Part shown: piece after piece, positions 1-64,000 of the stretch
How positions within the stretch are numbered: position 1 is the first letter of the stretch
Layout: every line of letters begins with the position of its first letter
Assembly: GCF_000802425.1 (NCBI RefSeq)
Contig: NZ_JRUD01000009.1
Coordinates: 36,788 to 100,787, forward strand
Reading direction: 5' to 3'
Origin: Pseudomonas flexibilis
GTDB lineage: Bacteria; Pseudomonadota; Gammaproteobacteria; Pseudomonadales; Pseudomonadaceae
DNA length: 64,000 nt
Program-made: the position numbers and the translations under genes
The notes under the pieces: generated by a model
What the model was told of the DNA's origin: nothing
Databases searched by the model: none
The model's input: only the letters and a program-made list of their open reading frames with translations

Positions 1-108
1 AGTTTCCCCACCCTACGGGGCTCTCGCTCTGGTCCGCCGTGCCGGCGGGTTGGTGGCCAACGTGACGTTGACCACCCTACGACCCGCCATCCGCCACGAA
101 GTTGAGCC

Positions 109-948
109 TCAGCGCTTGGCGGCCCGGGCACGCAGCACCAGCGCCACGCCGCCCAGCACCGCTACGGAGACCAGCGCCAGGCGCGGCGTGAAAGGTTCGG
201 CCAGCAACAGGCTGCCGCCCAACGCGGCGAGGATCGGCACGCTGAGCTGCACGGTGCCGGCCTGCACGGCGGTCAGCCCGCGCAGCGCGCTGTACCAGAT
301 GGCATAGCAGACACCCGAGGCCAGGGCGCCGGACAGCACCGCGTAAAACAGTCCCATGGCATCCCAGCGCGCATCGGCCAGCAGCACGATGCTCAAGACC
401 AGCGCCAGCGGCGTGGCGCGCAGGAAGTTGCCAGCGGTGGCCGCCAGCGGATCGCTGGTACCCTGCCCGCGCAGCGAATACAGCGCCCAGGCCAGACCAG
501 AACCCAGCATCAGCAGCGCGGCGAGCGGATCGGGGGCACTGGCGCCCGGCAACAACAGCACCAACAGACCACCGATCACCAGCACCAGCCCCGCCGCCTG
601 CCAGCGGCCGAGACGCTCGCCGCGCCGCCAGGCGGCCGCCAGCATGCCGAGCTGCACGGCGCCGAACAGCAGCAGCGCGCCGCTGGCGGTATCCAGTTGC
701 ACATAGGCGAAGGAGAAGGCGGCGGCATAGACGAACAACGCCAGGGCCGAAGGCCAGCTGCCCTCGGGGCGCCGCCGCCCAACGCTGACCAGCAGCCAGA
801 GCATCATCGCGCCGGAGAGCAAGCGCACACTGGTGAAGGTGGCGGCATCCAGCGCGCCGCTCTTCAGCGCCACCCGACAGAGCAGGGAGTTGCCGGCGAA
901 GCCGAGCATGGCCAGCAGGGTGAGCAGCAGGATACGGGGCGCGGGCAT
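109..948 (-). CDS. EamA/DMT-superfamily permease (10-TM drug/metabolite transporter family)
   Basis: Hydrophobic 279-aa product with duplicated EamA-like halves. ATG at 948 is preceded by GGGAGACTCCT (RBS). The ORF-track start at 1053 adds a non-protein-like N-terminal extension. An overlapping antisense ORF was rejected. Confidence 0.75.
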   Translation of the reverse strand: MPAPRILLLTLLAMLGFAGNSLLCRVALKSGALDAATFTSVRLLSGAMMLWLLVSVGRRRPEGSWPSALALFVYAAAFSFAYVQLDTASGALLLFGAVQLGMLAAAWRRGERLGRWQAAGLVLVIGGLLVLLLPGASAPDPLAALLMLGSGLAWALYSLRGQGTSDPLAATAGNFLRATPLALVLSIVLLADARWDAMGLFYAVLSGALASGVCYAIWYSALRGLTAVQAGTVQLSVPILAALGGSLLLAEPFTPRLALVSVAVLGGVALVLRARAAKR

Positions 949-1062
949 GGGAGACTCCTTTCGTCGGACAGCCATGGTACCGCTGTGGAAGCGAATGCAT
1001 TCGCGAGCTTTTCGGAAAACCCCCGCCCAGCTCGCGGACCCGCCCGCTCCCACAGAAAAGCC

Positions 1063-4000
1063 TCAGCCCGCCCTCGCGCCCTCATCCTTGCGCACCCGGA
1101 ACCAGGCCGCATACAGCGCCGGCAGGAACAGCAGGGTCAGCACGGTGGCGACGATCAGCCCGCCCATGATGGCCACGGCCATCGGCCCGAAGAACACGCT
1201 GCGCGACAGAGGGATCATCGCCAGCACCGCCGCCAGGGCGGTCAGCACGATGGGCCGGAAGCGGCGCACGGTGGCCTCGATGATCGCATTCCAGCGCTCA
1301 TGCCCTGCGGCGATGTCCTGCTCGATCTGGTCGATGAGGATCACCGAGTTGCGCATGATCATCCCGGACAGGGCGATGGTCCCAAGCATGGCGACGAAGC
1401 CAAACGGTTGCTGGAACACCAGCAGGAACAGGGTGACGCCGATCAATCCCAGCGGCGCGGTGAGGAATACCATCAGCGAGCGCGAGAAGCTGCGCAGTTG
1501 CAGCATCAGCAGGCTCAGCACCACCACCACGAACAGCGGCAGGCCGGCGTTCACCGATTTCTGGCCGCGCGCGGAATCCTCCACGGTGCCGCCGACTTCC
1601 AGCAGGTAGCCGTCGGGCAGGCTGGCGCGCACCTCGTCCAGCGCCGGACGGATCTGGCCGATCAGCGTGGCCGGCTGCTCCTCGCCGTAGATGTCGGCGC
1701 GCACGGTCACCGTGGGCAGGCGATTGCGGTGCCAGATCACCCCTTCCTCGAAGCCGTACTCCAGGGTCGCCACCTGGGACAGTGGCACACTCTGGCCGCT
1801 GTCGGTGGGCACCGCCAGGCTGGGCAGCAGGCTCAGGCTGCGGCGGTCTTCCTCGCCACCGCGCACCAGGATCTCGATCAGCTCGTTGCCCTCGCGGTAC
1901 TGGCTGACCCGCGTGCCCGACAGCGAGGCCTGCAGGAAGCGCGACAGCTCGGCGGTGTTCACGCCCAGCGCGCGGGCGCGCTCCTGGTCAAGGTCAAGGT
2001 GGATGACCTTGCTCGGCTCCTCCCAGTCCAGGTGCACGTTGGCCACGTGGGGGTTGGCGCGCACCCGGGCGGCGACTTCGCGGGCCAGGCGGCGCACCTC
2101 GTCGATGTGCTCGCCGCTGACGCGGTACTGGATCGGGTAGCCCACCGGCGGGCCGTTCTCCAGGCGCGACACGCGGCTGCGCAGGCTCGGGAACTGCTGG
2201 GCCAGGGTCTGGATCAGCCAGGCACGCACCGACTCGCGTGACTCAATGCTGTCGGTCAGCACCACGAACTGGGCGAAGCTGGTGGCCGGTAGCTGTTGAT
2301 CCAGCGGCAGGTAGAAGCGCGGCGAACCGCTGCCTACGTAGGCGGTGTAGTTGTCGATGCCCGGCTGCTCGGCGAGCAGTGTCTCCAGCCGCGCCACCTC
2401 GTCCTCGGTGGCGCGCAACGAGGCGCCCTCGGCCAGCTTGATGTCAACCATCAGTTCCAGGCGCGCCGACGGCGGGAAGAACTGCTGGGGCACCAGACGG
2501 AACAGCATCACCGAGGCAACGAAGGCCAGCAGGGTGAGCAGCATGACCGTCTTGCGGCGACGCACGCACCAGCCGACCACCCGGCGCACCCGCGAATAGA
2601 ACGGCGTGGCATAGGGGTCATGGGCCTGGTTGCCATGCTTGGCGGCATGCAGCCTGGCCAGGTCCGGCAGCAGGCGATGGCCCAGCCAGGGCACGAACAT
2701 CACGGCGGCGATCCAGGACACCAGCAGGGCGATGGCCACCACCTCGAAGATCGAGCGCGTGTACTCGCCGGTGCTCGACTGCGCGGTGGCGATCGGCAGG
2801 AAACCGGCGGCGGTGATCAGCGTGCCGGTGAGCATCGGGAAGGCCGTGCTGGTCCAGGCGTAGCTGGCCGCCTTGAGCCGGTCGTAGCCCTGCTCCATCT
2901 TGATGGCCATCATCTCCACCGCGATGATCGCGTCGTCCACCAGCAGGCCCAGCGCCAGCACCAGGGCGCCCAGGGAGATCTTGTGCAGGCCGATGCCCAG
3001 GTAGTACATGCAGGCGAAGGTCATCGCCAGCACCAGCGGGATGGACAGCGCCACCACCAGGCCGGTGCGCAGGCCCAGCGAGAAGAAACTCACCAGCAGC
3101 ACGATGATCACCGCCTCGGCCAGCACCCGGACGAACTCGCCGACCCCGGTGCGCACGGCGGCCGGCTGGTCGGACACCTTCCTCAGCTGCATGCCGGCCG
3201 GAAGGTTGGCCTGCAGCCGCGCGAACTCGCCTTCCAGCGCCTCGCCGAGCAGCAGGATGTTGCCGCCATCGCGCATGGACACAGCCAGGCCGATGGCGTC
3301 CTCGCCCATGAAACGCATGCGCGGCGCCGGCGGATCGCTGAAACCGCGATGCACCTCGGCCACGTCGCCGAGATGGAAGGTGCGGTCGCCGACACGGATC
3401 GGGAAGTCGCGGATCTGATCGACGCGTTCGAAGCGGCCACTGACGCGCAGCTGGATGCGGTCGCTGGCGGTCTCGAAGAACCCGGCGGCGGCCACCGCGT
3501 TCTGCGCCTCCAGCGCCTGCTGCACGGCCGTCAGCGGCAGGCCGAGGGTGGCCAGCTTGGTGTTGGACAGCTCGATCCAGATCTTCTCGTCCTGCAGGCC
3601 GATCAGCTCGACCTTGCCGACGTCCTTGACCCGCTGCAGCTGCAGCTGGATGCGGTCGGCATAGTCCTTGAGCACCGCATAGTCGAAGCCGTCGCCGGTC
3701 AGCGCGTAGATGTTGCCGAAGGTGGTGCCGAACTCGTCGTTGAAGAACGGCCCGATGACGCCCTGGGGCAGGGTGTGGCGGATGTCGCCGATCTTCTTGC
3801 GCACCTGGTACCAGAGATCGGGGATTTCGCTGGAGCGCAGGGAGTCGCGGGCGATGAACGTCACCTGCGACTCGCCCGGCCGCGAGAAGGAGACGATGCG
3901 CTCGTAGGCGCCGGTCTCCATCAGCTTCTTCTCGATGCGTTCGGTGACCTGACGCGAGACTTCCTCGGCGCTGGCGCCCGGCCACTGGGTCTGGATGACC

Positions 4001-4140
4001 ATGGCCTTGAAGGTGAACGGCGGGTCCTCGCTCTGACCGAGCTTGGTGTAGGACACGGCACCAACGATGCCGAGCAGGATCATCAGGTACAGGACGATCG
4101 AGCGGTTCTGCAACGCCCAGGCGGAGAGGTTGAAGTTCAT
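1063..4140 (-). CDS. mexK: RND multidrug efflux permease, HAE1 family (MexK-like, 1025 aa)
   Basis: The 1025-aa product has the typical AcrB/MexB 12-TM organisation and the conserved N-terminus MNFNLSAWALQNRS. GGAG lies 9 nt upstream of the ATG. It sits 6 nt downstream of the adaptor gene. Its size equals P. aeruginosa MexK (from memory). Confidence 0.9.
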   Translation of the reverse strand: MNFNLSAWALQNRSIVLYLMILLGIVGAVSYTKLGQSEDPPFTFKAMVIQTQWPGASAEEVSRQVTERIEKKLMETGAYERIVSFSRPGESQVTFIARDSLRSSEIPDLWYQVRKKIGDIRHTLPQGVIGPFFNDEFGTTFGNIYALTGDGFDYAVLKDYADRIQLQLQRVKDVGKVELIGLQDEKIWIELSNTKLATLGLPLTAVQQALEAQNAVAAAGFFETASDRIQLRVSGRFERVDQIRDFPIRVGDRTFHLGDVAEVHRGFSDPPAPRMRFMGEDAIGLAVSMRDGGNILLLGEALEGEFARLQANLPAGMQLRKVSDQPAAVRTGVGEFVRVLAEAVIIVLLVSFFSLGLRTGLVVALSIPLVLAMTFACMYYLGIGLHKISLGALVLALGLLVDDAIIAVEMMAIKMEQGYDRLKAASYAWTSTAFPMLTGTLITAAGFLPIATAQSSTGEYTRSIFEVVAIALLVSWIAAVMFVPWLGHRLLPDLARLHAAKHGNQAHDPYATPFYSRVRRVVGWCVRRRKTVMLLTLLAFVASVMLFRLVPQQFFPPSARLELMVDIKLAEGASLRATEDEVARLETLLAEQPGIDNYTAYVGSGSPRFYLPLDQQLPATSFAQFVVLTDSIESRESVRAWLIQTLAQQFPSLRSRVSRLENGPPVGYPIQYRVSGEHIDEVRRLAREVAARVRANPHVANVHLDWEEPSKVIHLDLDQERARALGVNTAELSRFLQASLSGTRVSQYREGNELIEILVRGGEEDRRSLSLLPSLAVPTDSGQSVPLSQVATLEYGFEEGVIWHRNRLPTVTVRADIYGEEQPATLIGQIRPALDEVRASLPDGYLLEVGGTVEDSARGQKSVNAGLPLFVVVVLSLLMLQLRSFSRSLMVFLTAPLGLIGVTLFLLVFQQPFGFVAMLGTIALSGMIMRNSVILIDQIEQDIAAGHERWNAIIEATVRRFRPIVLTALAAVLAMIPLSRSVFFGPMAVAIMGGLIVATVLTLLFLPALYAAWFRVRKDEGARAG

Positions 4141-4146
4141 GGCGAC

Positions 4147-5250
4147 CTACTCCGCGCGCGTCAGCTGGACCGGTCGGTTGTCGCGATTGACCGGGCGCAC
4201 CTTCTGGCCTTCACGCAGCACCTGCACGCCGGCAGCCACCACCCATTCGTCGGCACTGAGCCCTTCGAGCACCGGCACCTGGGATTCGCCGTAGGGCCCG
4301 ACGCGGACCAGTCGGCGCTGCAAGGTCTGTGTGGCCGGGTCGACCACCCACACGAAGGGCTCGCCACCTTCGGCGGACAGCGCCGAGAGCGGCACCGCCA
4401 GGGGCACGCTATCGGCATGGCTGATCAGCACGCGGGCGCTCTGCCCGAGCTCGGCCGGCACGCCGTTCTCCTGGAAAGCCACCCGCGCGGCGAAGGTGCG
4501 CGACTGGGGATCGGCGGCCGGGGCCAGTTCGCGAATCTGGCCGGTGAATCGGCGACCCGGTTGCGACCAGAGCTCCACCGCGACCTCCTGGCCGATGCGG
4601 AAACGCTCCAGCGCCTGTTCCGGCAAGCTGATGGCCACCTCGCGTTCGCCATCGGCGGCCAGGGTGAACACCGTCTGCCCGGCGGCCACCACCTGTCCCA
4701 CTTCGATGCGGCGGCTGGCGATCACGCCATCCTGCGGGGCACGCAGCACGGCGTAGGTGGCCTGGTTGCGCGCCACGTCGTACTGAGCGCGGACCTGCTG
4801 GAACTGGGCTTCGGCGGAACGATAGGTGTTGTCCGCGCTGTCGAAGTGCGAACGGCTGACCAGCTGGCGCTCCAGCAGGGTCTGGTAGCGGTCGCGCTCG
4901 GCGCGCGCCAGGTTCAGGTTGGCCTCGGCGGCGGCCATCTGCGCGCGCACCGCTTCCAGTTGCAGGCGCACGTCCTGGGGATCGAGCTCGGCCAACGGCT
5001 GGTCCTTCTTCACGCGCTCGCCGACTTCCACCAGACGCTTGGCCACCTTGCCGCCGATGCGGAAGGCCAGCTCGGGCTCGAAGCGCGCGCGCACCTCGCC
5101 GGGAAAGGTTTCCAGCAGCGCGGCGGCCGGCTGCGGCTGTACCACCATGGCCGGACGCGGCGGTGTTTCGACCTCCTGGCCGTTGCCGCAGGCACCGAGC
5201 AGCGCTATCAGGGAAAAAGGCAGGGCGAGGGACAGGACATGACGGAGCAT
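4147..5250 (-). CDS. mexJ: RND efflux periplasmic adaptor (membrane fusion protein), lipoprotein (MexJ-like, 367 aa)
   Basis: Lipoprotein signal peptide with lipobox (LIALLGAC) followed by HlyD-like coiled-coil and beta-barrel regions. The internal ATG at 5250 gives 367 aa, whereas the ORF-track start at 5343 would overlap the divergent regulator gene. Confidence 0.85.
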   Translation of the reverse strand: MLRHVLSLALPFSLIALLGACGNGQEVETPPRPAMVVQPQPAAALLETFPGEVRARFEPELAFRIGGKVAKRLVEVGERVKKDQPLAELDPQDVRLQLEAVRAQMAAAEANLNLARAERDRYQTLLERQLVSRSHFDSADNTYRSAEAQFQQVRAQYDVARNQATYAVLRAPQDGVIASRRIEVGQVVAAGQTVFTLAADGEREVAISLPEQALERFRIGQEVAVELWSQPGRRFTGQIRELAPAADPQSRTFAARVAFQENGVPAELGQSARVLISHADSVPLAVPLSALSAEGGEPFVWVVDPATQTLQRRLVRVGPYGESQVPVLEGLSADEWVVAAGVQVLREGQKVRPVNRDNRPVQLTRAE

Positions 5251-5333
5251 GGTGGATCCTTTCACGCATGGCGTTGGATTTGTTGTGCCGCGCATAGTAG
5301 AAATACTGAACTTCCCAGTCCAGTAACTTCCGC
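5251..5333. promoter_or_regulatory. Divergent promoter/operator region between the efflux operon and its TetR regulator
   Basis: An 83-bp intergenic region lies between divergently transcribed mexJ-like and TetR genes. This is the classic arrangement for TetR autoregulation. No convincing palindrome was identified by eye. Confidence 0.4.
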
Positions 5334-5960
5334 ATGACCTCAACGACCCCCGGGCCAGGGCGCCCCAAAGACCCCGCCAAGCGCCAGGCTATTCTCGAGG
5401 CCGCCAAGGCGCAGTTCCTCAGTCACGGTTACGAAGGCAGCAGCATGGAGGCCATCGCCCGCGAAGCCGGAGTCTCCAAGCTCACCGTGTACAGCCACTT
5501 CAGCGACAAGGACACCCTGTTCCTCGAAGCGGTGAAGGCCAAGTGCGAAGAGCAGCTGCCGCAGCTGTTCAACCACCGGGACGCACAAGGCCCCATCGAC
5601 GATCAGCTGCTGAACATCGCACGTGCGTTCCTGGCGCTGATCAACAGCCCGGAATCCCTGGCCATGCACCGCCTGATGTTCGGCCTGGCACATGCCAATC
5701 CGCCCCTGGTGCAGCTGTTCTATGACGCCGGGCCTGGACGCATCCTAGGCGAGCTGGAGCGGTTCCTGCGCCAAGCCGACCATCGCGGCCAACTGCGCAT
5801 TGCCCAGCCGCGCGCCGCCGCCGAGCACTTCTGCGCCCTGCTCAAGGGCGGGCACAACTTCCGCTTGCTGATCGGCCTGGCCCAGGCGCAGTCTGCCGAG
5901 GAGGCCGAGCGGCATGTGCAGGAAGTGGTCGGACTGTTCGTGCGTGCCCATCGGCTCTAG
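5334..5960 (+). CDS. mexL: TetR-family transcriptional repressor (MexL-like)
   Basis: N-terminal TetR HTH (AKRQAILEAAKAQFLSHGYEGSSMEAIAREAGVSKLTVYSHF). The gene is divergent from the RND operon. Confidence 0.85.
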   Translation: MTSTTPGPGRPKDPAKRQAILEAAKAQFLSHGYEGSSMEAIAREAGVSKLTVYSHFSDKDTLFLEAVKAKCEEQLPQLFNHRDAQGPIDDQLLNIARAFLALINSPESLAMHRLMFGLAHANPPLVQLFYDAGPGRILGELERFLRQADHRGQLRIAQPRAAAEHFCALLKGGHNFRLLIGLAQAQSAEEAERHVQEVVGLFVRAHRL

Positions 5961-6059
5961 CCGGCAGGCGGTTTTATCACGCGTTCCATTGAGCTGGATC
6001 GATGTCGCGTCACCGGGGAGCGGCTAGCCTGCTCCAACTATCAGCACTGGAGTCTTCCC

Positions 6060-6800
6060 ATGGCACGTCTGGACAACAAGGTCGCCCTGATCACCGGCGC
6101 AGCGAGCGGCATCGGCCGCGCCACGGCTGAGCGTTTCGCCGTCGAGGGCGCGCGGGTGGTGATTGCCGATGTACAGGAAGAGCTGGGCCGGCAGGCCGCC
6201 GATGCGATCACCGCCAAGGGTGGCGTGGCGGTCTACAAGCACCTGGACGTCTCCAGCGAAGACGACTGGCAACGGGTGGTGGCCGAAACGGTGGCCGAAT
6301 TCGGCCGGCTGGATGTGCTGGTCAACAACGCCGGCATCGGCGATTCAGGGCTGATCGAGGACACCGACTTGGCCACCTACGAACGCGTCATCGCCATTAC
6401 CCAGACCTCGGTGTTCCTTGGCCACAAGGCCGCCTCCGCGGCGCTCAAGACCAGCGGCAACGGCGCCGTGATCAACGTCAGCTCCATGTTCGGCATTGTC
6501 GGCGGCTTCGGCTCCTCGCCGGCCTACCACGCCGCCAAGGGTGCGGTGCGTCTGCTCACCAAGAGCACCGCGCTGGCCTGGGCCAAGGAAGGCGTGCGGG
6601 TCAATTCGGTGCATCCGGGCTTCGTCGACACCCCGATCCTCGGCGAGACCGACCGGCAGATGCTCGCCGAGGCCACGCCCATGGGCCGCATCGCCGCGCC
6701 GGAGGAACTGACCGGGGTGATGGTGTTCCTGGCCTCGGACGAAGCCTCTTTCATCACCGGGGCCGAGTTCGTGGTGGACGGCGGGTACACGGCACGCTAA
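6060..6800 (+). CDS. SDR-family NAD(P)-dependent oxidoreductase (short-chain dehydrogenase)
   Basis: TGAASGIGRA Rossmann motif, a NNAG motif and a YHAAK catalytic tetrad. GGAG lies 10 nt upstream of the ATG at 6060. Confidence 0.9.
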   Translation: MARLDNKVALITGAASGIGRATAERFAVEGARVVIADVQEELGRQAADAITAKGGVAVYKHLDVSSEDDWQRVVAETVAEFGRLDVLVNNAGIGDSGLIEDTDLATYERVIAITQTSVFLGHKAASAALKTSGNGAVINVSSMFGIVGGFGSSPAYHAAKGAVRLLTKSTALAWAKEGVRVNSVHPGFVDTPILGETDRQMLAEATPMGRIAAPEELTGVMVFLASDEASFITGAEFVVDGGYTAR

Positions 6801-6853
6801 GCCCCGACCATTCTGTTGGGCGGCTGGCTCCCCACCTCGGTGGCCAGAATCGT

Positions 6854-6884
6854 AGGGTGGACAACGTTTTTCCTTGTCCACCCT
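6854..6884. terminator. Perfect 11-bp inverted repeat (AGGGTGGACAA/TTGTCCACCCT, T-rich 9-nt loop) between convergent genes
   Basis: Seen directly in the sequence. It lies between the convergent SDR and rsmJ genes. It is a possible bidirectional terminator or REP-like hairpin. Confidence 0.4.
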
Positions 6885-6941
6885 GCGCGCGCCCGGCGGC
6901 CAAATACAACGTAGACCGCACTACCCAAGGTCCGCCGCCCC

Positions 6942-7706
6942 CTACCCCAGCTTCTTCAGCGCATAGATGTCGTAGCGGCTGGACTTGCCTTCCAGGCTGT
7001 AGCCCGGCTTCGGCCCGTCGATGATCGGTGCCTTGCGCGGGCGCTTGACCACCACGCGATGGCTGGCCAGCGCCAGTGCGGCTTCCAGCAGCGCCGGCGC
7101 GTCCAGATCGTCGCCGACCAGCGGGCGGAACAGGCGCATCTCCTTCTTCACCAGCGCGCTCTTGTCGCGGTGGGGAAACATCGGATCCAGGTAGATGACC
7201 TGGGGCCGCTCGCCCGCCCACTGGCGCATCACCTCGATGGCGTTGCCGGTCAGCAGGCGCATGCGCGCGGTGATGCCGGCAACATCCGGCGCCCGCGCGG
7301 CGCGCGCCAGGCCGTCCTCCAGCAGCGCGGCGATCACCGGCTGACGCTCGATCAGTTGCACCTCGCAGCCCAGCGTGGCCAGCACGAAGGCGTCGCGCCC
7401 CAGTCCGGCGGTGGCGTCCAGGATGCGCGGGCGGATGCCGGCCTGCACGCCGACCGCCTTGGCGATCATCTGCCCGCTACCGCCGCCGTACAGCCGCCGG
7501 TGCGCCGCCGCGCCTTCGACGAAATCCACGCGCACCGGCCCCGGCGCGCCGGGGCCGAGTTCGGCCAGCTGCAGTCCCGCCTCGCCCAACTGCAGGGCGA
7601 ACAAGGCCTCCTGGTTCATCGGCAGGTTCAGCCGCGCCGCCCACTGGCGGGCCGCCTCGTCGAAGCGGGGTTCAAGAGCCTGGACACACAACAGGGATTC
7701 GGACAT
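6942..7706 (-). CDS. rsmJ: 16S rRNA (guanine1516-N2)-methyltransferase RsmJ
   Basis: Strong similarity to E. coli RsmJ/YhiQ through motifs AHRR..GGG..AKAVG...[14 protein letters not shown]...[18 protein letters not shown]. Confidence 0.9.
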
Positions 7707-7757
7707 GGCATTGGCGAAGCAGGAAAAAGGCCGGGCATTGTGCCAGAGCTCGGGGGC

Positions 7758-8444
7758 TCAGCGGCACACGCCGAACCCGCCAACCTCCAGATGGAAATGA
7801 TCTTGGTGCGCGGTGTCGTACTCCGGTCCCAGCACCGCCTGGAAATGCTGGCAGGCCGCATCCCGCACCGCGCGCAGGAAGCGCGCCTCGGCCCCCTCGC
7901 TCCGCCAGTGCCCCGCCACACTGACGCTGCGGCCATCCGCCAGGCGGAAGGCCCCGACGTCAAGCGCATTGGCGCTGGCGTGCCGGCTCCACCGCTGGCT
8001 CCCGCCGATCCTGCGGCAGGCGAAGCTGCCAAAGTGCTCGACGCGCACCACCGACTGGCCAAGGATCTCCCAGGCCAGCGGCTGCAGGTCGTGGTGTTCG
8101 AACAGCGCATAGGACACCGCCAACGGACAGGTGGCCAGGAAGCTGGCGCTGAAAGCGGCATGGCCGGCGCGCACCCGCACGACGTTGCGCAGCGGGCAGT
8201 CGCTGTCCAGCCGGCTGTCCGGCTGACTGACGTAGTCCAGCTGCGAGCTGGCCAGCACCTGCGCGCACAGCGCCGGATCACGGCGCAACCGCCAGAGCCG
8301 CCAGCCGCTCAGCCAGTCGGGCGGCGCGCGCACCTCCAGCGGGGTGCGGGGATCCCAGCGCGGCGGCAGCTCCAGCCAGCCTCGCTGCACGCCCAGCGCC
8401 AGCCCCAGCACCGCTACCAACACCGCCAGCAGCAGCCAGCGCAC
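7758..8444 (-). CDS. Secreted extensin-like C-terminal domain family protein
   Basis: N-terminal signal peptide and a C-terminal region with the AHxDHFHLE signature typical of the Extensin-like_C / peptidase-M15-like fold. Confidence 0.55.
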   Translation of the reverse strand: MRWLLLAVLVAVLGLALGVQRGWLELPPRWDPRTPLEVRAPPDWLSGWRLWRLRRDPALCAQVLASSQLDYVSQPDSRLDSDCPLRNVVRVRAGHAAFSASFLATCPLAVSYALFEHHDLQPLAWEILGQSVVRVEHFGSFACRRIGGSQRWSRHASANALDVGAFRLADGRSVSVAGHWRSEGAEARFLRAVRDAACQHFQAVLGPEYDTAHQDHFHLEVGGFGVCR

Positions 8445-8446
8445 CC

Positions 8447-9274
8447 TCAGCTCCGGAACAGGTCGTTCAGACGCTCGAAGGACATGGCCTGGCGCACCGC
8501 CTGCACACTGCCACGGCGGGCCAGTTCACTGGCCGCCTGGTAGAAGGCGCCATAGGCTACCCGCGCCAGGCTGGAACCGAGGCTGACCCGCCGCACGCCC
8601 AGCTCGAACAGGCCTTCCAGCGACATCTGGATGCCGGGAATACCCACCAGCACGTTGACCGGCTTGGGCGCCACGGCACGCACCAGAGCCAGGATCTGGT
8701 CGCGCTGGGTCACGCCCGGTGCGTACAGCACGTCAGCGCCGGCCTCGGCGTAGGCTTTCAGGCGCCGCAGGGTGTCGTCCAGGTCGGCGCGACCATGCAT
8801 GAAGTTTTCCGTACGGGCGCAGAGCATGAAGGGAAAGCCCAGGCCGCGGGCCGCCTCGGCGGCGGCGCGCACGCGCTCGACCGACTGTTCCAGCGGCAGG
8901 ATCGGTGTCAGCGGATCACCGCTGGCATCCTCGATGGACGCGCCCACCAACCCGACCCGCGCGGCCTCCTCGATGGAGCGCCGGCAATCCTCGGGGGTCG
9001 GGCCGTAGCCGCTTTCCAGGTCGGCGGTTACCGGCAGGCCGCTGGCCTGGACGATGGCAGCGGCATTCGCCAGGGCCTGCTCGCGGCTGACCTCGCCCAC
9101 ACCGTCCCGATGCCCCAGGGAAAACGCCAACCCGGCACTGGTGGTAGCCAGCGCCTCGAAGCCCAGACCCGCCAGCAGGCGCGCCGAACCGGCATCCCAG
9201 GGATTGGGTAGCACCAGCAGGTGCGTGCCGAAGTGCAGGTCGCGAAACAGCTCTGCCCGTTGCGCTTGCGTCAT
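8447..9274 (-). CDS. Isocitrate lyase / PEP mutase superfamily protein (2-methylisocitrate lyase or carboxyvinyl-carboxyphosphonate phosphorylmutase-like)
   Basis: PEP-mutase family motifs (LPNPWDAGSA, TTSAG, ADLESGYG, ED). The start was chosen at the second ATG (MTQAQ), which has better GGAAAG spacing. The first ATG at 9280 is also possible. Confidence 0.8.
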   Translation of the reverse strand: MTQAQRAELFRDLHFGTHLLVLPNPWDAGSARLLAGLGFEALATTSAGLAFSLGHRDGVGEVSREQALANAAAIVQASGLPVTADLESGYGPTPEDCRRSIEEAARVGLVGASIEDASGDPLTPILPLEQSVERVRAAAEAARGLGFPFMLCARTENFMHGRADLDDTLRRLKAYAEAGADVLYAPGVTQRDQILALVRAVAPKPVNVLVGIPGIQMSLEGLFELGVRRVSLGSSLARVAYGAFYQAASELARRGSVQAVRQAMSFERLNDLFRS

Positions 9275-9304
9275 CGCCATGGCTTTCCCCCGGTCTAGTG
9301 AGCA

Positions 9305-10165
9305 CTAGAACAGACCCAGCTGCTCCTCCGCCGGTTCGTCGGCAATCGTCGGCAATTCCGGCAGGCCGGGCAGCCGCTGGCACAACCCGGCATGGAAACG
9401 CCGCGCCTGCTGCGGGGCCAGCAGGTTGTCCGGGGTATGCAGGAAGACATAGGGCTGGCGGCCCTCCTCGATCCAGCCCGCTACCTTGTCGAGCCAGGGC
9501 TCCAGATAGGGCTGGTTGGCATCCAGGTCCGGACCGCCAATGAAGCGGACCTGCGGATGGGTGGTGAACGCCGCCGGACGTACCGGCACGCGCGGTTTCT
9601 TGGCCTGGGCATGCAGTACGGCGGGATCGGACGAGGCGCAGGCGAACAGTGCCCGGGAATCAAGGCAGATGCGCTCCACGCCGCGTTCGTGCAGCAGCCT
9701 ATTGAGCTGGCGCTCCTCCTCCCCCTTGGCAAAGAAGGCGCGATGCCGCACCTCCACCGCCAGCGGACGCCCCTGCAGGGCGTCCAGCCAGTCGCCCAGC
9801 TCCGGCAAACGCTGCGGGCCGAAGGCGGCGGACAGTTGCAGCCATAACGGACTGAGCCGCTCGCCGAGCGGCTCCAACAGGTTCAGGAACTCGCGGGTGG
9901 CGCCCAGGCGCTCCCGCAGGTCGCCCTCGTGGCTGATGTCGCGCGGCAGCTTGGCACAGAAGCGGAAGCCCGCCGGCATGCGCTCGCTCCAGCGGCGTAC
10001 GGTGTCGGCGGATGGCCAGGCATAGAAGGTGGTGTTGCCTTCGACGGCGTTGAACACACGGCAGTAGTCGCCAAGAAACTCGGCCGGCCGCGTCGACGGC
10101 GCATACAGCGAGCCGCGCCAGCCCGCCTCGTTCCACGACGGGCAGCCTAGGTAGTAGGGCAGCAT
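9305..10165 (-). CDS. DUF72 (YecE-like) family protein
   Basis: Typical DUF72 sequence (YYLGCPSW...GNTTFYA...FLHTPD). Confidence 0.75.
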   Translation of the reverse strand: MLPYYLGCPSWNEAGWRGSLYAPSTRPAEFLGDYCRVFNAVEGNTTFYAWPSADTVRRWSERMPAGFRFCAKLPRDISHEGDLRERLGATREFLNLLEPLGERLSPLWLQLSAAFGPQRLPELGDWLDALQGRPLAVEVRHRAFFAKGEEERQLNRLLHERGVERICLDSRALFACASSDPAVLHAQAKKPRVPVRPAAFTTHPQVRFIGGPDLDANQPYLEPWLDKVAGWIEEGRQPYVFLHTPDNLLAPQQARRFHAGLCQRLPGLPELPTIADEPAEEQLGLF

Positions 10166-10213
10166 GGGGAGTCCCCGGACGGATTCGGGGCCGATTGTAG
10201 GCGACGCGGCGGG

Positions 10214-10510
10214 TCAGGCGTAAAGATCGATGTAGTGCCGTGCGGGCGGCTCGTCGAGCAGAGCGGCAATGCGGCTGTAGCTGGACAGCGCCTCCAGCAC
10301 CTGGGCGCCGGGCGCAGCGAGCGGCGACAGGGTACGCAGGGCGTTCGGCGTGCGGGCCATGCGCTCGAACTCGGCTTCGCTGGGCACCAGCGCCGTCGCC
10401 TCGATCAGCGCGGGCAGGCGATCCATGTCGTCTGCGTCGGCCGCATGCGTACGGCCGGGGCGCCGAGCACGCGAGTGTTGGGAGAGGGGTCGAAATCCGT
10501 CGATGCGCAT
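10214..10510 (-). CDS. Small hypothetical protein (98 aa)
   Basis: Has GAGG 9 nt upstream of the ATG and is co-directional with its neighbours. The composition is only moderately protein-like, and high GC can produce spurious ORFs. Confidence 0.35.
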   Translation of the reverse strand: MRIDGFRPLSQHSRARRPGRTHAADADDMDRLPALIEATALVPSEAEFERMARTPNALRTLSPLAAPGAQVLEALSSYSRIAALLDEPPARHYIDLYA

Positions 10511-10640
10511 GGCTGAACCTCACAGGTGTCGCCACTCTATGCAGCGCCCCACCTCGATGCAACGCGCAGCCCGTGACCTGCCGCGCATCCTGACGGCTGA
10601 GACCGGCGTCGCCGGCGCAGGTTCACCGATTCGTGCATTC

Positions 10641-11315
10641 CTAGGCTTTTGGCGTGGCGACCTGGTCACGCAGGTAGACGGGCTGCGCCGCGTCGGCCGC
10701 CACGGCCTCGCCGCGCGCCCAGGCGAACTCGGCCAGGCGTAGTAGATCCTCGGCATGCGGCAGCAGGCTGGCATCCATACCCAACGACGGCCGCACGGCC
10801 AGGCGATCGGCAAAGGCCCAGCCGGTGCCGGCGCCGAACCACTCGCCGGCGGCGCCACGCGGCAGGGCCACCTGTTCGGGCGGTAGCACGGCCTCGACAC
10901 CGGCCAGGCGCATCTCGCCCGCCTCCAGGCAGTAGCAACCCCAGTACACCTCGTCCATGCGCGCGTCGATGGCCGCTGCCACCTGTTCGACGCCACGTTC
11001 GCGATGGGCGCGCTGGGCCAGCACCGCCAGGTTGGAGACCGGCAGCACCGGACGCTGCAGCGCGAAGGCCAGGCCCTGCACCACGCCGATGGCGATGCGC
11101 ACCCCAGTGAACGCGCCCGGGCCGCGCCCGAAAGCGATGGCGTCCACCGCGGACAGCGCGATGCCAGCCTCGCCGAGCAGCTCCTGCACCATCGGCAGCA
11201 GACGCTGGGCATGCAGGCGCGGGATCACGTCGTAGCGACTGAGCAGGCGGCCCTCGTGCAGCAGGGCAACGGAGCAGGCTTCGGTGGCGGTATCCAGGGC
11301 CAGCAGGGTGGTCAT
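10641..11315 (-). CDS. tsaB: tRNA threonylcarbamoyladenosine biosynthesis protein TsaB (YeaZ)
   Basis: MTTLLALDTATEACSVAL N-terminus and Kae1/YgjD-like fold, 224 aa. The internal start was used; the ORF-track extension is non-protein-like. Confidence 0.88.
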   Translation of the reverse strand: MTTLLALDTATEACSVALLHEGRLLSRYDVIPRLHAQRLLPMVQELLGEAGIALSAVDAIAFGRGPGAFTGVRIAIGVVQGLAFALQRPVLPVSNLAVLAQRAHRERGVEQVAAAIDARMDEVYWGCYCLEAGEMRLAGVEAVLPPEQVALPRGAAGEWFGAGTGWAFADRLAVRPSLGMDASLLPHAEDLLRLAEFAWARGEAVAADAAQPVYLRDQVATPKA

Positions 11316-11400
11316 CACATCGTCCGGTGGGAAATAAAGGGGCGGCATTATAAGCCCGTCCGCTGGCGATCGTGTGCCGGAATCGCCGAACGCCGGAAAC

Positions 11401-11428
11401 GACAACGGCCCGCAAGCGGGCCGTTGTC
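11401..11428 (-). terminator. GC-rich 12-bp stem-loop immediately downstream of adk
   Basis: Inverted repeat GACAACGGCCCG / CGGGCCGTTGTC with loop CAAG, about 20 nt after the adk stop. The U-tract is weak (GTTTCC). Confidence 0.4.
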
Positions 11429-11446
11429 GAAATGCCGGAGAGCCGA

Positions 11447-12109
<663 letters not shown>

Positions 12110-12250
12110 TTAGGTAATCAGGAAGTCTAATAGCCCGTCAGAGGGCCAACCCGTTATAAGGGGGCTGGGCAGTGGCGCGACCGAAAAAGGCCGTTCAAGA
12201 TACACAGCGCCTATCTCGCGTACAAGCGCCTACCCGGCGTGGCCTCTTCC

Positions 12251-14887
12251 CTATCCCGTGTTGCGCAGTCCGGCGGCGATACCCGCCACACTGACCAGCA
12301 GCGCCTGCTCGACCGGCGGGTGAACCTCCGTGCCGGACTGGCGGGAACGGGCCAGAAGCTCGGCCTGCAGCAGATGCAGCGGATCCAGATAGGTGTTGCG
12401 CACACTGATGAACTCGAGGGTCTGCGGGTTGTGCTCGAACACCCGTGACTGACCAGTCAGATCGAGTACTACCTGCTCAGCCTGCGACAATAGGTCGCGC
12501 AATTCCTGGCCCAGGGGTCGCAGCTCATCGCACACCAGACGCTCGTCGTAAAGGCGCGCGATCTCGTCATCGGCCTTGGCCAGCACCATCTCCAGCATGT
12601 CCAGCCGGGCACGGAAGAACGGCCAGTGCGCGCGCATGTCCTGCAACAGGGCACCTTCCCCGCGCTGCAACGCGTTGCGCAGCGCCGTCTCCCAACCCAG
12701 CCAGGCCGGCAGCATCAGCCGGGTCTGGGTCCAGGCGAAGATCCAGGGAATGGCCCGCAGACTCTCGATGCCGCCCTCGCGCCGCCGTGCGGGCCGGCTG
12801 CCCAGCGGCAGGCGCGCCAGCTCCTGTTCGGGCGTGGCCTGGCGAAAATACTCCAGGAAGCCGGGATGTTCGCGCACCACGCCCCGGTAAGCGGCCAGCG
12901 CATCGGCGGACAGGCGCTCCATCTCCTCGCGCCATTCCGGCTCCGGCTCGGGCGGCGGCGCCACGGTCGCTTCCAGCACGGCGGCCAGGTACAGCTTGAG
13001 GTTCTGCACGGCGATCTGCGGCAACCCGAACTTGAACCGGATCATCTCGCCCTGTTCGGTGGTGCGGAACCGCCCGGCCACTGAGCCCGGGGGCTGGGAC
13101 AGAATGGCGGCGTGGGCCGGTCCGCCGCCGCGCCCCACCGTGCCGCCGCGCCCGTGGAACAGCAGCAGCTCGACGCCCTGCTCCCCGCACAGCGTCACCA
13201 GTTCTTCCTGGGCCCGGTACTGCGCCCAGGCGGCGGCCAGGGTGCCGGCGTCCTTGGCCGAATCCGAGTAGCCGATCATCACCTCCTGCGGGCCGGCCAG
13301 CCGGGCGCGATAGCTCGGCAGGGCCAGCAGGCGCGCCATGACCTCCCGCGCGCCGCGCAGGTCGGCAAGGGTTTCGAACAGCGGCACCACGCGCATCGGC
13401 CGACGCAGGCCGGCCTCCTTGAGCAGCAGCTGCACCGCCAGCACATCCGAGGCGGCGCCGGCCATGGAGATGACGTAGGAGCCGAGGGCCGCTGCCGGCG
13501 TCGCGGCGATCAGCCGGCAGGTAGCGAGCACCTCGGCGTTCTCCGGTGCCAGCGGCTGGTCGACCGGCAGCAGCGGACGCGGGTTGTCCAGCTCGCGCAC
13601 CAGGAAGTCGAGACGCTGCGCCTCGTCCCACTCCGAGTAATGGCCCAGGCCGAGGAAGCGGGTGATCTCGTCCAGCGCGGCCGCGTGACGGCCGGCTTCC
13701 TGGCGGATGTCCAGGCGCACCAGGTGCAGACCGAACACCGCCGCCCGGCGCAGGCAGTCGAGCAGGCGGCCATCGGCGATCACCGCCATGCCGCACGCGC
13801 ACAGCGAGCGGTAACAGAGCGCCAGCGGCGCATACAGCTCGTGCTGGTCGCGCAAAACGCCCTCGGGCTCCGGCACCGGTCGGCGCAGGCAGGCCTCGGC
13901 CCAGTCACGGGTAATACGCAGGCGCTCGCGCAACGGCTTGAGCAGTACCCGGTAGGGCTCTGCGTGGTCACCTACGGCGTCTCGCAACTCGGCGCTGGCA
14001 TCCTGCATGGACAATTCGACCTGCAGCCGGTCGATGTCGCGCAGGTGCAGGTCGGCCGCCATCCAGCGCGCCAGCAGCAGCACCTGGCGGCTGACCTCGG
14101 CGGTGACGTTCGGATTGCCGTCGCGGTCGCCACCCATCCAGGAAGCGAAGCGCACCGGCACCGCCTCCAACGGCAGGCGCTGGCCGCAGTGGGTCAGGAG
14201 CGCGTCGTCGAGATCGCGCAGCATGTCCGGCACCGCGCGCCACAGGGAATGCTCGATGACCGCGAAGCCCCACTTGGCCTCGTCCAGCGGCGTGGGCCGC
14301 TGGCGGCGGATTTCCTCGGTGTGCCAGGCCTCGGCGATCAGGCGGCGCAGGCGCAGCCGGCTGGCGGCCCGCTCGCGCTCGGTGAGGTCGTCGTGATCGC
14401 TCGCAGCCAGCTCGGCGGCGATGGCATCGTATTTCTGAATCAGGCTGCGGCGCGCCACTTCGGTGGGATGCGCGGTGAGCACCAGCTCGATATCCAGACC
14501 TGCCAGCCGGCTCGCCAGCTCCGCGGGATCGGCGCCGCCGGCCAGCAGGCGCGGCAGCAGCTCGTCCAGCACACGGTTTTCGAACGGCTCCGGCTCGCCC
14601 GGTGCCTGGCGGCGCACCTGGTGGTGCTGTTCGGCCATATTGGCCAGGTTGAGGAACTGGTTGAAGGCCCGCGCCACCGGCAGCAACTCATCCTCGCGCA
14701 GGCCGTCCAGGGTCTCGCCCAACTGATCGGCGGCGGCCTGGGAACCGCGCCGCCCGCCCTTGGCACCGGTGCGAATGCGTTCGATCTTGTCCAGGAAGGC
14801 GTCGCCCAGCTGGGCACGAATGGTCTCGCCAAGCAGTTCACCCAGCAGGTGAACCTCTTCTCGCAGGCGTGCGTCGATCTCCGTCAT
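12251..14887 (-). CDS. ppc: Phosphoenolpyruvate carboxylase
   Basis: The 878-aa product carries hallmark PEPC motifs ([22 protein letters not shown], a C-terminal ...QNTG end). Confidence 0.97.
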
Positions 14888-15008
14888 GGCTGCTCCTCCA
14901 GGCGCGATGCATCCAGCCTGAACAGTGCGACAGACAATTACAAGCCGCCGCGCCGACCACGGGCTGAACTAGCCTTGCAATAGACAACGGATGCGTGGGG
15001 GACACGCC

Positions 15009-15347
15009 ATGAAGATTCGCGAACTGATCGGGCACTGGGAACAGAACGCCAGGGGCCAGTTGACCCAGGAAACCTATTGCCTGCACCTGGACCTGGAGTC
15101 GGCCGCGCGCCTCAACGCGCTGGCCGAGATGTACCCCAAGCGCAACGTGGAGGTGCTGCTGGGCGAGCTGGTGTCAGCCGCCCTGGAGGAACTGGAAGCC
15201 AGTCTGCCCTACGTCAAGGGCAGCAAGGTGGTGGCGGTGGACGAACAGGGCGATCCGCTCTACGAGGACATCGGTCCCACCCCACGCTTCCTGGCGCTGT
15301 CCCGGCAGTACCTGCAGCGCCTCAGCGAGGGGCAGAAGCCCCACTGA
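15009..15347 (+). CDS. Hypothetical protein (112 aa)
   Basis: Protein-like composition and a GGGGGA RBS 8 nt upstream of the ATG at 15009. The ORF-track start at 14991 has no RBS. Confidence 0.5.
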   Translation: MKIRELIGHWEQNARGQLTQETYCLHLDLESAARLNALAEMYPKRNVEVLLGELVSAALEELEASLPYVKGSKVVAVDEQGDPLYEDIGPTPRFLALSRQYLQRLSEGQKPH

Positions 15348-15353
15348 TCCCGC

Positions 15354-15680
15354 TTACTCGGTGATGACCTGCGGGGTTTCCTGACCCATGCAGCGCACCG
15401 CCTGCTTGCGGTCATCGACCAGCACGCCAGTGAGGCCTTTCTGCTTGGTGTCGAACAGCACCAGCACGCCATCAATGCACTGGGCAACCTGGTCCGCCGG
15501 CTTCAGGGACAGCCGGTAATCCTCCCCGGGCACGGTCTTGAGCATGGTGAACTCCGCCAGCAGCAGCGCGTCCTGCGGCTTGGCGAAATGCACGTAGCCG
15601 TAGTAGCTGAGTACCGCGACGGTACCCACCACGGAACCCACGGCGGTGAGGATGTAGGGGATGAGATTGCGCTCGGCCAT
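15354..15680 (-). CDS. Small membrane-anchored hypothetical protein (108 aa)
   Basis: One N-terminal TM helix (LIPYILTAVGSVVGTVAVLSYYGYV) followed by a soluble domain. The upstream part of the track ORF is junk-like. Confidence 0.45.
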   Translation of the reverse strand: MAERNLIPYILTAVGSVVGTVAVLSYYGYVHFAKPQDALLLAEFTMLKTVPGEDYRLSLKPADQVAQCIDGVLVLFDTKQKGLTGVLVDDRKQAVRCMGQETPQVITE

Positions 15681-15860
15681 GCTCGTATCCGGATTCAGCG
15701 AAAAGGGAGGCAAGCTTATAGGCCCGGGGGCGGAGCGGGAAGCCTGATGGCGCGGCTCGCGTGGAGGCCACACCTGGAAGCCCGCGGACACATCCGCCCA
15801 CAGCTCCGCAGTGTTTCTGTGGGAGCGGACTTGTCCGCGAGCTTTTCGGGCGCGCCCACC

Positions 15861-17150
15861 CTAGAGGATATTCGCGTAATCCGCCTCGACCCGGTCCAGG
15901 CTCAGGTGGTTGAGGAAGTTGGAGAAGCACATCCAGGCCGACAACGCGTTCAGATCCCGGAACTGCGCCGGCAGGTACTTGGGCGGCGCCACCAACCCCT
16001 CCTCCACCAGCTGGCGCAGGGTGCGCATGTCTTCCAGAGTGGCCTTGCCGCAGAACAGCAGCGGGATCTGCTCCAGCTTGCCCTGGCGCACCGCCAGCTG
16101 GATGTAGTTGTAGATGAGGATGAAACCCTTCAGGTAGGACAGGTCCTTGGTGAACGGCAGGCCGTCCGGCGCCGAGCCGCGGAACACGCGGCTGGCGTTG
16201 CCGTAGCTGTCGTCCTCGCCGTAACCCTGGGCCAGGAAGAAGCGGTAGACGTCGATGAAATCGGCGCCCTCCTCGGCCATGTGAATGGCCCGGGTGCGGT
16301 TGGTCAGCTTGCGCAGGCGCGACGGGTACGAGGCGAAGGCGATCACTTCCATAAGAATCGCCAGGCCCTCCTGGGTCACTGTGGAGGTTGGCGGGCCCTT
16401 GGCCAGGAAGGTGCAGATCGGCTGATTGAGACCGTTCAGCGTGGTGCCCACGTGCACCAGGCCCTCATGCACTTCCAGAGCCTGCAGGTCGCGCTCGTTG
16501 AACATCGCGTCGCTGCGGATCTTGATGTAGTCGGCGCCGGCCGCCGCGTCAGCGACGATGCCGTCGGACTCGAAGACCCGCACCACGCCCTCCCCCTCGC
16601 CTTCGCCGAACACCCGGTCCAGGCGCCACTGGAGGATTTCCACTGCCTGGGCGGCGTTGAGGGTCTTGGGCTCATCGGCCAGGTCGCCCCGGCTGGCGAT
16701 GTTGTTCAGGTAGTCGGAGAGCATCAGCCCCAGGTCGGCCAGCGTCGGATCACCGGCGTGGAAGGCGTCCGAGGCCGCGCCGTACAGCTCCTGGGAGATC
16801 AGCCCGAAATCGCTGGTGCCGCGCGCCTCCAACATGCGAATGACCATGCGGTACTCGCGGCACATGCGCCGCATGATCTGCCCGACCGGGCTGAACTGGC
16901 CGAGCTGACGGGTGATGTCCCGCTCGATTTCCTGGAACTCGCGCTTCTTGGCCTCGGCATCGAAGGCCAGCGGCCGGGTGTGGTAGTAGCTGCGGTCCAC
17001 CTCGGGTAGCCGCTGGCCTCCCGAGGCGAGGAACGCCCGGCGGACCGAATCGTCCCACTTCACCGCATCCAGGATACGGATCGGCGCCTGCGCCTCGACC
17101 AGGCGATCGGAGAGGTCACGCACCGTCTGCTGATAAGGGTCCAGCGGCAT
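15861..17150 (-). CDS. Flavohemoglobin expression-modulating QEGLA-motif protein (DUF1704 family)
   Basis: Contains the eponymous TQEGLAILMEV motif and family-typical length of 429 aa. Confidence 0.75.
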   Translation of the reverse strand: MPLDPYQQTVRDLSDRLVEAQAPIRILDAVKWDDSVRRAFLASGGQRLPEVDRSYYHTRPLAFDAEAKKREFQEIERDITRQLGQFSPVGQIMRRMCREYRMVIRMLEARGTSDFGLISQELYGAASDAFHAGDPTLADLGLMLSDYLNNIASRGDLADEPKTLNAAQAVEILQWRLDRVFGEGEGEGVVRVFESDGIVADAAAGADYIKIRSDAMFNERDLQALEVHEGLVHVGTTLNGLNQPICTFLAKGPPTSTVTQEGLAILMEVIAFASYPSRLRKLTNRTRAIHMAEEGADFIDVYRFFLAQGYGEDDSYGNASRVFRGSAPDGLPFTKDLSYLKGFILIYNYIQLAVRQGKLEQIPLLFCGKATLEDMRTLRQLVEEGLVAPPKYLPAQFRDLNALSAWMCFSNFLNHLSLDRVEADYANIL

Positions 17151-17156
17151 ACTTCC

Positions 17157-17708
17157 TCACTGCTCGACGCGTTGCAGGCGCGCCACTTCAACGAAAACGT
17201 CGGCGTTGGCCGGATCGTCCAGGTAACCGAAGACCTCGGCTAGCGCCGAGCGGATCAGCACGCCCTCGCCCTCGGCAGTTTCCACCGCTTCGCCGGCCAG
17301 CCGCCCGGCCTCGACTTCCCGCAACAGGCGCGCCACGTCCAGGTTGAACAGCACCAGCTCACCGCCGCGGGCCAGTTCGAAGCCGAGGATGGCGAAATTT
17401 CCGCCCAGTTTGCGCGGCAGGCCGGCCGACAGGTACCAGCGCCGACCGTGGCGGGCAACGGTGAAGCCATATTCTTCGGCGCTGTCGAGGTTGTCCGGAT
17501 CACCCTCGGTGCGCACCGCCCGGTACTGGTGGTTACCCACCCGGCTGATGCGCAGGAACAGCTCATCACCCCATTCATCCTCGCCCTGCCAGACGCCAAG
17601 CAGCGGAATGGGCGCCGCCTCGCTGGCCGGCAGCGGTTCACGGAAGGTCACCAGGCAGCCGCCCAACAGCAGCAGCGACGCCATCACCAGCGCGCGCGAG
17701 ATGCGCAT
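17157..17708 (-). CDS. Lipoprotein, hypothetical (183 aa)
   Basis: Signal peptide with lipobox (LLLLGGC). AAGGAGAG RBS precedes the ATG at 17708. The gene is 6 nt downstream of the QEGLA gene. Confidence 0.65.
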   Translation of the reverse strand: MRISRALVMASLLLLGGCLVTFREPLPASEAAPIPLLGVWQGEDEWGDELFLRISRVGNHQYRAVRTEGDPDNLDSAEEYGFTVARHGRRWYLSAGLPRKLGGNFAILGFELARGGELVLFNLDVARLLREVEAGRLAGEAVETAEGEGVLIRSALAEVFGYLDDPANADVFVEVARLQRVEQ

Positions 17709-17802
17709 GCTCTTCTCTCCTTGTCGAAACGACGTGAACCAAGCGTAGTCGGTGGTCTTGCGGCAGCGATCTTCCGCCCACCGGGCGCAGCCGTCAAACG
17801 CC

Positions 17803-17830
17803 CACAAAAAACCGCCCGAAGGCGGTTTCT
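17803..17830 (-). terminator. Rho-independent terminator downstream of lysS
   Basis: On the minus strand: GAAACCGCC-TTCG-GGCGGTTTTTTGTGG. A perfect GC stem plus a U-tract sits 12 nt after the lysS stop. Confidence 0.65.
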
Positions 17831-17841
17831 CGTAGGAGCGA

Positions 17842-19344
17842 TCAGTTCTGCGGGCGCATGTGCGGGAACAGGATCACATCGCGGATCGACGGCGAGTTGG
17901 TCAGCAGCATCACCAGGCGGTCGATGCCGATGCCCTCACCGGCGGTCGGAGGCATGCCGTATTCCAGGGCGCGCACGAAGTCGGCATCGAAGTGCATGGC
18001 CTCGTCGTCGCCGGCGTCCTTGTCCTTGACCTGCTGCATGAAGCGGTCGGCCTGGTCTTCGGCGTCGTTGAGCTCCGAGTAGGCGTTGGCGATCTCGCGG
18101 CCGCCGATGAACAGCTCGAAGCGGTCGGTGACGCTGGGATCGTCGTCGGAGCGACGCGCCAGCGGCGAGACTTCGAACGGGTAGCGGGTGATGAAGGTGG
18201 GCTGCTCCAACTTGTGCTCCACCAGCTCCTCGAAAATCATCGTCTGCAGCTTGCCCAGGCCCTCGAAGCCCTTCACGTCGGCGCCCGCCTTCTTGGCGAT
18301 GGCGCGGCACTTCTCGACGTCCTGCAGGTCGTCCGCAGAGATTTCCGGGTTGAACTTGAGGATCGAGTCGAACACCGACAGGCGTGCGAACGGCTCGCCG
18401 AAATGGAACACCTTGTCGCCGTAGGGCACGTCGGTGCTGCCGAGCACAGCGAGGGCCAGCTCGCGGAACAGCTCCTCGGTGAGGTCCATGTTGTCCTCGT
18501 AGTCCGCGTACGCGTGGTAGAACTCGAGCATGGTGAACTCGGGGTTGTGCCGCGTGGACACGCCCTCGTTGCGGAAGTTGCGGTTGATTTCGAAGACCTT
18601 TTCGAAGCCCCCGACCACCAGGCGCTTGAGGTACAGCTCCGGCGCGATGCGCAGGTACATCGGCAGGTCCAGCGCGTTGTGGTGGGTCTCGAACGGCTTG
18701 GCCGCCGCGCCGCCCGGGATCACCTGCAGCATCGGGGTTTCCACTTCGAGGAAGCCGCGCTCAGCGAGGAACTTGCGGATGTGGGCGATGACCTGGGAAC
18801 GCACGCGGAAGGTCTGGCGGGTTTCCTCGTTGACGATCAGGTCGACGTAGCGCTGACGATAGCGCTGCTCGGTGTCGGTCAGGCCGTGGTGCTTGTCCGG
18901 CAGCGGGCGCAACGACTTGGTCAGCAGGCGTACCTTCTCCATGTGCACGAACAGGTCGCCCTTGTTGGAGCGCTGCACGGTGCCCTCGGCGCCGATGATG
19001 TCGCCCAGGTCCCAGGTCTTGATCTCGGCCAGGGTCTCTTCCGGCAGGGTCTTGCGATCCACATACACCTGGATGCGCGCGCTGGTGTCCTGGATGACCA
19101 TGAAGGCGCCACGGTTGAGCATGATGCGCCCCGCCACCTTGACCGGGATGCGTTCCGCTTCCAACTCTTCCCGGGTCTTGTCCGCGTAGTTCTGCAGGAT
19201 GTCGCCAGCCAGGCAGTCGCGGCGGAAGTCGTTGGGGAAGACATTGCCCTTGGCGCGCTCGGCGGCAAGTTTTTCCTTGCGCTGGGCGATCAGGCGGTTT
19301 TCTTCCTCATGCAGGGCGTGCGGGTTCAGCGGTTGTTCGCTCAT
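17842..19344 (-). CDS. lysS: Lysine--tRNA ligase (class II)
   Basis: The 500-aa product has an OB-fold anticodon-binding N-domain and class-II motifs 1-3 (FRNEG, GGxxxG..ERL). It lies downstream of prfB, the conserved prfB-lysS arrangement. Confidence 0.97.
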
Positions 19345-19446
19345 GGTGTCTGTGTTTCCCGTCAGGGCGCGGCCGGTGCCGCGTCATCGCTGGGTGCGCG
19401 GGGCGCACCGGGTTGTTTCGTCTGCACGAAGGCAGGCATTCGAATC

Positions 19447-19469
19447 GGGGCATGCCACGCGCATGCCCC
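19447..19469 (-). other. Palindromic GC hairpin (GGGGCATG-N7-CATGCCCC) in the prfB-lysS spacer
   Basis: Seen directly in the sequence, 10 nt downstream of the prfB stop, with no U-tract. It is more likely an mRNA stability or processing hairpin than a terminator. Confidence 0.3.
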
Positions 19470-19478
19470 GGGATGTGC

Positions 19479-20574
19479 TTACAGGCCCTGTTTCAGGCTG
19501 GCCTCGATGAACTCGTCCAGATCGCCGTCGAGCACCGCGTCGCAGTTGCTCTCCTCGATGCCGGTGCGCAGGTCCTTGATGCGCGACTGGTCAAGCACGT
19601 AGGAGCGGATCTGGTGACCCCAGCCGATGTCCGACTTGGTGTCTTCCAGGGCCTGGGAGGCCTCGCGACGCTTCTGCATTTCCAGCTCGTACAACTTGGC
19701 ACGCAACATCTTGAAGGCGCGGTCCTTGTTGGCGTGCTGTGAGCGTTCGTTCTGGCAGCTCACCACGGTGTTGGTCGGCAGGTGGGTGATACGCACCGCA
19801 GAGTCGGTGGTGTTCACGTGCTGGCCACCGGCGCCCGAGGAGCGGTAGGTGTCGATGCGCAGGTCCGCCGGGTTGATCTCGATCTCGATGTTGTCGTCGA
19901 TTTCCGGCGAGGCGAACACCGCCGTGAACGAGGTGTGGCGGCGGTTGCCGGAGTCGAACGGGCTCTTGCGCACCAGGCGGTGCACGCCGATCTCGGTGCG
20001 CAACCAGCCGAAGGCGTACTCGCCACGGATGTGCACGGTGGCACTCTTGATGCCGGCGACTTCGCCCTCGGTGAGTTCGACGATTTCCGCATCGAAGCCA
20101 TGCTTGGCAGCCCAGCGCAGGTACATGCGCAGCAGCATGTTGGCCCAGTCCTGGGCCTCGGTGCCGCCGGAGCCTGCCACGATATCGAGGAAGGCGTTGC
20201 TGGCGTCCATCTCGCCGCTGAACATGCGGCGGAATTCCAGCTTTTCCAGGGATTCGCGCAGGCGCGCCAGCTCGGAGACCACATCGTTCACCGCGCCTTC
20301 GTCGTTTTCCTCGACGGCCATGTCCAGCAGCTCGCGGGAGTCGGCCAGGCCACTACTCAGTTCGTCCAGGGTCTCGACGATCTGCGCCAGCGTGGAGCGC
20401 TCGCGGCCCAGATTCTGGGCATATTCAGGATTGTTCCAGACGTTCGGGTCTTCGAGTTCGCGGTTTACTTCGACCAGGCGATCAGCTTTCTGATCGTAGT
20501 CAAAGATACCCCCGAATGGTCTGGGTCCGTTCGGACAGGTCCTTGATGCTGTTCAGGATCGGATTGATTTCCAT
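19479..20574 (-). CDS. prfB: Peptide chain release factor 2, translated with a programmed +1 ribosomal frameshift
   Basis: An N-terminal 24-codon ORF ([24 protein letters not shown]) ends at the in-frame UGA of CTT TGA C (20505..20499, minus strand). The +1 frame continues with DYDQKADRL... into the 280-aa ORF that carries the GGQ motif ([10 protein letters not shown]). An internal SD-like GGGGG lies 3 nt upstream of the shift site. Confidence 0.93.
20497..20505 (-). other. prfB +1 frameshift site: CTT TGA C (in-frame UGA at 20502..20500, shifty CUU at 20505..20503)
   Basis: Direct reading of the minus strand. The RF2 autoregulatory frameshift cassette is classical. Confidence 0.9.
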
Positions 20575-20779
20575 GGCAGGCGGCACTCGCAGATGAAGCT
20601 TCGGAAAAGCCGGCGAGTATACCCCAGCGAACTGCGGCTGACAGCACGCCGGGCGACGGGATTCGTCCGCACCACGGTGGCCACCGGCGCCGGATCAAGC
20701 GGGTCGCCAGCTACTAGACTGACGCGACTCGCCCGACATTTCGACGACCCCGCCAACCGAGCCCACAAGAGGGAACACC

Positions 20780-21928
20780 ATGTCCGCGTCGCACACCGCA
20801 GTGATCAGCCTGCTCGGCGCCGCCCTGGCGGCAACCGCCGCGCAGGCGGCCGAACCCCTCAAGACCCTGGGCCAGCCCGAGGGGCGGCTGGATATCATCG
20901 CCTGGCCCGGCTACATCGAGCGCGGCGATACCGACCCGCAATACGACTGGGTGACCGCGTTCGAAAAGAGCACCGGTTGCCAGGTCAACGTGAAGACCGC
21001 CGGGACCTCCGACGAGATGGTCAGCCTGATGTCCAAGGGCGGTTACGACCTGGTCACCGCCTCGGGTGACGCCTCGCTGCGCCTGGTGGCCGGCAAGCAC
21101 GTGCAGCCGGTCAATATCGACCTGATCCCGAGCTGGAACAGCGTCGATGACCGCCTGAAGAATGCGCCCTGGCACACCGTCGACGGCGTGCACTACGGCA
21201 CCCCCTACCAGTGGGGACCCAACGTGCTGATGTACAACACCAAGATCTTCCCGATTGCCCCGACCAGTTGGGCCACGGTGTTCGAAGCGCAGAACCTGCC
21301 CGATGGCAAACCCAACAAGGGCCGCGTCCAGGCCTACGACGGCCCCATCTACATTGCCGATGCCGCGCTGTACCTGAAGTCGGCCAAGCCGGAGCTGGGT
21401 ATCGCCGATCCCTACCTGCTTGACCAGAAGCAGTACGCCGCCGCGCTGGCCCTGCTGCGCCAGCAGCACAGCCTGATCCATCGCTACTGGCACGACGTGA
21501 CGGTGCAGATGAACGACTTCAAGAACGAGGGCGTGGTGGCGTCCAGCGCCTGGCCGTACCAGGTCAACGCCCTCAAGGCCGAGGGCCAGCCGATCGCCTC
21601 GGTGGTGCCGAAGGAAGGCGCCACCGGCTGGGCCGACACCACCATGCTGCATGCCAACGCCCGGCACCCGGTGTGCGCCTACAAGTGGATGGACTGGTCG
21701 CTGCAACCCAAGGTCCAGGGCGACCTGGCCGCCTGGTTCGGCTCGGTGCCGGCGGTGCCGGCGGCCTGCACGGGCAACGCACTGCTGGGCGCCGAGGGCT
21801 GCAAGACCAACGGCTTCGACAACTTCGAGAAGATCGCCTTCTGGAAGACGCCACAGGCGGAGGGCGGGAAATACGTGCCCTACAGCCGCTGGACCCAGGA
21901 CTACATCTCGATCATGGGCGGCAGGTGA
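20780..21928 (+). CDS. ydcS: ABC transporter periplasmic substrate-binding protein, YdcS-like (polyamine/aminoaldehyde-type, PotD/PotF family)
   Basis: Signal peptide. Long stretches are near-identical to E. coli YdcS as recalled (LDIIAWPGYIERG..DWVT.FEK.TGC.VNVKTA.TSDEMVSLM.KGGYDLVTASGDASLRL). Confidence 0.85.
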   Translation: MSASHTAVISLLGAALAATAAQAAEPLKTLGQPEGRLDIIAWPGYIERGDTDPQYDWVTAFEKSTGCQVNVKTAGTSDEMVSLMSKGGYDLVTASGDASLRLVAGKHVQPVNIDLIPSWNSVDDRLKNAPWHTVDGVHYGTPYQWGPNVLMYNTKIFPIAPTSWATVFEAQNLPDGKPNKGRVQAYDGPIYIADAALYLKSAKPELGIADPYLLDQKQYAAALALLRQQHSLIHRYWHDVTVQMNDFKNEGVVASSAWPYQVNALKAEGQPIASVVPKEGATGWADTTMLHANARHPVCAYKWMDWSLQPKVQGDLAAWFGSVPAVPAACTGNALLGAEGCKTNGFDNFEKIAFWKTPQAEGGKYVPYSRWTQDYISIMGGR

Positions 21929-21960
21929 CGGCGCAGGCCCGCCACATTGGGGAGCACACC

Positions 21961-22989
21961 ATGAGCGTTGCCGTGCAATTCACCGAGGTGTCCCGCCTGT
22001 ATGGGCAGGTTCGCGCCGTCGACCAGCTGACCCTGGATATCCGCGACGGCGAGTTCTTTTCCCTGCTGGGCCCCTCGGGCTCGGGCAAGACCACCTGCCT
22101 GCGCCTGATCGCCGGCTTCGAGCAGCCCAGCTCGGGCTCGATCCGCATCCAGGGCGTCGAGGCTGCCGGCCTGCCGCCCTACCGCCGCGACGTCAACACG
22201 GTGTTTCAGGACTACGCGTTGTTCCCGCACATGAAGGTGCTGGACAACGTGGCCTATGGCCTGAAGGTGAAGGGCGTGGCCAAGGCCGAGCGCCTGGCGC
22301 GGGCCCGGGAGGCGCTGAGTCTGGTGGCGCTCGACGGTTTCGCGGAACGCAGGCCGTCCCAGCTGTCCGGCGGCCAGCGCCAGCGCGTGGCGCTGGCCCG
22401 GGCGCTGGTCAACCGTCCGCGCGTGCTGCTGCTCGACGAGCCCCTCGGCGCCCTGGACCTCAAGCTGCGCGAGCAGATGCAGGGCGAACTGAAGAAGCTG
22501 CAGCGCCAGCTCGGCATCACCTTCGTGTTCGTCACCCATGATCAGGGCGAAGCCCTGTCCATGTCCGACCGGGTGGCGGTGTTCAACCAGGGGCGCCTCG
22601 AGCAGCTGGACACGCCGCGCAATCTGTACCTGCAACCGGCCACGCCCTTCGTCGCCGAGTTCGTCGGCACCAGCAACGTGATACGCGGCGAGCTGGCGCG
22701 GCAACTATGCGGCTCGACGCAGCCCTTTTCCATCCGACCCGAGCACGCCCGCCTGGCCGGCAGCGAGCCGGCGTCCGCCGAGGAGCTGCAGATCAGTGGC
22801 CAGTTGCAGGACATTCAGTATCTGGGCGCCGCCACCCGTTTCGAGCTGCGCCTGGACAACGGCCAGAACTTCACCGTCAGCCAGCCGAACACGCACTGGA
22901 GCCTCGACGCCCCGCCGGTGCTGCCCGGCCAGCGGGTCAGCGCCCGCTGGCCGCGAGCGGCCATGGTGCCGCTGCGCGAGGCGCCCTGA
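21961..22989 (+). CDS. ydcT: ABC transporter ATP-binding protein, YdcT/PotA-like
   Basis: Walker A GPSGSGKTT, the signature LSGGQRQRVALARAL, Walker B LLLDEP, and a C-terminal TOBE/MOP-like domain. ATG at 21961 follows a GGGGAG RBS. Confidence 0.9.
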   Translation: MSVAVQFTEVSRLYGQVRAVDQLTLDIRDGEFFSLLGPSGSGKTTCLRLIAGFEQPSSGSIRIQGVEAAGLPPYRRDVNTVFQDYALFPHMKVLDNVAYGLKVKGVAKAERLARAREALSLVALDGFAERRPSQLSGGQRQRVALARALVNRPRVLLLDEPLGALDLKLREQMQGELKKLQRQLGITFVFVTHDQGEALSMSDRVAVFNQGRLEQLDTPRNLYLQPATPFVAEFVGTSNVIRGELARQLCGSTQPFSIRPEHARLAGSEPASAEELQISGQLQDIQYLGAATRFELRLDNGQNFTVSQPNTHWSLDAPPVLPGQRVSARWPRAAMVPLREAP

Positions 22990-23936
22990 TGGCCACCCCG
23001 GTCACTGCACAACCGCGGGAGCAGGCGGGCCCGGTGCGCCGGTTCGCCGACCTGCTGTACCGCAAGCCGACCCTGTATCTGTCACTGCTGCTGATCCCGC
23101 CGCTGCTGTGGTTCGGCGTCATCTACCTGGGCTCGCTGCTGGGCCTGCTCTGGCAGAGCTTCTACACCTTCGACGATTTCAGCATGACGGTCACGCCCAC
23201 GCTGACCCTGGACAATCTGCGCGCGCTGTTCCAGCCGGCCAACTTCGACATCATCCTGCGCACCCTGAGCATGGCCGTGGCGGTTTCCGTGGCCAGCGCC
23301 CTGCTGGCCTTTCCGATCGCCTTCTACATGGCATTGCACACCTCGGGGCGCACCAAGGCGTTCTTCTACATCGCGGTGATGCTGCCGATGTGGGCCAGCT
23401 ACATCGTCAAGGCTTACGCCTGGACGCTGCTGCTGGCCCAGGGCGGCGTGGCCCAGTGGTTTATCGACCAGCTCGGCCTGCGCTTCTTGCTGGAGTCGCT
23501 GCTGGCCATTCCCGGGGTGGGCGGCAGCACCCTGTCGACCTCGCACCTGGGCCGCTTTCTGGTGTTCGTCTACATCTGGCTGCCCTTCATGATCCTGCCC
23601 ATCCAGGCCGCGCTGGAACGCCTGCCGCGCTCCCTGCTGCAGGCCTCGGCGGACCTGGGCGCACGCCCGGCGCAGACCTTGCGCCTGGTCATCCTGCCGC
23701 TGGCCATTCCCGGCATCGCCGCCGGATCGATCTTCACCTTCTGCCTGACCCTGGGGGATTTCATCGTGCCGCTGCTGGTCGGCCCGCCGGGCTTCTTCAT
23801 TGGCAACATGGTGTATGCCCAGCAGGGCTCGATCGGCAACCTGCCCATGGCCGCCGCCTTCACCCTGGTGCCCATCGTGCTGGTGGCGCTCTACCTGTCC
23901 GTCGTCAAGCGACTGGGGGCGTTCGATGCGCTCTGA
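22989..23936 (+). CDS. ydcU: ABC transporter permease, YdcU/PotB-like
   Basis: Six-TM permease with an EAA-like loop. Its start overlaps the ATPase stop (ATGA), consistent with translational coupling. Confidence 0.85.
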
Positions 23937-24732
23937 CCGGCCGTCCCTGGGGCTCCGGCTGGCCGCCTGGGGCGGCCTGCTGTTCCTGCATTTTCCGATC
24001 CTGATCATCGGCCTGTATGCCTTCAACACCGAGACCGCTGGCTTCAGCTTTCCGCCCAAGGGCTTGACCCTGCACTGGTTCGGCGTGGCCTTCGCCCGTC
24101 ACGATGTGCTCCAGGCCATCAGCCTCTCGCTGCAGGTGGCGGCCCTGGCCACGCTGATCGCCCTGCTGCTCGGCACCCTGGCGGCCGCGGCGCTGTGGCG
24201 GCGCGACTTCTTCGGCAAGGAAAGCGTGTCGCTGCTGTTGATCCTGCCCATCGCGCTGCCCGGCATCGTCACCGGCCTGGCGCTGCTGTCCGCCTTCAAG
24301 CGGTTCGGCATCGAGCCGGGCATCCTGACCATCGTCATCGGCCACGCCACCTTCTGCGTGGTGATCGTCTACAACAACGTCATCGCCCGCTTCCGCCGCA
24401 CCCAGTACAGCCTGATCGAGGCCAGCATGGACCTGGGCGCCGATGGCTGGCAGACGTTCCGCTACATCGTCCTGCCCAACCTGGGTTCGGCGCTGCTGGC
24501 CGGCGGCATGCTGGCCTTCGCCCTGTCCTTCGACGAGATCATCGTCACCACATTCACCGCCGGCCACGAACGCACCCTGCCGCTGTGGCTGCTCAACCAG
24601 CTGTCCCGCCCGCGCGATGTGCCCATCACCAACGTGGTGGCCCTGCTGGTGATGCTGGTGACCATGCTGCCGATCCTCGCCGCCTATTACCTGACCCGGG
24701 GCGGTGACGAGGTGGCGGGCGGCGACAAATGA
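23926..24732 (+). CDS. ydcV: ABC transporter permease, YdcV/PotC-like
   Basis: Six-TM permease. Its start overlaps the upstream permease gene by 11 nt. Confidence 0.85.
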
Positions 24733-24779
24733 CACCGAGCCACCCAACCGTTCCATCTCGTTCATCTAGGGAGCCCAAG

Positions 24780-26204
24780 ATGCAAACCAAACTGCTGATC
24801 AACGGCGAGCTGGTCGCTGGCCAGGGACCGGCCCAGCCGGTCCTCAATCCGTCCCTGGGCAGCGAGCTGCTGCGGATTGCCGAAGCCGGTCCGGAGCAGA
24901 TCGATGCGGCGGTGCGTTCGGCCGATGCCGCCTTCGACGGCTGGTCACAGACCCCGCCCAAGGACCGCGCCGCCTGCCTGCTGGCCCTGGCCGACGCCAT
25001 CGACAGCCACGCCGAGGAGCTGGCCCGGCTGGAGTCGCAGAACTGCGGCAAGCCCTATACCGCCGCCCTGAACGACGAGCTGCCGGCGATCTCCGACGTG
25101 TTCCGCTTCTTCGCCGGCGCCAGCCGCTGCCTGCAGGGTTCGGCCGCCGGCGAATACCTGCCCGGGCACACCTCGCTGATCCGCCGCGATCCCATCGGCG
25201 TGGTCGCCTCCATCGCGCCCTGGAACTACCCGCTGATGATGGCGGCCTGGAAGCTGGCGCCAGCGCTGGCCGCCGGCAACTGCGTGGTACTCAAGCCCTC
25301 CGAGCAGACGCCGCTGACCGCGCTGCGCCTGGGCGAGCTGATCGCCGAGATCTTTCCTGCCGGCGTAGCCAACATCCTGTTCGGGCGCGGCGCCAGCGTG
25401 GGCTCGGCCCTGGCCGGCCACGACCAGGTGCGCATGCTGTCGCTGACCGGCTCCATCGCCACCGGCGCGAACCTCATCGCCGGCAGCGCCGCCAGCGTCA
25501 AGCGCCTGCACATGGAACTGGGCGGCAAGGCGCCGGTGATCGTCTTCGACGACGCCGACCTGGAGGCCGTGGTCGAGGGCATCCGCACCTTCGGTTTCTA
25601 CAACGCCGGCCAGGACTGCACCGCCGCCTGCCGCATCTATGCGCAGAAAGGCATCTATGAACGGTTCGTTGCGCGCCTGGGCGAGGCCGTGGCCAGCCTG
25701 CGCCACGGCCTGCAGGACGATGCGGCCACCGAACTGGGGCCGCTGATCAGCGAGGTCCAGTGCCAGCGGGTCGCCGGCTTCGTCGAACGCGCCAGCGCCC
25801 TGCCCCACGTTGAGGTGGTGACCGGCGGGAAGGCCCCGGGGGATGCCGGTTTCTTCTTCCTGCCAACCGTGCTGGCCGGCGCTCGCCAGGAGGACGAAAT
25901 CGTCCGCCACGAGGTGTTCGGCCCGGTGGTGTCGGTAACGCCGTTCGAAGACGAGGCCCAGGCGCTGGCCTTTGCCAACGACTCCAGCTACGGCCTGGCC
26001 TCCTCCGTGTGGACCCGCGACATCGGCCGCGCCCATCGCCTGGCGGCGCGCCTGCAGTACGGCTGCACCTGGGTGAACACCCACTTCACCCTGGTCAGCG
26101 AGATGCCGCACGGCGGCATGAAGCGCTCCGGCTATGGCAAGGATCTGTCCATGTATGGCCTGGAGGACTACACGGCGGTACGCCACGTCATGATCAGGCA
26201 CTGA
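24780..26204 (+). CDS. patD: Gamma-aminobutyraldehyde dehydrogenase (aldehyde dehydrogenase family), PatD/YdcW-like, 474 aa
   Basis: Very high similarity to E. coli PatD along the whole length as recalled ([51 protein letters not shown]). The length is identical and the gene sits immediately downstream of the ydcSTUV-like genes, as in E. coli. Confidence 0.9.
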
Positions 26205-26210
26205 AGGGAA

Positions 26211-27302
26211 CTAGCGAATCGGCGTATCCCGCTGCGCCGCCCGCACGTACTGCGCCGGCCACGGCACCGAGGTATCGCCCAGGTAGCCGGCGGCGTGCAG
26301 CGGCCAGTAGGGATCGCGCAGCAGCTCGCGGGCCAGCAGGATCAGGTCGGCCTGGCCGGTACGCAGCACGTGCTCGGCCTGCACCGCTTCGGTGATCAGC
26401 CCCACCGCGCCGGTGGCGATCCCCGCCTCGCGGCGGATGCGTTCGGCGAACTGGGTCTGATAGCCAGGGCCGATGGGGATTTCCGCGTTGGCCGAGGTAC
26501 CGCCCGAGGACACATCGATCAGATCCACGCCCAGTGCCTTGAGCCGGCAGGCCAGCTCCACCGTCTCGTCTGGATTCCAGCCGTCTTCCACCCAGTCGGT
26601 GGCGGAAAGGCGCACCAGCAGCGGCAGGTCAGCCGGCCAGACCTGACGCACCGCCTCGGTCACCTGCAGCAGCAGGCGGATGCGATTCTCGAAGGAGCCG
26701 CCGTAGTCATCCCCACGGCGGTTGGAGAGCGGCGAGAGGAACTGGTGCAGCAGGTAGCCGTGTGCAGCATGCACTTCGGCGACTTTGAAACCGGCGATCC
26801 GCGCCCGCTCGGCGGCCTCGACGAAGGCGCGCACGATCCCGGCGATGCCCTCGGCGTCCAGCTCGGCGGGCACCGCGTGCTCGGGATCGAAGGCCAGCGG
26901 CGACGGGCCGACCGGCACCCAGCCGCCCTCGTTCAACGGCACGCTGCCGCGTTTGCCACGCCAGGGCTGCCAGGTGCCGGCCTTGCGTCCGGCATGCGCC
27001 AGCTGGATGCCGGCCACGGCGCCCTGGGACTCGATGAACGCGGTGATGCGCCGCAACGGCTCCACGTGCGCCTCGCTCCAGATGCCCAGGTCATGGGCAC
27101 TGATCCGGCCCTCGGGCAGCACGGCGGTGGCTTCGAAGATCACCAGGCCGGCACCGCCGACGGCGCGACTGCCCAGGTGCACCAGGTGCCAGTCGGTGGC
27201 CAGACCGTCCTCGCCCGCCGAGTACTGGCACATGGGCGACACCGCGATGCGGTTGGGCAAGGTCAGCTGACGCAGGTTCAGCGGCTGGAAAAGCAGCGAC
27301 AT
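26211..27302 (-). CDS. NADH:flavin oxidoreductase / NADH oxidase, Old Yellow Enzyme family (NamA/YqjM-like alkene reductase)
   Basis: OYE TIM-barrel motifs (RIAVSPMCQY, HLVHLGSRAVGGAGLVI.EAT, HAAHGYLLHQFLSP). Confidence 0.88.
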   Translation of the reverse strand: MSLLFQPLNLRQLTLPNRIAVSPMCQYSAGEDGLATDWHLVHLGSRAVGGAGLVIFEATAVLPEGRISAHDLGIWSEAHVEPLRRITAFIESQGAVAGIQLAHAGRKAGTWQPWRGKRGSVPLNEGGWVPVGPSPLAFDPEHAVPAELDAEGIAGIVRAFVEAAERARIAGFKVAEVHAAHGYLLHQFLSPLSNRRGDDYGGSFENRIRLLLQVTEAVRQVWPADLPLLVRLSATDWVEDGWNPDETVELACRLKALGVDLIDVSSGGTSANAEIPIGPGYQTQFAERIRREAGIATGAVGLITEAVQAEHVLRTGQADLILLARELLRDPYWPLHAAGYLGDTSVPWPAQYVRAAQRDTPIR

Positions 27303-27374
27303 GACGAATCTCCCGAACGATTTTCACCCACCAGTAAAGACCTCCTGCGACAGCCTGAAGCAGTCGACCCGCTA

Positions 27375-27402
27375 TAAAGCCGACCACCCGGCTGGCCGAT
27401 AA
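27375..27402 (+). promoter_or_regulatory. Candidate sigma-28 (FliA) promoter: TAAAG-N15-GCCGATAA, about 98 nt upstream of the MCP gene
   Basis: Seen directly. It matches the enteric and Pseudomonas FliA consensus (TAAAGTTT-N11-GCCGATAA) with spacing off by at most 1 nt. MCP genes are commonly FliA-dependent. Confidence 0.45.
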
Positions 27403-27499
27403 CCCGTATGGTCAGCAAGGAAAACCCGGCCGCCGGGTGCGCGGGCGGTGGATCCTCCGACCCACTACAACAACAACGAAATGCAAGGGAAGGTGCCCC

Positions 27500-29134
27500 A
27501 TGCTTCGCCTGTTCGCCGATCTCAAGTTCCGCTGGAAAATCGCCCTCCCCATCCTTGTCCTGGCCGTGCTGCTGATGCTCATGGGCCTGCTCGCGATGCG
27601 CAGCATCGAACATCTGGTGCAGGCCTCCACACAACTGACCAACCGTTCGCTGCCGGCGGTGAGCCTGCTGCTCAATGCCGACCGCGACCTGTACCAGGCG
27701 TTCATCGCCGAACGCAGCCTGCTCGGCGACTTCACCGAAGAGCATGCCCAGGCGCTGCGTGACAGTCACCGCGAGAATCTGAGCCAGGCCCACGAACGGG
27801 TCAATCGCTACGCGACGCTGCAGCCCTCCCCCGAGGCGCGCCGCTTGGTGGAAGAGTTCAATCGGGGCTTCGAACGCTGGAAGGCCACTTCGGAACGGGT
27901 GCTGGCGATGACCCGTGAATACCCGGCCGGCGCGACCGCGCTGAGCTTCGGCGAAAGCGAGAAGCTGTTCGAGGCGGCCCGCGACGCCATCGATAAGCTC
28001 GGCGAGCTGGAAGACGCCACCGCCGAGGCACTGGGCCAGTCGGCTATTGACCAGGGCATCGCCAACCGGGTGCAACAGGGCACGCTGGTGATGATCGGCC
28101 TGCTGATCTGCGCGCTGCTCGCCTTCGCCTTTCCGATGCTGGTTACCCGGCCGCTGCAGCGCCTGCTGGAGCGGCTCGAGCAGATCGCAGATGGTGACGG
28201 CGACCTGCGTGGGCGCGTGGAAGCCAGCTCCCGGGACGAGCTGGGTCAGCTCGGACGCGCCTTCAACCGGTTCCTCGACAAGCTGCAGCCGATGATCGCC
28301 GAGATCGGCTCCCTGGCCGGATCGGTGTCCACCTCGGCCCGCGACCAGGCGGGCCTGGCGGCGCGCAACGACGAGCTGATCAGCAACGAGTTCGCCGCAG
28401 TCGACCAGGTCAGCACCGCCGCCACGGAGATGAGCGCTGCCGTGCACGAGGTGGCGCGCAGCGCGCAGCAGGCCGCCGACACGGCGCGCGAAGCCGATGA
28501 GCAGTCGCGCCATGGCGCGCAGGTGGTCGGCGCGAGCATCACGGTGATCCGCGCCCTGGCCAGCGACGTGGGCAACGCCGCGAAGACCATCAGGGCCCTG
28601 GAGGAGGAAACCGCCAGCATTGGCGCAGTGCTGGAGGTGATTCGCACGATTGCCGAACAGACCAACCTGCTGGCCCTCAACGCCGCCATCGAGGCAGCCC
28701 GCGCCGGCGACCAGGGTCGCGGTTTCGCGGTGGTGGCCGACGAGGTACGCGCCCTGGCGGCGCGCACTCAGGAATCCACGGTGGACATCCAGGCGCGCAT
28801 CGAGCGTCTGCAGAGCGGCGTGCAGCAAGCGGTGCGCGCCATGGAAAGCGGCGGCGGCAAGGCCACCGACAGCGTGCAGCGCGTGGCGGATGTGGAGCAG
28901 GTGCTCGACGGCACGCGCGGCGCGATCCAGCGCATCAACGACATGGCCGCGCAGATCGCCACCGCCTGCGAGGAGCAGAGCAGCGTGACCGAGGAGATCG
29001 CGCGCAACATCGACGAGATCCGTACCCTGTCCAACCAGGCGACGCAGATGTCGGAGCAAAGCACCCAGGCCAGCCGCGGCCTGTCGGAGCTGTCCGGCCA
29101 GCTGGCGCGGCTGGTGGGGCGCTTCCAGGTGTGA
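27500..29134 (+). CDS. Methyl-accepting chemotaxis protein (4HB_MCP-type sensor, HAMP, MA domain)
   Basis: N-terminal TM helix, a periplasmic four-helix-bundle-like region, a second TM, HAMP, and a conserved MA domain ([38 protein letters not shown]). AAGGGAAGG RBS precedes the ATG at 27500. Confidence 0.9.
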
Positions 29135-29201
29135 ACGTGCGCTACCGCGTGCCTGTGGCGGCCGGGAAAGCGCCAACCGCCCTACGGCAGGGCGAGGGCC
29201 G

Positions 29202-30917
29202 TCAGCGCGGCGCCAGGTGGCTGACCAGCAGCTGGACGCTTTCCTGCCCGCGGTACTCGTTGACGTCCAGCTTGTAGGCCAGCTCGACCCAGCGCACCGT
29301 CGGGTTGGGCCATTGTTCGCGGTCGATGTTGAAGGCGATGCCATCCAGCGTGCGGCTGCCGCATTCGGTCTTCACCACCAGCTTCAGGTGCCGCTCGCCT
29401 ACCAGGCGCTGCTGCACCAGCTGGAACATGCCATGGAACAGCGGCTCGGGAAAATGCTGACCCCAGGGCCCGGCGTGGCGCAAGGCGCGGGCCAGCTCCA
29501 GGTGGAACTCCTCGGCGCCCAACTGGCCGTCGGACAGTAGCCGGCCAGTGAGATCCTCGTCGCTGAGCTGGCGGCGCACCTCGGCATCGAAGGCGGCGGC
29601 GAAGGCGCCGAAGTTCGCTACCGGCAACGACAGGCCGGCGGCCATGGCGTGCCCGCCGAACTTGCTGATCAGCCCCGGATGGCGGGCCGCCACGGCGTCC
29701 AGCGCATCGCGAATATGGAAGCCCGGCACCGAGCGCGCCGATCCCTTGAGCAGGCCGTCGCCGGCATCGGCAAAGGCGATGGTCGGGCGGTGGTAGCGCT
29801 CCTTCAGACGCGAGGCGAGGATGCCGATCACACCCTGGTGCCATTCCGGCTCGAACAGGCACAGGCCGAACGGCAGTTGCTCGACCGGCAGGTCCTTCAA
29901 CTGGGCCAGCGCCTCGCGCTGCATGCCCTGCTCGATGGCCTTGCGATCCTGGTTGAGCTGGTCGAGCTGCATTGCCATGTCGCGGGCCAGGACCTCGTCC
30001 TCGCAGAGCAGGCATTCGATGCCCAGGCTCATGTCGTCCAGGCGGCCGGCGGCGTTCAGGCGCGGTCCGAGGATGAAGCCGAGATCGGTGGAGGTGATGC
30101 GTGCGGCCTGCTTGCCGGCTACCTCGAGGATCGCCTTGAGGCCGGGCCGCGCCCGGCCTGCACGGATGCGCGCCAGCCCCTGATGCACGAGGATGCGGTT
30201 GTTGGCGTCCAGCGGCACCACGTCGGCAACACTGCCCAGCGCCACCAGATCCAGCAGCTCGCCGAGGTTTGGCTCAGCCAGGCCGGCGCGGGCGAACCAG
30301 CCGATGTCGCGCAGCCGCGCACGCAGCGCCAGCAGCACATAGAAGATCACACCGACCCCGGCCATCGCCTTGCTGGGAAAGCCGCAGCCCGGCTGGTTGG
30401 GGTTGACGATGGCATCGGCTGCGGGCAATTCGGGGCCCGGCAGGTGGTGATCGGTGACCAGTACCTTGAGCCCGGCCGCCTTGGCCGCCGCCACGCCATC
30501 CACGCTGGAGATGCCGTTGTCCACGGTGATCAACAGCTCCGGCCGTCGCTGCAGCGCCACCGCGACGATTTCCGGCGTCAGGCCGTAGCCGTACTCGAAA
30601 CGGTTGGGCACCAGGTAGTCGACATGCGCCACACCAAGCATGCGCAGGCCCAGCACACCGACACAGCTGGCGGTGGCACCGTCGGCATCGAAGTCACCGA
30701 CGATCAGCACCCGCCGACGCTGCTCCAGCGCCTCGACCAAAAGCGCCACCGCCGCGTCGATGCCGGCCAGTTGCTGGTAGGGGATCAGCCGCGCCAGCCC
30801 CTTCTCCAACTCGACGGCGCTACGCACGCCACGGGCGGCATACAGGCGGGTCAGCAGCGGCGGCAGGTCGCCCAGATCGGGCAGGGATTCGGGCAACGGG
30901 CGGGGTTCGATACGCAT
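29202..30917 (-). CDS. recJ: Single-stranded-DNA-specific exonuclease RecJ
   Basis: DHH and DHHA1 motifs (VGDFDADG, TDHH) and an OB-fold C-terminus. ATG at 30917 was used; the track's TTG start at 30923 is an alternative. Confidence 0.93.
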   Translation of the reverse strand: MRIEPRPLPESLPDLGDLPPLLTRLYAARGVRSAVELEKGLARLIPYQQLAGIDAAVALLVEALEQRRRVLIVGDFDADGATASCVGVLGLRMLGVAHVDYLVPNRFEYGYGLTPEIVAVALQRRPELLITVDNGISSVDGVAAAKAAGLKVLVTDHHLPGPELPAADAIVNPNQPGCGFPSKAMAGVGVIFYVLLALRARLRDIGWFARAGLAEPNLGELLDLVALGSVADVVPLDANNRILVHQGLARIRAGRARPGLKAILEVAGKQAARITSTDLGFILGPRLNAAGRLDDMSLGIECLLCEDEVLARDMAMQLDQLNQDRKAIEQGMQREALAQLKDLPVEQLPFGLCLFEPEWHQGVIGILASRLKERYHRPTIAFADAGDGLLKGSARSVPGFHIRDALDAVAARHPGLISKFGGHAMAAGLSLPVANFGAFAAAFDAEVRRQLSDEDLTGRLLSDGQLGAEEFHLELARALRHAGPWGQHFPEPLFHGMFQLVQQRLVGERHLKLVVKTECGSRTLDGIAFNIDREQWPNPTVRWVELAYKLDVNEYRGQESVQLLVSHLAPR

Positions 30918-30991
30918 GGACAACTCGGATCGCAGGGCAGTCGTGGGGTGGATCGCACTTTTATTGATTCACCAAGCGGTGGGCGCGGGCT

Positions 30992-31531
30992 TCAGCGCTC
31001 GCCGGCCAGCCACTCCAGGGGAATCTCGTGCTGGCCACGCTCATCGGTGACGAACAGTTCGCCATCGCTGATCATCACGCTCCAGCTCAGCGAGCGCGGC
31101 AGGTCTTGGGCCAGATTCTCCAGCGCGGGCTGGTCGACCGCCACCACGCTGAGGTTCTTCAGGTTGCGCACGCTGTCGAGCACCCGGGTCTGCCAGACCC
31201 GCAGGCTGCCATAGGCCACCAGACTGAAGCGCTCGGCGCGGCGCGAGCACCAGGTCATGCGATCGGCATCCGGCTGACCCACCTCGATCCAGTGCAGCAC
31301 CCGGTCGTCCAGGCTCTTCTCCCAGAGCGCCGGCTCATCGACATCCGACAGGCCACGACCGAAGGCCAGCTGCGGGTCGTACCACAGGGCATAGGCGATC
31401 AGCCGCACCGCCAGGCGCTCCTCGGTTTCCGAGGGGTGGCGGGCGACGGTGAAACGCAGGTTCTCGTAGATCCCGCGATCCAGATCGGTGAGGTTGAGTT
31501 CGACTTTGTAGGGCGTGGCTTGCAGGGCCAT
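30992..31531 (-). CDS. yaeQ: YaeQ family protein
   Basis: The 179-aa product has the conserved YaeQ N-terminus (MALQATPYKVELNLTDLDRGIYENLRFTVARHPSETEERL). Confidence 0.85.
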   Translation of the reverse strand: MALQATPYKVELNLTDLDRGIYENLRFTVARHPSETEERLAVRLIAYALWYDPQLAFGRGLSDVDEPALWEKSLDDRVLHWIEVGQPDADRMTWCSRRAERFSLVAYGSLRVWQTRVLDSVRNLKNLSVVAVDQPALENLAQDLPRSLSWSVMISDGELFVTDERGQHEIPLEWLAGER

Positions 31532-31694
31532 GGAGGCAGTACCGGCTGGGAGCGAAAGGGCGCAAGTCTACCGCGAAAACTGTGGCCCGGCGCGGGCGAC
31601 AAGTAATGGCAAAATCACATCGTCGGGATGCCGAATCCCGGCGCAGGCGATTATAAGACCGCGCCCCGCTTCTTCCGGATCCGGAAAGGTTGTC

Positions 31695-32271
31695 ATGGAA
31701 ATCTTCTTCCTGCTATTCCTCGGCATCGTCGTGATGCTGCGCCCTGACCGGCAACGAACCCTCCGACGGGCGCCTGCAGATCGAGGGCAGTCCCGCACGG
31801 ACCACCCTGGACGAGGCCTCGCAGATCAACCGCGTTGCCACCCTGAGCATGCTGGATCCGACCCTCGGACGCCGCGAAGACGCGCTGCGCAAACTGGAAC
31901 AGGCGCGCGACCTGTTGCGCCACAGCACGGCGCAGGACGACCTGGACGACTTCGACAAGGCCCTGCTGCTGACGGCCATCGCCAACCGCTATCTGCAGCT
32001 GGACCGCCTGGACCTCGCCCAGGCCTGTCGCGCCGACATTCCAGAGGCGGAGGCCGGCTATGACGAGCATGAATGGATCGGCGCGCTGATCAGCCACGGG
32101 CATCTTGAGCAGGCCATCCACGACATGCGCTTCATCCATCTGCACGACACTACTCAGCCGCTGGCCCGCCTGCGCACGCGGATCGACGAGCTGGCCGAGC
32201 AGGGCCAGGCATTACGGGCACAACTGCTGGATCGGCTGCGCAGTGAGGCGTTCTGGGGTGCGCCCGCCTGA
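31695..32271 (+). pseudogene. Membrane-anchored hypothetical protein, apparently disrupted by a 1-nt frameshift at a CCC run (about 31742..31744)
   Basis: ATG at 31695 with a GGAAAGG RBS opens a TM-like N-terminus (MEIFFLLFLGIVVMLR). That frame then becomes junk (RPDRQRTLRR...). GC3-biased coding signal continues in the +1 frame (LTGNEPSDGRLQIEGSPARTTLDEASQINRVATLSMLDPTLGRRED...) to the stop at 32271. The intact +1 ORF from ATG 31849 (140 aa) has no RBS. Confidence 0.45.
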
Positions 32272-32292
32272 TGACGACGGCGGCACGCGGGT

Positions 32293-32979
32293 CTAGCGGC
32301 CCGCGTAGCGCTCCCAGAGGGTTTCGAATTCCCGGCTGTATTCGGCGAGCAGATGGGCGTCGTCGGTGACCAGCAGGTTTTCCTCGTTGCTGGTGGTGGC
32401 GCTGCGGGTCCAGTTGAAGCTGCCGTTGAGCAGCAGGCGTCGATCGAACAGCGCGAACTTGTGGTGCATGTGGTAGGGGCTGCTATCGATGCGCACCGGC
32501 ACGCCCCGCTCCAGCAGGTGTTCGATGTCGCTGCCCGGATCGAAGCGCTTTTCGCTGTCGCTGATCACCCGCACCCGCACACCCCGGCGGTGACAGTCGA
32601 TCAGCGCATCGCTGAGCAGGTTGTCGGAGATGGTGAACACACAGACGTCCACCGCCTCGCGTGCCTGCCGGCACAGTTCGCGGATCCGTGTCCGGCAACT
32701 TTCGCCCGGGCTGAAATGCGCGCTGCTGTGGCTGCGCGTCACGGCGCAGCGCACCTCCAGGGTGCGGATCACCTGCTCCAGCCATTTCAGCGCCGGCAGC
32801 GCCGCCTCCGGCTCCGCGACCTTCTCGCGCACCAGGGCGAAGGCGCGATTGCGCAGGAAACGCACCTGGTCGGGCGACAGGTTGTCGCCCAGTTCGCGCA
32901 GTTCGTTGCGCTCCTCGTTGCTCAGGCGCAGGTCCGCCAGGCTGTCCCGCAATTGCTGGTCGAGTTGCTCGAAGTTCAT
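32293..32979 (-). CDS. Phospholipase D-family protein with a single HKD motif (Nuc-like nuclease or lipid phosphodiesterase; 228 aa)
   Basis: HxK(x4)D(x6)GSxN signature (HMHHKFALFDRRLLLNGSFNWTRSA) after a helical N-terminal extension of about 90 aa. Starts 16 nt after the stop of the 1745-aa gene, with AAGGA upstream, consistent with translational coupling. Confidence 0.8.
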   Translation of the reverse strand: MNFEQLDQQLRDSLADLRLSNEERNELRELGDNLSPDQVRFLRNRAFALVREKVAEPEAALPALKWLEQVIRTLEVRCAVTRSHSSAHFSPGESCRTRIRELCRQAREAVDVCVFTISDNLLSDALIDCHRRGVRVRVISDSEKRFDPGSDIEHLLERGVPVRIDSSPYHMHHKFALFDRRLLLNGSFNWTRSATTSNEENLLVTDDAHLLAEYSREFETLWERYAGR

Positions 32980-32995
32980 GCCTCAACGTCCTTGA

Positions 32996-35900
32996 TCAGT
33001 CCTGCGTGACGCGCGGCTGGCCCAGCTGGCTGGCCAGCTCGCGCAACTGGCGCGCCATGTCGTGCATGTTGCGGTGGGTGCCCAGGTCGATATCGATCTT
33101 CTTGTCCATGGCATTGAGCAGTGGCAGAAAACCGTTCTGCAGGCTGTCGGCCAGGCGTTCCAGCAGGTGCTGGATACCCGGCTGCGGCGGCGCAACCACC
33201 TGCAGGTCGACCTCGACGCGCGGCTCGACCTGACGCAGACGCTCCAGACCAGCCAGCAGCTGCGCCCACGGCTGTTCGGCGTCCACCGGCGCAACGGCGC
33301 GCCGCTCACCCAGCGCGCGCACACCTTCCACCAGATCGTTGAGCTGGGCCACCACGCGGCCGCCGACATCCGCATCGCTGCCGCCGATGGCCTTGTTGCA
33401 CAGGAAATCGCGCTTGATCTGCGCCCAGCGCTCGGCCTGTTCGGCGCTCAGGGTGCCGCGCAGTTCGGCCAGCTTGAGCAGGTTCTCCTCGGCGCCGCTG
33501 GTCAGCAGTTGCGATTCGCCCTGGTAGTGGTCGGCGATCAGCTGCAGCAACTCGGCCTCGTTCATCACCGCGCTGATCTTCTCGGCCAGCTTGTTCATGT
33601 TGCGATAGCTGCCCTGCAGCTTGAACGGCGGCTCGGTGCGGTACTGCTCGGCCTGGGCGGCACTGGCGATGTACTGCTGGTTGACCTTGAGCACGGTATC
33701 GCGCACCTGCAGCAGCCGCTGCAGGGTAGCGGTGATCTCGTTGATCTCCGCGCCGCTGTAGTCATGGCTCAGCGTGTTGGCGGAGAACGGCTTGCCCTCG
33801 GCGCGCTCGACGAATCGATAGAGATCGGCCAGCTCGCGGGTGGCCAGCGGCGCCAGCACCGGGTTGGCGGTCAGGCTGTTCTCGATGTAGCTGAGAGCGA
33901 AGGCGTCCTGCATGCCGCCCAGGGTGTCGCCGAGGTTATAGATGTCGGCACGGTTGGCCAGCATGTCGGGGATCTTGAACAGCTCGCCGGACTCCGTGTA
34001 CGGGTTGCCGGCCATCACCACGCAGAACTTCTTGCCACGCATGTCGTAGGTGCGGGTCTTGCCCTTCCACACCCCCTCGATGCGCCGGGTGCCGTCGCAC
34101 AGGGAGATGAACTTCTGCAGGAACTCCGGGTGGGTGTGCTGGATGTCGTCGACATAGAGCATCACGTTGCTGCCCATCTCCAGCGCCAGGTTGAGCTTCT
34201 CCAGCTCCTGGCGCGAGGTGGCGTCCGGCGCCTGCGCCGGGTCGATGGAGCGCACCTCGTGACCCAGCGCCGGACCGTTGATCTTCATGAAGATCAGCCC
34301 GAGGCGGTGGGCGACGTACTCCATCAGCGTGGTCTTGCCGTAGCCCGGCGGCGAAATCAGCATCAGCAGGCCCATCAGGTCGCTGCGCTTGCCCTCCCCG
34401 ACCGTGCCCATCTGCTTGGCCAGGTTGTCGCCGATGAAGCCCAGGTACACCTCGTTGATCAGCCGGTTGCGCACGAACGAGGTCAGCGGCCGCGGGCGGA
34501 ACTCCTCCAGGCGCAGCGCCGCGCGTTCGCGTTCGAGCACCGCCTGGCGCAGCGCCTGGTAGCGCTGCAGCGCGGGCAGCACCTGGGTGCGGTGGTGGCG
34601 CAGGCGCTGGAAGAAGTCGTCCAGGCTCAGCTCCAGGACGCCCTCGCGGATGCGCGGGTGCTCGCCGAGCAGGCCGTCGACCCGAAAGCGCAGGTCGGCC
34701 TCGACGATGCGCGGCGCCAGCGTTTCCTCGGTCAGGCTCAGCGCCACCGCTTCGGGCACATAGTTGTGCAGTTCGGGCGCCTGACTGCGGCAATAGCCCT
34801 GCAGCCAGTTGGCGGCCAGCGCCCAGCGCTGCGCCGGCTGTTCTTGCAGCCCGTCCAGCGCCTGCCGGTAACCCTCCCACAGGTGGCTGGCCTGCAGGTG
34901 CCGGCGCAAGCCGTCGAGCAGCTCGCGGGCGTACTTGCTGCAGACGAACTCCACACGCTCGGCGGCCAGCTCCTCCACCAGGTACTCCGCCGCGTCCCGC
35001 AGCAGCGTGTCGGCCGGCTCGAGCGCATGCTGCGCCTGGAAACTGCGCATGGCCTGGCACACCTCGGCGCGCAGTTGCTCCACCCCGTTGGCATGGCCGA
35101 ACAGACGGCGCACCTGCGCACTGCTGGCCGCCCGTTGCGGCCAGAGCGCGGCGTGCGCCTCGCTGCGCCAGCACGACCAGAAGAACAGCGCGAAGCCACG
35201 CGCCGCCGGGCCATGGATCAGCAGCCCGGCGCTGTCGCGCAGTTCGAGCACGCGGAGCAGGATGGCCAGGGCGTCCTGGTCGTGGATGCCGCGCTGGTAG
35301 CCTTCCCGGTAGCGCGGCGCGGCGAACTCGCGGATCAGTCCGAGCAGTTCCTGGGGCTGACTCATGGCGGTCTTCAGCCGATCCAGGGACAGATCGCCAC
35401 CACCGTGCTCGGCGGCCTCCAGCAGCGCACCGGCCAGGTATTCGGCACGATACAGCTGCTCGGATTCGGATTCCAGCGACACCTGCCAGTAGTCGCGCAG
35501 GGCTTCCAGCTCGGGGGCGTGCAGCGGCTCGAGGAAATCGGTGCCGGTCAGGTGCAGGTGCAACTGGTCGCCCCGCGGCAGAAGGGTCAGGTCCAGTTCC
35601 TGGGTGTTGACGCTGAAGCGATGGCGCGGCCCCAGGCGGATGACGTTGCCGCCTTCCTCGAACAACTCGCGCTGGTCGCGCTGGGCGCGCACGGCCTGGT
35701 CGCGCACGCCCTTCAGGCGCGCCTCGATGTCGTCGGCACGCACGCTGTCGTCCAGCTCGCGCAACCGCCCGGCCAGTTCGCGCAGCTTGAGGATCAGTGG
35801 GTCGCCGGCGAAGAAGGCGTTGAGCTCTTCCGGGCGCGTGAAGCGCGCGGTGCGCCGGCCCAGGCCGTCGAGGATGCGGCGGGCGGCGTCGGCCAGCGAT

Positions 35901-38233
35901 TGCGCCTTGCGCTGGCGCTCGTCGAGCAGCGCCTGGCGATGGGCCTCGAAGGTTTCCAGCAACTCCTCGCGCTTGCCGAGGATGTCGCCGAGGAACTGCT
36001 CGTGGTCGCCGAACTGGCTTTCCAGCTCCTCCAGTTGCACCAGCAGCCGCGACAGCTGCTCGTCGCAGCGTTCCGGATCGGTGGCCAGCGCCAGGGCGCT
36101 GGTGACGCTCTGACCGAACAGCTTGAACTGGGCGCCGAACTGCGCCACCGCCTCGCTCGACCCCAGCCCCTTGCGGCGCTGTTCGGCGCGCGCCTTGGTC
36201 TGGTTGAGGCGGGCGTAGACCTCGGAAATGCCTTCGACGATGCGCGTGCGCTGGGTGGCGTCGTCGATCTTCAGCGAGGCCATCAGGCCGGAGAGCATGT
36301 CCAGGTCGGCGGCCATGCCGGCCATGTCCCGCAGCGGTTCGGCCAGCGCGGCCACGGTCTGCGCCGCCTGGGCGGCCTGGTCGAGCTGCTGCAGCCGGTC
36401 GAGGAACGGCTGCAGGGCCTGCGCCCCGGCCAAGAACGCCGAGGTGGCGGTGGCCACCCGCTCATGCGCCTCGAGCAGCGCACGCTCCATCGCGTCGATA
36501 CGCGCCACGTCGATGTAGCGCAGCTCGCGGATGGTCAGCAGCAGACCGCGCTGCGCGCCGATCTGGTTGAGCGCCTCGACGAACTCCTGCGCCTGCTTCC
36601 AGCCATCCATCCAGAGGCCGTCCAGCAGCGCCTTCTGGCGCGCTTCGGCATCGGCCATGGCGCGCGCCGACTGCTGGCGGATGCTTTCCACCTTCTCGAA
36701 TTCGTCCAGCACCAGCTCGCCGGTGGCGGCCACCTCGCGCAGCAGGGGCGCCAGCCCGGCGCATTCGGGTTCGCCGAGCCAGTGGTAGGCATCGAACAGC
36801 CGCCGGGTGTTCTGGCACAGCTGGCTGAAGCGGGCCACCGAGACTTCCGGGCTGTCGATCTCCCGGGCCAGGCCCAGCAGGTCGGAAATGCCGCGCACCA
36901 GCTCGGCGTTGCCGATGCGCCCGAAGAAACCGCCGCGGGCCGGCTGGCGGGCGGCGTACTCCTCGCTGTAGAACGGCGTCTGCCAGATCTGCATCGGGTG
37001 GATGCGGGTCGGCTCATCCCCTTCGGCGGAGAAGATCACCATGCGCCCGTCCTCCAGGCGCGCGTGACCGTGGCCGAAGATCGGGTTGTGCAGGCGGCGG
37101 CTGATCAGGTTGTAGGTCAGCAGCACCGAGCGGCCTTCAAGCGGTTCGTAGAACACGAACTGCACGTCCTCGCCGTTGGGCGAGCGCAGCATGCGCTTGA
37201 AGCGCATGCCGGCCATGGACTGCTCGAAGGTCTTGTATTCCCCGTTCTGCAGGTAGTAGCCACCGGGGAAGATGATGCCGTGGTCTTCCGGCAGCTGGAT
37301 GCAGGCCTGGCCGATGGCGTCGATGCGCTCGACCTTGCGGGTCAGGCTGTTGAACACCAGGTAGCGCCAGCGCTCCTCGCGGTAGGGCAGCACCTTGAGC
37401 AGGATCAGGCCGCCCAGCCGGGCATACTCGATCTGCGCGTCGTCCAGCGACTGGCTCTTGTCCAGCACCGGCTCGCGGTAGATGCCCTGGCCGTCCTCGG
37501 TGTTGTTCTCGACCTTGATGGTGAGATCGCCCCCCAGGGTTTCCACGAACACCGTGTCGAGGATGTTCAGGTGCGGGTGGCGGCCGTTGACCGCCATCTC
37601 GCGGGTGGTTTTCTGCCACTCGAAATCGAAGGACGCCGGCAGGGCGATGTCGCGCTCGCCACGGTTGTCGATGTAGCGCACCTGCTGGCCATCGGCGGAC
37701 ACGGACCAGCGGAACACGCGGATGTCGCTGACCCGCTCGCCGATCTGGAAGCTCGCCAGCAGCTTGCCGTCGCGCTGGGTGAGCTGCAGCAGCCGGGTGT
37801 TCTTGTAGTAGGTGTACAGCTCGGTGAAGTCGTTGACGAAGCTCTGCTGGCCCAGGAAGCTGCCGGCCAGTTCCAGTGCCTCGGCCTCGTAGCCCTGCTC
37901 ATGGGCCGCCAGGCGATACAGCGAGAACACGTCCTCGATGCGCGTCTCGCGCTTGAGGCCCAGGAAGACGTTGTAGCCGAACAGCAACAGATCGCCGACC
38001 TGGACGATGTCGCGCGCCACGCAGTTGTTCTCGGTGCGGATGCGCACCCGGCCGGCCACCTCCATGCGGCTGTCGCCGAACGCCTGCAGGCGTTGCTGGT
38101 TGAGGGTCTCGGCCTGCTGACGGACCTGGCGGCCCTGCTCCAGCAGACGTTTGTGCAGCACTTCATAGGCGCCGCCCTCGGCGACTGCCTTGTCCACCAG
38201 GTCCTGGGCCTGGGGAGCGGCCTGTTCCGACAT
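32996..38233 (-). CDS. Giant multidomain protein (1745 aa) with a C-terminal AAA+ ATPase module (MoxR/AAA_5-like); function unknown
   Basis: Beta-rich N-terminal region of about 500 aa, a central coiled-coil-like helical region rich in E/R/A/L, and a C-terminal ATPase with Walker A (SPPGYGKTTL), Walker B (MLYVDDIQ) and sensor-like motifs (VVMAGNPY..., RADIYNL). GC3 is high throughout. The long antisense ORF on the plus strand was rejected. Confidence 0.85.
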   Translation of the reverse strand: MSEQAAPQAQDLVDKAVAEGGAYEVLHKRLLEQGRQVRQQAETLNQQRLQAFGDSRMEVAGRVRIRTENNCVARDIVQVGDLLLFGYNVFLGLKRETRIEDVFSLYRLAAHEQGYEAEALELAGSFLGQQSFVNDFTELYTYYKNTRLLQLTQRDGKLLASFQIGERVSDIRVFRWSVSADGQQVRYIDNRGERDIALPASFDFEWQKTTREMAVNGRHPHLNILDTVFVETLGGDLTIKVENNTEDGQGIYREPVLDKSQSLDDAQIEYARLGGLILLKVLPYREERWRYLVFNSLTRKVERIDAIGQACIQLPEDHGIIFPGGYYLQNGEYKTFEQSMAGMRFKRMLRSPNGEDVQFVFYEPLEGRSVLLTYNLISRRLHNPIFGHGHARLEDGRMVIFSAEGDEPTRIHPMQIWQTPFYSEEYAARQPARGGFFGRIGNAELVRGISDLLGLAREIDSPEVSVARFSQLCQNTRRLFDAYHWLGEPECAGLAPLLREVAATGELVLDEFEKVESIRQQSARAMADAEARQKALLDGLWMDGWKQAQEFVEALNQIGAQRGLLLTIRELRYIDVARIDAMERALLEAHERVATATSAFLAGAQALQPFLDRLQQLDQAAQAAQTVAALAEPLRDMAGMAADLDMLSGLMASLKIDDATQRTRIVEGISEVYARLNQTKARAEQRRKGLGSSEAVAQFGAQFKLFGQSVTSALALATDPERCDEQLSRLLVQLEELESQFGDHEQFLGDILGKREELLETFEAHRQALLDERQRKAQSLADAARRILDGLGRRTARFTRPEELNAFFAGDPLILKLRELAGRLRELDDSVRADDIEARLKGVRDQAVRAQRDQRELFEEGGNVIRLGPRHRFSVNTQELDLTLLPRGDQLHLHLTGTDFLEPLHAPELEALRDYWQVSLESESEQLYRAEYLAGALLEAAEHGGGDLSLDRLKTAMSQPQELLGLIREFAAPRYREGYQRGIHDQDALAILLRVLELRDSAGLLIHGPAARGFALFFWSCWRSEAHAALWPQRAASSAQVRRLFGHANGVEQLRAEVCQAMRSFQAQHALEPADTLLRDAAEYLVEELAAERVEFVCSKYARELLDGLRRHLQASHLWEGYRQALDGLQEQPAQRWALAANWLQGYCRSQAPELHNYVPEAVALSLTEETLAPRIVEADLRFRVDGLLGEHPRIREGVLELSLDDFFQRLRHHRTQVLPALQRYQALRQAVLERERAALRLEEFRPRPLTSFVRNRLINEVYLGFIGDNLAKQMGTVGEGKRSDLMGLLMLISPPGYGKTTLMEYVAHRLGLIFMKINGPALGHEVRSIDPAQAPDATSRQELEKLNLALEMGSNVMLYVDDIQHTHPEFLQKFISLCDGTRRIEGVWKGKTRTYDMRGKKFCVVMAGNPYTESGELFKIPDMLANRADIYNLGDTLGGMQDAFALSYIENSLTANPVLAPLATRELADLYRFVERAEGKPFSANTLSHDYSGAEINEITATLQRLLQVRDTVLKVNQQYIASAAQAEQYRTEPPFKLQGSYRNMNKLAEKISAVMNEAELLQLIADHYQGESQLLTSGAEENLLKLAELRGTLSAEQAERWAQIKRDFLCNKAIGGSDADVGGRVVAQLNDLVEGVRALGERRAVAPVDAEQPWAQLLAGLERLRQVEPRVEVDLQVVAPPQPGIQHLLERLADSLQNGFLPLLNAMDKKIDIDLGTHRNMHDMARQLRELASQLGQPRVTQD

Positions 38234-38328
38234 CCTGCTCGTCCTGATCGAAAGTCCACGGGGCTACCGGGCCCGCGCACGGGCCCGGATCGACGGGAAA
38301 GGGACCGCGCCGCAGCGCGGTTCCGGCA

Positions 38329-40371
38329 TCAGCTCTCGGCGGCCGTCTGGGCGGCATCCAGGTCGCGACCGGCGCGGCCGTTGAGCAGGCGCGACAGCAT
38401 GTCCTGGACCACCGGGCTCTTGCCGACCACGCCTTCGATGGCCTTGCCCACCGACAGCGACTTGGCGAAGGAGTTGAAGAAGTCGCCCTCGCCGCCGACG
38501 ATCTCGATCTTCGCCTGGCCCAGCGCGGCGGCCAGCACCTCGGCCTGCTCCTTGGCGATGTCCTTGTTGGCGGCGATGGCGGCCAGGGACTCCTCGAAGT
38601 GCTTCTCCAGCTGCATGCGGAACTCTTCGTGCTGGCGCGCGTTGTCGCTGAGCGCATCCAGGGCGCCGAACTTCTTGCCCAGGCCCTCGGCCTCGGCGCT
38701 CAGCCGCTCCAGCAACACCTGCGCCTCGGCCAGACCCAGGTCCTGGGTCGCCTTGGCCTTGGCGCTGCCCAACTGCTGTTCGCCGCGCGCCTGGGCGCCG
38801 AGCTTCTCTTCCAGCACCTTGGCTTCGGCCAGGCCGTCCTTCTCCCGGGCGGCCGCCTGGGCTTCCAGCACACGGGCCTGTGCCAGGCCCTTCTCCTGCT
38901 CGCCGCGGGCTTCGGCGATCAGCTGTTCGGCCTTGACGCGGGCCTGCGCCAGTCCTTCCTTCTCGACCGCCGCGGCGGTGACTTCCAGCACCCGCGCATC
39001 GGCCAGGCCCGGCGCGGCGCGCTCGGCCTCGATGCCCTCGGCCATGCGCTTCTTGGCCTCGGCGCTCTTGGCCGCGGCTTCCAGTTCGGCCTGGGCCAGC
39101 GTATTGATCTCGACGGCCTTGTGGCGGGAGCGGGTCTCGTCGGCCTCGGCCTGCTTGACCTGGCGCACCAGCTCCTGTTCAGCCTCGGCCTGGGCCTGCA
39201 GCACGACGACCTGCTTGAGGCGCTCGGCCTCGGAGACCTCGCGCACTTCCTTGATGCGTTCTTCTTCCTGGGCCACGGTCTTCTCCACCGCCACCCGCTC
39301 GCGAATCACACCGGCGATGTTCTTGCGTTCTTCCTCCAGCGCCTTTTCCTTCTCGATGCGCTGCAGCTCCACTTCGCGCTCGCGGGCCACCACTTCCAGA
39401 TCACGGGCACGGGTGACCTTCTCCACCTCGATGACCACGGCGCGCTGACGGTTCTGCACCGCCACTTCCACCTCGCGCTGGTGGTTCTCGGCACGGATGT
39501 CCAGTTCCTGCTGGGTCTGGATGCGTGCCTGCTCGGCCTTCAGGCGCTCTTCCTCGCGCACCTTCAGGGTTTCAGCCTCCTCGCGGGCGCGGATGGTCTC
39601 GATCTCGCGCTTCTGGCGGGCCTCGGCATCGGCCTGCTGGCGCTCCAGGGCCAGGGTGGCCTCGCGGGTCTCGACGTTCTTCTTCTTGATCGCCAGCTCC
39701 TCGTTGCGCTCCAGCTCGTTGGTGATGACGTTCTGCGCGGCGGTCAGCTGGGTGATCTTGCGGATACCCTCGGCGTCCAGGATGTTGGTCGGGTCCAGGG
39801 AAACCTTGGGGGTCTGCTCCAGGTAGTCGATGGCCACGTCTTCCAGCACGTAGCCGTTGAGGTCGTTGCCGATCACCTCGACGATGCGGTCGCGGAAGCT
39901 CTGCCGCTCCTCGAACAGCTGGACGAAGTCGAACTGCTTGCCGACGGTCTTCAGCGCTTCGGAGAACTTGGCATTGAACAGCTCGTTGACCGCGCCACGG
40001 TCGGAGGCGCGGTCGACACCGATGGCCTTGGCCACCTTGAGCACGTCTTCCTGGGTTTCGTTGACGCGCAGGTAGAAGGCCACGGTGATGTCGGCGCGCA
40101 GGTTGTCACGGCAGATCAGGCCGTCCTTGCCGCGGCGATCGACTTCCAGGGTGATCAGGGAGATCTTCATGAACTCCTTGAGATAGATCACCGGGTACAC
40201 CAGCGCGCCGGTGAAATGCACCTTGGGCGTGGAGGACAGGTCGTTGACGATCAGCGCGGTGCCCTGTGGAACCTTGATGTAGAAGGCCTTGAACAGGACA
40301 TAGAAGCCCATCAGCAGCAGGAAGAACACGCCCACTCCGACCAGGAACGGCATCAGCATGGCGAAACTCAT
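38329..40371 (-). CDS. yqiK: Flotillin-family SPFH/band-7 protein (YqiK-like), 680 aa
   Basis: N-terminal TM helix, an SPFH domain, and a long E/A/R/K-rich repetitive coiled-coil C-terminus typical of bacterial flotillins. AAGGAG lies upstream of the ATG at 40371. Confidence 0.88.
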   Translation of the reverse strand: MSFAMLMPFLVGVGVFFLLLMGFYVLFKAFYIKVPQGTALIVNDLSSTPKVHFTGALVYPVIYLKEFMKISLITLEVDRRGKDGLICRDNLRADITVAFYLRVNETQEDVLKVAKAIGVDRASDRGAVNELFNAKFSEALKTVGKQFDFVQLFEERQSFRDRIVEVIGNDLNGYVLEDVAIDYLEQTPKVSLDPTNILDAEGIRKITQLTAAQNVITNELERNEELAIKKKNVETREATLALERQQADAEARQKREIETIRAREEAETLKVREEERLKAEQARIQTQQELDIRAENHQREVEVAVQNRQRAVVIEVEKVTRARDLEVVAREREVELQRIEKEKALEEERKNIAGVIRERVAVEKTVAQEEERIKEVREVSEAERLKQVVVLQAQAEAEQELVRQVKQAEADETRSRHKAVEINTLAQAELEAAAKSAEAKKRMAEGIEAERAAPGLADARVLEVTAAAVEKEGLAQARVKAEQLIAEARGEQEKGLAQARVLEAQAAAREKDGLAEAKVLEEKLGAQARGEQQLGSAKAKATQDLGLAEAQVLLERLSAEAEGLGKKFGALDALSDNARQHEEFRMQLEKHFEESLAAIAANKDIAKEQAEVLAAALGQAKIEIVGGEGDFFNSFAKSLSVGKAIEGVVGKSPVVQDMLSRLLNGRAGRDLDAAQTAAES

Positions 40372-40414
40372 GGGTAAACAATCTCCTTGTTTTTAAAGCG
40401 GGTGCGTGCGTCCT

Positions 40415-41044
40415 TCAGGACACTGACAGGCCGTCGAATTCGGCTTCGCTGATCACCCGATAGGCATGCGGCTCCGGCAGGTACTCCAGCAGTACCACCC
40501 GGTCGCCGCGCTTGAAGTCGTGGGTCGCCTCGGCACGGATGCGCAGGATCAGCCCGGCGCCGCCGTTTTCCAGCATGGCTTCCCCGTGCTGCTCGGTAAC
40601 CCGGCCGCTGCGCACCAGCACCCGCTGGCCGATCAGCGAGCGGCTATCCGTGGATTCCAGCTTGCGAAACAGCGGGCGCAGCGGACGGATCAGCAGGGCC
40701 ACCAGCGGTACGGCGGCCACCACCGCGGCCACGGCCGCGAGCAGACCCAGCGGGTAGCGCAGCAGGCCCAGCGGCAGAGGGTCGAGAATCAGCAGCTGAA
40801 CGAAATAGCAGCCCAACCAGGCGAAGAAGAACAGCAGGGTGAGCACCAGGGTGACCGGCACGCCGTTGAGCCCGCACTTGAGCAGCAGGCCGGCCAGCCC
40901 CTCCAGCGCCGTGTCATCGCCATCCAGCAGCTCGACATCGACCAGCCCGAGGGCGGCAACCAGCCAGTAAAGGATGGCCACGCAGAGCAGGAAGCTGAGC
41001 AGGACAGTCGGAAAGGAAAGCGAGGTATGCAGAAACAATTCCAT
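40415..41044 (-). CDS. yqiJ: YqiJ/NfeD-like inner-membrane protein (DUF1449; TM N-half plus C-terminal OB-fold-like domain)
   Basis: Multi-TM N-terminus and a soluble beta-rich C-terminus (GQRVLVRSGRV...GLILRIRAE...GDRVVLLEY). It sits immediately upstream of the flotillin gene, as in the E. coli yqiJK pair. Confidence 0.75.
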   Translation of the reverse strand: MELFLHTSLSFPTVLLSFLLCVAILYWLVAALGLVDVELLDGDDTALEGLAGLLLKCGLNGVPVTLVLTLLFFFAWLGCYFVQLLILDPLPLGLLRYPLGLLAAVAAVVAAVPLVALLIRPLRPLFRKLESTDSRSLIGQRVLVRSGRVTEQHGEAMLENGGAGLILRIRAEATHDFKRGDRVVLLEYLPEPHAYRVISEAEFDGLSVS

Positions 41045-41102
41045 CGGATCGCATCTCGAGGCGGCCCGAACGCCCAGGAAGAGCGCTCAGGCCTTTAGAC
41101 GG

Positions 41103-41798
41103 TCAGTCGGCCTGCCGGGCCTGCAGACGGGCCAGCACCTTTTCGGCATTGCTTTCGCTGCCGGCCAGGCCTGCCGCACGCAGCTTGCGATCCAGCGCCG
41201 CGTCGCCGTTACCTTCGGCGGCCAGCTCCGCAGAGGCGTCCATCAGTGCGGCACGCTCGGCCTGCTTCTGCTTGATGCGCTCCAGCGACTCCACGGCGGA
41301 GTGCAGGCGCGACTGGGCGTCGCCATGCCGCTGGGTGACCGCCAGCTGGGCTTTCTGCACGCTTTCGGTGGCCTTGACGGTATCCACCTGCTGCTTGAGT
41401 TGCTTGATGTTGCCCTCGGCCTGGGCGATGGCCGCGCGCAGACGCGTGGCGCTGGCGGCAAATTCCTCACCCTGCTGGCGCTCGCCCGCCAGATCGTTCT
41501 CCAGGCGCGCGATCTTCTCCGCCACTTCACGGGCCAGTTGCGCATTATCGGCGTCGAGCGCGTTGAGGGCGTATTGCTCGTACTCGCCGATCTGCTGTTG
41601 CAGCTTGCTGGTCCGCTCCTCGGCCAGTTTCTGCCTGGCCATGATGCCCGCCAGGGCTTCCCGGGACCTGTGCAGCTCCTGCTCGGCATCACGGATTTCC
41701 TGATCGAGGATCCGCAGGGCCTGGCCATCGACCAGCGACTCCCCCACCTCGCGGGCACCACCGCGCAGGGCGGTGAGCAGTTTGCTCCAGACGTTCAT
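41103..41798 (-). CDS. pspA: PspA/IM30-family protein (phage-shock protein A / Vipp1 homologue, ESCRT-III-like), 232 aa
   Basis: All-helical coiled-coil protein with the PspA-like N-terminus (MNVWSKLLTALRGGAREVGESLVDGQALRILDQEIRDAEQEL). AAGGAG lies 7 nt upstream of the ATG at 41798. The track ORF extension is junk-like. Confidence 0.88.
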   Translation of the reverse strand: MNVWSKLLTALRGGAREVGESLVDGQALRILDQEIRDAEQELHRSREALAGIMARQKLAEERTSKLQQQIGEYEQYALNALDADNAQLAREVAEKIARLENDLAGERQQGEEFAASATRLRAAIAQAEGNIKQLKQQVDTVKATESVQKAQLAVTQRHGDAQSRLHSAVESLERIKQKQAERAALMDASAELAAEGNGDAALDRKLRAAGLAGSESNAEKVLARLQARQAD

Positions 41799-42048
41799 TG
41801 CGCGCTCCTTGTTGAAAGGAAATCCTTGCAGGCCTCGGTGGTCCTTGCGGGCTTCCTTGATGAGCGGCCCCGTTCGCGCAAAGACTGGCGATAGAGGGGC
41901 CGCCAACGGGTGGAGAACATGCCTCCATGCGGCGCGCACGCTAACGGCTCGCAGGCGAGGCGCCAACCCTTACGAACGGCTGACGCCTGAAAACGTGATG
42001 CAGATCACGGTTGCGCAACGCGGACGCGTGGCGCGGAGCGGTTGGGTA

Positions 42049-42321
42049 TCAAGCGTAGTTGCGCACCCGGTCGCTGCCGCGCAACGCGGCGAGCACGGTT
42101 TCGTCGGCACTGCCACCGGCGACCAGCAGGTCGCGGCGCACGCTGTCCAGCACTTCGGCCAGGCCGGCGGGGTGGCTGAGCAGCGCACGGCCAACCACCC
42201 GGCTGATCAGCGGCTCGCCCTTCTCGTCATGCAGGGTGATGACCCGACCGCCATCGGGCCGGCGCGGCCCCAGGGTGACGTTGTAGGAAGCCAGCGCGGC
42301 CAGCAGTGCATTCATGTCCAT
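42049..42321 (-). CDS. Small hypothetical protein (about 90 aa) immediately upstream of the pspA-like gene
   Basis: Protein-like composition, co-directional with the cluster. Start ambiguous between ATG 42321 and ATG 42315; the RBS is weak. Confidence 0.5.
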   Translation of the reverse strand: MDMNALLAALASYNVTLGPRRPDGGRVITLHDEKGEPLISRVVGRALLSHPAGLAEVLDSVRRDLLVAGGSADETVLAALRGSDRVRNYA

Positions 42322-42328
42322 CCGATAC

Positions 42329-42359
42329 AGCCCCGGTAACCGATTGAAAAACCGGGGCT
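42329..42359 (-). other. 9-bp inverted repeat (AGCCCCGGT ... ACCGGGGCT) between the nadA stop and the small gene start
   Basis: Seen directly. The loop is 13 nt with a leading TTTTT. It is a possible nadA terminator or attenuator, but the structure is ambiguous. Confidence 0.3.
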
Positions 42360-42387
42360 TTGAGGCCGGCAAAGGCGGAAAGTTCCG

Positions 42388-43446
42388 TCAGGCGTTGCCA
42401 GCCAGGCGCAGGCGCGCGGCCTGGGTGAAATCCAGCATGCGCTTGAGCGGCTTGACGGCGCGCGGCACCAGTGCCGAGTCCACGAGGATCTCGTTGCTGC
42501 CCTCGCGCAGGGTATGCAGAGTCCGCTCCAGGGTGTTCATGGCCATCCACGGGCAGTGTGCGCAGCTGCGACAGGTGGCACCGCTGCCGGCGGTGGGCGC
42601 CTCGATGAACTCCTTGTCCGGGCAGAGCTGCTGCATCTTGTAGAAGATGCCGCGGTCGGTGGCGACGATGAAGGTCGGATTGGGCAGGGTCTGCGCCGCC
42701 TTGATCAACTGGCTGGTGGAGCCTACCGCGTCGGCCAGCTCGATGACCGCTTCGGGGGATTCCGGGTGCACCAGCACAGCCGCTTCGGGGTACAGGACCT
42801 TCATGTCGGCCAGTTGCTTGGCCTTGAACTCCTCGTGAACGATGCAGGCGCCATCCCACAGCAGCATGTCCGCGCCGGTTTCACGCTGGATGTAGCGACC
42901 CAGGTGCTGGTCGGGTGCCCAGATCAGCTTCTCGCCGTTGTCCATCAGGCTCTCGACGATCTCCAGCGCGCAGCTGGAGGTCACCACCCAGTCGGCACGC
43001 GCCTTGACCGCTGCCGAGGTGTTGGCATACACCACCACGGTGCGCTCGGGATGCTGGTCGCAGAAGGCGGCGAATTCCTCCACCGGACAACCGAGGTCGA
43101 GGGAACAGGTGGCCTCGAGGGTGGGCATCAGCACGTGCTTTTCCGGATTGAGGATCTTGGCGGTCTCACCCATGAACTTCACCCCGGCCACCAGCAGGGT
43201 GCTGGCCGGGTGCTGACTGCCGAAGCGGGCCATCTCCAGGGAATCGGCGACGCAACCACCGGTTTCCTCGGCCAGTGCCTGCAGCACGGGATCGCAGTAG
43301 TAGTGGGCAACCAGCACGGCATCCTGCTTCTTCAGCTCGGCGGCGATTTCAGCGCGAAGGCTGGCCTCCTGCTCGGGCGTCAGCGGCTTGGGCTGCTTGG
43401 CGGCGAGGTGGGCTTGGACCAGGATGCGCTCGGGGATCTGAGACAT
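42388..43446 (-). CDS. nadA: Quinolinate synthase A
   Basis: The 352-aa product has three Cys ligands of the Fe-S cluster in conserved context and a typical NadA N-terminus (VAHYY). The internal ATG at 43446 was used. Confidence 0.93.
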
Positions 43447-43540
43447 GACGGCAGGACCTGCAAACTCGACTGAAGCGGAAGGCGAGTATACACCCGACCC
43501 AGCCACCGGCGGCTGCCTGCGGCATGGCGAGCGCATACGA

Positions 43541-43580
43541 AAAAGCCGGAAATCAATCTTTCAACTGATTTCCGGCTTCT
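43541..43580 (-). terminator. Rho-independent terminator of tRNA-Lys (12-bp perfect stem AGCCGGAAATCA/TGATTTCCGGCT plus U-run)
   Basis: Seen directly. It lies 13 nt downstream of the tRNA 3' end on the minus strand and is followed by TTTTT. Confidence 0.75.
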
Positions 43581-43592
43581 ACTCGTTTCAAC

Positions 43593-43668
<76 letters not shown>

Positions 43669-43679
43669 GATGGCTGTGC

Positions 43680-43707
43680 ATCATACTGATTTAATTCAGG
43701 AAATCAA
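43680..43707 (-). promoter_or_regulatory. Candidate sigma-70 promoter for tRNA-Lys (TTGATT-N16-TATGAT)
   Basis: On the minus strand the -10 hexamer ends about 11 nt before the mature tRNA 5' end. It lies in an AT-rich intergenic region. Confidence 0.45.
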
Positions 43708-43809
43708 CGGTTTTTTTATGCTGACCGAAAAAAAACGGTGAATGGCTTACCTGCGTTTCCTTTGACCGGCCTCAACAGGCGCACCCAGGCGAATTTCTAA
43801 GATGCGCCG

Positions 43810-44859
43810 ATGAAATCAAGCCTGTCCCAGCTGCTACTGCTTCCCATGCTGATCGCCCTGGCCGCGCTGCTCATCATGCTGACCTGGAGCGAACCACCCC
43901 GCGCGCCCGCTTCCGAGCATACCCACCGGTCGGTGCGCAGCCTGGAGCCCCTCGCCCCGCTGCCCATCCCTGCGGGCGCACCGGCCTCCGAGCGCGTGGC
44001 ACTGGGAGCCCGCCTGTACCACGACGCCCGCCTGTCCAGCGACGGCTCGGTCAGCTGCGCCAGCTGTCACCCGCTGCCCTACGGCACCGATGGCCGGGCG
44101 CGTTCGATCGGTGTGGGCGGCCAACTCAGCGAGCGCAACGCGCCCAGCGTGCTGAACGCCTCGCTCAACTTCGCCCAGTACTGGGATGGCCGCGCCGCCA
44201 CGCTGGCCGAGCAGGTCATCGGCCCGCTGCTCGATCCGCAGGAAATGGCTTCCAGCTGGTCCCGCATCGAGGCCCTGGTACGCGCCGACGGCGACTATGC
44301 GCAGGCCTTTGGTCACGTCTACGGCGGACTGGTCGACCGCCACAGCATCAGCGATGCCCTGGTCAGCTACCTGGAAACGCTGCCCACACCGGCTCCGTTC
44401 GACCGCTACCTGCGGGGCGATCCCGCCGCCATCGACGCCGAAGCCCGGCAAGGCTACGCGCTGTTCAAATCGCTCGGCTGCGCCAGCTGCCACCAGGGCG
44501 TCGGCGTGGGCGGCAACCTGTTCCAGCGCTTCGGCATCATCGCCGACTACTTCGCCGACCATCCGGACAATGCCGCCGACACCGGTCGGGAGCGCATCAC
44601 GGGGCGCGTCGAGGACCGCCACGTCTTCAAGGTTCCCAGCCTGCGCAATGTCGCCGTCACCGGGCCTTATTTCCACGATGGCTCGGTGGCGCGCCTGGAG
44701 GACGCCGTACGCATCATGGGCCGCTACCAGCTAGGCCGGCGGCTCTCCCACGAAGAGACCCGGCTGATTATCGCCTTCCTCGACACCCTGACCGGGGAGC
44801 CGCCCTCCCTGCCCACCACGGCCTATCTGCATGAAGATGTCCTTCCTGTCTCTCCCTGA
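43810..44859 (+). CDS. Di-haem cytochrome c peroxidase (CCP/MauG family)
   Basis: Signal/TM N-terminus and two CxxCH haem-binding motifs (CASCH twice) in CCP-like context. Confidence 0.88.
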   Translation: MKSSLSQLLLLPMLIALAALLIMLTWSEPPRAPASEHTHRSVRSLEPLAPLPIPAGAPASERVALGARLYHDARLSSDGSVSCASCHPLPYGTDGRARSIGVGGQLSERNAPSVLNASLNFAQYWDGRAATLAEQVIGPLLDPQEMASSWSRIEALVRADGDYAQAFGHVYGGLVDRHSISDALVSYLETLPTPAPFDRYLRGDPAAIDAEARQGYALFKSLGCASCHQGVGVGGNLFQRFGIIADYFADHPDNAADTGRERITGRVEDRHVFKVPSLRNVAVTGPYFHDGSVARLEDAVRIMGRYQLGRRLSHEETRLIIAFLDTLTGEPPSLPTTAYLHEDVLPVSP

Positions 44860-47431
44860 CTGGCAACGCGCCGCCCGCGCCCTGCTCATGGTGCTGTTGA
44901 TCGGCCTGTCGCTGGCCTGGCTGTTCTCACGCGCCGACAGCATTTCCATTGAGCAGCACCAGGACTACTCGCGACAGCTGCTGCGCCTGCAGCAGCTCGA
45001 CGCCGAGCTGAATGCTTCGGTCCTGGCCAGCCGCTACGACCTCTACCGCAATTTCGACCGGAGCAGCCAGGGCGTAAAGGACCTCCTGGCCATCACCCGT
45101 ACACTGACGCAGCTGCCCGATTATCTGCCCCTGCGAGATCGCCAGCCGCTGGAGGAGCAGGTCGCTCGACTGCGCCAGGCGAGCCTCGACAAGGCGGACG
45201 CGGTAGACCGTTTCAAGCGCGAGACGGCAATCCTGCGCAATTCCCAGAGCTATTTCCCACTGATCACCGACAGCCTGATCCGCGATGGCGTGCTGCAGCC
45301 GGCGCTGTCACGCGAGGTGGGCATCTTCGGCCGCTCGGTGATGACCTTTCTGCTCAGTGACGACCCTGGGCGTGGCGAGCGGTTGCGCCAGGAGCATGAC
45401 CGTCTGGCCGGGGTGGCCGAACGGCTACCTCCCGCCACGGCGGAGACGCTGCGCATCCTGCTCAGCCATGCCGCTCTGATCCTGACCCACAAGCCCACGC
45501 TGGATGCCATCACCCACGACATCCTTGAACTGCCGACCCATGCCCTGGGCGACACCTTGGGCCAGCGGTACGCCCAGGCCTATAACCAGGCGTTGCAGAA
45601 AGCCCGGCGTTATCGGGTGCTGCTGTTCGTGGTCGCGCTGGGGCTGGGTATCTATCTGGTGATGGCCGTGGCGCGCCGGCGGCGCCTGGCCGCGCAACTG
45701 GCGGACGCCAATCGCGAACTGCAGGAGCGCCTGGAAGCGCTGCACCAGGCCCAGGCCGAACTCAAGCGCTACGCCACAGTGTTCACCAACGCCCGGGAGG
45801 GCATGGTCATTACCGACGCCAGCGCCCAGATCATCGCGGTCAACCCGGCCTTTACCGAGATCACTGGCTATCCGCTGGAGCAGATCGCCGGCGCCACGCC
45901 GGCGGTCCTCTCGTCCGGACGGCAGGATGAGCACTACTACCAGAAGATGTGGTCCGCCCTGAAGGAGCGCGGCCAGTGGCAAGGCGAGATCTGGAACCGC
46001 CGCCGTAGCGGCGACATCTATCCCGAGTGGCTATCCATCGCCGCAGTGCGCGACAGCGAAGGCGAGACGACCCACTACATCGGCATTTTCTCCGACGTCA
46101 CCGAACGCAAGGAGGCCGAGGCGCGTATTCATCACCTGGCCCACCACGATGCCCTGACCGGCCTGCCCAACCGGCTGCTGCTCCAGGACCGGCTGGGGCA
46201 GGCGATCCGTGAAGCCCGGCGCAAGGGCAGCCAGGTGGGCATCCTGTTCATGGACCTGGACCGCTTCAAGTGGATCAACGACACCCTGGGCCACGACGCC
46301 GGCGACCACCTGCTGCGCACCATTACCCGGCGCTGCCTGGATGTGCTGCGCGAGTCCGACACCCTGGCACGCCTGGGCGGCGATGAGTTCGTGGCCATCC
46401 TGCCCGGCTTGCAGCAAGCCCAGGACGCCGGCCTGGTGGCGCGCAAGCTGCTGGCGGCGATCACCCAGCCGTGCATGCTGGGCAACCATGAACTCAGCGT
46501 CACCTGCAGCATCGGCATTGCCGTCTTTCCCGGCGACGGCACCACCGACTCCCTGCTGCTGCGCAACGCCGATGCCGCCATGTACCGGGCCAAGTCCGAA
46601 GGCCGCAACGGCTTCCAGTTCTATTCGACGGACATGAACACCGCCCGCCTGGGCGAGCTGCTGCTTGAACACCAGCTACGGGGCGCCCTGGAACGCCAGG
46701 AACTGTGCCTGTTCTATCAACCCAAGGTGGATGCACGGGACGGGACGCTGCGCAGCTGCGAGGCACTGTTGCGTTGGCGACATGCCGAAGAAGGCCTGCT
46801 GACACCCGATCGCTTCCTGCCGGCCGCGGAGGAGTCCGGCCTGATCGTGCCAATCGGCGAATGGGTGATCCGTGAAGCCTGCCGGCAGGTCCGCAGTTGG
46901 CTGGATGCGGGCCGTCAGCCGGTGCGCGTGGCAGTCAACCTGTCCGGACAGCAGTTCGCCCACCAGAACATCGTGCAGTTGGTACGCGACGCCCTGCAGG
47001 AATATCGCCTGCCACCCCAGTTGCTGGAACTGGAGCTGACCGAAACCATCCTGATGCGCGACATCGAGCGCACCCTGGTCATACTCGGCGAGCTCTGCGC
47101 GCTGGGCGTCAGCCTGGCCATCGACGACTTCGGCACCGGCTACTCGTCACTGGCCTACCTGCGCCAGTTCCAGGTGCACACGCTGAAAATCGATCGCAGC
47201 TTCGTGAATGACATTCAGGAAGGCGCCAACGATGCCAAGATCGCCTCGGCAGTCATCGGCCTGGCCCACAGCCTGGGCCTGCGGGTGGTCGCCGAAGGGG
47301 TGGAAACTCCCCTGCAGCAGGCGTTCCTCGCCAACCATGCCTGTGACTACCTGCAAGGCTACCTGTTCGGCAAACCGGAACCGGCCGACCGCTTCAGTGA
47401 GCGCCTGCAGCGCAGCTGGGTCATGGCCTGA
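44831..47431 (+). CDS. Membrane-anchored PAS-GGDEF-EAL protein (diguanylate cyclase/phosphodiesterase)
   Basis: N-terminal TM region, a PAS domain, a GGDEF domain (RLGGDEFV), and an EAL domain (EALLRW...DDFGTGYSSL...KIDRSF). The start overlaps the end of the peroxidase gene by 29 nt. Confidence 0.9.
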   Translation: MKMSFLSLPDWQRAARALLMVLLIGLSLAWLFSRADSISIEQHQDYSRQLLRLQQLDAELNASVLASRYDLYRNFDRSSQGVKDLLAITRTLTQLPDYLPLRDRQPLEEQVARLRQASLDKADAVDRFKRETAILRNSQSYFPLITDSLIRDGVLQPALSREVGIFGRSVMTFLLSDDPGRGERLRQEHDRLAGVAERLPPATAETLRILLSHAALILTHKPTLDAITHDILELPTHALGDTLGQRYAQAYNQALQKARRYRVLLFVVALGLGIYLVMAVARRRRLAAQLADANRELQERLEALHQAQAELKRYATVFTNAREGMVITDASAQIIAVNPAFTEITGYPLEQIAGATPAVLSSGRQDEHYYQKMWSALKERGQWQGEIWNRRRSGDIYPEWLSIAAVRDSEGETTHYIGIFSDVTERKEAEARIHHLAHHDALTGLPNRLLLQDRLGQAIREARRKGSQVGILFMDLDRFKWINDTLGHDAGDHLLRTITRRCLDVLRESDTLARLGGDEFVAILPGLQQAQDAGLVARKLLAAITQPCMLGNHELSVTCSIGIAVFPGDGTTDSLLLRNADAAMYRAKSEGRNGFQFYSTDMNTARLGELLLEHQLRGALERQELCLFYQPKVDARDGTLRSCEALLRWRHAEEGLLTPDRFLPAAEESGLIVPIGEWVIREACRQVRSWLDAGRQPVRVAVNLSGQQFAHQNIVQLVRDALQEYRLPPQLLELELTETILMRDIERTLVILGELCALGVSLAIDDFGTGYSSLAYLRQFQVHTLKIDRSFVNDIQEGANDAKIASAVIGLAHSLGLRVVAEGVETPLQQAFLANHACDYLQGYLFGKPEPADRFSERLQRSWVMA

Positions 47432-47459
47432 AAAAATCCCGCCAGGCGGCGGGATTTTC
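47431..47459. terminator. Bidirectional rho-independent terminator between convergent genes (AAAAAATCCCGCC-AGGC-GGCGGGATTTT)
   Basis: Seen directly. An 8-bp GC stem and 4-nt loop, flanked by an A-run and a T-run. Confidence 0.7.
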
Positions 47460-47464
47460 GGGGG

Positions 47465-48226
47465 TCAGCGCAGGTTCTTCAGATCGCGCTCGGCCAGCTT
47501 GGCGGCGGAGCTGCCTGGGTACTTGTCGATCACCTGCTGCAGCGCGGCCCGGGCCTTGTCGGTGCGTCCCAGACGGCGCTCGACATCCGCCAGCTTGTAG
47601 AGCGCATCCGGCACCTTGCTGTGATTCGGATAATCCAGGGTGACGCGGGCGAAAGCCTGACCGGCGGCCTGCAGATCGCCCTTCACCAGGCTGACCTCAC
47701 CCAGCCAGTACTGGGCATTGGCCGCGTAGCGGCTGTTGGGATAGCGGCGCAGGAAGGCGCCGAACGCCTGGCTGGCCTTATCGAAATCCTTGGCCTTGAT
47801 CAGATCGAAGGCGGCATCGTAGTAAAGCTTTTCCTTCGCAGGGTCGGCGGGTTCGCTGTCTGCGGGTGCCGGCGAGGGTGCGGGTGCCGGCGCCTGTGAC
47901 ACAGGCCCTGCCCCGTTGAGGCGATTGTCCAGTTGCTGATAGCGCTCCAGCGACTCCTGTTTCAGGCGCTGGATTTCGTACTGCTGCTCTTCGACCATGC
48001 CACGCAGGCGGGCCAGTTCTTCCTGCATCTGCTGCAGCTGGATGAAGAGTTCGCCCTGGGCCGAAGGCGGGACCATCGTCCCGCCCCCAACCTGGGCACC
48101 GCCGGAACCACTCACCGTAGGCAGGGGACGCAGGCGTCCCCCGCCTTCGCTGACCGGAACCTGGGCCATGGCGACCAGCGGCAGGCTGGCCAGCCAGGCG
48201 ATCAGAATCTGGCGGTACTTGATCAT
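47465..48226 (-). CDS. cpoB: Tol-Pal system protein CpoB (YbgF), TPR-containing periplasmic protein
   Basis: Signal peptide, a coiled-coil region (EEQQYEIQRLKQE) and C-terminal TPR repeats. It is the last gene of the tol-pal cluster. Confidence 0.9.
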   Translation of the reverse strand: MIKYRQILIAWLASLPLVAMAQVPVSEGGGRLRPLPTVSGSGGAQVGGGTMVPPSAQGELFIQLQQMQEELARLRGMVEEQQYEIQRLKQESLERYQQLDNRLNGAGPVSQAPAPAPSPAPADSEPADPAKEKLYYDAAFDLIKAKDFDKASQAFGAFLRRYPNSRYAANAQYWLGEVSLVKGDLQAAGQAFARVTLDYPNHSKVPDALYKLADVERRLGRTDKARAALQQVIDKYPGSSAAKLAERDLKNLR

Positions 48227-48231
48227 CGCAA

Positions 48232-48744
48232 TCAGTTCTGACGCAGTTCTACGCGACGGTTCTGCGCCCAGGACTCTTCGCTGCTGCCCATGGCAACCGG
48301 ACGCTCTTCGCCGTAGGAAACCAGCTCCAGCTGAGCCGGGGAAACACCCTGCATGCTCAGGTAGCGCTGCACGGAACCGGCCCGGCGCTCGCCCAGGGCC
48401 ATGTTGTATTCGCGGGTGCCACGCTCATCGGCATGACCTTCCAGGACCACGCGAACACCAGTAGCCTTCAGCACCTTGGCATGGGCGTCCAGGGCGCGCA
48501 TGGCTTCGGGCTTCAGATCAGCGCTGTCGTACTCGAAGTAGAAGGTGGTGATGGCGCGCAGAGCAGCTTCGGCATCGCTTGCGCTGGTGTCGACGGTGGA
48601 CTCTACCTGAGCCGGTGCAGTACCTGCAGTGTCGGCTTCGTAGGTGGTTTCGCCAGCGGTATCGCCGCCGGTAGAGGCACAACCAGCGGCAACAGCCAGG
48701 GCCAGGGCCAGGGCGGAGAGCTTACCGAACTTCAGCATTTCCAT
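48232..48744 (-). CDS. pal: Peptidoglycan-associated lipoprotein Pal (OprL-like, OmpA family)
   Basis: Lipobox (LAVAAGC) and an OmpA-like C-domain ([28 protein letters not shown]). Confidence 0.95.
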
Positions 48745-48797
48745 ATAACAACTCCAACAGTCAGGGATGATAGGAACACTTGTGGCGCCCCCGCTGC

Positions 48798-50102
48798 CTA
48801 GTTCAGGTAGGGGGACCAGGAAGGCTCGCGAACTTCACCTTGTGCGGTGGGTAACGCGATCCGGACTCGTCCGTTGATGGAGACGAGCATTAACACTTCA
48901 CGCCCCTGGTGACGAGTGGCGTAGATTAGCATCGTGCCATTAGGCGAAACAGTGGGCGACTCATCAAGTGTGGTGTCCGACAACAAGCGGAGATTCCCAC
49001 GCTGCAAGTCCTGTGCCGCCACCTTGAAATTGGTGTAGCCCTCCTGGCGATGCACCATCACCAGGGTCTTTTCGTCCGCCGACAGTTTCGGCGCGGCGTT
49101 GTAGTTGCCGACAAAGGTGATGCGCTCCGCCGCCGGGCCGCCAATACGCTGGCGGTAGATCTGCGGGCGGCCTGCGCGGTCCGAGGTGAAGTACAGGGTC
49201 TGCCCGTCCCGCCCCCAGAACGGCTCGGTATCGATCGCATAATGGTTGGTCACCCGCTGCATCCGCCGGCTCGCCAGTTCCATCACATAGATTTCGGGGT
49301 TGCCGTCGCGGGACAGCACGAACGCCAGCCGACTGCCGTCCGGCGAGAACGCCGGGGCGCCGTTCAGACCTTCGAATGCGGTGATCTGCTCACGCTGCCC
49401 GGTGTCCACATGCTGGATGAAGATGCGTGGCCGGCGCCCCTGCTCGAAGGACACATAGGCGATGCGCTTGCCATCCGGCGAGAAGCGTGGCGAAAGAATC
49501 GGCTCACGCGACTGCAGCAGGGTCACCGCCCGCGCGCCGTCGTAGTCCGAGCGCTGCAGGGTGTAGCGGGTATTGCGGGTTCCCAGGCGCTCGGCCGTCA
49601 CGTACAGCAGCTTGGTGGAGAAAGCACCCTTGGTGCCGGTGATCTTCTCGAACACCAGGTCGGCGATATGGTGGGCCATGTCGCGCAGCTGGGTAGCGCT
49701 GCCGCCTACCGTGCCGGTCAGCAACTGCTGCTGGGTGGCCACGTTGAACAGGGCGAACTGCGCCTGGTAGCGCCCGGCGTTCAGGTCCATGCTGCCCAGC
49801 AGCACGTACTGGGCGCCCAGGGCCTGCCAGTCGCGGTAGATCAACTCCGACGCCTGGGTCGGCAGGCTGATCATGTTCTGCCGCGGAATGGGTTCAAAAA
49901 TGCCGGAATTGCGCAGGTCGTTGCCGACGATGGAGGCGAGGTCCTCGGGCAGCACGGTGGCGCCCTGCCAACCAAAGGGCACCACGGCGACCGGGATGGC
50001 CCGATCGACGCCGCTGGTGACCCGAATGTCGGCTTCCTGTGCCACCGCCGCACCGGCCAGGCAGCACAAGCCGAGCAGGAGCATTCGAAAGACAGTATTC
50101 AC
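48798..50102 (-). CDS. tolB: Tol-Pal system beta-propeller protein TolB
   Basis: Signal peptide, a TolB N-domain and WD40-like beta-propeller repeats, 434 aa. Confidence 0.95.
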
Positions 50103-51007
50103 AGCGCGAGATCCTCTGGCGTGAAGGTCATGGTAAAGGAGCGATACCGCTCGAACTCTTTGGGCTTGAGGCTCTGCACCTCGCTGACACGCCCGATGTT
50201 GCGCACCGCGGCGACCGCCGAGTTGTCGAAGGGGATATCGCCACTGGAATTCGCTACGTTGACGCCGGTAATGGTCCCGTCGGGCAGCATGGTCACGCGC
50301 AGCCGTACCGTCATGTTGGGACGAGCGGAGGGCGGACGGCTCCAGCCCTGGGCCGCGCGCAGACGCAGCAGATCGTCGATGTTGCCCATCGCCTCTTCGC
50401 TGACCTCATCGGCCAGCGCGGCCTGACGTTCGGTATCCTCCTTGAGCAGCTCAGCCAGTGCCTGGGCGCGGAGTTCTTCCTGCGCCTTGCGGGCAGCCTC
50501 TTCCTCGGCGGCCTTCTTCTTGGCCAGCGCCTCGGCGGCCTTGCGGGCCTTCTCCTCTTCGGCCTTTTTCCGGGCCTCCGCCTCGGCAGCCTTCTTCTTC
50601 GCCTCGTCCTCAGCCTTCTTGCGGGCGACCTCCGCCTGGCGCTTCTGCTCGGCGGCCTTTTTCTCGGCCTCGGCCTTTCGAGCCGCTTCGGCGCGCTTTT
50701 GTTCCTCAGCCTTGGCGGCGGCGATGCGCTGCTCCTCGGTCTTGCGCTGCTGTAGCTGCTCCATCTCGAATTCCCGGGCAGCGGTCTTCTTGGCCTCGCC
50801 GGCAATCTTCTGGCGAGTCTGGCTTTCGGCCTGGCTCTTGGATTTCATTTCATACAGGGTGGCCTGCACCACCGGGCGCGCCGGTGGCAGGTCAGGCGTG
50901 CTGGCGAAGCTCACGAACAGCAGACCGAACAGCACCGCGTGCAGACCCACGGCGCCGAGGACCGGCCAGAACCACGGTGAAGAGGACGCCTGTTCCGCGG
51001 GACGCAT
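50099..51007 (-). CDS. tolA: Tol-Pal system protein TolA
   Basis: N-terminal TM anchor, a long K/A/E-rich helical domain (repetitive at the DNA level, about 50440..50760) and a TolA C-terminal domain. Its start overlaps the tolB end. Confidence 0.9.
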
Positions 51008-51465
51008 CAGGGGGCCTCGGTAATCAGACCGACGTTGCCGACACCGGCCTGCTGCAGGCCGCCCATCACGGCCATCACCGCGCCGTAGTCCACTGCCTTG
51101 TCGCCGCGCACATACACCTGGACCTTTTTCCCCTGGCGACTGTTCTCGGCCAGGATGCCGCGCACGGCGCCCACCAGCTTGTCGAGGGAAACCGCCGCCT
51201 CGCTGTTGCGGGTCTGCTCGGTCTGCACCTCTTCGCCCATGTTCCAGTAGTAGGTGCGGTCAGCCTTGATGGACACCGTCAGCACGCGGGCATTGTTGTC
51301 CTGCGGCAGCACCTCGGTGCTCACCTTGGGCAGGTCGACCTTGACCCCCTGGTTGAGCATCGGCGCAGTCACCATGAAGATGACCAGCAGCACCAGCATC
51401 ACGTCGATGTAGGGCACCACGTTCATCTCGGCGACCGGCTTGCGTCTGTTGCGAATTCTGGCCAT
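51007..51465 (-). CDS. tolR: Tol-Pal system protein TolR (ExbD family)
   Basis: The 152-aa product has a single TM (VVPYIDVMLVLLVIFMV). The internal ATG at 51465 was used. Confidence 0.93.
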   Translation of the reverse strand: MARIRNRRKPVAEMNVVPYIDVMLVLLVIFMVTAPMLNQGVKVDLPKVSTEVLPQDNNARVLTVSIKADRTYYWNMGEEVQTEQTRNSEAAVSLDKLVGAVRGILAENSRQGKKVQVYVRGDKAVDYGAVMAVMGGLQQAGVGNVGLITEAP

Positions 51466-51475
51466 CAGCCGCGCC

Positions 51476-52171
51476 TCATTCTTCGGAGGTGTGCACCTTG
51501 CGGTGCAGGATCGCCTGGAACTCGTCCGCGAAGGTGTAGTAGCGGGCAATCAGCTGCTCGCCCCGGGCGGAGAAGCGGTTGTAGGCGATGACGGCGGGAA
51601 TCGCCGCGAACAGGCCGATGGCGGTGGCGATCAGCGCCTCCGCGATGCCCGGCGCCACGGTGGCCAGTGTGGCCTGCTGCACCTGGGCCAGGCCACGGAA
51701 GGAGTTCATGATCCCCCACACGGTGCCGAACAAACCGATGTAGGGGCTGGTGGAACCGACGGTAGCCAGGAACGGCAGCGCCTGCTCCAGCTTCTCTTCC
51801 TCGCGGGAGATCGCCACCCGCATGGCCCGGCTGACCCCGTCCATCACCGCATCCGGACCGACGCCCGGCTGCTGGCGCAGTCGCGAAAACTCGCGGAAAC
51901 CGGCGCGGAAGATCTGCTCCACGCCACTGTGCGAATCGGTGGCATTGCCGGACTGGCGATACAGCTTCGACAGGTCGATGCCGGACCAGAAGCGTTCCTC
52001 GAATTCCTCCAGGGCATGCTTGGTGCCGCGCAGCAAGCTGCCGCGCTGGAAGATCAGCACCCAGGAAATGACCGAGGCAGCCACAAGAATCAGCATCACC
52101 AGTTGCACCAGCAGACTGGCATTGCTGATCAGACTCCACAGGGACATGTGATCGACGGCGTTGGGTTCCAC
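51476..52171 (-). CDS. tolQ: Tol-Pal system protein TolQ (MotA/ExbB family)
   Basis: Three-TM MotA/TolQ/ExbB family protein, 231 aa. Confidence 0.95.
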   Translation of the reverse strand: MEPNAVDHMSLWSLISNASLLVQLVMLILVAASVISWVLIFQRGSLLRGTKHALEEFEERFWSGIDLSKLYRQSGNATDSHSGVEQIFRAGFREFSRLRQQPGVGPDAVMDGVSRAMRVAISREEEKLEQALPFLATVGSTSPYIGLFGTVWGIMNSFRGLAQVQQATLATVAPGIAEALIATAIGLFAAIPAVIAYNRFSARGEQLIARYYTFADEFQAILHRKVHTSEE

Positions 52172-52173
52172 GC

Positions 52174-52614
52174 TTACTCTCCTGGACGGGTACTGGCCAG
52201 GTCCCCCACGAAGGCGTCACGCAGCGCTTCGGGGATGGACCGGGGTTTCAGGGTATCGGCACGCACGCAGGCCACCAGGACGCTGCCCTCGCAGAGCAGC
52301 TGTCCATCGTTGACGCGGCGCACCTGTTGACGAAAACGCAGGCTGACACGGTTCAACTCGACCACCTCGGCCGAGACACTCAACTCGTCATCCAGCCGCG
52401 CCGGCGCGTGATAGCGCGCTTCGCACGAGTGGACCACGAACAGCAGGTTATCGCCGGCCAGTTGCGATTGGGCGAAACCCAGGCGACGCAGACGCTCGGT
52501 GCGCGCACGCTCCATGAATTTCAGGTAATTGACGTAGTAGACGATTCCACCGGCGTCGGTGTCTTCGTAGTAGACCCGGCAGGGAAGCGCGAACGGCTGC
52601 GTAAGAGTGCTCAT
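52174..52614 (-). CDS. ybgC: Tol-Pal-associated acyl-CoA thioesterase YbgC (4HBT hot-dog fold)
   Basis: YbgC-like hot-dog motifs ([15 protein letters not shown]). It is the first gene of the tol-pal operon. Confidence 0.9.
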
Positions 52615-52632
52615 TTCAGAAAAAGTTCCGCT

Positions 52633-53670
52633 TCATGCGTCATCGGTGCCGGACGGATTGCTCAGGCGCCCGGGCAACTGCAGACCAAAGTGCAGGTAGG
52701 CATGCCGGGTGACCACGCGCCCGCGCGGCGTGCGCATGATGTAGCCCTGCTGGATCAGGAAGGGCTCCAGCACATCCTCAATGGTGTGACGCTCCTCGCC
52801 GATGGCTGCGGCCAGGCTGTCGATGCCCACCGGACCGCCATCGAACTTCTCCATCATGGTCAGCAGCAGGCGGCGGTCCTGGTGATCGAAGCCGCGCTCG
52901 TCGACATCCAGCATGTTCAGCGCCAGGTCGGCCACCTGGCGGGTGATCTCGCCCTTGCCACGCACCTCGGCGAAATCGCGCACGCGACGCAGCAGGCGAT
53001 TGGCAATACGCGGCGTACCGCGCGCGCGGCGGGCCACTTCGAAGGCCCCTTCCGGCTCGATCGGCAGACCGAGAATTCCGGCCGAACGGCTGACGATGGT
53101 GGTGAGGTCCTCGGCTGAATAGAACTCCAGGCGCTGCACGATGCCGAAGCGGTCGCGCAGTGGATTGGTGAGCATGCCGGCCCGCGTGGTCGCACCCACC
53201 AGGGTGAAGGGCGGCAGGTCCAGCTTGATGGAACGCGCGGCCGGGCCCTCGCCGATCATGATGTCGAGCTGGAAGTCCTCCATGGCCGGATACAGCACTT
53301 CCTCGACCACCGGCGAGAGGCGATGGATCTCATCGACGAACAGCACATCCCCGGGCTCCAGATTGGTCAGCAGCGCGGCGAGATCGCCGGGACGCTCCAG
53401 CACCGGACCGGACGTACTTTTCAGGGAGACCCCCATTTCCTGGGCGATGATGTTCGCCAGGGTGGTCTTGCCCAGCCCGGGTGGTCCGAAGATCAGCGTG
53501 TGGTCCAGGGCTTCGGCACGACCGCGTGCGGCCTGGATGAACAGCTGCATCTGCTCGCGCACCAGCGGCTGGCCGATGTAGTCGGCCAACCGGGCCGGAC
53601 GCATGGCGCGGTCCAGTTGCTCGTCGCGATCCCGGGCGGAGGCGGTCACCAATCGATCGGCTTCGATCAC
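52633..53670 (-). CDS. ruvB: Holliday junction branch-migration ATPase RuvB
   Basis: Walker [10 protein letters not shown], Walker B VLFVDEIH and sensor motifs. Confidence 0.97.
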
Positions 53671-54276
53671 TTAACCCATTCCCTTCAGCGCGCGCCGAAT
53701 CAATTCTTCACTACTCAAACCGTTCTCCTGCACCGCGGCGACAGCCCGGCTGGCCTCCTGGGGCTTGAAGCCCAGGGCGATCAACGCGCTCACGGCGTCA
53801 TTTTCGGCCGATGAGACCACCGCCTGAGTGGAAGGTTCCAACGTCAGCGGCGCGATGCCTGGAATCGCTTCCCAGGCCTTGAAGCGATCCTTCAGCTCCA
53901 CCAGCAGGCGCTCGGCGGTTTTCTTGCCCACGCCGGGAATCTTCACCAGGGTGGAGGTGTCTTGCGCCTGCACGCAACGTACCAACTCATCCACCTCCAT
54001 TCCGGACATCAGCGCCAGCGCCAGCTTGGGACCCACGCCATTCAGCCGGATCAGCTCGCGGAACAGCTCTCGCTCGCGCTTTTCCGCAAAGCCATAGAGC
54101 AGCTGCGCGTCCTCTCTGACCACCAGATGGGTGTACAGCGTCAAGGAATCGCCAACCGGGGGCAAACGATAAAGGGTCGTCATCGGCACTTCCAGCTCGT
54201 AACCGACGCCATTCACATCCAGCAGCAAAAAAGGCGGCTGCTTGTCCGCCAGGGTGCCATGCAATCGACCAATCAC
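53671..54276 (-). CDS. ruvA: Holliday junction DNA helicase subunit RuvA
   Basis: Typical N-terminus [15 protein letters not shown] and helix-hairpin-helix motifs. Confidence 0.95.
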
Positions 54277-54326
54277 GCGTCCATTCCTCTCACATCAATT
54301 GGGGCCAGCAACGTCGCGCACACACC

Positions 54327-54851
54327 TCACAGACGCAGCCGGCCACTGCGTCGCTTGGCCTGGATCAGGCCGTGGGGAATCAGGCTTTGCCGATGGTGGG
54401 CATGGCAGAGCGCAATGGCCAGGGCATCGGAAGCATCAATCTGAGGCTTTTGCAGCAGCTTGAGCAGGTGCATGACCATCATCTGCACCTGCTGCTTGTC
54501 GGCCCCGCCGGTGCCGGCGATGGCCTGTTTGACCTGGGTGGCGGTGTACTCGGCAATCTCCAGGCCCGACTCGGCCCCAGCGACGATCGCCGCGCCGCGC
54601 GCCTGACCGAGCTTGAGCGCCGAATCGGCGTTGCGCGCCATGAATACCTGCTCGATACCCATGGTGATCGGCCCGTACTGGCGGATTACCTCGCTCACGC
54701 CGCGATAGACCGTCTGCAGGCGTTCCGGCAGCGACCCGCTGCCGGTGCGGATGCAGCCGGAGGCGATGTACTCGCAGCCCCGCCCGGTATCGCGCACCAC
54801 ACCAAAGCCGGTAATCCGCGAGCCCGGGTCGATTCCAAGGATCAGCGTCAT
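54327..54851 (-). CDS. ruvC: Crossover junction endodeoxyribonuclease RuvC
   Basis: [16 protein letters not shown]-terminus and the catalytic acidic residues. Confidence 0.95.
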
Positions 54852-55025
54852 GCCACCGCCATCACTGTCTATTTATCCAGCACGGAAGTATACGGGCCGA
54901 CGCCGATGGCGTCACCCAGCCGAATGCGGGCCACCGCCAGCCCGCGACCGAAGTCGCTCCTACGGGGCCCGTTCAATGCCGGCTTTTCGTGGGAACGGCT
55001 TCAGCGTCGCAATGCTTTTTGCAGC

Positions 55026-55052
55026 ACAAAAAAGGCAGCGCCGAGCGCTGCC
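55026..55052 (-). terminator. Rho-independent terminator downstream of the yebC-like gene (GGCAGCGC-TCG-GCGCTGCC-TTTTTT)
   Basis: Seen directly on the minus strand, about 25 nt after the stop codon. Confidence 0.65.
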
Positions 55053-55076
55053 TTCTGGGTCGCCAACACCAGGCAA

Positions 55077-55823
55077 TCAGCCCAGCTGCTCCATGATCTC
55101 GTCGGGGATCTCGGCGTTGTGGTAGACGTTCTGCACGTCGTCCAGGTCCTCCAGCATGTCGATCAGCTTCATCACCTTCTGGGCGGTTTCCAGATCGGCG
55201 ATCGGCGCGCTGATCGACGGGATCATGGCGATTTCCGCCTCGTCCGCCTTGAAGCCGGCAGCGGCCAGCGCTTCGTTCACCGCATGGAAATCGGCGAAGC
55301 TGGTGGACACCAGCGCGGAACCGTCATCACCCATTTCCACGTCATCGGCACCCGCTTCCAGGGCCGCTTCCATCAGCGCATCCTCGTTGACACCGGGTGC
55401 GTAGCTGATCTGCCCCTTGCGGTCGAACATGTAAGCCACCGAGCCGTCGGTGCCCAGGTTGCCGCCACACTTGCTGAAGGCATGGCGCACTTCGGCCGCA
55501 GTACGGTTGCGGTTGTCGGTCATCGCCTCGACGATGATCGCCACGCCGCTCGGCGCGTAACCTTCATAGCTGAGCTCGACAACGTTGTCGGCCTCGTTGT
55601 TGCCGGCACCCCGCGCAATGGCGCGGTCGATCACGTCGCGCGACATGTTGTTGGTCAGCGCCTTGTCCACCGCCAGGCGCAGGCGCGGGTTGTCGGCCGG
55701 CACCGCGCCGCTCTTGGCGGCCACGGTCAGCTCGCGAATGATCTTGGTGAAGATCTTGCCACGCTTGGCGTCCTGACGACCCTTGCGGTGCTTGATGTTG
55801 GCCCATTTGGAATGACCAGCCAT
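55077..55823 (-). CDS. yebC: YebC/PmpR-family DNA-binding transcriptional regulator
   Basis: Hallmark N-terminus [31 protein letters not shown], 248 aa. It sits upstream of ruvCAB, as in many proteobacteria. Confidence 0.93.
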
Positions 55824-55939
55824 AACTCACTCCATCTCGTTTCAGATTCTGGAACGGGCCGCTCCCGGCCCGCCTGTCTAGTCTGGCACTTCCGCGGGCG
55901 ATCAGTGCCGCCCGCTGCCATGATGCCGCCCCGAACGGA

Positions 55940-55963
55940 GAAGCCCGGCTTTCACCGGGCTTC
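55940..55963 (-). other. Perfect 9-bp hairpin (GAAGCCCGG-N6-CCGGGCTTC) 10 nt downstream of the aspS stop
   Basis: Seen directly. The U-tract is weak. It is a possible terminator or attenuator between aspS and yebC. Confidence 0.35.
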
Positions 55964-55973
55964 GAAGGAGCGA

Positions 55974-57749
55974 TTATTCCGCCTTGGCTTGCTCGCGCAG
56001 GCGGATGTGCAGCTCGCGCAGCGCCTTGTTGTCCACGACACCCGGCGCCTGGGTCATGACACAGGCTGCGCTCTGGGTTTTCGGGAAGGCAATCACTTCG
56101 CGGATGGAGGATGCGCCGGTCATCAGCATGACCAGGCGATCCAGGCCGAAGGCCAGCCCGCCGTGCGGCGGCGCGCCGAACTTCAGGGCATCGAGCAGGA
56201 AGCCGAACTTCTCCTGCTGCTCTTCCTCGCTGATGCCCAGCACTTCGAAGACCGCCTGCTGCATCTTCTTGTCGTGGATACGGATCGAACCGCCACCCAG
56301 CTCGGTGCCGTTGAGCACCATGTCATAGGCGCGAGACAGTGCGGCGGCCGGATTGGCCTTCAGCTCCTCGGGGCTGCACTTGGGTGCGGTGAACGGGTGA
56401 TGCATGGCACTCAAGCTGCCGTCGTCGTTTTCCTCGAACATCGGGAAGTCGACCACCCACAGCGGCGCCCACTCGCAGGTGAGCAGGTTGAGGTCGTGAC
56501 CGACCCGAATACGCAGTGCGCCCAGGGCGTCGCAGACCACCTTGGCGCGATCGGCACCGAAGAACACGATGTCGCCATCGACCGCGCCGACGCGATCGAG
56601 GATGACGTTCAGGTTGGCTTCGGGGATGAACTTGACGATCGGCGACTGCAGACCCTCAACGCCCTTGGCGCGCTCGTTGACCTTGATGTAGGCCAGACCC
56701 TTGGCGCCATAGTTGCCAACGAACTTGGTGTAATCGTCGATCTGGCTGCGCGGCATGGAGGCGGCACCCGGCACGCGCAGGGCCGCAACGCGACCCTTGG
56801 GATCGTTGGCCGGGCCGGAGAACACCTTGAATTCCACATCCTTGAGCTGGTCGGCCACGTCGACCAGTTCCAGCGGGATGCGCAGGTCAGGCTTGTCCGA
56901 ACCGAAGCGACGCATGGCCTCGGCGAGGGTCATGTGCGGCAGCTCGCCGAACTCGACATCCAGCACTTCCTTGAACAGCTGGCGAATCATGGTCTCGGTC
57001 AGGCCCATGATGTCGGCTTCATCGAGGAAGCTGGTCTCGATGTCGATCTGGGTGAATTCCGGCTGACGGTCGGCGCGCAGGTCCTCGTCGCGGAAGCACT
57101 TGGCGATCTGGTAGTAGCGGTCGAAGCCGGCGACCATCAGCAGCTGTTTGAACAGCTGCGGGGACTGCGGCAGGGCGAAGAAGCTGCCGGCGTGGGTGCG
57201 GCTCGGCACCAGGTAGTCGCGCGCGCCTTCGGGGGTGGCACGGGTCAGGATCGGCGTTTCGACGTCGAGGAAGCCGTTGTCGTCCAGGTAGCGGCGAATG
57301 CTCGATGTAATGCGCGAGCGCAGCTTGAGCTTGGCGGCCATTTCCGGGCGACGCAGGTCGATGAAGCGATAGCGCAGGCGGGTTTCCTCGCCGACGTCGG
57401 AGTACTCGTCCAGCGGGAACGGCGGGGTTTCGGCCTGGTTGAGGACTTCCAGCGCGTAGCCCAGCACTTCGATGGCGCCGCTGGCCATGTTCGGGTTGCG
57501 CGCGCCTTCCGGACGCATGCGCACCTTGCCGGTGACCTTGACGACGTATTCGCTGCGCACGCGGTCGGCCTTGGCGAAGGTTTCCGCGCGGTCCGGGTCG
57601 AAGACCACCTGAGCCAGGCCTTCACGGTCGCGGATGTCGAGGAAGATGACGCCACCGTGGTCGCGACGGCGATGGACCCAACCGCAAAGAGTGACTTCCT
57701 GACCGTCGAGGGCCTCGTTCAACTGGCCGCAATAGTGGCTGCGCATCAT
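55974..57749 (-). CDS. aspS: Aspartate--tRNA ligase
   Basis: Starting at [10 protein letters not shown] gives a 591-aa product with an OB-fold anticodon-binding domain, a GAD insertion and class-II motifs ([26 protein letters not shown]). The upstream extension in the track is junk-like. Confidence 0.96.
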
Positions 57750-57971
57750 GGTGTGTTCGCTTCTCTCTGGGAGTCTGGTTTCATCTTGACCGGCCACCCC
57801 TGGCGCCTGCGGATCGGGCCAGCGTGGCAAAGCGCGAGATTATATAGGGTAAATGCCTGCCGCGCAGCCGTGGCGCACGGTGCGCTGGCGGTTGATCCAG
57901 ATCCATGCCCGCAAGCGAAAACCCCTGTTAGGCTGATAGCACCTCATAGAAGCATCGTCGGAGGAATCACC

Positions 57972-58439
57972 ATGGACATCGATATCGGCATTTCCCAGCA
58001 GGACCGTGCGGCCATCGCCGAAGGCCTGTCCCGTCTATTGGCGGACACCTACACCCTTTACCTGAAGACCCACAACTTTCACTGGAACGTCACCGGTCCG
58101 ATGTTCAACACCCTGCATCTGATGTTCGAGACGCAGTACACCGAGCTGGCGCTGGCGGTGGACGCGATTGCCGAGCGCATCCGCGCCCTGGGCTTCCCGG
58201 CACCGGGCACCTACGCGGCCTATGCGCGGCTGTCCTCCATCAAGGAGGAGGAAGGTGTACCCAGCGCCGAGGACATGATCCGTCTGCTGGTACAGGGTCA
58301 GGAAGCCGTGGTGCGCACTGCACGCGGCATCTTCCCGCTGCTGGACAAGGTCAACGACGAGCCCACCGCCGACCTCCTGACCCAGCGCATGCAGGTCCAC
58401 GAAAAGACCGCCTGGATGCTGCGCAGCCTGCTCGCCTGA
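57972..58439 (+). CDS. dps: Dps-family DNA-binding ferritin-like protein (DNA starvation/stationary-phase protection)
   Basis: The 155-aa product has ferroxidase-centre context ([17 protein letters not shown], ...AERI...) and a GGAGGA RBS. It is the only real gene inside the long artefactual plus-strand ORF 54372..58439. Confidence 0.9.
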
Positions 58440-58666
58440 CATCCCGCCGGCAGGGCGACCCTCTGGCCGCCCTGCCCCGGCTCGCGACTTCGCGCTCACT
58501 TGCGGCGCTGCGATTTGAGCCCCTTTCCGCTTTGCTGTTAAATACCCGCCGTGTCGCACTCCATCCCGCGGCATAGGCCTGCCGCTGTACCACTCCTTAC
58601 CTGTATTTGCGGAGCTGCGCGGCGACTGGCTCTCCCTGCATCATGCCTACTGTGAGTTCAATTCCA

Positions 58667-59281
58667 ATGCTGAAAATCGTCCAACTCCTCACGGGCGTTG
58701 CCGCCCTCCTACTGTCCTTCGTACCCAGCCTCACCGGCGATTCCCTGCCTTACCTGCTGCAGCCCGATGCGCTCTACCTGGCCCTGTTCGGCCTGCTCAA
58801 CCTGGCCTTTGCCGCCTTGCCGGAGCATGCCCAGCTCAGCAACCGGCGTCCGCTGCAGATCCTCGCCAGCGTGCTGCTGATCATTGCCACCGCCGTTCAG
58901 GCCGCGGTACTGCTGGGGCCGCTGGAGTTCATCGCCGGCCTGCCGGGCGTTGCCGCCGCCCTGCCGCTCGCCGCCCTGGCCGTGCTGCTGCATCTGCTGC
59001 TCAACTGGCAGCCGTCCCGTCCGTCGCGCCGGGCCGCAGGCGATGCCTACCAGGCGCCGCTCGGTGAGAATCGCGAGACCGGCACGGTCAAATGGTTCAA
59101 CACCACCAAGGGCTTCGGTTTCATTTCCCGTGATTCCGGGGACGACATCTTCGTGCACTTCCGCGCGATTCGTGGCGAAGGCCACCGCGTGCTGGTCGAA
59201 GGCCAGCGCGTGGAGTTCTCCGTGATGCAGCGCGACAAGGGCCTGCAAGCCGAGGACGTGGTCACCACCGACCGCCGCTGA
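58667..59281 (+). CDS. Membrane-anchored cold-shock-domain (CspA-like CSD) protein, about 205 aa
   Basis: N-terminal region with about four TM helices, followed by a C-terminal canonical cold-shock domain ([15 protein letters not shown]...DDIFVHF). Start uncertain (ATG 58667 used; the track has TTG 58607). Confidence 0.75.
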
Positions 59282-59293
59282 TACCGCTGCGAG

Positions 59294-59324
59294 AAAGCCG
59301 CGCCTAAGGGCGCGGCTTTTTTTT
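59294..59324 (+). terminator. Rho-independent terminator (AAAGCCGCGCC-TAAG-GGCGCGGCTTTTTTTTT) after the CSD-protein gene
   Basis: Seen directly, 13 nt after the stop codon. Confidence 0.7.
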
Positions 59325-59547
59325 GCCCGACAAAGGACCAGCGGCGAGGAAAATGCCCGCAATTTCCCGCCACTCCCAGTAAAATCGCCCCGCCTTGCCA
59401 CGGACGGGACGGACCACGTCGGACTCTGCTGCCGACCTACACCCCAATCGCTCCGGTTCTGTACGACAGCAGCCGCCTCGGCTTCTCTCCTACATGACCG
59501 GGAACCACCGCTTCGCTTCGCCGCATGGGCGACCCCAGGAAACCCAC

Positions 59548-60765
59548 ATGATTCAGCGTCCTCTCCTGCAGTTGTTCACCCGCACCAGCCTGGTCGTCCA
59601 GATTTTCATCGGGTTGGTCGCCGGCATTCTGCTTGCCCTGTTACTGCCCCAGGCCGTCCCGCACGTCGGCCTGCTCGGCGAACTGTTCATCGCCGCGCTG
59701 AAAGCCGTGGCGCCGGTGCTGGTGTTCCTGTTGGTCATTTCTGCCATCGCCAGCCACCAGCAGGGTCAGCCGACCCATATCCGTCCGGTCCTGGTGCTCT
59801 ATCTCGTAGGCACGCTGTGCGCGGCCATCGTCGCGGTGATCGCCAGCAGCCTGTGGCCCACCACCCTGCCGCTGGCCGAGGCCGCCACCGGCGCCAACCC
59901 GCCCGGCGGCATCGGCGAAGTGCTCAAGACCTTGCTGTTCAACATCGCCAGCAATCCGATCAGCGCCCTGCTGGAAGCCAACTACATCGGCATCCTCGCC
60001 TGGGCCATCGGCCTCGGCCTGGCGATCCGCCAGGGCAGCGACAGCACCCGCGCGGCCTTCAGCGACCTGGCCCGCGGCGTCACACTGATCGTCAAGGTGG
60101 TGATTCATTTCGCCCCATTCGGGGTGTTCGGCCTGGTGGCCACCACCCTGGTCGACACCGGCCTGCAGGCCCTGCTCGGCTACGCCCAGCTGCTGCTGGT
60201 GCTGATCGGCTGCATGCTGTTCGTGGCCCTGGTGGTCAACCCGGTCATCGTCTGGTGGAAGATTCGCCGCAACCCCTACCCGCTGGTCTTCCTGTGCCTG
60301 CGCGAAAGCGGCGTTACCGCCTTCTTCACCCGCAGCTCGGCGGCCAACGTTCCCGTCAACCTGCAGATCTGCGAACGCCTGGGCCTGCACGAGGACACCT
60401 ACTCCATTTCCATTCCGCTGGGTGCCACCATCAACATGGCCGGCGCAGCAGTCACCATCAGCGTGCTGACCCTGGCGGCCGTGCATACCCTGGGCATCAG
60501 CGTCGACCTGCCCACTGCCCTGCTGCTCTGCGTGGTCTCGGCGGTCAGTGCCTGCGGCGCGTCTGGCGTGGCAGGGGGCTCGCTGCTGCTGATTCCGCTG
60601 GCCTGCAGCCTGTTCGGCATTCCCAATGAGGTGGCCATGCAGGTAGTGGCGATCGGCTTCGTGATCGGCATCCTGCAGGATGCCGCGGAAACCGCCGTCA
60701 ACTCGTCGACCGACGTGCTGTTCACTGCGGCCGCCTGCCTGGCCGCAGAGCGCAAGCAGGCGTGA
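59548..60765 (+). CDS. sstT: Serine/threonine:sodium symporter SstT (DAACS family)
   Basis: The 405-aa product is closely similar to E. coli SstT along most of its length as recalled ([34 protein letters not shown]...[22 protein letters not shown]). The internal ATG at 59548 was used. Confidence 0.93.
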
Positions 60766-60781
60766 CGGAAGCGATGCGGCG

Positions 60782-61636
60782 TTGAAACACAGCACGCTGC
60801 ACCTGCCCGCCGGGCGCTGGCCGACGGTGCTCGATTGCCTGTGTGCACATTTTCCAGCGATCGGCCGCGAGGTCTGGCTCGACCGCTTCGCCCGCCATCG
60901 CGTGCTGGATGAGCAGGGGCAGCCCTTGCGCGCCGATCATCCCTACCGGGAAGGCCTGCGCGTCCGCTACTTTCGTGAAGTGCCCGACGAGGCGCGCATC
61001 CCGTTCGAGGAGCAGGTGCTGTTCCAGGACGAGCACCTGCTGGTGGTGGACAAGCCGCACTTCCTGCCGGTGGTCCCCGCCGGCAGCTACGTGCGGGAAA
61101 CTCTGCTCAACCGGCTGGTGGAGCGCTTCGACAACCCGCAGCTGGTGCCGCTGCATCGGCTGGATCGCCTGACTGCCGGGCTGGTGCTGTTTTCCTGCAA
61201 CCCGCAAACCCGCGACGCTTACCAGGCCCTCTTTCGCCAGCAGCGCATCGTCAAACGCTATGAGGCCATGGCGCCGCCGCTGCCTCGGCTGAACTTCCCC
61301 GTCCTGCGCCAAACCCATCTTGAGCAGGGCGAGCCGTTCTTCCGCATGCAGGAAGGCGACGGCAAGCCCAACAGCGAAACGCGTATCGAAGTTCTGGAGC
61401 CCTGCGGCGAGCACTGGCGCTACGCGCTTTACCCGGTCACCGGCCGCAAGCACCAGTTGCGCCTGCACATGGCCGGGCTGGGCGCGGCGATTCTCAACGA
61501 CCCGCTGTATCCGAGCCTGAGCGCCGCACCCGAAGACCACACCCGCCCCCTGCAGCTACTCGCCCGGAGCCTGAGCTTCCAGGACCCGCTGAATGGGCAA
61601 GCGCGCACCTTCACCAGTTGCCTGACGCTTCAGTAA
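60782..61636 (+). CDS. RluA-family pseudouridine synthase
   Basis: Catalytic motif HRLDRLTAGLVLF and conserved TGRKHQLRLHMAGLG. The start was taken as TTG 60782 (GGAAG about 10 nt upstream), because the first ATG of the track ORF lies inside sstT. Start confidence is low. Confidence 0.75.
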   Translation: MKHSTLHLPAGRWPTVLDCLCAHFPAIGREVWLDRFARHRVLDEQGQPLRADHPYREGLRVRYFREVPDEARIPFEEQVLFQDEHLLVVDKPHFLPVVPAGSYVRETLLNRLVERFDNPQLVPLHRLDRLTAGLVLFSCNPQTRDAYQALFRQQRIVKRYEAMAPPLPRLNFPVLRQTHLEQGEPFFRMQEGDGKPNSETRIEVLEPCGEHWRYALYPVTGRKHQLRLHMAGLGAAILNDPLYPSLSAAPEDHTRPLQLLARSLSFQDPLNGQARTFTSCLTLQ

Positions 61637-61836
61637 TGGGGCGGAACCTCGTCTTCATCCTCGCTGCCGATCTGCGTCTGCAACTCGTCCTGGCGCTGCG
61701 ATAACGCACTGACCAGCAATTGCAGTCGCTCGATGTCGCGCTGCTGGCGAACCACCTCGTCGTTCAGGGCCTGCAGGGTGTCATCCTGGAAAGCCAGGCG
61801 GCTTTCCAGGTCGGCGATACGTTCTTCTACCGTCAT
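61630..61836 (-). CDS. slyX: SlyX family protein (68 aa)
   Basis: Coiled-coil MTVEERIADLESRLAFQDDTLQALNDEV... sequence. Its ATG overlaps the HIT gene stop (ATGA), and GGAGG lies upstream. Confidence 0.85.
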   Translation of the reverse strand: MTVEERIADLESRLAFQDDTLQALNDEVVRQQRDIERLQLLVSALSQRQDELQTQIGSEDEDEVPPHY

Positions 61837-62264
61837 GCCTTGCCCTCCTCGAAATGGAAATCTTCGGTCAGCACCAGGCCAAGCTTGTCCCGGATGCCTT
61901 GCAGCTCGGCTGCGGAATAGGGCTGGGCCGGATGCTTGCCCCACACCGGCGCCGGCCAGGCCGCGTCGCCCTTGCGGCGCACGATCACATGCATGTGCAA
62001 CTGACTGACCATGTTGCCCAGGGTGGCGACGTTCATCTTGTCCGCCGCGAAGGTGTCCTTGAGGATCTCCGCCAGCTGCGTCGTCTCTTTCCACAGCTGA
62101 CGCTGGTCCGCCTCGTCGAGCTGGAACAGCTCGCTGACGTCCTCGCGGCGCGGCACCAGGATGAACCAGGGGTATTGCCTGTCGTTCATCAACAGCAGAC
62201 GGCACAGCGGGAAGTCGCCAATAGGCAGGGTGTCTTTTGCAAGTTGCTCGGCCAGCACGAACAT
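61833..62264 (-). CDS. HIT-family (histidine triad) nucleotide hydrolase
   Basis: Histidine triad HMHVIV, 143 aa. AGGAG lies 6 nt upstream of the ATG. Confidence 0.88.
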   Translation of the reverse strand: MFVLAEQLAKDTLPIGDFPLCRLLLMNDRQYPWFILVPRREDVSELFQLDEADQRQLWKETTQLAEILKDTFAADKMNVATLGNMVSQLHMHVIVRRKGDAAWPAPVWGKHPAQPYSAAELQGIRDKLGLVLTEDFHFEEGKA

Positions 62265-62619
62265 CGTGGTTCTCCTGAGAATTCCGGGCGCCGACGGCGC
62301 CTGCCGGGAGGATAGCGCCTGCCCTCGCGTTTTTCATCGCTCCATGGACGCCCGCACAAATGCGCCAGGGCCTTTTTGACTTGCCGGCATTTATTGCTAT
62401 GCCTTCTTACAGAAGCGTTCTGACGATATCCCATTGATATCGAAACGCCTTTACAACCTTGGACGCGTACCAGCCGCAGGGGGCCTTGAACGAATCCGTC
62501 CACCACGTCAATTACCCGCCTTGGATGCAGCAGGTCCAACGGGGTGAGAGCAAGCCTGACGAGGAGCCGACCCGGGGGTACCCGGGCGGCCTCGATCTTC
62601 AATCAAAAGGAGCAGTCAC

Positions 62620-63888
62620 ATGCACGTGATGAAGTTGAGCGCAATCGCCCTGGCCGTTACCGCAGGCGCCTCCCAGCTGGCCATGGCCAGCGCCCAGTCC
62701 GAAGCGAAGGGACTGATGGAGGACAGCAGCCTTGATCTCTTCAACCGCAACCTGTACTTCAACCGCGACTTTCAGAACAACGCGCCCGGCACCCAAAGCA
62801 AGGTCGAAGAATGGGCGCACGGCTTCACTGCCACCTTCGAGTCCGGCTTCACCCAGGGCCCGGTCGGCTTCGGTTTTGATGCCTATGGCATGATCGGCCT
62901 GAAGCTGGACAGCAGCCCGAGCCGTGCCGGCACCGGCCTGCTGCCCGTCGGCTCCGACGGCTACGCCGAGGACGAATACGCCGAGGCTGGCGGCGTGGTC
63001 AAGGCGCGGGTCTCCAGCAGCGTGCTCAAGTACGGCCAGCAGATCGTCGGCGTGCCGGTGTTCGCCACCGACGACAGCCGCCTGCTGCCGGAAACCGCGA
63101 CCGGCTTCATGCTGACCAGCAACGAACTCGAAGGGCTGGAGCTCAACGCTGGCCATTTCACTGCCTTGAATGCCCAGGCACAGACCGGCCATGACAGTGT
63201 TGGCCTGAAACGTCTCGACTTCGTCGGCGGCACCTACGCCGTCGACGACAACTTCTCGCTCTCGCTGTACTACTCGGACGCCCACGACGCCTTCCAGAAA
63301 GTCTACGGCAACCTCAATTACACGGTGCCGCTGGTCAACGAGCAGTCGTTGAACTTCGACTTCAACATCTACCGTACCGACTACGAGGCAGAGTACACCG
63401 GTACCGGCGATGACGAGGGCAACACTATCTGGAGCCTGGCGGCCACCTACAGCCTGGGCGCCCACAGCTTCATGCTGGCCTACCAGAAGTCCATCGGCGG
63501 CTTCGACGGCATTGGCTACGACTACGGTATCGATGGTGGCGGCACCGTGTATCTGGCCAACTCGGTGCAGCGCTCGGACTTCAACGCCCAGGACGAGAAG
63601 TCCTGGCAGGCCCGCTACGACCTGGACCTGGCGGCGGTCGGCCTGAACGGCTTCAAGTTCATGACCCGCTACATCTACGGCGACGACGCCGACGTCGGCA
63701 CCACCGACAACGGCAAGGAATGGGAACGCGACATCGAACTGCGCTACGTGGTGCCGGAAGGCCCGGCCAAAGACCTAAGCCTGCGCCTGCGCCAGGCCAC
63801 CTATCGCAGCAGTGACGGCGTCTACTACGGCTCGCCGAGCATCGACGAGGTGCGGGTGATCATCGAGTACCCGCTGAGTATTCTCTAA
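62620..63888 (+). CDS. OprD-family outer-membrane porin
   Basis: Signal peptide and the OprD-like beta-barrel sequence (NRNLYFNRDF...YDLDLAAVGLNGFKFMTRYIYGDD). AAGGAG lies 8 nt upstream of the ATG at 62620. The upstream region is unusually AT-rich. Confidence 0.9.
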   Translation: MHVMKLSAIALAVTAGASQLAMASAQSEAKGLMEDSSLDLFNRNLYFNRDFQNNAPGTQSKVEEWAHGFTATFESGFTQGPVGFGFDAYGMIGLKLDSSPSRAGTGLLPVGSDGYAEDEYAEAGGVVKARVSSSVLKYGQQIVGVPVFATDDSRLLPETATGFMLTSNELEGLELNAGHFTALNAQAQTGHDSVGLKRLDFVGGTYAVDDNFSLSLYYSDAHDAFQKVYGNLNYTVPLVNEQSLNFDFNIYRTDYEAEYTGTGDDEGNTIWSLAATYSLGAHSFMLAYQKSIGGFDGIGYDYGIDGGGTVYLANSVQRSDFNAQDEKSWQARYDLDLAAVGLNGFKFMTRYIYGDDADVGTTDNGKEWERDIELRYVVPEGPAKDLSLRLRQATYRSSDGVYYGSPSIDEVRVIIEYPLSIL

Positions 63889-64000
63889 CCAATCGCGGAC
63901 GAATCCGCTCCCACGCAAGCGGCACAGCCCGTGGGAGATTCTATGTCCGCCTCGTATACAAATCCGACGCAGACGACGACCCCTTCAAGTGATATCGACT

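Follow-up and report, generated by a model that had tools for sequence, protein, structure and literature searches.

The stretch of Pseudomonas flexibilis DNA analysed here (the window, 64,000 nt) carries on its minus strand five consecutive genes, which encode a PspA-like protein (41103..41798; 231 aa), a YqiJ/NfeD-like membrane protein (40415..41044; 209 aa), a flotillin or YqiK-type SPFH protein (38329..40371; 680 aa), a giant AAA+ protein (32996..38233; 1745 aa) and a PLD-family protein (32293..32979; 228 aa). As described in the initial annotation, the five open reading frames lie at exactly these positions and are separated, from pspA down to the PLD gene, by gaps of 58, 43, 95 and 16 nt. 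The reported absence of an intervening terminator-like hairpin was likewise borne out, as a terminator scan of positions 31500-43800 found none in any intergenic gap of the five-gene cluster, and the four weak sites detected (6.4 are expected by chance) are all located inside coding sequence. Also the gene identities proposed at that stage were upheld by domain, BLASTP and profile tests.

Judged by sequence and synteny, the cluster is orthologous to P. aeruginosa bacB-bacF (PA3731 to ~PA3727) and, hence, already known. The pspA-like, YqiJ-like and flotillin genes correspond to bacB, bacC and bacD (PaFlo3), respectively, and by synteny the genes for the giant ATPase and the PLD protein are the counterparts of bacE and bacF. 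Order, strand and short gaps are the same as in the complete operon bacABCDEF (PA3732 to ~PA3727), and identities to the proteins of P. paraeruginosa L012 amount to 69% (PspA), 65% (YqiJ-like), 88% (flotillin), 75% (ATPase) and 70% (PLD). The bac cluster was named for PA3729-PA3732 (Mace 2008, PMC2587700); the synteny with a PAO1 locus, PA3728-PA3732, called a biofilm-associated cluster, as stated in the initial annotation, proved correct. For strain PA14, RT-PCR over every junction demonstrated that PA14_16140-16200 (bacABCDEF) form one operon (Wallart 2024, PMC10948618). Together with the short gaps found here, this upholds the earlier proposal of co-transcription, which is likely also for bacB-bacF of P. 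flexibilis. Moreover, phage infection raises expression of PA3728-PA3732 together (PMC12041424), and osmotic shock induces PA3731 (PMC2587700).

In contrast to P. aeruginosa, P. flexibilis lacks bacA, so that pspA is the operon's first gene, and the cluster is flanked by nadA and a DUF3509 gene. PspA matches Pfam PspA_IM30 over its full length (E 4e-54), is identical to WP_039560626.1, one of the exact protein matches to P. flexibilis, and has no hydrophobic segment in hydropathy analysis, as expected of a soluble protein. While its longest open reading frame begins at TTG 41966, translation from the ATG at 41798 aligns with the Pfam model starting at position 1, and this codon is preceded, 8 nt upstream, by AAGGAG. 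According to sequence comparison, bacA (DUF2170/YjfI, CesT/Tir-like) is deleted in the P. flexibilis lineage, leaving a 3' remnant of ~35 nt just upstream of the pspA ribosome binding site (41814..41848, minus strand). This remnant aligns at the DNA level with the last bacA codons (…KATEAYEDFL…) in L001, L009, L013 and L022 and gives a marginal tblastn match to BacA (E 0.026); a search of the whole window at E 1e-3 retrieved no BacA match. The deletion seems to be a new observation. In P. aeruginosa, BacA has been proposed to act as chaperone and negative regulator, and a sigma-54 site has been proposed upstream of its gene. Since bacA is deleted and the flanking genes differ, any promoter here would differ from that one. 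A candidate sigma-54 -24/-12 element (TGGCGC-N5-CTGC; 41951..41965, minus strand) precedes the pspA ATG by ~150 nt and has two mismatches to the pattern, for which the window shows no enrichment (56 matches vs 92 expected). Its presence in the 96% relative L082 is uninformative because the entire region is 91% identical there. Further upstream, the small open reading frame noted initially (42049..42321; 90 aa) is indeed on the same strand, but it encodes a DUF3509 protein (Pfam E 3e-17) at a distance of 250 nt from pspA and is not bacA (DUF2170), with which the operon usually begins. Within the gap lie two small hairpins, of which the second precedes UUUU, at a non-significant z-score of -1.4. 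DUF3509 homologues occur in two of the 80 loci surveyed (see below), ~2 kb upstream of the operon, and in L012 an opposite-strand gene intervenes. Hence, the DUF3509 gene is probably located outside the operon.

As whole proteins, neither the flotillin nor the YqiJ-like protein gave a Pfam or NCBIfam match, and therefore additional tests were used. The flotillin shares 29% identity with E. coli YqiK over 455 aa (E 4e-37), and its residues 1-220, scanned alone, match Band_7 (E 4e-7); a hydrophobic segment at aa 1-35, the N-terminal membrane anchor, precedes this domain, which is followed by a long E/A/R/K-rich, coiled-coil-like tail. For the YqiJ-like protein, pairwise BLASTP revealed no similarity to E. 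coli YqiJ, whereas a profile of 20 sequences did (hhalign probability 89%, E 2e-6; hmmsearch 5e-9), and a Planctomycetota orthologue contains Pfam YqiJ_N. Its hydrophobic spans (aa 3-41, 53-90 and 90-126) correspond to three transmembrane segments, followed by a C-terminal soluble, beta-rich domain. Membrane topology in P. flexibilis is thereby demonstrated from hydropathy, as are gene identity, order and conservation from the other analyses: flotillin and YqiJ-like protein are membrane-anchored, and ATPase, PLD protein and PspA are soluble.

The giant ATPase matches Pfam DUF3686 (6e-208), DUF7902 (2e-28) and, weakly, AAA_5 (6e-6) and AAA (1.5e-5), and is 75% identical to the P. aeruginosa protein. 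It starts with a helix, a beta-propeller-like region (aa ~63-411) and a helical region including DUF7902 (aa ~443-700), and continues with a middle part, one AAA+ module (aa ~1280-1440; 33914..34396, minus strand) and a variable tail; a transmembrane segment is absent by hydropathy. An AF2 model of residues 1-700 reached a modest pLDDT of 72.6 and gave propeller-type Foldseek matches, confidence of the structural models being modest (72.6) or poor (61.3) overall and the fold matches having low TM scores. No relative was retrieved in a search of solved structures, in which only the Walker A stretch of the AAA+ core matched solved AAA proteins; neither this search nor the structural models placed the core in a particular AAA+ clade. 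The core contains Walker A (SPPGYGKTT), a Walker B with DD instead of DE (LYVDDIQH), a sensor-1-like motif (MAGNPYTE) and IPDMLANRAD with a candidate arginine. All of these motifs, the DD included, are conserved without change in 21 sequences from different phyla (identity as low as 27%), and an aromatic pore-loop motif between Walker A and Walker B is not evident in their alignment. Neither Pfam nor solved-structure searches detected a MIT domain or a Vps4-type match.

The PLD gene starts 16 nt past the ATPase stop codon, and in L082 the two overlap by 4 nt. Its product consists of a ~90-aa N-terminal helical extension and a catalytic domain (Pfam PLDc_2, E 1e-30) with a single, intact HKD motif (HMHHKFALFD...NGSFNWT). 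The best solved relative is MitoPLD/Zucchini, annotated as mitochondrial cardiolipin hydrolase (9lkx_K; E 3e-30, aa 90-225), compared with E 3e-11 for bacterial Nuc. Based on these scores, the protein is far closer to the animal enzyme than to Nuc, which is apparently a new point. For neither ATPase nor PLD protein was any biochemical or genetic datum found in the literature on any organism, in agreement with the initial statement that no functional description of the pair was known.

Conservation of the neighbourhood was surveyed in 80 species genomes (55-78% identity), supplemented by four distant look-ups. The genes for YqiJ, flotillin and ATPase are kept together in every locus with enough flank but one, and BacA-PspA is found in 48, PLD in ~34 and a Rhomboid-domain gene (E 4e-16), located between ATPase and PLD genes, in 30 of the 80 loci. 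At least 18 adequately flanked loci retain the triad without neighbouring PspA, and neither the 80 genomes nor the four look-ups held a case of ATPase plus PspA without flotillin. At 27-34% identity, and with orthology confirmed, the triad recurs in Flavobacterium, a Planctomycetota MAG and another MAG, PspA being present in the first two. This gene order is shared by 80 species genomes and three distant lineages, of which two can be assigned to other phyla, a linkage that far exceeds chance. YqiJ-flotillin-ATPase is thus a nearly invariant core, with BacA-PspA, PLD, rhomboid and TelA as optional members, which ties the ATPase first to flotillin and not to PspA. With its ordinary GC content, the locus has the appearance of a conserved chromosomal one, not of a variable defence island.

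Overall, the cluster is the bac operon minus its first gene and probably a PspA-family envelope or membrane-stress operon, for which the following mechanism is proposed. Membrane-anchored flotillin and NfeD-like YqiJ would form an oligomeric SPFH scaffold at the cytoplasmic face of the inner membrane, on which the soluble ATPase could dock via its beta-propeller and helical regions, a contact suggested by gene linkage. SPFH cages are known to partner AAA+ proteins, as in HflK/C-FtsH, prohibitin-m-AAA and SLP2-PARL-YME1L, which provides precedents for this reading. ATP binding and slow hydrolysis at the DD Walker B might then act as assembly or remodelling switch for the scaffold and, again as suggested by linkage, for the PspA polymer where present. 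The translationally coupled, MitoPLD-like PLD protein would be drawn to the same membrane patch and act on anionic phospholipid, with cardiolipin to phosphatidic acid as model reaction, thus altering local curvature and PspA binding. Around the core, PspA-BacA, PLD, rhomboid and TelA would be interchangeable accessories. Several points count against this reading: the role of MitoPLD/Zucchini itself is disputed between lipase and nuclease, the next-best matches of the PLD protein (Nuc, NucT, DrmC, DpdK) are nucleases, and a paFlo3 mutant of PA14 has a biofilm defect of only ~20% (PMC13086221).

The initial annotation had singled out the PspA gene beside a dedicated AAA+ gene as a potential Vps4-like pair. 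The adjacency stands, and PspA belongs to the ESCRT-III superfamily, whose pairing with Vps4 is well established; here, as in the 48 loci and those of Flavobacterium and the Planctomycetota MAG, the operon includes a PspA gene, and the analogy has also been raised by others (Ravi et al. 2024, PMC11237479). A giant ATPase that mainly disassembles or recycles PspA polymers by substrate threading is nevertheless an unlikely, though possible, alternative and not favoured. Its constant partner is flotillin-YqiJ, as seen in the loci devoid of PspA and in the lack of any with PspA but no flotillin; moreover, Vps4 hallmarks are missing, given that a MIT domain and evident pore loops are absent, that the one AAA+ module is divergent, carries DD and resembles classical AAA proteins only in Walker A, and that 1,280 residues are taken up by propeller and helical scaffold. 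These two aspects weaken the specific analogy.

Two further alternatives are both regarded as improbable. ATPase and PLD protein could jointly act on nucleic acids, as a DNA repair ATPase paired with a Nuc-type nuclease or as an anti-phage system of the abortive-infection or restriction type, and have no more than an operon in common with the membrane sensors. In favour of this, Zucchini acts as RNA nuclease, and the PLD protein weakly matches NucT, DrmC, DpdK and Mko, while the ATPase family is named 'DNA repair ATPase' by NCBI and described as 'ATPase involved in DNA repair' for DUF3686 in Pfam; however, no paper backing these names was found in the literature search, and a PADLOC search with the ATPase gave nothing meaningful (IetA, 0.008 over 29 residues). 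Ordinary GC and the strict synteny kept with membrane proteins in different phyla are unlike a defence island, and the ATPase is independent of the PLD gene, which about half of the loci lack. Induction of the operon by phage (PMC12041424), which would fit, is equally expected of a Psp-type membrane-damage response. On the other hand, the ATPase might serve as membrane-protein quality-control motor in flotillin microdomains, extracting or handing over clients, with a rhomboid partner where present. SPFH-AAA+-protease hubs such as HflK/C-FtsH or the mitochondrial SLP2-PARL-YME1L are established, and the nearly invariant triad and the rhomboid gene in 30 of the 80 loci are in favour of this alternative. 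Yet, a gene for rhomboid or another protease is missing from this window and many other loci, the ATPase itself has no protease domain, and DD Walker B and absent pore loops speak against a processive unfoldase.

Compared with known systems, the cluster shares with HflK/C-FtsH and the mitochondrial SLP2-PARL-YME1L (SPY) hub an SPFH scaffold gene linked to an AAA+ gene, often with rhomboid in relatives, but the ATPase has neither protease domain nor membrane anchor and has only the generic AAA+ fold in common with them. Likewise, MitoPLD/Zucchini (PLD6) is a single-HKD enzyme similar over the whole catalytic domain, whereas the P. flexibilis protein carries its helical extension in place of an N-terminal transmembrane anchor. 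In E. coli yqiJ-yqiK and B. subtilis yuaF-floT, as here, the gene for an NfeD-like membrane protein directly precedes that for flotillin; in contrast, the annotated E. coli K-12 locus has no adjoining PspA, giant ATPase or PLD gene, and its YqiK comprises 553 aa vs 680 aa for the present flotillin. The closest description is that of Ravi et al. (2024; mSystems, PMC11237479), who reported CesT/Tir-PspA dyads with band-7/flotillin, YqiJ/YuaF and a novel AAA+ protein across bacteria, with PLD in some Proteobacteria loci. As they already drew the ESCRT-III/Vps4 analogy and a membrane-remodelling or repair reading, the initial interpretation as such a module is sound but not novel. The ATPase architecture (helix, propeller, helical scaffold and one AAA+ module) matches their description, and both the structural models and the synteny survey agree with that class, while P. 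flexibilis lacks the CesT/Tir member which defines the dyad. Beyond that class, the present survey adds rhomboid and TelA as recurrent accessories and characterizes the PLD protein as MitoPLD-like.

An ORF scan of the window returned five minus-strand ORFs with the same coordinates as in the initial annotation, namely, in order of transcription, pspA (41103-41798, 231 aa), a YqiJ-like gene (40415-41044, 209 aa), a flotillin gene (38329-40371, 680 aa), the gene of a giant ATPase (32996-38233, 1745 aa) and a PLD gene (32293-32979, 228 aa). The spacing along PLD, ATPase, flotillin, YqiJ-like and PspA genes amounts to 16, 95, 43 and 58 nt, respectively. A consensus scan of 31500-43800 placed no terminator-like site in any of these four gaps; the 4 weak sites obtained, versus 6.4 expected by chance, are all intragenic. 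GC content is ~64-70% across the window and the locus displays no compositional break. The PspA protein matches PspA_IM30 (PF04012, E 4e-54) in Pfam and is an exact match to WP_039560626.1 of P. flexibilis, and the PLD protein is an exact match to WP_039560620.1. A further small minus-strand ORF, assigned to DUF3509 by Pfam (42049-42321) and followed by nadA, was considered as replacement first gene of the operon and discarded on account of its distance of 250 nt from pspA, two small, non-significant hairpins 3' of its stop codon and its rarity near the operon, as homologues were found in only 2 of 80 related loci, ~2 kb upstream and, in P. paraeruginosa (L012), with an opposite-strand gene in between. 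Hence, it is treated as a neighbour and not as an operon member. On the other side of the cluster, a convergent gene is located 3' of the PLD gene (31695-32271, plus strand). Its counterpart in L082, a metagenome-derived relative of 96% identity, encodes 569 aa without Pfam match, and the window matches no more of it than residues 1-62 and 414-569; hence, ~350 codons have been lost from its interior, possibly with disruption of the reading frame.

In P. aeruginosa, the corresponding genes form a known operon. PA3729-PA3732 were named biofilm-associated cluster by Mace et al. (2008, PMC2587700), who reported the PspA-like PA3731 to be induced by osmotic shock and to be required for biofilm formation, swarming, rhamnolipid production and virulence. 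Later, PA14_16140 to PA14_16200 were assigned to one six-gene operon, bacABCDEF, by RT-PCR over all junctions, and a sigma-54 site was suggested 5' of bacA (Wallart et al. 2024, PMC10948618). The same study solved the structure of BacA (DUF2170/YjfI, CesT-like fold) and reported accumulation of the remaining Bac proteins in a bacA mutant. Ravi et al. described an operon class of CesT/Tir-PspA, band-7/flotillin, YqiJ and a novel AAA+ protein, to which an HKD phospholipase D is added in some Proteobacteria, and noted that shorter flotillin-YqiJ(-ATPase) operons are more widely spread (PMC11237479). Regarding regulation and phenotypes, PA3728-PA3732 are upregulated in every phage-infected sample (PMC12041424), PA14_16190 belongs to the most strongly RsmA-regulated genes (PMC8855297), a mutant of flotillin paFlo3 (PA14_16180) exhibits ~20% less biofilm (PMC13086221), and PA3728 is recurrently mutated in cystic-fibrosis isolates (PMC8190622). 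The syntenic P. aeruginosa locus given in the initial annotation is correct, and operon mapping and analysis of neighbourhood conservation, which it had proposed as checks, have largely been carried out by others already, the former as RT-PCR over all PA14 junctions of bacABCDEF (PMC10948618). For P. flexibilis itself, co-transcription is predicted from short gaps devoid of terminator-like sites, the RT-PCR data being from PA14 (PMC10948618). The observation is confirmed and its interpretation supported, both being already in the literature; since publications already cover the operon as such, its co-transcription and its comparative genomics, the finding represents a confirmation and not a discovery. 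Our literature search retrieved no functional study of the giant ATPase or the PLD, and no publication on DUF3686. Added here are the hierarchy of linkage, an invariant DD Walker B, the MitoPLD-like character of the PLD, rhomboid and TelA accessories, and the loss of bacA.

As whole proteins, flotillin and the YqiJ-like protein gave no match in Pfam or NCBIfam, even at E 10, and their identification required fragment scans, BLASTP against YqiK and profile comparisons. Based on 29% identity with YqiK of E. coli across 455 residues (BLASTP, E 4e-37), a Band_7 match when aa 1-220 are scanned alone (E 4e-7) and a single, N-terminal hydrophobic segment, the 680-aa protein is assigned as a YqiK-type flotillin. 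The 209-aa protein exhibits three hydrophobic spans followed by a soluble C-terminal domain, the arrangement of YqiJ/YuaF-type proteins with three transmembrane segments. BLASTP detected no similarity to E. coli YqiJ; a 20-sequence profile, however, aligned with it at an hhalign probability of 89% (E 2e-6), hmmsearch with this profile retrieved it at 5e-9, and Pfam YqiJ_N is present in a Planctomycetota orthologue. Hence, the name 'YqiJ-like' appears justified at profile level.

What sets the P. flexibilis locus apart is its 5' end, as the CesT/Tir-like DUF2170 gene standing immediately 5' of pspA in the bac operon class is missing. No BacA-like sequence was matched in the window by tblastn at E 1e-3, while 49 of 80 related loci carry one. 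Directly 5' of the ribosome-binding site of pspA, a stretch of ~35 nt (41814-41848, minus strand) aligns with the last bacA codons (…KATEAYEDFL…) of four relatives. This remnant shows that bacA was deleted in the P. flexibilis lineage, making the species a natural bacA null. PspA without BacA occurs in none of the 80 loci, and both the window and L082 display this combination, the latter with the gene order nadA-DUF3509-PspA-YqiJ-like-flotillin-ATPase-PLD and bacA likewise missing. In L082, the remnant has lost another 9 nt, and 28 nt are inserted immediately 5' of it. A candidate sigma-54 element (TGGCGC-N5-CTGC, 41951-41965, two mismatches) is located ~150 nt upstream of pspA, but is without statistical support, matches of its quality being no commoner in the window than chance; it is kept in L082, where the whole region is 91% identical and conservation is hence uninformative. 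In ten relatives, the region 5' of bacA contained no match to a strict sigma-54 regular expression. In L012, an in-frame extension of 59 codons (5710-5886; MERKSSAHYQRVFRQRLREQGL…) precedes the bacA start; either the start has been called wrongly, or the extension may represent a small ORF of its own.

More than 6,300 proteins match the ATPase family in a 90%-clustered collection, and its N-terminal 700 aa, used as query, retrieved 930 representatives from a 50%-clustered set, the majority of those listed having 1,600-1,900 aa. In order to map its partners by tblastn, 80 species genomes with an ATPase homologue of 55-78% identity were surveyed. YqiJ, flotillin and ATPase genes share order and strand in all but one of the loci with enough flank. 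In comparison, the BacA-PspA dyad is found in 48 of 80 loci and missing from ~20, including those of Stenotrophomonas, Xanthomonas, Xenorhabdus, Pragia and Longimicrobium. A PLD gene is present in ~34 of 80 loci, with 31 of 47 PspA-containing versus 2 of 18 PspA-less ones, counts that are phylogenetically non-independent. Among distant homologues (27-34% identity), obtained from these representatives and from another protein search, the core is shared by three loci with confirmed partner orthology: Flavobacterium litorale (CesT_Tir-PspA-YqiJ-like-flotillin-SMC-like-ATPase), a Planctomycetota MAG (PspA-PspA-YqiJ_N-flotillin-ATPase) and the distant MAG L084 (YqiJ-like-flotillin-ATPase-TelA). Since the core is kept in all but one of the sufficiently flanked loci as well as in these three, the link is judged real, and the ATPase is not phylogenetically unlinked from pspA and flotillin, an outcome that the initial annotation had named as speaking against a common module. 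Among its partners, flotillin and YqiJ are linked most closely to the ATPase, PspA less closely and the PLD least.

Several loci carry additional genes. A Rhomboid-domain gene (E 4e-16) lies between ATPase and PLD genes in 30 of 80 loci, for instance in locus L001 (15220-15798, 192 aa), where GxSG-like and His motifs are present, and is absent from the window. Four Lysobacter loci have their PLD gene ~2 kb downstream of the ATPase gene; in one of them, L032 (15274-17138), a TelA (toxic-anion-resistance) gene (6e-72) and an unannotated gene of 256 aa are inserted, with genes overlapping at the junctions. TelA and an unannotated 257-aa gene, in reversed order compared to L032, directly follow the ATPase gene in L084 (13010-15019). 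TelA seems to recur as an accessory of the system. The flotillin-ATPase junction tolerates insertions, as 2.5-3.4 kb of unrelated genes are found there in L048 (7611-9944) and L060 (7637-9941), from Lampropedia and one Pseudomonadota MAG, the insert in L048 comprising, by eye, an NYN-like gene and a nucleotidyltransferase/HEPN pair. In F. litorale (L083, 6228-7988), this position is taken by the gene of a coiled-coil protein of 586 aa, whose SMC_N match is sub-threshold (27 bits vs cut-off 40). A 1,040-aa protein with DUF3686 and DUF7902, missing the AAA+ module, stands solitary in an 8.9-Mb genome (L086, 8001-11123) next to Por-secretion-tail proteins; no YqiJ_N, PspA or CesT family was among the precomputed Pfam matches of its neighbours.

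The giant ATPase is devoid of hydrophobic segments. Pfam assigns DUF3686 to aa 37-484 (6e-208) and DUF7902 to aa 605-688, and AAA_5/AAA weakly to aa 1290-1417. An AlphaFold2 model of aa 1-700, based on an alignment of 11 close homologues (pLDDT 72.6), predicts that a long helix at the N-terminus (aa 22-52) is followed by an all-beta part (aa 63-411) retrieving WD40, prolyl-oligopeptidase and IFT-A propellers in Foldseek (E ~1e-5), and helical bundles (aa 443-699). With low TM values of 0.1-0.2 for these propeller-type matches, no specific propeller family or coat-protein relationship is claimed; the modelled architecture matches that described by Ravi et al. (PMC11237479). For aa 1101-1640, an equally shallow 11-sequence alignment gave a poor model (pLDDT 61.3) supporting a generic AAA+ fold only, as RuvB, Rubisco activase, NorQ/CbbQ, Lon and spastin score alike. 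In comparison of the AAA+ region profile with the PDB, the Walker A stretch alone was matched (p97, Rix7 and similar), and no solved structure related by sequence was found beyond it. The AAA+ module itself (aa 1280-1440; 33914-34396, minus strand) is near-invariant across phyla, motifs SPPGYGKTT, Y[LVI]DDIQH, EFLQKFIS, MAGNPYTE and IPDMLANRAD being conserved down to 27% identity.

The soluble PLD (PLDc_2, E 1e-30) contains one intact HKD motif (HHKFALFD…NGSFNWT), preceded by a helical extension of ~90 aa before the catalytic domain. Its best solved relatives are animal MitoPLD/Zucchini proteins, annotated as 'mitochondrial cardiolipin hydrolase' (9lkx_K, E 3e-30 over the catalytic domain; 4ggj_A, 1e-26), with bacterial Nuc (3e-11) and NucT (1e-7) far behind. 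The PLD thus shares the HxK(x)4D…N motif and family-level similarity with MitoPLD/Zucchini, but not the N-terminal membrane anchor of the latter, as no hydrophobic segment was found in it. MitoPLD is credited with conversion of cardiolipin to phosphatidic acid as well as with RNA nuclease activity; since both are assigned to it, the likeness does not settle the substrate of the PLD. A MitoPLD-like bacterial PLD may bear on the bacterial origin of MitoPLD. The PLD start, 16 nt after the ATPase stop in the window and overlapping it by 4 nt in L082, suggests coupled translation and physical partnership of the two proteins.

Different functions can be considered for the ATPase. An analogy to ESCRT-III/Vps4, proposed by the initial annotation, had already been drawn by Ravi et al. 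(PMC11237479), and a PspA disassemblase of Vps4 type would provide the AAA+ partner of a bacterial ESCRT-III homologue. Yet no MIT domain was matched by Pfam, the N-terminus being a helix followed by a propeller, and neither a Walker B DE nor pore loops were found: Walker B is always DD and never DE in the alignment, and no aromatic pore-loop motif was seen between Walker A and B upon reading it. The DDIQ form is that of DnaA, a switch-type AAA+ protein. Invariant DD and the lacking pore-loop motif suggest that the ATPase is a switch or an assembly factor dependent on ATP rather than a Vps4-type threading motor, and the disassemblase is considered a rather unlikely reading. Regarding a possible membership in MoxR/AAA_5, the AAA_5 score is 26.7 bits vs cut-off 22 (E 6e-6); NorQ and CbbQ are among many generic fold matches of a low-confidence model, and a Pfam scan of the cluster's proteins gave no VWA domain. 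An SPFH-scaffolded motor for membrane-protein quality control would suit the tight linkage to flotillin, but hardly the lack of a pore-loop motif, and is considered quite improbable. The same low expectation, in our view, applies to the ATPase-PLD pair as nucleic-acid or defence module. NCBI labels the ATPase family 'DNA repair ATPase', a name for which no supporting publication was found, and the PLD gives weak, sub-threshold matches to NucT, DrmC and DpdK (NCBIfam, PADLOC). In PADLOC, none of the cluster proteins matched a defence-system signature: the ATPase hit IetA only (0.008 over 29 residues), the PLD gave weak domain-level matches to DrmC, DpdK and Mko, and PspA coiled-coil noise. Based on this result, GC pattern and neighbourhood survey, the reading as defence island was rejected.

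Most likely, the cluster is a PspA-family membrane-stress operon combining a flotillin/NfeD scaffold with a giant AAA+ engine. In this membrane-stress operon, the conserved engine would consist of the scaffold on the inner membrane and the soluble AAA+ protein, for which we infer docking on the scaffold and a switch function that controls how the scaffold assembles. Rhomboid, TelA, the MitoPLD-like PLD and PspA, the last with or without BacA, would be recruited there as accessory effectors, and anionic lipid is the most plausible substrate of the PLD. Directly shown are the identity of the genes, their linkage and the topology of their products. For assembly, dismantling and energy supply of PspA polymers and flotillin scaffolds, the operon offers a conserved candidate ATPase. 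As the ATPase tracks flotillin-YqiJ rather than PspA and the PLD resembles MitoPLD, the first processes to look at are flotillin dynamics and cardiolipin turnover. There is also a slim chance that DUF3686 ATPase and PLD jointly form an ATP-gated lipid-remodelling machine docked on flotillin/NfeD scaffolds, in which the PLD would turn cardiolipin into phosphatidic acid at damaged patches that PspA then seals or fuses. In this reading, P. flexibilis would represent a natural bacA null running the system without its chaperone/repressor. The combination of SPFH protein, AAA+ protein and rhomboid in 30 loci recalls the mitochondrial SLP2-PARL-YME1L hub, and such a machine, if true, would correspond in bacteria to the mitochondrial modules for membrane quality control, which are composed of SPFH scaffold, AAA+ protein, rhomboid and MitoPLD.
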